This document shows, piece by piece, positions 1-22,579 of a stretch of 22,579 bases of DNA. The DNA is from an uncultured bacterium (lineage in GTDB: Bacteria > Lernaellota > Lernaellaia > Lernaellales > Lernaellaceae). The notes under the pieces were generated by a model. That model was not told the DNA's origin, did not search any database, and saw only the letters and a program-made list of their open reading frames with translations. Position 1 is the first letter of the stretch. Each line of letters starts with the position of its first letter. The stretch is from NCBI GenBank assembly GCA_964534375.1, contig CAZHPN010000090.1, positions 1 to 22,579 of the forward strand, read 5' to 3'. The position numbers were made by a program, and so were the translations under genes.

Positions 1-6
1 TTGACC

Positions 7-102
7 GCGGCCGAAGGCCGCCATTTGGTTGCGGCCCGAAGGGCCGCGCTAAGTCTCTGTGGTGATTATTCAGTCGTTTTGGTTGCGGACAACGGCCGCG
101 CT
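7..102. repeat. Cluster of REP-like GC-rich palindromes (TTTGGTTGCGGCCCGAAGGGCCGCGCTA family)
   Basis: GCGGCC-GAA-GGCCGC at 7-21; full 28-mer at 24-51 (stem GCGGCCC/GGGCCGC, GAA loop); degenerate copy TTTGGTTGCGGACAACGGCCGCGCT at 78-102. An exact reverse complement of 24-51 lies at 3586-3613. Confidence 0.8.
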
Positions 103-209
103 GCGCCATCTGTGGCTGTCCGGAAAATCTTTGCAGCGCAACAAGAATCGGGTTTGTCGTCAAACGCTTCGCGCCGGCCGCGTCACGACCGGATTCCGCA
201 AGATGCCGA
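101..209. repeat. Direct repeat copy 1: duplicated 3' end of the FAH-family gene plus downstream DNA
   Basis: Aligns by eye to 3718-3827 with about 8 mismatches and 1 indel in ~110 nt. On the minus strand it encodes GILRNPVVTRPARSV*, versus GILRNPVVTRPARSA* at the end of the intact gene. Confidence 0.9.
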
Positions 210-507
210 GCCGAAACTCGGGACAGTCGACGAGCCGAAACTAGGGACAGTCGCCCGTTTTCGTCCGTCTTTCGCGGCCGGCCTTCGGGAAGCGGGGCGC
301 AGCCGGCGATTCATCGCGACCTCCAACTTGGCGACGATATCGTCGCGGCCTAACGGCCGGCCGCGGTTGGTGTGAAGCCGAGGTTCGCGCAACGCTTCGC
401 GGTCTTCGTCGGCCAACGCCGTTAATGAGTAGAGGAGCCGGTCGTCCTCTGTCCCTAGTTTCCGTTCAAATAGGCTGTCAGGAACACCGGTGACTGTCCA
501 TAGTTTC
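207..507 (-). mobile_element. Non-autonomous remnant of a REP-associated tyrosine (Y1/RAYT-like) transposase element
   Basis: Two + strand copies of AAACT(C/A)GGGACAGTC (214-228, 238-252, within a 24-bp tandem repeat 207-253) face two minus-strand copies (449-462, 492-507). Between them the minus frame reads LREPRLHTNRGRPLGRDDIVAKLEVAMNRRLRPASRRP, resembling from memory the C-terminal 'R.HT.TGRPLG...F...LE..LGR.LRP...GRP' tail of RAYT proteins. No HUH or catalytic Tyr region is present. Confidence 0.6.
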
Positions 508-532
508 AGTTTCTCGTCAACGACCGGCGGGA

Positions 533-1975
533 TCATCGTCGCCAGAACAGCAAGCGGCGCCAACCAGGCGCCGTTGGCGGTTCGTTGCACGGCTTGCCGT
601 CGTAGTGGAGGATGCCCCGATTGTCGCTGCCCGTCGCATAGACATCGCCGGACGGCAAACAAATCACGGAAGTGAGGGGTTTTTCCTGCCCCGAATCGAT
701 CGGTCGCCACTTGCGGTCGCGCCCGTAATGGAGAATCGGCGCCCTCAGCGGAAAGTAGCCGTCGCCGACCGCGTAAATGTCCGTCGCCGAGGACCCGGAA
801 ATGGCTCTGAAACTACATTTGTCCGTGCCGCGGATCTCGGCGGCGGCGCTTTCGGCCATTGGTCCAAGCTGACGGCCAATCCACGAGTAGTCGTCAAAAT
901 GCTTATACAATCTCAGAAATAGTGTCGCCGCCCACGCCCACCGCGGGGTCGGATACCGCAAATGTGCGTCGCGGACGAAATTGGGGTATTCCTGCTGTTC
1001 CGGAGTTTTCACTGCCTTCCATTTTTTCCCGTCGTAGTGGACGATGCCGGGGCCGACGATGTAGACGTCCGACGCGGACGATCCCCAAATTCCAATTCCG
1101 CCTACGTACTCCACAAGCGCCAAGGTTTCGTTCCCAACAATCTGCGACCAAGTCGAACCATCGTAGTGAAGAACCTCGCCTCGTGCTGGTTCGAAGAACG
1201 AATCAAAGTCGGGAGAGACGATGGAGCCGACGGCGTACACATCATGCCCGGAGGAGCCCCACACCGCGGCCAACTCTTCGTTATCGCTGCGGCTTTGCAT
1301 GACCGACCAACTCCCGCCATCGAAATGCATTACGAATGATCCGCCCACCGCGAAAACGTCCGATGCCGACGCCCCCCAGATCGCCCTAAGTTCCGCTGGG
1401 AGAAAAACGCCCTCGTGCATCACTTCCTCGCGTCCAGAGTGTTTTATTATTTTGCCAATAACTTGCCATGCCGTTCCGTCGAAATGTACAATCGCCGAAC
1501 CGACCCCCCAGACATCGGAGGCCGACGAACCCCAAAGCGCCCAGATCGGGGCGTCGTCCAGCCAAAGCGACCGCGACCATTCCGACCCGTCATAATGCAA
1601 AATTATCGTCCGGTACCCGAAACTCCCAACGACAAAAACATCGTTTCGGCTGGACGCCCACACCGCGTACAAATCTGTGTACCTCCGTAACGGGCCGTCG
1701 CCGGGCGCCTCTTCGCGCCACCCCCCCGCTCTGCACAACGGAAGAGCGTGGTGAATCTCAAGCCTCTCCATGACGTCCTCGCGTTCCTTCGCTGCGTCAC
1801 GCCACCCGTCCGCCGGCGAACATGCCGAAAAAATGTGAGGCACAATGACCGCGATCAGTGCGCACAACGAACACCGCCGAAAAGCGACAATCCGCGGCGC
1901 CGCATCAGCGCAACGACTTTCGACATTCGCTATGCGGCGCTCTTCGCCAGCCATTTTCGCGCACTCCGTGTCCAT
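533..1975 (-). CDS. Membrane-anchored or exported beta-propeller repeat protein, 7 'WGSSxxDVyAVG...IxHYDG..W' repeats (480 aa)
   Basis: ATG at 1975 overlaps the TAA of the upstream paralog (TAATG). Hydrophobic N-terminal segment LCALIAVIVPHIFSAC, then seven ~40-aa repeats, ending PCNEPPTAPGWRRLLFWRR. The ORF-track start at 2062 lies inside the upstream gene. Confidence 0.8.
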   Translation of the reverse strand: MDTECAKMAGEERRIANVESRCADAAPRIVAFRRCSLCALIAVIVPHIFSACSPADGWRDAAKEREDVMERLEIHHALPLCRAGGWREEAPGDGPLRRYTDLYAVWASSRNDVFVVGSFGYRTIILHYDGSEWSRSLWLDDAPIWALWGSSASDVWGVGSAIVHFDGTAWQVIGKIIKHSGREEVMHEGVFLPAELRAIWGASASDVFAVGGSFVMHFDGGSWSVMQSRSDNEELAAVWGSSGHDVYAVGSIVSPDFDSFFEPARGEVLHYDGSTWSQIVGNETLALVEYVGGIGIWGSSASDVYIVGPGIVHYDGKKWKAVKTPEQQEYPNFVRDAHLRYPTPRWAWAATLFLRLYKHFDDYSWIGRQLGPMAESAAAEIRGTDKCSFRAISGSSATDIYAVGDGYFPLRAPILHYGRDRKWRPIDSGQEKPLTSVICLPSGDVYATGSDNRGILHYDGKPCNEPPTAPGWRRLLFWRR

Positions 1976-3078
1976 TAATGTCGCCAGAACAGCAAGCGTC
2001 GCCAACCTTGCGCCGCTGGCGGTTCGTTGCACGGCTTGCCGTCGTAATGGAGGATGCCCCAACTACCGCCTCCGACCGCATATGCGGCCCCCGACGGCAA
2101 ACAAAAGACAGACCCGAGGCCTATTTCTTGTCCCGAATCGATTGTTCGCCATTTGTGGTCGCGCCCGTAATGTAGAATCGGCGCCCTCAACGGGAAGCCA
2201 GCTTCGCCGACCACGTAAATGTCCGTCGCCGACGACCCCGAAATGGCCATGAAAAGCGGGCCGCCGTTCCCGTCGTCAATCGCCGTGGCCGCAATTCTGG
2301 CCGCCGGTCTTAGCCAACGCCTAATCGATGTTTCGGAGACAGCATTGTATAAGCGCAGGAAAGGCTTCGCGACCCAATCAACCGTGGGAAACGGCAAATG
2401 CGCATCGCGAAAGACACTCGGATATCTGTGTATCTTCGGCGTGTCCGCCGACGTCCATCTTCTCCCGTCGTAATGGACGATTCCTTGCCCGATGATGAAT
2501 ATGTCCGACGCTGAGATCCCCCAGATGGCCGAAAGGCCAGCCAAATTGCTCTTGTTCACCTGCTCGTCGGGTTCGGCCATTTCTTCTAAATTACCCGCAA
2601 CGGTATGCCATTCCTTTCCGTTGTAATGCGCAATCGCCGCACCGACCGCCCAGACATCCGACGGAGACGAACCCCAAACGGCGCTGATTCCGAATTCTCT
2701 CGTTGCAAACGACGTCAGCCATTCCGAGCCGTCAAAACGCTGAATTATTGCGTCCTTTGCTTGGCGGCCGACGACATACACGTCGTTTGGGCTCGCCGCC
2801 CACACCTTGTATAGTTTACGATAACCAGGCAATTCCCTACGCTACCCCCCGGCTCTGCACAACGGAAGACCGTCGTGCGTTTCAAGATCGTACAATTCGT
2901 GCCACCTTTTCTTCGCCGCCTCGTACGGAATCGTCCCGACCGCAACTGCCCCAAGAACAAATACCAGAAACAATGCGGTCAGTACGCCAACGGATCGTCG
3001 AAATACGTTCGGCCGCGGTCCCGACGGGTCGGCGCGGTATCTGCGGAAGTCCGCACCGTCTGGCTTCTCGTGAGTCAT
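1975..3078 (-). pseudogene. Paralogous beta-propeller repeat gene (5 repeats) interrupted by an in-frame TAG
   Basis: ATG 3078 with SD AAGGAG; TM segment VGVLTALFLVFVLGAVAVG. Reads LPLCRAGG-TAG(2842-2844)-RRELPGYRKLYKVW in one frame, where the paralog reads LPLCRAGG-W-REE. ORF-track pieces 2842..3129 and 1975..2832 are in the same frame. Confidence 0.75.
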
Positions 3079-3127
3079 TTTGCCCGCTCCTTGTTCGTTA
3101 GGGCAAGATCCACGGGAATTCCGGGAC

Positions 3128-3156
3128 ACAATAGAATGGCGCTAATTTAAGGCCAA
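3128..3156 (-). promoter_or_regulatory. Putative sigma70 promoter of the propeller-gene pair
   Basis: Minus strand TTGGCC-17 nt-TATTGT, about 50 nt upstream of ATG 3078. Confidence 0.4.
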
Positions 3157-3585
3157 AGCCCAGCAATATTAACGATTTCGTTTGACTACACTGGTGGTGA
3201 TTTGCTCGCCGATGACAAGCGATAACGTGCGCAGTTCGGCGATCGTCTGCGTCAACTTGCGGGGGTTGTCGATTGTGGGGGAGTTTCGGGGAGACATTAC
3301 CTAACTGACTCGATTTCCCTGCGCCCAGCAAATTCGAATCTCGGCGTCTCAGGCTGACCAAAGAAGCGAGTGTCGAATCGCGGCGGCGGTTCATCCAGAC
3401 CTCCGACCCCACCACCCGACATGTTTCCGGGCGTTGGCGGATAACGAACAAGACACCGATCCAGTGGCTGAGAGAATAGCGAATCTCGCAGAAACAAGCA
3501 AGAAAGCTCGGCCGTTCTATGTGGCGCAGCGGCTGCGCGGCCGGTCGCAAGGGGACTTTTGCGGCCTTTTTTGCCCCAGATTGCC

Positions 3586-3613
3586 TAGCGCGGCCCTTCG
3601 GGCCGCAACCAAA
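3586..3613. repeat. REP-like palindrome, inverted copy of 24-51
   Basis: TAGCGCGGCCCTTCGGGCCGCAACCAAA is the exact 28-nt reverse complement of 24-51. Confidence 0.85.
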
Positions 3614-3623
3614 GGTTTTTTTG

Positions 3624-3732
3624 CCACAGATGAACGCAGATGGCCGCAGATACGGCACGGGCCATGATGTTTCCCGCCTTGTCGAACGCCATTCGCGGCC
3701 CGTGCATCAGCGTAAATCTGCGCAATCTGTGG
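3624..3732. repeat. 109-bp fold-back element built from inverted ~10-bp CAGAT repeats (MITE/REPIN-like)
   Basis: Left arm CCACAGATGA-ACGCAGATGG-CCGCAGATAC then GCACGGGCC (3655-3663). Right arm GGCCCGTGC (3697-3705) then ATCAGCGT..ATCTGCGC.ATCTGTGG. Terminal 8-bp inverted repeat CCACAGAT/ATCTGTGG. Confidence 0.7.
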
Positions 3733-3827
3733 ATGTCCGGAAGCTCTTTGCAGCGCAACAAGAATCGCGTTTTGTCGTCAGGCGCTTCGCGCCGGCCGCG
3801 TCACGACAGGATTCCGCAAGATGCCGA
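3718..3827. repeat. Direct repeat copy 2 (includes the final codons and stop of the FAH-family gene)
   Basis: Matches 101-209 as described for copy 1. Confidence 0.9.
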
Positions 3828-4551
3828 TGCCTTCGATTTCGATTTCCACCACGTCGCCGGGGACGATCGGCCAGACGCCCGCCGGCGTGCCCGTGGCCAG
3901 CACGTCGCCGGGCAGCAGCGTCATGACGCGCGACACGTAGGCGAGCAGATCGGCGGCGGGATGCAGCATCTGCGAGGTGCGCGCCCGCTGCCGGACCTGG
4001 CCGTTGATGCGGCTTTCCAGCGCCAGGTCGCGCGGGTCGAGCCCGACGGCGACGCACGGCCCGAGCGGCCCGAAGGTGTCGAAACCCTTGGCGCGCGCCC
4101 AGGTGCGGTCGCTGCGCTGCAGATCGCGCGCGGTCACGTCGTTGACGATCGTCAGGCCGAAAATCGCCGCCGCAGCCTCGGCCGGCGTCGCGTCGCGCAG
4201 CCGGCGGCCGACCACGACGCCCAGTTCGCCTTCGATCTCGACGCGCGCGGACGCGGCCGGCAACTCGATCGCCTCGTCCGGCCCGATCGCGCTGCTGGGC
4301 GGTTTGAGAAAAACGTCGGGCCACGGCGGCGGCGGGCCGCCCATCTCCTGCGCGTGCTCGGCGTAGTTGCGGCCGATGCCGATGAACTTGCCGGGGACCA
4401 ACGGCGCCAGAAATGTGACCGCCGTCGGATCGAACACGCGGCCGGTGGGAACGGCCGGCGCGAAGAAATCGTCGCCGAGTTCGCGGATGCCGTCGGCGGC
4501 GAGCACGCCGGCGCGCGGGCCGTCCGGCGACCGGAACCGGACGAGTTTCAT
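3778..4551 (-). CDS. Fumarylacetoacetate hydrolase family protein (257 aa)
   Basis: Motifs GIGRNYAEH, FLKPPSS, EIEGELGVV, NDVTARDLQ, AKGFDTFGPLGP, LPGDVLATGTPAG. ATG 4551 overlaps the dapB TGA (ATGA). Confidence 0.95.
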   Translation of the reverse strand: MKLVRFRSPDGPRAGVLAADGIRELGDDFFAPAVPTGRVFDPTAVTFLAPLVPGKFIGIGRNYAEHAQEMGGPPPPWPDVFLKPPSSAIGPDEAIELPAASARVEIEGELGVVVGRRLRDATPAEAAAAIFGLTIVNDVTARDLQRSDRTWARAKGFDTFGPLGPCVAVGLDPRDLALESRINGQVRQRARTSQMLHPAADLLAYVSRVMTLLPGDVLATGTPAGVWPIVPGDVVEIEIEGIGILRNPVVTRPARSA

Positions 4552-5366
4552 TTCAGGCCCAGCACGTCGCCCATGTCGTAGAGGCCCGGCGGTTGCTTCT
4601 GGAGCCAGTGCGCGGCGCGGATCGCCCCGCGCACGAAGTTGTCGCGGCTCGTCGCCGCGTGCGTCAGGCACAGTTCCTCGCCGGGGCCGAAGAAATGCAG
4701 GTCGTGCCGGCCGACGATGTCGCCGCCGCGCACTGCGTGCATGCCGATCCGCCCGTCCGCCCGCGGCCCGACCCGGCCCTGCCGGCCGTGTTCGAGGCGC
4801 TCGGCCAGATCGTCGACCGCCAGCGCCTCGCCGACGACCTCGGCCAGCCGCAGCGCCGTGCCCGACGGCGCGTCGACCTTCAGCCGGTGGTGCGTTTCGA
4901 CGATTTCGATGTCCGTGTCCGCGCCGATCGTCTCCGCCGCGCGCCGCGCCAGGTAGAACAGCAAATTGACGCCGACGCTCATGTTCGGCGCCAGCACCAC
5001 GCGCGTTTTTTCCGCCGCCGCGCGGATCCGCGCCTTCTGCTCGTCGTGCAGGCCCGTCGTGCCGACCACCAGCGCGACGCCGGCCTGCGCGGCGAGGTCG
5101 GCGTGCCGCGCCGACGCCTCCGGCGCGCTGAAATCGATGACCGCTTGCGCGCCGATCAACGCGTTGCGCAGGTCGTGCTCCAGGCTGACGGCGAGCGGGC
5201 GGCAGAGCGCCAACTGCCCGATATCGCGGCCCAGTTCGGGGTGGTCCGGGCGCTCGACCGCGCCGACCAGCTCGCAGCCCTCATCGTCGGCGACGTGCCG
5301 CACCAGCGCCTGGCCCATGCGGCCCATCGCGCCGGAAACGACCAGGCGCAATCGGTTATTCCTCAT
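4548..5366 (-). CDS. dapB: 4-hydroxy-tetrahydrodipicolinate reductase (272 aa)
   Basis: Motifs GAMGRMG, VIDFS, VVGTTG, APNMSVGVN, ETHHRLKVDAPSGTA, RGGDIVG. ATG 5366 overlaps the dapA TGA. Confidence 0.97.
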   Translation of the reverse strand: MRNNRLRLVVSGAMGRMGQALVRHVADDEGCELVGAVERPDHPELGRDIGQLALCRPLAVSLEHDLRNALIGAQAVIDFSAPEASARHADLAAQAGVALVVGTTGLHDEQKARIRAAAEKTRVVLAPNMSVGVNLLFYLARRAAETIGADTDIEIVETHHRLKVDAPSGTALRLAEVVGEALAVDDLAERLEHGRQGRVGPRADGRIGMHAVRGGDIVGRHDLHFFGPGEELCLTHAATSRDNFVRGAIRAAHWLQKQPPGLYDMGDVLGLK

Positions 5367-6241
5367 GCCGGCCTCGCCGTCACGCCCAGTTCGCGCAGCG
5401 CCACCGCGAGACCGGCGACGGTCGGCGGCGTCGCCTCGGTCATCGGCAGGCGCATCGCTTTGCCGAAGCGGCCCAGCAGGCGCATCGCGGCTTTGACCGG
5501 AATCGGATTGGTCTCGACGAACAGCGCGCGGAACAGCGGCGTCAGGCGGGCGTTGATGCGCCGCGCCTCGGCGGTGTCGCCGTTCTGCCAGGCGTTCCAC
5601 AAGGCGACCATTTCGAGCGGCGCGACGTTCGCGGCGACGCTGACCACGCCGTCGCCGCCAACCGCGAGGCAGGGCAGAAACAGGCCGTCGTCGCCGGCGA
5701 GCACGTCGAGTTGCGGCGCGACGGCTTTGAGGTCGGCCGTGGCGCCGACCGTGCCCGACGCCTCTTTCACGGCGAGGATGCGCGGGTGCTCGGCGGCGCG
5801 CGCGATGCTCTCGGCGGTCATGTTCACGCCCGTGCGGCCCGGGATGTTGTAAATCATCACCGGCAGGCCGACATCGGCGATGGCGCGGAAATGGGCGATC
5901 AACCCGGCCTGCGTCGGCTTGTTGTAATAGGGGCAGACCGAGAGCAGCCCGTCCGCGCCGGCCTTGGCCGCGAGTTCTGCGGCCTTGACGCTTTTCGCGG
6001 TGCTGTTCGTCCCGGCGCCGGCGACGACCTTCGCCTCGCCTTTTTTGGCGACGCAAATGCGGAACATCGCCGTCTTTTCTTCGTCGCTGAGGGTCGGGCT
6101 TTCGCCGGTCGTCCCGCCGGGGACCAGGCCGTGCACGCCCGCCGCGACCAGCGCCTCGACGTGCTTTTGGTAGGCCGACTCGTCAAACGAACCGTCGTCG
6201 CGAAACGGGGTCGCCGTGGCGACATAGATGCCCTGGAACAT
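5363..6241 (-). CDS. dapA: 4-hydroxy-tetrahydrodipicolinate synthase (292 aa)
   Basis: Start MFQGIYVATATPF with SD AAGGAG. Motifs GTTGES, PYYNKP, IYNIPGRTG, Schiff-base Lys in VKEASG, ETNPIPVK. Adjacent to dapB. Confidence 0.97.
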   Translation of the reverse strand: MFQGIYVATATPFRDDGSFDESAYQKHVEALVAAGVHGLVPGGTTGESPTLSDEEKTAMFRICVAKKGEAKVVAGAGTNSTAKSVKAAELAAKAGADGLLSVCPYYNKPTQAGLIAHFRAIADVGLPVMIYNIPGRTGVNMTAESIARAAEHPRILAVKEASGTVGATADLKAVAPQLDVLAGDDGLFLPCLAVGGDGVVSVAANVAPLEMVALWNAWQNGDTAEARRINARLTPLFRALFVETNPIPVKAAMRLLGRFGKAMRLPMTEATPPTVAGLAVALRELGVTARPA

Positions 6242-6401
6242 CGACCGTCTCCTTGCGGAATGGCAGCGGTTAACGTGGATGTATACCCGCAAAGCCTTTC
6301 CGCCCGCAAGAAGAAAATGGCGAAAAAACGCCGGCGGGCCTTTACCTTTGGCGGCAAGTTGTAGTCGAATGAAAAAAGGCAGTGCGCGGGGAGAGGAAAC
6401 G

Positions 6402-7280
6402 ATGAAAAAACGGGCATTCTGGGCGCTGGCCGCGGTTCTCGTCGCCGCGGTTTCGGCCGGGGCGTCGCCGTTCAACGAGACGGTCAAACGCTCGCCGATG
6501 CAGCAGGCCCACCACGAAATCGCCATCTTGAATCTGGTCAACGGCCTGGAGATGGACGCCAAGCAGCAGCACGCGTTGCTCGACCTTGCCGAAAAGGCCA
6601 AGGCCATGCGCGCGGAATACCGCCAGCGGGAAGCGGCCCTCGCGAGCGAGGCGACGCCGGCGTACCGGGCGCTCGAAGCGCAGTTGCTGCAGGGCCATCC
6701 GGCGGACTCCGCGACCGAAAAACGCGCGCAGGAAGTCAAGAACCGCCAGCGCGAACTGGAGCTGCAATACGACAAGGACCTGGCCGCGCTGGTCGAGAAT
6801 GTGAAGCAAATGATGTCGCCCGGCCAGTTGGACATCATCAAGAACTACAGCTCGTGCCTGATCCCGCCGAAGGATCTGCGCGATCCGTCGCGCGTCGGCC
6901 AGGCCAACGACGGCTCGCAAATCGAACACGTGATGGAGCGAATCCGCAAAGCGCCGCCGGCCTTCCAGAGCGCCGGCATCGATAAATTTCTCGAGCGCCA
7001 CACGGAAGAGATTCGCCGGCTCTACCCGGACGGCAACCTTGAGGCCGAGGCCGCCGAGCGCGCCCGCGTGCGGGCGCTGTTCGAAAAGGCCTGCCGTATG
7101 AACGACGCTGACTTCGCACTGAATCGCGCGCAGTTGGCGGACGAAATCTACAAGCCCTACGCCGATTTCAAGGCCGCCCATCGCGCGAAGAACCCCTGGT
7201 TCAACGTCGAGCATTTCCTGCTCGACGACGCCACGCCCGACCTGCTGCAAAAGCGCTTGGCGAAAGCCAGTGGCCACTGA
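6402..7280 (+). CDS. Secreted alpha-helical hypothetical protein (292 aa)
   Basis: ATG 6402 after GAGAGG. Sec-type signal MKKRAFWALAAVLVAAVSAGA; coiled-coil-like composition; host-like codon usage; stop overlaps the start of the radical SAM gene. Confidence 0.8.
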   Translation: MKKRAFWALAAVLVAAVSAGASPFNETVKRSPMQQAHHEIAILNLVNGLEMDAKQQHALLDLAEKAKAMRAEYRQREAALASEATPAYRALEAQLLQGHPADSATEKRAQEVKNRQRELELQYDKDLAALVENVKQMMSPGQLDIIKNYSSCLIPPKDLRDPSRVGQANDGSQIEHVMERIRKAPPAFQSAGIDKFLERHTEEIRRLYPDGNLEAEAAERARVRALFEKACRMNDADFALNRAQLADEIYKPYADFKAAHRAKNPWFNVEHFLLDDATPDLLQKRLAKASGH

Positions 7281-8424
7281 GCTTGCCGACGGCGGGCCGG
7301 CGAGCTTCCGGCTGAGCCGCCGCTGTTTCCTCGGTTGCCTGGCCAGCGCCGCCGCCGGCGCGACGCTCGCGCCGCTGCCGGCCTGGGCCAAGACCGTGCT
7401 GCCGCGGGCGCTGCCCGAGGGCGCCGAGGCGCCGTTTTACCAGCGCCTGGCCGACGGCCGCGTCGCCTGCCAGGCCTGCCCGTGGGGCTGCGAACTCGGC
7501 CCCGGCGAGACCAGCCGCTGCCGCGCCAAGGCCAACCGCGACGGCAAGCTGGTCGAGTTGGATTACGGCCTGCCGTGCGTGATCAATCTCGATCCGATCG
7601 AAAAGGGGCCGCTGTTCCATTTTCACCCGGGCGAAACCTCGCTGGCGCTGGGCGGTGCCGGCTGCAACCTCGCCTGCCAGTACTGCCAAAATTGGCAGGT
7701 TTCGCAAAAAGGCGCGTGGGAAACCAAGAACATCGACATGCCGGTCGCGCGGTGCAGTTCCGCGGCCAAAGAAAAAAAGTGCCGCGCGGTCACGTTCACC
7801 TATACCGAGCCGGCCGTCGAATTGCGTTATGCGACCGACGTCTTCGCCGCGGCGCGCCGCCACGGGTTGTACACGCATGCGGTCAGCGCGGTGTTCCTGC
7901 ACGCGAAACCGATGCGCCTGCTGTGCGAAAAGGCCGACGCCTTCAGCGCGGCGCTCAAGGGCTTCGACGAGGCGTTCTACCGCGACGTCGTCGGCGGCGA
8001 GCTGGCGCCGGTGCTGACGGCGCTGACGACGATTCGCGAGAGCGGCGCCTGGCTGGAAATAGTCACGCTCGTCGTGCCGGGGATGAACGACCAGCCGGCG
8101 ACGATCGGCAAGATGGCGAAATGGATCGTGCAAAATCTCGGCGCCGACACCCCGCTGCACCTGACGCGCTTCGTGCCCGAATATCGCCTGCAAAAACTGC
8201 CGCGCACCTCGATCGAGACGCTCGAGGCCGGCTGGAAGGCCGCGCGCGACGCCGGGCTGCGGTTCGTCTACCTAGGCAACGTGCCCGGCCACAACGCCGA
8301 AAACACCTTCTGCCCTTCGTGCCAGACGCGGCTCGTTGCGCGCCTTGGCTTCAAGTTGCTGGAAAATCGCGTGCAAAACGGCAAATGTCCCACGTGCGGC
8401 GCGGCGATTCCGGGCAAATGGTGA
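7270..8424 (+). CDS. amrS: AmmeMemoRadiSam-type radical SAM enzyme with twin-arginine (Tat) signal peptide (384 aa)
   Basis: CNLACQYC (Cx3Cx2C), N-terminal CQACPWGC...CR, DPIEKGPLFHFHPG, FTYTEP, PLHLTRFVPEY, FVYLGNVPG, C-terminal CPSC/CPTCG. N-terminus SRRCFL + hydrophobic stretch + AWA. GTG start is tentative. Confidence 0.88.
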   Translation: MATELADGGPASFRLSRRCFLGCLASAAAGATLAPLPAWAKTVLPRALPEGAEAPFYQRLADGRVACQACPWGCELGPGETSRCRAKANRDGKLVELDYGLPCVINLDPIEKGPLFHFHPGETSLALGGAGCNLACQYCQNWQVSQKGAWETKNIDMPVARCSSAAKEKKCRAVTFTYTEPAVELRYATDVFAAARRHGLYTHAVSAVFLHAKPMRLLCEKADAFSAALKGFDEAFYRDVVGGELAPVLTALTTIRESGAWLEIVTLVVPGMNDQPATIGKMAKWIVQNLGADTPLHLTRFVPEYRLQKLPRTSIETLEAGWKAARDAGLRFVYLGNVPGHNAENTFCPSCQTRLVARLGFKLLENRVQNGKCPTCGAAIPGKW

Positions 8425-8460
8425 GCTGATTTAGTCGGCCCGCCCGTTCATTTCCCTTTG

Positions 8461-8496
8461 ACAAGATGGACCGGATTTGCAGGATAGACAGGATCG
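8461..8496. repeat. Four degenerate 9-bp tandem repeats (consensus ACAGGATnn)
   Basis: ACAAGATGG-ACCGGATTT-GCAGGATAG-ACAGGATCG in the intergenic gap. Confidence 0.55.
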
Positions 8497-8532
8497 GCCG
8501 AGCATCATGAAAAATCGGCGTTCAGGCGAACC

Positions 8533-9675
8533 ATGACCAGCCGGAAATATTTTACCTTGACCGTGTCGCGCCGGGCCGTCTTCATCGTGGCGGCGGTCTG
8601 CGGCGGGCTCGTCGTCGCCTTGGGCGGCGTCGAGATCCTCGTCCGCACGTTCGCCGGGGCCGCGTTGGCGGCCGACGCGCCGCGCCTGAAACTCGAAGGG
8701 ACCGATTTCTACGCCCTGACCTACGACGGCGAACTCGGCTGGAAGAACACGCCCGGCCTCGAAGCGCTGGTGGTCCGCGACCGCAAAATTGAAATTCGCC
8801 ACGATTCGCACGGTTTTCGCAACGACGAGGTCGCCGAAAAGAAACCGGCCGACGTTTATCGCATCGTCATTCTTGGCGACTCGGTCGCCTGGGGGTGGGG
8901 CGTCGATCAAGGCGACGTCTACTCGGCGCTGCTGGCCCAGCGGTTGAACGAACGGCGCGCCGTCGGGAAGAGATTCGAGGTCGTCAACGCCGCCGTCTCC
9001 GGCTACGGCACGGCCCAGGAGTTGCTGCTCTTCCGGCGCATCGCCGCCTGGGCCAAACCCGACCTGGTCCTGCTGCACTATTTCGACAACGACGTCGGCG
9101 ACAACTGCGGCACATGGGATTACGGGGCGGCGCGGCCGGTGCTGGTTCCCTTCGACGGCACGTGGCTGGTGAAGAACACGCCGTGCCCGCTACGCCTGCC
9201 GAAACCGCGCGAACCGGCGCGCCTGCTGCGGCCGGCGGCCGGTTTGTGGCGCGCGGCGTCGTACCGGCTGCTCGTGTTCCGCTCGCTCAACCGTCCGGGG
9301 CTCGCGCGGTTCTTCGGCCGGCTCGGATGGTGGTCGATCGAGCCGGATACGTCGATCCGCTTGGGCGGGTCCAGTTGCATCCCCGCGACGATCGGCTTGA
9401 TCCGCCGCCTGAACGACGAGGCGCGGGCTGCCGGCGCGAATTTCGCGGTCGTGTTCGACGCGCGGCAAGACAACGTCGCCGCGGGCATCGCCGACCTGGC
9501 CTGCCTCGATTTGTACCCCGAATTCGTCCGGCGCAACCTGCGCGCGAGCGATATCCGCATTCCGGGCAGCCTCGGCCATTTTTCGCCCGCCGGCCATCTA
9601 TTGATGGCCGATCTCGTCGGCGATTTCCTGACCGCGCGCGGGTTCGTCGCGCCAACCCCGGAAAAACAGCCGTAG
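8533..9675 (+). CDS. SGNH/GDSL hydrolase family protein, N-terminally membrane anchored (380 aa)
   Basis: TM segment AVFIVAAVCGGLVVALGGVEILVR; block I ILGDSVAWG; block II NAAVSGYGT; block III FDND; block V GHFSPAGH. Confidence 0.85.
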   Translation: MTSRKYFTLTVSRRAVFIVAAVCGGLVVALGGVEILVRTFAGAALAADAPRLKLEGTDFYALTYDGELGWKNTPGLEALVVRDRKIEIRHDSHGFRNDEVAEKKPADVYRIVILGDSVAWGWGVDQGDVYSALLAQRLNERRAVGKRFEVVNAAVSGYGTAQELLLFRRIAAWAKPDLVLLHYFDNDVGDNCGTWDYGAARPVLVPFDGTWLVKNTPCPLRLPKPREPARLLRPAAGLWRAASYRLLVFRSLNRPGLARFFGRLGWWSIEPDTSIRLGGSSCIPATIGLIRRLNDEARAAGANFAVVFDARQDNVAAGIADLACLDLYPEFVRRNLRASDIRIPGSLGHFSPAGHLLMADLVGDFLTARGFVAPTPEKQP

Positions 9676-9848
9676 CTCGTCATAGATTGCGCAGTCGCCG
9701 TTCTTGAGAACTCGCGCTGCGGGTCCGGGCGGCCATTTGCGCGCGCGGCAACTGCCGGTAGAATCGCGCTGGCACGGGTCGCCTCGGGCGACGCCAGGGA
9801 AAGTTCCGAGGCCGGAGGAGACGGCCGGCAATTTCAAGGCGGTTTCGC

Positions 9849-12143
9849 GTGACAGACTCCCGATCCGGCCCTGCGGTCTCCCCGGCCGAACAGCCGCCGT
9901 CGCCGGACGCGGCGACGCCCGAAAAACCGCCGTCGTGGCTCGTGGTGGTGCTGCGCGAGCCGGATTCCGTCATCGTCGTTTTTGCGCTGGCGTGGCTGAC
10001 GCTCGCCGTCGGCCCGCTGGTCGCGCTGATCCAAACGCGCGAGAGCGCGCTGCTTTCCGCGCGTTTCTTCGGCGAAGCGGCCTGGCTCTTGGTTTTTCTC
10101 GTCGGCTGGTGCGCGGCCGGTTTGGCGGCGGCGGCGGCGCGCGCGCGCGTCGTCACGTGGCTGCGTTCGTCGCCGGTGTGGGGCTGGGTCTTGGCGGGCC
10201 TGATTCCGTTTTTCCTGCTGTGGGCGCGCGAACGCGTGGGCGGCCGCGGCATGACGCTGCTGTTTCGCGGCGCGGCTTGGACGGCGGCGGTCCTGCTTCT
10301 CTACAGCGTCACGATTCTCTATCGCGAACATCGCGCGGCCGTACGGGCGCTGGACGACCGTTTTGGGCCGGGGAATCGGTCGTTCACCGCGTTTTTCGCC
10401 GTGCCGGCGATCACAACCGTCGTGTTCTACCTGGCGGCGCTGCGCTACGACGCCGTGTTTCTCGCGGTGCGCCTCGTGCCGCCGGTTTTCGTCGTGGACC
10501 TCGCGTTGCAGTTTCTGGTCGGATGCGCGCTGTTTGCATTCGCGCGGCGCGTTTCGCTATTCGCCGTCGCCCAGTTGCTGCTGATCGGCATGCTGTACGT
10601 CGGCAACGCCGTGAAAATCAACTACGTCAACGAACCGCTGATGCCCCACGACCTGTACCTGCTGAAAGAACTCTACTGGATCCTGCCGCTCCAGCAGTTT
10701 CTTCTGGCAGCCGGGCCGGCGGCGCTGTTCGTCGCGATTTTCTTGGTGAATTTTCACTATTTCAAAAAGGCCAGTTCCGTCAGCGTGGTGGTGATTGCGG
10801 CGCTCGTCGCGACGATTCGCTACGACCCGGGCCGGCTGCTGCGGCCGCTCGACAGAATGTTTCGCCCGTACTTTACGGAGCTCATCGTCGAGCAGCGCGA
10901 ACGCGGCGTCAGCGTTTTTCTGCTCGACCGCATCGCGCGCGTCAGCGCGCATCGGCCGCAGGCGCCGACGCGGGAGCAGGTGCGCGAGAACCTGGAGCGC
11001 CTGGGAAAGACGGCGGGCCCGCCGGCGGCAGCGTTGCGCTGGCCCGCGGCGCCGCGCAACGTGTACGTGATCCTGGTCGAATCGATGTGGGACCCGGAAT
11101 TCCTGCGGAATTTCCGATTTTCGGAGCCGCCGTTTTATCCGCCGCTGGGCGATCTGTGGCGGGAGGGCGGCCAATCGACGGCGTTCAGCCCGAATTTCGC
11201 CGGCGGAACCAGCGACTCGGAGTACGAGTTGCTCTGCGGCATGCCCGATTGGTTCGACATGGCGCCGTTCATCTTTTTCCAGGAAAACGACATGCCGTGC
11301 CTGCCGCGCATTTTCGGCGCGGCCGGCTACGACGCGGTCGCGTTTCATCCGCATTTCCCGGCCTTTTTCAACCGGCAGCGCACCTATCCCAAAATCGGGT
11401 TCCAAAGGTTCTACAGCATGAGTTCGTTCAAGGGCGACGACGTCGACGGCGTACGGCTGGCGGATTCGTCGCTTTACCGGCAGGCGGCGAAACTGCTGGA
11501 ACGCGAACGCCGGCCGCCGTATTTCGCGTTCATTCTGACCTTCGCCAGCCACGACCCCTACGTGCTCAACCGCCAGCGCCGGCCGTCGTTCATTCGCAGC
11601 GAACCGGACAACGAGTTGGTGCGCGGGTATGCCAACCGCATCCGGTACACGACCAAGGAAACGTACGATTTCGTCGAGCAGACGGTCGCCGTCGACCCGG
11701 ACGCGCTGATCGTCGTCGTCGGCGACCACGTGCCGCCGCTCGGCTACGAAAACTACGGGCGGCGCGATCTGTTCGACGTGAAAGAGGTGCGGCCGACGCT
11801 GAAAGAAAACACGACGCCGCAAATGTTCGAGCCGCCGCTGATCGTGCTCAACGGGCGGGCGGGGCCGGTTCGCCTGGGCCAGGTGAATATGCACGAACTG
11901 CCGTCGATCATTTTGAAATTGCTCGGCGTCGAACAAAATTCGTGGTTTGACGATTTCACGCCGCCCGGCGCGTACCGGGTGTTCACGGCGTTCGACGCGC
12001 AGATGATCTGGCGCCCCGACGGAACCGTGCGGCAATGCACCGCCGCCGACCCGGATTGCGGGCAATTCCGCCGCTGGAAAGAAACCGTCCGGCCGCTGGT
12101 CGCCGACATTTTATTCGGCGGGCAGTACGCTTTCGGCCAATGA
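9849..12143 (+). CDS. LtaS/OpgB-like alkaline-phosphatase-superfamily (sulfatase-like) membrane protein (764 aa)
   Basis: Multiple N-terminal TM helices, then NVYVILVES, GGTSDSEYE (nucleophile Thr), FHP..FFNR, SHDPY, VVGDHVP. GTG start is tentative. Confidence 0.88.
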   Translation: MTDSRSGPAVSPAEQPPSPDAATPEKPPSWLVVVLREPDSVIVVFALAWLTLAVGPLVALIQTRESALLSARFFGEAAWLLVFLVGWCAAGLAAAAARARVVTWLRSSPVWGWVLAGLIPFFLLWARERVGGRGMTLLFRGAAWTAAVLLLYSVTILYREHRAAVRALDDRFGPGNRSFTAFFAVPAITTVVFYLAALRYDAVFLAVRLVPPVFVVDLALQFLVGCALFAFARRVSLFAVAQLLLIGMLYVGNAVKINYVNEPLMPHDLYLLKELYWILPLQQFLLAAGPAALFVAIFLVNFHYFKKASSVSVVVIAALVATIRYDPGRLLRPLDRMFRPYFTELIVEQRERGVSVFLLDRIARVSAHRPQAPTREQVRENLERLGKTAGPPAAALRWPAAPRNVYVILVESMWDPEFLRNFRFSEPPFYPPLGDLWREGGQSTAFSPNFAGGTSDSEYELLCGMPDWFDMAPFIFFQENDMPCLPRIFGAAGYDAVAFHPHFPAFFNRQRTYPKIGFQRFYSMSSFKGDDVDGVRLADSSLYRQAAKLLERERRPPYFAFILTFASHDPYVLNRQRRPSFIRSEPDNELVRGYANRIRYTTKETYDFVEQTVAVDPDALIVVVGDHVPPLGYENYGRRDLFDVKEVRPTLKENTTPQMFEPPLIVLNGRAGPVRLGQVNMHELPSIILKLLGVEQNSWFDDFTPPGAYRVFTAFDAQMIWRPDGTVRQCTAADPDCGQFRRWKETVRPLVADILFGGQYAFGQ

Positions 12144-12172
12144 GCGATTGGTTCCGCGGCTGTCGCCGCAGC

Positions 12173-12388
12173 TCAAACGCGATTGAACATCGGCGCCGGC
12201 TCGTGCGGTTTGCGGCCGTACACCCGTTCGTACGCCGAGCACCACGGACAAATGCCCACGCTCTCGATGTTTTTCACAAACCAATACGACAAACCCCGCT
12301 GTTTTTCCCGCGCCGATCGGCAAACGGTGCATTCCACGCACCTCTGAGCCAGACGTTGATCTTTTTCGAGCTTTTCCGCGTGGTCCAT
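12173..12388 (-). CDS. Small cysteine-rich hypothetical protein (71 aa), possible metal binding
   Basis: ATG 12388 with strong SD GGAGG (12396-12400); CVECTVC and CPWC motifs; fits the gap between neighbouring genes. Confidence 0.75.
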   Translation of the reverse strand: MDHAEKLEKDQRLAQRCVECTVCRSAREKQRGLSYWFVKNIESVGICPWCSAYERVYGRKPHEPAPMFNRV

Positions 12389-12502
12389 TGGCTGTCCTCC
12401 GTTGTTGCGGCGAACTTCCCTCCGGCGTCGCCGTCGCCGGCTATTGTCGCAGTTGGCCCGCCGGATTCAAGGCGACGGACGGCCCGGCCCGGCCAGCCCT
12501 TG

Positions 12503-12964
12503 TCAAGCGAAATACGGCAGCTCTTTTCGCCAGCCACGACCTTCCGGCGGGATGTCCATCGTCGCGCGCCGAAGCATCGCCGTCCGGAGCGCTTCCGCCA
12601 GCTCGGCGGCTACGGGCGGCCTGGTCAAATAGGCAACGACGCCGGTTTCCGGAAAGCGCAGCATCATGTCCTTGTACGGATCGCTGACGCACAAGATCAC
12701 CGGCACGTCGTCGCGAATCCGGCGGAGATGATGCAGGGCGCGATCGCCGTTCATGTCCGGCATGTCGAAATCCAACACAACGGCCCGAATATCCCGAAAA
12801 TGCTGGCGAAATTCCGCGAGACCGGCCACGCCGCCCCGCGCGAGCAACGGCCGGCAACCGAGCGCCGCGATGGTTCCGGCGATCGCATTGAGCGTGTCTT
12901 CGCTGCGGTCGATCGCAAGAACGGGAGGAATCTCCGGCATTCTTCCCCAATTGGCCACGGTCAT
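12503..12964 (-). CDS. Stand-alone atypical response-regulator receiver domain (153 aa)
   Basis: VLAIDRS..., VVLDFDMPDMNG, PVILCVS, YLTRP. Receiver pattern is recognisable, but the acidic pair, the Thr/Ser and the Lys are altered. ATG 12964 follows a purine-rich SD. Confidence 0.8.
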   Translation of the reverse strand: MTVANWGRMPEIPPVLAIDRSEDTLNAIAGTIAALGCRPLLARGGVAGLAEFRQHFRDIRAVVLDFDMPDMNGDRALHHLRRIRDDVPVILCVSDPYKDMMLRFPETGVVAYLTRPPVAAELAEALRTAMLRRATMDIPPEGRGWRKELPYFA

Positions 12965-13213
12965 CGTTTTTCCCTTTCCTTCTCGTTCGACCGCGAATCT
13001 CGCAGAAAGCCGCGCTGCGGCCAATCGGGGATTCCCGGGCGAACGAAGGCGAAAAGCCCCAAGCCGGGCGGAACGGCGGCGTCGGCCAGACCGTGGTGAT
13101 ATCAAAAAAACTAAGAATTGGGGGCGGGACTTGTGTTTCATCCCGCGCGACCCCACCTTTAGTCCCGAGGGGAAAAGAAAGATTCTGGCGCCAACAACGT
13201 AGCGAGACATTTC

Positions 13214-13864
13214 ATGCCGATCCGCGTATTGCTCGCCGACGACCACCAGATGCTGCGCGACGGCTTGCGCGCGCTTCTCGACAAAGAAACCGATTTCGAA
13301 GTGGTCGGCGAAGCCGAAACCGGCGAGGCCGCCTTGCAGTTATCCGAAAAGCTCAATCCCGATGTCGTCGTGATGGACATTTCGATGCCCGGGATGAACG
13401 GCATTGAAGCCGCGCTCAAGTTTCGGCAGCAACGGCCGAAGACCAAGATTCTCGCGCTCTCGATGCACGCCGACCGGCGTTTCGTCGCCGAGATGCTCAC
13501 CGCCGGCGCCGCGGGTTACCTGCTTAAAGGTTCGGCCGGCGAGGAACTGGTGCAGGCGATCCGCACGGTCGTCTCCGGGAAAACGTACCTGTGTCCGCTG
13601 ATCGCCCGATCCGTCGCCGACGACTATGCCCGCGGCGTGACGACCAACGGCTCCGCCCGGTCGATTTTGACGCCGCGCGAGTTGGAAATCGTACAACACA
13701 TGGTCGAGGGCAAGACGACCAAAGAGATCGCCTACACCCTCAACGTCAGCGTCAAGACGGTCGAGTCGCACCGCGCGCGAATCTTCGAAAAGTTGGGTTT
13801 TTCGAGCATCGCCGAGCTCACCAAGTACGCGCTGCGCGAAGGCATCACCTCGCTCGAATTCTGA
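13214..13864 (+). CDS. NarL/FixJ-family (LuxR HTH) two-component response regulator (216 aa)
   Basis: LLADDH, VMDISMPGMNG, LALSMH, GYLLKG, LTPRELEI...GKTTKEIA..LNVSVKTVESHRARIFEKLG. Confidence 0.96.
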   Translation: MPIRVLLADDHQMLRDGLRALLDKETDFEVVGEAETGEAALQLSEKLNPDVVVMDISMPGMNGIEAALKFRQQRPKTKILALSMHADRRFVAEMLTAGAAGYLLKGSAGEELVQAIRTVVSGKTYLCPLIARSVADDYARGVTTNGSARSILTPRELEIVQHMVEGKTTKEIAYTLNVSVKTVESHRARIFEKLGFSSIAELTKYALREGITSLEF

Positions 13865-14033
13865 GCCCCCGACCGGGCGACGAACCGGCCGGACCTTCCC
13901 ATCAGCCGTCGCTTCGGGTTTTTGGCGCCCCCGAAACAGGATTTCCCCGATGCCCCCGATGCGAACTCAGGCGTACGTTCCCAGCATGTCTTCATATTCG
14001 CTGGGTTCGCTGGGGTTCTCGGGGGGGCGTACA

Positions 14034-14708
14034 ATGGCAAAGCTGATCGCAATCGATGAGGGGTTTTCCAAGCGTCGCAAGCGCAAGGGCGCGCCGGAAA
14101 ACGGCGGCGGCGCCGTCCGGAAATCGGCGGCAGGCGGCAGGCAATCGGCAAAAATCGTCGGCCTGCGCCAGGCCGTGAGCGCGCGCGCCGCGGATCCGGG
14201 CGCCATCGTGCGGAAGGCGACCGCTTACATTCAAAGTGAACTGGACACGCGGGTGAATCTGCACTCGTTTTGTCCGGAATCGATCTGGCGCGTCGAATTC
14301 GAGGCCGAGGTTCTCGATAAGGTCGTTTCGAACCTTTGCCTATACGTCAGCGACGCGATCGGTTGCGCGCTGGCGAAGTCGACGTCGCACGGCGGCAATG
14401 CGCACGGTCGGTCGCCGTACATCGCGGTGGAACTGGAAAACGCGGAAGTCGATCGCTGCCGCTGCACCGCGGACGGCCAAACGGCGCACGGCCGGTGCGT
14501 AGTGCTCACCGTCTCGGGCGATTGCGCCGGGCTGGTGGATGGCGCGTCGTGTCTGCCGGGCGATCCGACATCGTCGAATCCGGGAGATGAACGACTGCGG
14601 GCGACGCAGGCGCTGGTGCGGCAGCGCCGCGGCTGGTTCGATGTTTATGCGGAGTCCGGGCGGCATCTGGCGTTTCGGGCGTTCTTGCCGCTGTGCTCGG
14701 AGTCGTAG
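14034..14708 (+). CDS. Degenerate stand-alone histidine-kinase HATPase_c-like domain protein (224 aa)
   Basis: LDKVVSNLCLYVSDAI (N-box-like), IAVELENAEVD, GRCVVLTVSGDCAGL (G1-like), LVRQRRGWFDVYAESGRHLAFRAFLP resemble the CA domain of CckA-type hybrid kinases. No His-phosphoacceptor helix. ATG 14034 follows a G-rich SD. Confidence 0.65.
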   Translation: MAKLIAIDEGFSKRRKRKGAPENGGGAVRKSAAGGRQSAKIVGLRQAVSARAADPGAIVRKATAYIQSELDTRVNLHSFCPESIWRVEFEAEVLDKVVSNLCLYVSDAIGCALAKSTSHGGNAHGRSPYIAVELENAEVDRCRCTADGQTAHGRCVVLTVSGDCAGLVDGASCLPGDPTSSNPGDERLRATQALVRQRRGWFDVYAESGRHLAFRAFLPLCSES

Positions 14709-14776
14709 GGGTCGCGCCGCCTCGCGGGCGGCACGGGGAATCAATCGCATTTCGATCGGTCCGAAGGGGGATGCAA

Positions 14777-15631
14777 ATGGTTGGGGCGCAAACGATTGTA
14801 GTTCATGGGGCGACGGACGGAATCGGGCGGGAAGTGGCGCTGCGGCTCGCGCGCAAGGGCCGGTCCGTTTACGCTTCCGGCTCGCAACGGAAGGCCCTGG
14901 AGGAATTGCGGCGGGACGCGCACGGCTTGCCGTTGCAAACCATCCAACTGAACCCGACCGACCCGGAATCGGTGGCGCGGTTCAAGACGCGCATCAATCG
15001 CGGGACGCAAAATCTCGGCCCGGACGTCCTGGTCAACAACTCCGGCTGCGAAATGGAGAACGACGGAACCGAGTCGACCGGGTTGCGCAGCATGTGCACG
15101 CAACTCGAACGCGGCCTACAGGGCATGGTCGCGTTGATTGGCGCCTTCGCGCCTCAAATGCGGGTGCGCGGCTGGGGACGCATCGTCAACATTTGCCCAA
15201 CCACCGGCGGCGTCAAGGCGCTGCCGCCAACCGTCAGCCGGCTCTGCGGCGATGGCGCCAAGGCGTTCTCGTTGGCGATGGGCAAGGAACTGTCGCCATT
15301 CGGCGTCGATGTCGTCTACGTCGAGCCGATGCAACTGCGGTCGCGCAACGGCCACGCGGCCGTCGAGGAAAAAACGGACGGCCGCACGGAAGCCCACGAC
15401 GACCCGGGCACGGCGCTGGAACTAGTCGATCCGGGCGTCCTCGTGCGCGCCGTCGAAATGGCGATTGGCGCCAAGAATCCGCCCGGGCTGTGGCCGGCCG
15501 TTCGCGGCGACCGGCTGCTCGCCGCCGTCTGCAGCGCCCTCGGCGACCGCTGGGCGGACCAATTGGTCGGGTTGCTGGGGCTGGTTTCGACCATCCGCGG
15601 CCGGCGTCCGACGCCGGGCAAGAGTTCCTAG
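14777..15631 (+). CDS. Short-chain dehydrogenase/reductase-fold protein, catalytically degenerate (284 aa)
   Basis: IVVHGATDGIG, DVLVNNSG, GRIVNI, ELSPFGVDVVYVEP; no YxxxK. SD AAGGGGG lies 6 nt before ATG 14777 (alternative ATG 14771). Confidence 0.8.
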   Translation: MVGAQTIVVHGATDGIGREVALRLARKGRSVYASGSQRKALEELRRDAHGLPLQTIQLNPTDPESVARFKTRINRGTQNLGPDVLVNNSGCEMENDGTESTGLRSMCTQLERGLQGMVALIGAFAPQMRVRGWGRIVNICPTTGGVKALPPTVSRLCGDGAKAFSLAMGKELSPFGVDVVYVEPMQLRSRNGHAAVEEKTDGRTEAHDDPGTALELVDPGVLVRAVEMAIGAKNPPGLWPAVRGDRLLAAVCSALGDRWADQLVGLLGLVSTIRGRRPTPGKSS

Positions 15632-15774
15632 GCGAGACCGACCGCGTCGCTCGGCCCGCCGCCGCGGACCACCTTGGTTTCCGCTAAAAACGGCTTATAT
15701 TCTCTCCTGAATTAACCGTAGCCCATCGCGAACGCCCGCCGAGCACCGGCGTGCGACGCCGTCCGGAGGAATCG

Positions 15775-18700
15775 ATGCCCGAGCCGCGAAACGACCCTGC
15801 TGCCGACCGTAATTTTCCTTTCGGCTTCCATTTGTCGCGGAAAGCATGGAACCGCTGGGACATCCGCGCCGCCTCGGCGGTGATCCGCCCCGGCGACGCC
15901 GCGTCGATCGTCAACGGCACGCGGCGGCTGGCGCAGCAAATCAATGAAAAGAGACGGCTTTCGTCGCATTTTGTGCAGCCGGTTCAGGGCGGCCAATTGG
16001 TCGCCATTGGTCTGATTGACGATGTCTTGCGGTACATCGTCGAACTGTATTGGGTGGAACAACAACCCGGCGTCGTCGCGGACGCCCTGCGCGCAACCGG
16101 CGAGCAGCGCGGCCACCTGATCGTCGAGTTGCCGCCGCCGGCGTTTCTGCGGCATTTCCCGCCGCAGGCCGTCGCGCTCGACAAGCAAAAGACCGACGAC
16201 TATCTGCGCGACTCGACGAAAGTCATTCTCTACCGGCGCGCGACGAACGAAGAAATCCTCTCCGGCGAATTGGCGTTGCTGGCGCTGGCGATGGCGAACC
16301 CGGCTTTCCGGCCGGCCCGCGAGTTGTTCGACGACGAAGACCTGCGGAAAGACGCGCCGTACCAGGTGCTGGTCGACGGTCTCGACCGCTATTTCGAAAG
16401 CAAGCCGCCGGTGCGGGAAATCGGCCTGACGTTGTTCGCCGCGCTGCGGGCGCCGATGGCGGCGAGCCCCGATTCGCTCGAAGGGCAACTGGAGTTCATT
16501 CTGAAGAATTGGGCCTCGTTTCTGCCGGCCGAACTGCTCGAACGGCTGGCGATTGCGGCCAACATCCTTAAAGAGGAAGAGCGCCAGCGCGGTTTCGGCC
16601 CGGGGGCGATCGCGGCGCTGACCTTCGGCCGCGACGCTTTCGCGTATTTGTACGACGAGCCGGCCGCGTTCAGCCACGACGCCGACTGGATGTCGAACGT
16701 CGTGCTGCTGGCGAAAACCGTGTACGTCTGGCTCGATCAGTTGTCGAAGAAATATCGGCGTCACATCCGCCTGCTGTCCGACGTGCCCGACGAGGAACTG
16801 GACCGCCTCGGCCGCTGGGGCTTCACCGGCCTGTGGCTGATCGGCGTCTGGCAGCGCTCGCCGGCGTCGCAGAAAATCAAGCAGATCATGGGCAACAGCG
16901 AGGCGGCGCCGTCGGCGTATTCGCTGTACGACTACGTCATCGCCGACGACCTGGGCGGCGAGGCGGCGTACGCGAACCTGCGCGAACGCGCCTGGCGGCG
17001 GGGCATTCGCCTGGCCAGCGACATGGTGCCCAATCACATGGGCATTTACTCGAAGTGGGTGATCGAGCACCCGCAATGGTTCCTGCAAAGTCCGTGGCCG
17101 CCGTTCCCCGGGTATCGCTACGGCGGCGCCAATCTCTCGGACGATCCGCGCGTGCGCCTGGTGATCGAAGACGGCTATTGGGAACGGCGCGACGCGGCGG
17201 TGACCTTCTTGCGCGTCGACGAATGGACAGGCGAGCATCGCTTCATCTACCACGGCAACGACGGCACAAATATGCCGTGGAACGACACGGCGCAGTTGAA
17301 TTTTCTGCTGCCCGAGGTGCGCGAGGCGGTAATTCAGACGATCCTGCACGTCGCGCGCAAGTTCCCGATCATTCGGTTCGACGCTGCGATGACCCTCGCC
17401 AAGCGGCATTTCCACCGCCTCTGGTTCCCGCCGGCCGGGGAGGGCGGGGCGATCCCGTCGCGCGCCGAACACGGCATGACCAAAGAGCAATTCGACGCCG
17501 TTTTCCCGAAAGAATTCTGGCGCGAGGTGGTCGATCGCGTCGCGGCCGAAGCGCCGGACACGCTGCTGCTGGCCGAGGCCTTTTGGTTGATGGAAGGCTA
17601 CTTCGTCCGCACGCTGGGCATGCACCGCGTCTACAACAGTTCGTTCATGAACATGCTGAAAATGGAGGACAACGCCAAGTACCGCACGACGGTGAAGAAC
17701 GTCCTCGAATTCAGCCCGGAGGTGCTCAAGCGCTTCGTCAACTTCATGAACAACCCCGACGAGGACACGGCCGTCGCGCAGTTCGGCCGCGGCGACAAGT
17801 ATTTCGGCGTCGCGGTAATGATGGTCACGATGCCGGGCCTGCCGATGTTCGGCCACGGCCAAGTGGAAGGCTTCACCGAAAAGTACGGCATGGAATATCG
17901 CCGAGCGTACTGGGACGAAACGGTCGACGAGGAAATGGTGCGGCGGCACGAGACGGAAATCTTCCCGCTGATGCGCCGCCGCCGGCTGTTCAGCGGCGCC
18001 GAGAACTTCGCGTTCTACGATTTCTTCCGGCCCGAGGGCTGGGTCGACGAGAATGTCTTCGCCTACTCCAACCGCGCCGACGGCGAACGCGCGATCGTCA
18101 TCTACAACAACGCGTACAGCACGACGAGCGGCTGGCTGCGGATGTCCACCGCCATCAACGCGGGCGGCGTCGAAGACAAGAAACTCGTGCGCCGGACCCT
18201 CGCCGAGAGCCTGGCGCTCAACATGGACGAGCACATCTATTACGTGTTTCGCAATCAACAGAACGGGCTCGAATATCTCCGCCATACGCAGCATCTCGCC
18301 GACAACGGCCTGTTCGCCTCGCTGCAAGGCTATCAGTACCAGGCGTTCCTCGATTTCCGCGAGGTCTACGACGCCGACGGTTCGTGGGGGCGGCTCGCGT
18401 TGCGGCTCGACGGCCGCGGCGTGCCTGACATCTCCGCCGCGCACCGCGAACTCGCGCTCGATCCGGTGCTCGCGCCGTTCCGCGCAATGCTCAACGCCGA
18501 CAACCTGCGCGCGTTTCTGACCGGCGCGTCCGACGCGCTGCCGCGCTACGAACAAGCGCTGGCCGTGTTTTTGGCCGCGGCGCGCGACTTCACCGCGTCC
18601 GCGGTCGACCTGAAAGGGCTGCAAAAAACCGCGTCCGCCGAATTGGCGGCGCTGATCGCAATGCGCGCGCGGCTGGCGGAGCCGCCGGCCGATGGCGCGG

Positions 18701-19314
18701 CGCCGCCGCCGTTCCTGCTGCCTGGCTTCGATTTCGCGGCGTTCGAACCGGTGCTCGTCGCCTGGGTCGCGCTGAGCCGCGCGGGAAAATTCCTGCCGCC
18801 GCCGGCCCCGGCCGACGCGCCGTTCGACGACTGGATGCTGGGCGAAGCCCTGGTGGAGACCTTCCGCGGCATCGGCGAAAACGAGGCCGCCGCGTACTTC
18901 GATTCGTTGCTGGCGCGCGTGCTCACGGCGCACGGCGCGCTGCTGCTCGGCGGCGGCGACGAGCCGTTCGTCGAAAGGCCTCGCCGGCTGTTCCAAGATC
19001 CGGCGGCGCAGCGCTATTTGTACACGAACGTTCACGAAGGCCGCACCTACGTGAACAAGGAGCAGCTCGAAAAGACTATGCAGGCGCTGCTGCTGGCGAC
19101 GTCGATCTGCTGCCGCGAGACGCCCGCCGGCCAACGGCAAATGGGCGGGGCGCGCGACGCCGCCGAGCGCGTGCTGAAAGCGGCCGTCGTCGCCAACTAT
19201 CAAGTTGACGTAATCGTTCGGCTGTTGGACGATGAGCCGCCAAACGAAAAGAAAAAAGCGAATAAGAAAAAATCGCCGGCGAAACCGGGCAAAAACGTGT
19301 CGCGAAAGGGTTGA
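15775..19314 (+). CDS. Large alpha-amylase family (GH13) glycoside hydrolase (1179 aa)
   Basis: SD GGAGGA. GH13 regions SAYSLYDY, DMVPNH (I), IRFDAAM (II, nucleophile Asp), LAEAFW (III, acid/base Glu), FMNNPDE (IV), TMPGLPMFGHGQ. Confidence 0.92.
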   Translation: MPEPRNDPAADRNFPFGFHLSRKAWNRWDIRAASAVIRPGDAASIVNGTRRLAQQINEKRRLSSHFVQPVQGGQLVAIGLIDDVLRYIVELYWVEQQPGVVADALRATGEQRGHLIVELPPPAFLRHFPPQAVALDKQKTDDYLRDSTKVILYRRATNEEILSGELALLALAMANPAFRPARELFDDEDLRKDAPYQVLVDGLDRYFESKPPVREIGLTLFAALRAPMAASPDSLEGQLEFILKNWASFLPAELLERLAIAANILKEEERQRGFGPGAIAALTFGRDAFAYLYDEPAAFSHDADWMSNVVLLAKTVYVWLDQLSKKYRRHIRLLSDVPDEELDRLGRWGFTGLWLIGVWQRSPASQKIKQIMGNSEAAPSAYSLYDYVIADDLGGEAAYANLRERAWRRGIRLASDMVPNHMGIYSKWVIEHPQWFLQSPWPPFPGYRYGGANLSDDPRVRLVIEDGYWERRDAAVTFLRVDEWTGEHRFIYHGNDGTNMPWNDTAQLNFLLPEVREAVIQTILHVARKFPIIRFDAAMTLAKRHFHRLWFPPAGEGGAIPSRAEHGMTKEQFDAVFPKEFWREVVDRVAAEAPDTLLLAEAFWLMEGYFVRTLGMHRVYNSSFMNMLKMEDNAKYRTTVKNVLEFSPEVLKRFVNFMNNPDEDTAVAQFGRGDKYFGVAVMMVTMPGLPMFGHGQVEGFTEKYGMEYRRAYWDETVDEEMVRRHETEIFPLMRRRRLFSGAENFAFYDFFRPEGWVDENVFAYSNRADGERAIVIYNNAYSTTSGWLRMSTAINAGGVEDKKLVRRTLAESLALNMDEHIYYVFRNQQNGLEYLRHTQHLADNGLFASLQGYQYQAFLDFREVYDADGSWGRLALRLDGRGVPDISAAHRELALDPVLAPFRAMLNADNLRAFLTGASDALPRYEQALAVFLAAARDFTASAVDLKGLQKTASAELAALIAMRARLAEPPADGAAPPPFLLPGFDFAAFEPVLVAWVALSRAGKFLPPPAPADAPFDDWMLGEALVETFRGIGENEAAAYFDSLLARVLTAHGALLLGGGDEPFVERPRRLFQDPAAQRYLYTNVHEGRTYVNKEQLEKTMQALLLATSICCRETPAGQRQMGGARDAAERVLKAAVVANYQVDVIVRLLDDEPPNEKKKANKKKSPAKPGKNVSRKG

Positions 19315-19317
19315 TTC

Positions 19318-19752
19318 ATGGCGCACACCTGCGAAGCTGCGGTCGTGATTTGCGAAGATTTTCGGCTGCACCAACGGAAAAACGACCGCAACGTGGCGGC
19401 GGGTTTCGTTTCGGCGCTGGGCGGCGAATGCGACGTGATCACCCGCGGCGGCGCCATCCAAGATCTGGTGCGGCCGCAGCAAGGATTCGACGAATCGCTG
19501 CGCCGCGACCTGGCCGTGTCGGTCAATCTGCACGCCGTGAAGACGATTTATCTGATCAATCACGAAAATTGCGGCGCGTACGCCCAGTTCCAGTTCGCGG
19601 ATCGAAATACGGAAATAATGCAGCATTCCAACGATTTGCAGAAAGCGAAGGAACGCGTGGCGGCCTGGTTTCCCGGCGTTGACGTCCAGATCCGTTTCGC
19701 TCGCTTGGAGTCCGGCAGCGCCGATCAGTACGTGATCGGCGACGTCATGTAG
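19318..19752 (+). CDS. Beta-class carbonic anhydrase-like protein (144 aa)
   Basis: Zn-ligand pattern C-x-D-x-R (CEDFR) and H-x-x-C (HENCGAY), plus TRGG. Starts 3 nt after the GH13 stop. Confidence 0.75.
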   Translation: MAHTCEAAVVICEDFRLHQRKNDRNVAAGFVSALGGECDVITRGGAIQDLVRPQQGFDESLRRDLAVSVNLHAVKTIYLINHENCGAYAQFQFADRNTEIMQHSNDLQKAKERVAAWFPGVDVQIRFARLESGSADQYVIGDVM

Positions 19753-19789
19753 GCGTCCGAAAAAAAATGCGCCGGACCTGCAAAAAGTG

Positions 19790-19818
19790 CTGGCAAACGC
19801 CGGCGATTTGTGTATAAT
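19790..19818 (+). promoter_or_regulatory. Putative sigma70 promoter
   Basis: CTGGCA-17 nt-TATAAT (perfect -10 at 19813-19818) in an AT-rich gap. Confidence 0.65.
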
Positions 19819-19824
19819 TTGAAT

Positions 19825-19918
19825 CGGTAGTTGCGTGATTGAAAACATAGGCTGCGGGGCTCGGTTCGAAGTGTCCTCCCCAATCCTCCCACGCCGAGCC
19901 CCGCAGCATTAAATTTTT
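19825..19918 (+). ncRNA. Candidate small RNA or 5' leader with a 14-bp stem and a loop carrying two UCCUCCC motifs
   Basis: Perfect inverted repeat GCTGCGGGGCTCGG (19851-19864) / CCGAGCCCCGCAGC (19894-19907); loop has TCCTCCC at 19874-19880 and 19884-19890; followed by ATTAAATTTTT; lies just downstream of the promoter. Ends are inferred. Confidence 0.5.
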
Positions 19919-19924
19919 AAAGCC

Positions 19925-20329
19925 ATGAATTGTCTGTTGCCGCCGCACGAGGCCCGCGAGTTGATCGAGCAGGCCCGCGGCGCGATGCGCCGCGCCGTCG
20001 CGCCCGTCTCCGGTTTTCCGGTCGGCGCGGCGCTGCTCGCGGCGAGCGGCGCGGTAGCGACCGGCTGCAACGTCGAAAGCCGCAGCCTGCTGCAGGTCTT
20101 CTGCGCGGAACGCACCGCGCTCTTGCGCGCGCTCGCCGACGGCGAACGAGAATTCACCCACCTTGCGGTCGTCGCGGAAAAACAGGCGCCGATCGCCCCC
20201 TGCGGCCTCTGCCGTCAAATGCTTTCCGAGTTCGCGCCGGACGTGACGATCCTGACCGAAGACGCCCAGGGCGCCATCATTCAACGGCCGCTGGCCGACT
20301 ATTTACCTTTTCCGTTCCCAGGGCCCTAA
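19925..20329 (+). CDS. cdd: Cytidine deaminase, homotetrameric type (134 aa)
   Basis: APVSGFPVGAAL, GCNVE, CAERTA, PCGLCRQ (three Cys Zn ligands and catalytic Glu), C-terminal LPFPF. Confidence 0.88.
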   Translation: MNCLLPPHEARELIEQARGAMRRAVAPVSGFPVGAALLAASGAVATGCNVESRSLLQVFCAERTALLRALADGEREFTHLAVVAEKQAPIAPCGLCRQMLSEFAPDVTILTEDAQGAIIQRPLADYLPFPFPGP

Positions 20330-20341
20330 TCGGGCGTCGCC

Positions 20342-20376
20342 AATTCGCCAATTGCCATTCGCCATTCTCCATTCTG
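20342..20376. repeat. Five degenerate 7-bp tandem repeats (CATTCGC-like)
   Basis: AATTCGC-CAATTGC-CATTCGC-CATTCTC-CATTCTG. Confidence 0.7.
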
Positions 20377-20467
20377 CGTCGGACGACCGAAAAAACTGCT
20401 TGCGACGTGACCCACGTGGACGGGCCATGGCGTGGCCGGAAGCGCTCAGGTTCGTGCGATGGGTCCG

Positions 20468-20537
20468 GCATTCCGCATTCCGCATTCGGCATTCCGCATT
20501 CCGCATTCGGCACTTCGCATTCGGCATTCCGCATTTG
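20468..20537. repeat. Ten 7-bp tandem repeats GCATTC(C/G)
   Basis: GCATTCC-GCATTCC-GCATTCG-GCATTCC-GCATTCC-GCATTCG-GCACTTC-GCATTCG-GCATTCC-GCATTTG. Confidence 0.95.
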
Positions 20538-20563
20538 CGACGCGCCGCGGAAAGGGCTAGATT
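20535..20563 (+). promoter_or_regulatory. Putative sigma70 promoter of plsB
   Basis: TTGCGA-17 nt-TAGATT; the predicted +1 falls at about 20570. Confidence 0.55.
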
Positions 20564-20569
20564 TTCGGC

Positions 20570-22579
20570 ATGGTCAATAATCGCGGGATGTCCAACGGCG
20601 CGAGGGCGGTCGAACGCGCCAAACCGCGCCATTTCCGGCGTTTTCTGCGCGGCTCGTTCGACCACTACAGCACGATCCTGCACGGCCGCTTCAGTTGGCT
20701 GCTCGACCGCATTTTTCAGTTCTTCTTCGGCCACGTCTCGTTCAGCGACGCGGACCGTGCGGAGATCCAACGCGCCGCGGAAAAGGGCGCGCTGTGCTAT
20801 GTCATCCGCAGCCCGAGCCGGCTCGATTATCTGCTGCTCTCGTACAAGTTGCGCCGCGAAGGCCTGCCGTATCCGCAGTTCTGCCATTACATGTCGGTTT
20901 TCTTGTGGCAGCCGTGGACGACCGCGTTGCGGCGCGTCGTCGGCGTGATCGTCAGTTTTTTCGAGCGGCAGGGGTATCCGAATCCGTACACTAACGGTTT
21001 CGTCGAGGAGTTGGCGGCGAATCGGATTCCGATGCTGCTGCCGCTGCACAGTTTCGGCGGCCTGCCGTGGCGCTTTTCGCGCGGGCGGCGCGGTTTCGAC
21101 CCGTTGCAGGAGTTGATGCGGATTCGGCGGGAGACCGAGCGCGCGATCATCATGGCGCCGCTGGTGACGATTTACGGCCGCCGCCCGGATCGGGAAACCC
21201 GCACCATGCTGGATATGCTCGCCGGCCCGTCGGACAACCCCGGCCGGCTGCGCCGCTTCTGGATGTTCCTGACCAATCGCAAACATATTTACGTCAAGGC
21301 CGCGCAGCCGCAGAGCTTGGAGGACCTCGAGGAAGCGGTCGGCATGAAGGTGCCGGCGATGGTCGATCCGGAGCCGGAAACCGCCTATCACATCCGCCAG
21401 ACGCTGCTGGAGCGGATCGAGACCGAACGCCGCATCGTGCTGGGGCCGGCGCGGAAAAGCCGGGCGGAAATGATTGAAATGGTGCTGCACGACCGCGGCT
21501 TCCTGGCCTCGCTCATGGAGTACTGCAAGAAGAACAACGAGCCGTTTATCGAGACCCGCCGCCGCGCACGCCGCTATCTCGAAGAAATGGCCGCCGATCT
21601 GCGCCCGCGGGCGCTCGGCTTCCTGCGGTTCGTGCTCGACCGCCTGCTGCCGCGCCTCTACCAGGGTCTCGAGGTCGATGTCGCGGGCCTGGAACAGGTC
21701 CGCCGCGTGCTGCGGCAGATGCCCGTCGTCTTCGTGCCCTCGCACAAGAGCCACGTCGACTATTTGATTCTCGGCTACGTCCTCGACCAGCAGCAGGCGC
21801 CGCAGCCGCTGACCGTCGCCGGCATCAACCTCAATTTTTGGCCGATCGGCCCGCTCTTTCGCGGCGCCGGCGCGTTTTTCATCCGGCGCTCGTTCCGCGG
21901 CAAACGCATTTATTCGCTGTGCCTGACGAAATACCTGGAAGCCGTCCTGCGCGAGGGCCTGAGCGTCACCTTTTTCGTCGAGGGCGGCCGCAGCCGCATC
22001 GGCAAACTGCTGCCGCCGAAAACCGGTTTCCTGCAATATCTGCTGCAAGCCGCGGCAGGCGCGAACCGCACCGAGGTCGCCTTCGTGCCGGTGTCGATCA
22101 GTTACGAGCGAATTTTCGAGGAGCGCTTCTACACCAACGAGGCCGCCGGCAAGCCCAGCGAGGGCGAGAACCTCGGCACGATGATCCGCCACCGGCGGCT
22201 GCTCGCCAAATCGCGCGGCCGCGTCTGGATCGATTTCTGCAAGCCGATCCTGCTGGGCGACATGCTCTGGAACCAGGGCGGGGCCGGCTCCGACGACGAA
22301 CGCCGGCGCGACGTGGCCACTACGATCGCCCACCGCGTGGTGCATGCCATCAACGAACGCCAACCGGTGACGGCCTACGCCGTCGCCGCCGAGGCGCTGC
22401 TGGCCGGCGCCCGGCGCGGCGTGCCCGCGGAAACGGTGAGCCGCCGCTGCGATCTGCTGACCGAGTACCTGGCCGACGCCGGCGCGGTCATGCCCGAAAA
22501 CCAGGTCGGCCTGGGCACGATCCTCGCGGCGATGGTCGCCGAAAAATCGCTCACGTTCGAAGAAGACGACACGGGCGAG
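20570..22579 (+). CDS. plsB: Glycerol-3-phosphate O-acyltransferase (PlsB family), 5' part, runs off the window
   Basis: Not in the ORF track because there is no stop in the window. Frame from ATG 20570 (or 20588) contains VPSHKSHVDY (HxxxxD), AGINLNFWPIG, GAFFIRRSF, FFVEGGRSRIGKLLPPKTG, VPVSISYERIFE. Confidence 0.9.
   Translation, partial: MVNNRGMSNGARAVERAKPRHFRRFLRGSFDHYSTILHGRFSWLLDRIFQFFFGHVSFSDADRAEIQRAAEKGALCYVIRSPSRLDYLLLSYKLRREGLPYPQFCHYMSVFLWQPWTTALRRVVGVIVSFFERQGYPNPYTNGFVEELAANRIPMLLPLHSFGGLPWRFSRGRRGFDPLQELMRIRRETERAIIMAPLVTIYGRRPDRETRTMLDMLAGPSDNPGRLRRFWMFLTNRKHIYVKAAQPQSLEDLEEAVGMKVPAMVDPEPETAYHIRQTLLERIETERRIVLGPARKSRAEMIEMVLHDRGFLASLMEYCKKNNEPFIETRRRARRYLEEMAADLRPRALGFLRFVLDRLLPRLYQGLEVDVAGLEQVRRVLRQMPVVFVPSHKSHVDYLILGYVLDQQQAPQPLTVAGINLNFWPIGPLFRGAGAFFIRRSFRGKRIYSLCLTKYLEAVLREGLSVTFFVEGGRSRIGKLLPPKTGFLQYLLQAAAGANRTEVAFVPVSISYERIFEERFYTNEAAGKPSEGENLGTMIRHRRLLAKSRGRVWIDFCKPILLGDMLWNQGGAGSDDERRRDVATTIAHRVVHAINERQPVTAYAVAAEALLAGARRGVPAETVSRRCDLLTEYLADAGAVMPENQVGLGTILAAMVAEKSLTFEEDDTGE

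What the first reader, a model, noticed from the sequence alone, without database searches (positions are those of the whole stretch)
6402..8424. Tat-exported radical SAM enzyme paired with a secreted partner instead of the usual AmmeMemo genes
Seen: the AmrS-like enzyme starts with SRRCFL, a hydrophobic stretch and an AWA cleavage site, keeps Cx3Cx2C and both auxiliary Cys clusters, and overlaps a Sec-secreted protein gene. No AMMECR1 (AmrA) or MEMO (AmrB) gene is in the window. Some usual motifs look altered (SAVF where TNGY is typical, SAALKGF where NIDLKGF is typical). Established: Tat exports folded cofactor-loaded proteins; radical SAM enzymes need SAM and a low-potential reductant and are generally cytoplasmic. 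Inference: a two-gene extracytoplasmic module, either periplasmic radical chemistry on the partner or envelope, or an Fe-S protein repurposed for redox or sensing. This is the best candidate for an undescribed system here, although I recall Tat-like leaders on some other AmrS homologs.
Basis: partly seen in the sequence, partly recalled or inferred. Interest (0 to 1): 0.75.

Follow-up and report, generated by a model that had tools for sequence, protein, structure and literature searches.

The report
Exported radical SAM enzyme with helical partner
Two overlapping genes encode an iron-sulfur "radical SAM" enzyme with a twin-arginine export signal and a secreted helical protein of unknown family, a pairing that recurs in unrelated bacteria and suggests this normally cytoplasmic chemistry also works outside the inner membrane.

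Summary
Gene 7270-8424 encodes an AmrS-family radical SAM enzyme (TIGR04337, 321 bits against a cut-off of 220). It has a 40-residue SRRCFLG...AWA leader and overlaps by 11 nt a gene (6402-7280) for a signal-peptide protein with no family match.

The Tat-type leader is not special to this gene: 79 of 120 top homologues carry an RR motif. The window has no AMMECR1 or Memo gene, but the genome has a signal-bearing Memo-AMMECR1 fusion and two more AmrS paralogues elsewhere.

What stands out is the pairing:
- Relatives of the partner sit directly beside an AmrS gene in 12 of 17 metagenome loci and 2 of 9 genome loci, often overlapping by 4-11 nt.
- All linked AmrS genes fall in one clade of 32 of 152 sequences (support 0.90).
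- The partner family (1252 clusters) is all-helical. It has an invariant Cys...Gly-Gln loop that is modelled as flexible.

Best reading: a minimal two-gene extracytoplasmic module whose chemistry is unknown. This scan found a three-gene form of the cassette before, on other DNA (e1-3105880). No paper I could search describes it. The complex prediction could not be run.

The parts
6390..6397 (+). Shine-Dalgarno-like GGAGAGGA, 4 nt before the partner's ATG
   Evidence: read from the sequence
6402..7280 (+). partner gene: 292-aa secreted all-helical protein of an unnamed family (P0001)
   Evidence: No Pfam or NCBIfam family over cut-off. The family profile finds 1252 clusters at E<=0.001. AF2 model has pLDDT 85.6 and is all-alpha.
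6402..6464 (+). predicted Sec-type signal peptide (residues 1-21, A-G-A then S)
   Evidence: inspection only. 128 of 147 family representatives have a hydrophobic N-terminus.
6513..6581 (+). conserved helix HEIAILNLVNGL..Q (LTXXQ-like); N47, G48, L49 and Q55 are invariant
   Evidence: alignment A2. Pfam LTXXQ is weak in 4 of 18 members, best E 0.0061, and does not hit P0001 itself.
6843..6914 (+). conserved loop, residues 148-171, with invariant C152, P155 and G166 and near-invariant Q167: C-L-I-P-P-K-D-L-R-D-P-S-R-V-G-Q
   Evidence: The 16-residue form occurs in 125 of 151 family proteins. Low pLDDT (50-69) in the AF2 model.
7270..8424 (+). AmrS-family radical SAM enzyme gene (P0002, 384 aa, GTG start), overlapping the partner's end by 11 nt
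   Evidence: TIGR04337 321.3 bits against 220. AF2 pLDDT 94.1. Best solved fold is PFL-AE 3cb8_A, E 2.3e-12, TM 0.81 on the target.
7270..7389 (+). Tat-type leader, residues 1-40; RR at 7318-7323, AWA at 7381-7389
   Evidence: Conserved in the orthologue. Lies outside the family model. Low pLDDT and not packed on the core.
7396..7398 (+). only alternative in-frame start (GTG, codon 43), downstream of the leader
   Evidence: the codon is GTC in orthologue L013, so it is unlikely to be the real start
7468..7521 (+). N-terminal cysteine group C67, C70, C74, C84
   Evidence: invariant, or at least 90% conserved, in 109 sequences
7663..7686 (+). radical SAM Cx3Cx2C (C132, C136, C139)
   Evidence: invariant; Pfam Radical_SAM 58.9 bits
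7885..7896 (+). SAVF in place of SNG[YF]; the lost Asn aligns with PFL-AE Asn106
7945..7965 (+). SAALKGF in place of [KN][IV]DLKGF; the lost Asp aligns with PFL-AE Asp129; the Lys (K230) is kept
   Evidence: Asp129 is a ligand of the active-site K+ that also touches the SAM carboxylate (PMC10267522, passages).
8311..8397 (+). C-terminal four-cysteine ribbon C348, C351, C373, C376
   Evidence: invariant; weak Pfam DZR match

Best explanation
This is the minimal, two-gene form of an operon that pairs a distinct branch of the AmrS (AmmeMemoRadiSam-type, PFL-activase-like) radical SAM family with a secreted helical protein.

Shown:
- The genes are tightly coupled.
- The pairing recurs in distant lineages.
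- All linked enzymes belong to one clade, marked by loss of an Asn and an Asp at the SAM/cation site.
- Enzyme and partner both carry export-type N-termini.

Inferred:
- The enzyme folds and receives its Fe-S clusters (and possibly SAM) in the cytoplasm.
- It is exported folded by Tat and its leader is cut after AWA. The partner arrives separately through Sec.
- Outside the membrane the enzyme acts on, or together with, the partner. The likeliest target is the partner's invariant, flexible Cys152...Gly166-Gln167 loop, much as PFL activase takes a loop of its protein substrate into its active site.

The chemistry, the electron donor and the source of SAM are unknown.
For: Coupling:
- The window genes overlap by 11 nt, as in L013.
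- L017, L018 and L028 have 4-nt overlaps. L019, L062 and L063 have gaps of 2-12 nt. L016 and L014 have gaps of at most about 50 and 115 nt.

Recurrence:
- An AmrS hit lies beside the partner homologue on the same strand in 12 of 17 metagenome loci. That count includes the window's own contig L012 and the odd L015.
- The same holds for 2 of 9 loci from 401 species genomes.
- Flanking genes differ from locus to locus. None of 30 flanking ORFs is Memo or AMMECR1.

Clade:
- 32 of 152 AmrS sequences lack the Asp and form an exact clade, SH-like support 0.90.
- It holds the window gene and all 6 full-length linked enzymes. The Memo-AMMECR1-linked L038 and L041 fall outside.
- The two further linked enzymes, in G290 and G369, also lack the Asp.

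Export signals:
- An RR motif is present in 8 of 8 linked AmrS that have an N-terminus and in 28 of 32 clade members. The other 4 are short gene calls.
- The leader is conserved as coding sequence.
- The genome has two TatC genes.
- 128 of 147 partner-family representatives have a signal-like N-terminus.
- Two partner paralogues (L017, L022) carry CxxCH. Haem c is attached outside the cytoplasm (textbook knowledge).

Loop as target:
- C152, P155 and G166 are invariant in 18 sequences.
- The 16-residue motif occurs in 125 of 151 proteins.
- The loop is the only low-confidence stretch inside an otherwise confident helical model.
- The nearest solved fold of the enzyme is PFL-AE bound to a peptide substrate.

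Co-inheritance: enzyme and partner distances correlate over 8 linked loci, r = 0.81, reached by 1 of 5000 permutations. Two close pairs drive this, and shared descent alone would give the same result.
Against: - No source of SAM or of a low-potential reductant is known outside the cytoplasm (established knowledge).
- The Tat-signal HMM TIGR01409 scores 13.8 bits, below its 16.7 cut-off. No dedicated predictor was available.
- Some family members have hydrophobic leaders without RR. These would not suit export of a folded Fe-S protein.
- The partner family is wider than the pairing. Seven of 9 genome loci, and L023, L025 and L027 with about 4 kb on each side, have no AmrS nearby.
- Six of 10 genomes with a partner-family gene have no Asp-less AmrS at all.
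- Loss of the Asp that in PFL-AE helps bind the K+/SAM carboxylate could mean altered or lost SAM chemistry.
- No binding, modification or localisation data exist.
- RNA-library contigs cover only two short pieces of the partner gene.
Confidence: 0.5

Rival explanations
1. Cytoplasmic maturase. The enzyme modifies the partner's loop in the cytoplasm before the partner leaves through Sec. Anaerobic sulfatase maturases work this way, as do the HxsB/HxsC radical SAM enzymes that mature the signal-peptide effector HxsA. The RR leader would then be a membrane-targeting, proofreading or vestigial element and would not drive export of the enzyme.
For: - A precedent exists: the HXS system matures a signal-bearing effector in the cytoplasm and then exports it (PMC13128918, abstract and passages).
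- SAM and reductants are cytoplasmic.
- TIGR01409 is below its cut-off.
Against: - The leader has the full RR, hydrophobic stretch and AxA layout, is kept in 28 of 32 clade members, and evolves as coding sequence.
- The precedent enzymes have no such leader, as far as the passages I read say.
- The Memo-AMMECR1 partners of sister clades also carry signals, here on C237. That argues for a shared outside location.
Confidence: 0.2
2. The module is exported, but the partner is not the substrate. The helical LTXXQ-like protein would serve as a chaperone, scaffold or docking and electron-relay subunit, and the enzyme would act on something else in the envelope, such as a lipid, a cell-wall or polyamine-like compound, or another protein.
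For: - Four of 18 partner relatives weakly match LTXXQ, the CpxP/Spy family of periplasmic chaperones and sensors.
- The partner family also occurs without the enzyme.
- In L017, L018 and L026 a large membrane protein with a spermidine-synthase-like domain follows the pair.
- Some partner paralogues carry CxxCH.
Against: - An invariant Cys...Gly-Gln loop in a flexible region is more typical of a modification or cofactor site than of a chaperone surface.
- The window module has no third gene of this kind. The genome's only homologue is unlinked and 30% identical (C26).
Confidence: 0.2
3. Repurposed Fe-S protein. The Asp-less clade no longer cleaves SAM and serves outside the cell as a redox or sensing Fe-S protein bound to the partner.
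For: The clade has lost both the Asn and the Asp that align with PFL-AE Asn106 and Asp129. Asp129 is a ligand of the K+ that contacts the SAM carboxylate.
Against: - Cx3Cx2C, the Glu aligned to the GGE motif (E180) and Lys230 stay invariant or nearly so across the 109 sequences.
- The core is modelled with pLDDT above 96 as a PFL-AE-like barrel.
- Many radical SAM enzymes lack this cation site (recalled, not tested here).
Confidence: 0.07
4. Chance neighbours. The enzyme works with the Memo-AMMECR1 fusion encoded on contig C237, and the adjacent gene is unrelated.
For: The genome holds one Memo-AMMECR1 fusion but three AmrS paralogues. In this family of genomes amrS is not next to Memo-AMMECR1 anyway: 0 of 7 leader-type loci from same-family relatives.
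Against: - The adjacency recurs in 14 loci from unrelated contexts, often with overlapping reading frames.
- It is confined to one enzyme clade.
- Relatives of the same family have only the other two paralogues, and none of 7 has the partner. The pair therefore came and goes together.
Confidence: 0.03

Closest known systems
AmmeMemoRadiSam system (NCBIfam TIGR04337 radical SAM enzyme with AMMECR1-like and Memo-like proteins); function not established
   Same: The enzyme scores well over the TIGR04337 cut-off (321 against 220). It has the same three cysteine groups. As in many members, it carries an RR leader (79 of 120).
   Different: - It is not next to Memo or AMMECR1 here or in any of the linked loci examined.
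- It belongs to a separate clade that lost the conserved Asn and Asp.
- It is paired with an unrelated helical protein.
Pyruvate formate-lyase activating enzyme (PFL-AE, PDB 3CB8) and other glycyl-radical activases
   Same: PFL-AE is the best solved fold (E 2.3e-12, TM 0.81 on the target) and the best PDB sequence-profile match. It is a radical SAM enzyme that takes a flexible loop of a protein (RVSGY) into its barrel. The partner's loop ends in R-V-G-Q.
   Different: - Activase models score far below their cut-offs (PFLA 49.5 against 231.75).
- The window enzyme has extra N- and C-terminal cysteine domains and an export leader.
- It lacks the Asp129 equivalent.
- The partner is a 290-aa helical protein and does not have a glycyl-radical enzyme barrel.
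- The loop motif is one residue shorter than RVxG[FWY] (that consensus is recalled).
Cytoplasmic radical SAM maturation of exported proteins: the HXS anti-phage system (HxsB/HxsC acting on HxsA) and anaerobic sulfatase maturases
   Same: A radical SAM enzyme is encoded beside a signal-peptide protein that may be its protein substrate (PMC13128918, abstract and passages).
   Different: - There the enzymes act in the cytoplasm; here the enzyme itself carries an export leader.
- There is no SPASM domain.
- PADLOC gives no defence-system match: nothing for the partner and only a weak pVip hit for the enzyme (E 0.0039).
LTXXQ family (Pfam PF07813: CpxP, Spy and ZraP periplasmic helical chaperones and sensors)
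   Same: Both are secreted and all-helical. The partner has an N-terminal N-G-L-x-L-[ST]-x-x-Q motif, and 4 of 18 relatives give weak hits (best E 0.0061).
   Different: - P0001 itself gives no hit.
- The partner is about twice the size.
- It has an invariant Cys...Gly-Gln loop that I do not recall in CpxP or Spy.
- No solved structure matches above the level usual for helical proteins (Foldseek none at E<=0.001; VIA best Z 8.0).
   Same: It has the same kind of enzyme and the same kind of helical partner. I found the three-gene form in L017, L018 and L026.
   Different: - The window has the short (292 aa) partner and no third gene.
- It is followed instead by GDSL-like and sulfatase-like membrane protein genes that are not part of the conserved unit.

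Membership tests
AmmeMemoRadiSam radical SAM enzyme (TIGR04337) | whole-protein score over the curated cut-off | tested here: met
   321.3 bits against 220, residues 56-384; all 109 aligned homologues also match
AmmeMemoRadiSam radical SAM enzyme (TIGR04337) | Cx3Cx2C plus the N-terminal and C-terminal cysteine groups | tested here: met
   C132/C136/C139, C67/C70/C84 and C348/C351/C373/C376 are invariant; C74 is at least 90% conserved
AmmeMemoRadiSam radical SAM enzyme (TIGR04337) | gene neighbourhood with AMMECR1-like and Memo-like genes (the system's name-giving context) | tested here: not met
   - None in the window.
- None among 30 flanking ORFs of related loci.
- The genome's only AMMECR1 is on C237, fused to Memo.
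AmmeMemoRadiSam radical SAM enzyme (TIGR04337) | family-typical SNG[YF] and [KN][IV]DLKGF motifs | tested here: not met
   SAVF and SAALKGF. The Asp is missing in 32 of 152 sequences, which form one clade.
Twin-arginine (Tat) signal peptide | S/T-R-R-x-F-L-K-like motif, an uncharged h-region and an AxA cleavage site at the N-terminus | tested here: met
   S-R-R-C-F-L-G, then 22 uncharged residues, then A-W-A. Read by eye, not by SignalP or TatFind.
Twin-arginine (Tat) signal peptide | match to the curated Tat-signal model TIGR01409 | tested here: inconclusive
   13.8 bits against a 16.7 cut-off, E 0.057, residues 15-40
Twin-arginine (Tat) signal peptide | Tat translocase present in the organism | tested here: met
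   two TatC genes over the cut-off (C79, C174)
Twin-arginine (Tat) signal peptide | Tat-dependent export of the protein | not testable with these tools
   needs fractionation or reporter fusions with an RR-to-KK control
Glycyl-radical enzyme activases (TIGR02493, TIGR02494 and others) | score over the model cut-offs | tested here: not met
   PFLA 49.5 against 231.75; PFLE_PFLC 38 against 174.35
SPASM/twitch peptide-modifying radical SAM enzymes | C-terminal SPASM domain | tested here: not met
   no SPASM family among Pfam hits at E<=0.1
LTXXQ family (PF07813), for the partner | match to the Pfam model | tested here: inconclusive
   No hit for P0001 at E<=1. Four of 18 relatives hit weakly, best E 0.0061.

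The most novel reading that the evidence does not exclude
A radical SAM enzyme that really works outside the cytoplasm. It would be exported by Tat with its clusters and a bound SAM, and would carry out a stoichiometric or SAM-recycling radical modification of the invariant Cys...Gly-Gln loop of a Sec-exported helical protein. That would be the first extracytoplasmic radical SAM protein-modification system, and the first concrete substrate for any AmrS-type enzyme.
Probability: 0.25. Interest if true: 0.9.

Novelty: new variant of a known kind. Interest (0 to 1): 0.68.

Why it matters
Radical SAM enzymes are treated as strictly cytoplasmic, and the widespread AmrS/AMMECR1/Memo system has no known function, although its animal homologues are linked to disease.

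This locus offers a small experimental handle on both questions: two genes, one enzyme and one candidate protein partner with a single invariant loop. It could be used to test whether the enzyme is exported, whether it still cleaves SAM, and what it does to the partner.

The analysis also defines two groups that have no name in the libraries searched:
- an Asp-less AmrS clade;
- a secreted helical family of about 1250 sequence clusters.

Tried and rejected
- **Complex prediction.** It was never accepted because the queue was full. The last try got no usable answer. There is therefore no result on binding.
- **Fold of the partner.** Foldseek against PDB gave nothing at E<=0.001. VIA wide gave a best Z of 8.0, which is generic for helical models. 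A PDB sequence profile gave nothing. The Atlas returned only unnamed clusters.
- **PDB search with the enzyme sequence alone.** No hit. The alignment profile was needed.
- **Co-occurrence of the partner family with AmrS across genomes.** All 10 genomes with the partner have AmrS, but so do 286 of 401 genomes. The test is uninformative.
- **Tat-signal count through NCBIfam on the alignment.** TIGR01409 was not among the 25 families listed, so no count was obtained.
- **A stricter rule of my own** (RR followed by at least 12 uncharged residues). It missed obvious leaders and I dropped it.
- **Expression.** Two metatranscriptome runs hold one contig each, both inside the partner gene (6404-6566 and 6814-6964). 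None covers the enzyme. This shows neither transcription nor silence.
- **A wrong recollection.** I first recalled PFL-AE Asp129 as a ribose ligand. The paper I could read says it binds the active-site K+, and I corrected this.
- **Promoters and terminators.** None of note between or after the two genes.
- **Other scans.** Rfam, tRNA and PADLOC gave nothing relevant.
- **L015.** A single frame joins a partner N-terminus to an AmrS C-terminus. I take it for an assembly artefact or a deletion and draw nothing from it.
- **Papers not held.** Vey et al. 2008 and Burroughs et al. 2019 could not be read.
Full report
**1. What is there**

The window is contig C90 of a 6.3-Mb, 381-contig genome bin, 94% complete. 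DNA runs that hold the stretch are labelled wetland and peat metagenomes.

Two genes on the + strand are divergent from dapA/dapB:
- The first runs from ATG 6402 to 7280 and has a GGAGAGGA box 4 nt upstream. It encodes 292 aa with a hydrophobic, signal-like N-terminus.
- The second starts at GTG 7270, inside the last codons of the first, and ends at 8424.

The second product is a clear AmrS-family radical SAM enzyme:
- TIGR04337 scores 321.3 bits against a cut-off of 220, over residues 56-384.
- Pfam Radical_SAM scores 58.9 bits.
- All three cysteine groups are conserved.
- Residues 1-40 lie outside the family model and read S-R-R-C-F-L-G, then 22 uncharged residues, then A-W-A.

**2. Is the leader real?**

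- The only other in-frame start is GTG at codon 43. In the 76%-identical orthologue on L013 that codon is GTC, while an upstream ATG gives the same leader.
- Of 26 leader codons, 15 are identical, 6 differ synonymously and 5 differ conservatively. This ratio is much like that of the mature part, 54/28/25 of 107.
- The AF2 model (pLDDT 94.1) leaves residues 1-50 at low confidence and off the core.
- The genome has two TatC genes.
- The curated Tat-signal model is just under its cut-off (13.8 against 16.7 bits), so by HMM alone the case is inconclusive.

**3. The leader is a family trait**

- Of the 120 best homologues, 79 have an RR-x-hydrophobic motif ahead of the first cysteine group. Many of the rest are short gene calls or have other hydrophobic leaders.
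- In the larger set the count is 28 of 32 in the window's clade and 76 of 120 outside it.
- Earlier notes of this scan reported the same for other genomes.
- My literature searches found no paper that describes an exported radical SAM enzyme or says what AmrS does. The searches were 'AmmeMemoRadiSam' (6 incidental papers), radical SAM with twin-arginine and periplasmic (14 papers), AMMECR1 with Memo and radical SAM (1 paper), radical SAM with 'Tat signal' (8 papers) and 'periplasmic radical SAM' (0 papers). I judged these from listings and the passages I read.
- Burroughs et al. 2019, the main comparative paper on Memo/AMMECR1 systems, is not held, so I cannot say what it states about signals.

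**4. The rest of the genome**

There are three AmrS paralogues:
- C135 scores 383 bits and has the leader KRREFLFASAGAACALAAGC.
- The window gene.
- C138 has no hydrophobic leader.

There is one Memo-AMMECR1 fusion of 527 aa with a signal-like N-terminus on C237, and a lone Memo on C79.

The seven relatives of the same family each have only the C135-type, the C138-type or both. None has the partner. The window pair is thus an extra, patchily distributed module. In the whole phylum sample of 17 genomes, only G000 and G012 hold a partner homologue.

**5. The pairing**

The word-index search found only three relatives of the partner. An alignment-based scan of metagenome contigs then gave 17 loci.
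- In 12 of the 17, tblastn finds an AmrS gene directly beside the partner on the same strand, upstream or downstream, sometimes with two partner paralogues. The 12 include the window's own contig and the odd L015.
- Of the 5 without, L021 and L024 are too short to tell. L023, L025 and L027 have about 4 kb on each side and truly lack it.

These loci were found with patterns from the window's closest relatives, so they are a biased sample. In an unbiased sample of 401 species genomes:
- The family occurs in 10.
- Of 9 new loci, only 2 (G369, G290) have AmrS adjacent.

Junctions are tight (the outer bounds for L014 and L062 come from the ORF starts):
- 11-nt overlaps in the window and L013;
- 4-nt overlaps in L017, L018 and L028;
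- gaps of 2-12 nt in L019, L062 and L063;
- gaps of at most about 50 and 115 nt in L016 and L014.

Flanking genes are unrelated from locus to locus and include no Memo or AMMECR1 (0 of 30 ORFs).

**6. The linked enzymes are one clade**

I built a FastTree of 152 AmrS sequences:
- 119 database hits;
- the window gene and its two paralogues;
- 6 linked enzymes;
- 24 from the phylum. L040 was left out because it has an internal stop.

Results:
- The 32 sequences that lack the Asp of [KN][IV]DLKGF form an exact clade with SH-like support 0.90.
- P0105 has Asn at that position and sits elsewhere, so it was set aside.
- The clade contains the window gene and all six linked enzymes. The two Memo-AMMECR1-linked enzymes lie outside.
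- The two linked enzymes found later (G290, G369) and an enzyme on a short contig of G012 also lack the Asp.

In a profile alignment to PFL-AE, the lost Asn and Asp align with Asn106 and Asp129, and the kept Lys with Lys131. In PFL-AE, Asp129 is one of the ligands of the active-site K+, which also binds the SAM carboxylate (PMC10267522, section 8 passages).

The 'altered motifs' are therefore a clade signature at the SAM/cation site, not noise. Whether they change or abolish SAM cleavage cannot be told from sequence.

**7. The partner family**

- A profile of 18 members finds 1252 clusters at E<=0.001 and 649 at E<=1e-30 among 1.84 billion representatives.
- No member tested matches a Pfam family over its cut-off. 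Four of 18 hit LTXXQ (CpxP/Spy) weakly.
- Of the 147 best representatives, 128 have a signal-like N-terminus and 132 have C-x-x-P-[PA].
- Invariant residues are N47, G48, L49, Q55, Q142, C152, P155 and G166.
- The loop C-[LF]-[IV]-P-P-x-[DN]-[LF]-x-[ND]-P-x-R-[VA]-G-Q has its 16-residue form in 125 of 151 proteins.
- The AF2 model (pLDDT 85.6) is all-helical. This loop is its only internal low-confidence stretch.
- No solved fold stands out.
- In the partner tree, most unlinked members form one clade with a shortened loop. Linked members keep the full loop.
- Subtypes exist: about 290 aa (the window), about 467 aa followed by a membrane spermidine-synthase-like protein (L017, L018, L026), and about 570 aa duplicated forms. 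Two paralogues carry CxxCH.

**8. How it most likely works**

Shown: a conserved, translationally coupled pair, a clade-specific enzyme, and export-type N-termini on both proteins.

Inferred:
- The enzyme is exported folded by Tat and the partner by Sec.
- They interact outside the membrane.
- The partner's loop is the site of action.

The last point rests on three things. The enzyme's nearest structural relative is PFL activase, solved with a substrate peptide in its barrel. The partner's loop is invariant and flexible. Aravind's group has predicted that radical SAM domains related to the Memo-AMMECR1 type act in peptide-processing systems (PMC7159879, one passage).

A coupled 1:1 pair would fit an enzyme that carries a single SAM out with it, but this is speculation.

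Rivals are cytoplasmic maturation before export (precedent: the HXS system), the partner as an accessory and not a substrate, a repurposed Fe-S protein, and chance adjacency. Recurrence makes the last very unlikely.

**9. Verdict**

The Tat leader alone is a known family trait within this scan. A three-gene form of this cassette was noted before on other DNA (e1-3105880).

The window adds four things:
- the minimal two-gene form;
- the link between the pairing and an Asp-less enzyme clade;
- the definition of the partner family and its invariant loop;
- the limits of the association.

No experiment or complex model supports binding or export yet.

Noticed in passing
window 533-2062 (-) and 1975-2832 (-): Two tandem paralogous genes for repeat proteins, with recurring ...VWGSSxSDVYxVG...ILHYDG..W units. 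Neither has a Pfam match. Both end in the same tail, ILHYDGKPCNEPP..GWRRLLFWR. The region has lower G+C (0.57-0.61) than the rest of the window.
   Followed up: partly
G000 C138 (locus L003 373-3845) and C135 (locus L001 1586-2725): The leaderless AmrS paralogue on C138 is followed by a membrane-anchored GDSL-like protein, 36% identical over 98 aa to the one after the window's AmrS (8533-9675). Proteins beside the C138 and C135 paralogues carry motifs that look like formylglycine-generating-enzyme (sulfatase-modifying) domains. That reading is by eye only, with no family scan.
   Followed up: partly
window 8533-9675 and 9849-12143: Downstream of the pair lie a GDSL-like lipase/acylhydrolase with an N-terminal membrane anchor and a 764-aa multi-pass membrane protein with a sulfatase-type (LtaS-like) domain. 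Neither is part of the conserved module in other loci.
   Followed up: partly
loci L025 and L027: Two partner-family genes without an AmrS neighbour sit between an amino-acid permease gene and nrdD (anaerobic ribonucleotide reductase, a glycyl-radical enzyme) in both contigs.
   Followed up: no
locus L014 7611-8402 (-): A SAM hydroxide adenosyltransferase (DUF62-type) gene lies 1.6 kb from a linked AmrS-partner pair. This was seen once only, so it may be chance.
   Followed up: no
proteins P0057, P0058, P0085, P0101, P0106, P0110: A subgroup of Asp-bearing AmrS homologues has an N-terminal extension with a CxxCH haem-c-type motif after the leader.
   Followed up: no
proteins P0013-P0017: Some AmrS homologues have a lipoprotein-like leader (...FMVAC) without RR. 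That is hard to reconcile with export of a folded Fe-S protein.
   Followed up: no
window 20468-20535: A heptamer GCATTCC is repeated 9.7 times just upstream of the PlsB-like acyltransferase gene at 20570.
   Followed up: no
locus L015 617-1036: One reading frame joins a partner N-terminus (74% identical) to the last 24 residues of an AmrS. This is either a deletion variant or an assembly chimera.
   Followed up: no
G000 C26:32385-34583: The genome holds an unlinked 768-aa homologue, 30% identical, of the membrane spermidine-synthase-like protein that follows the pair in L017, L018 and L026.
   Followed up: no
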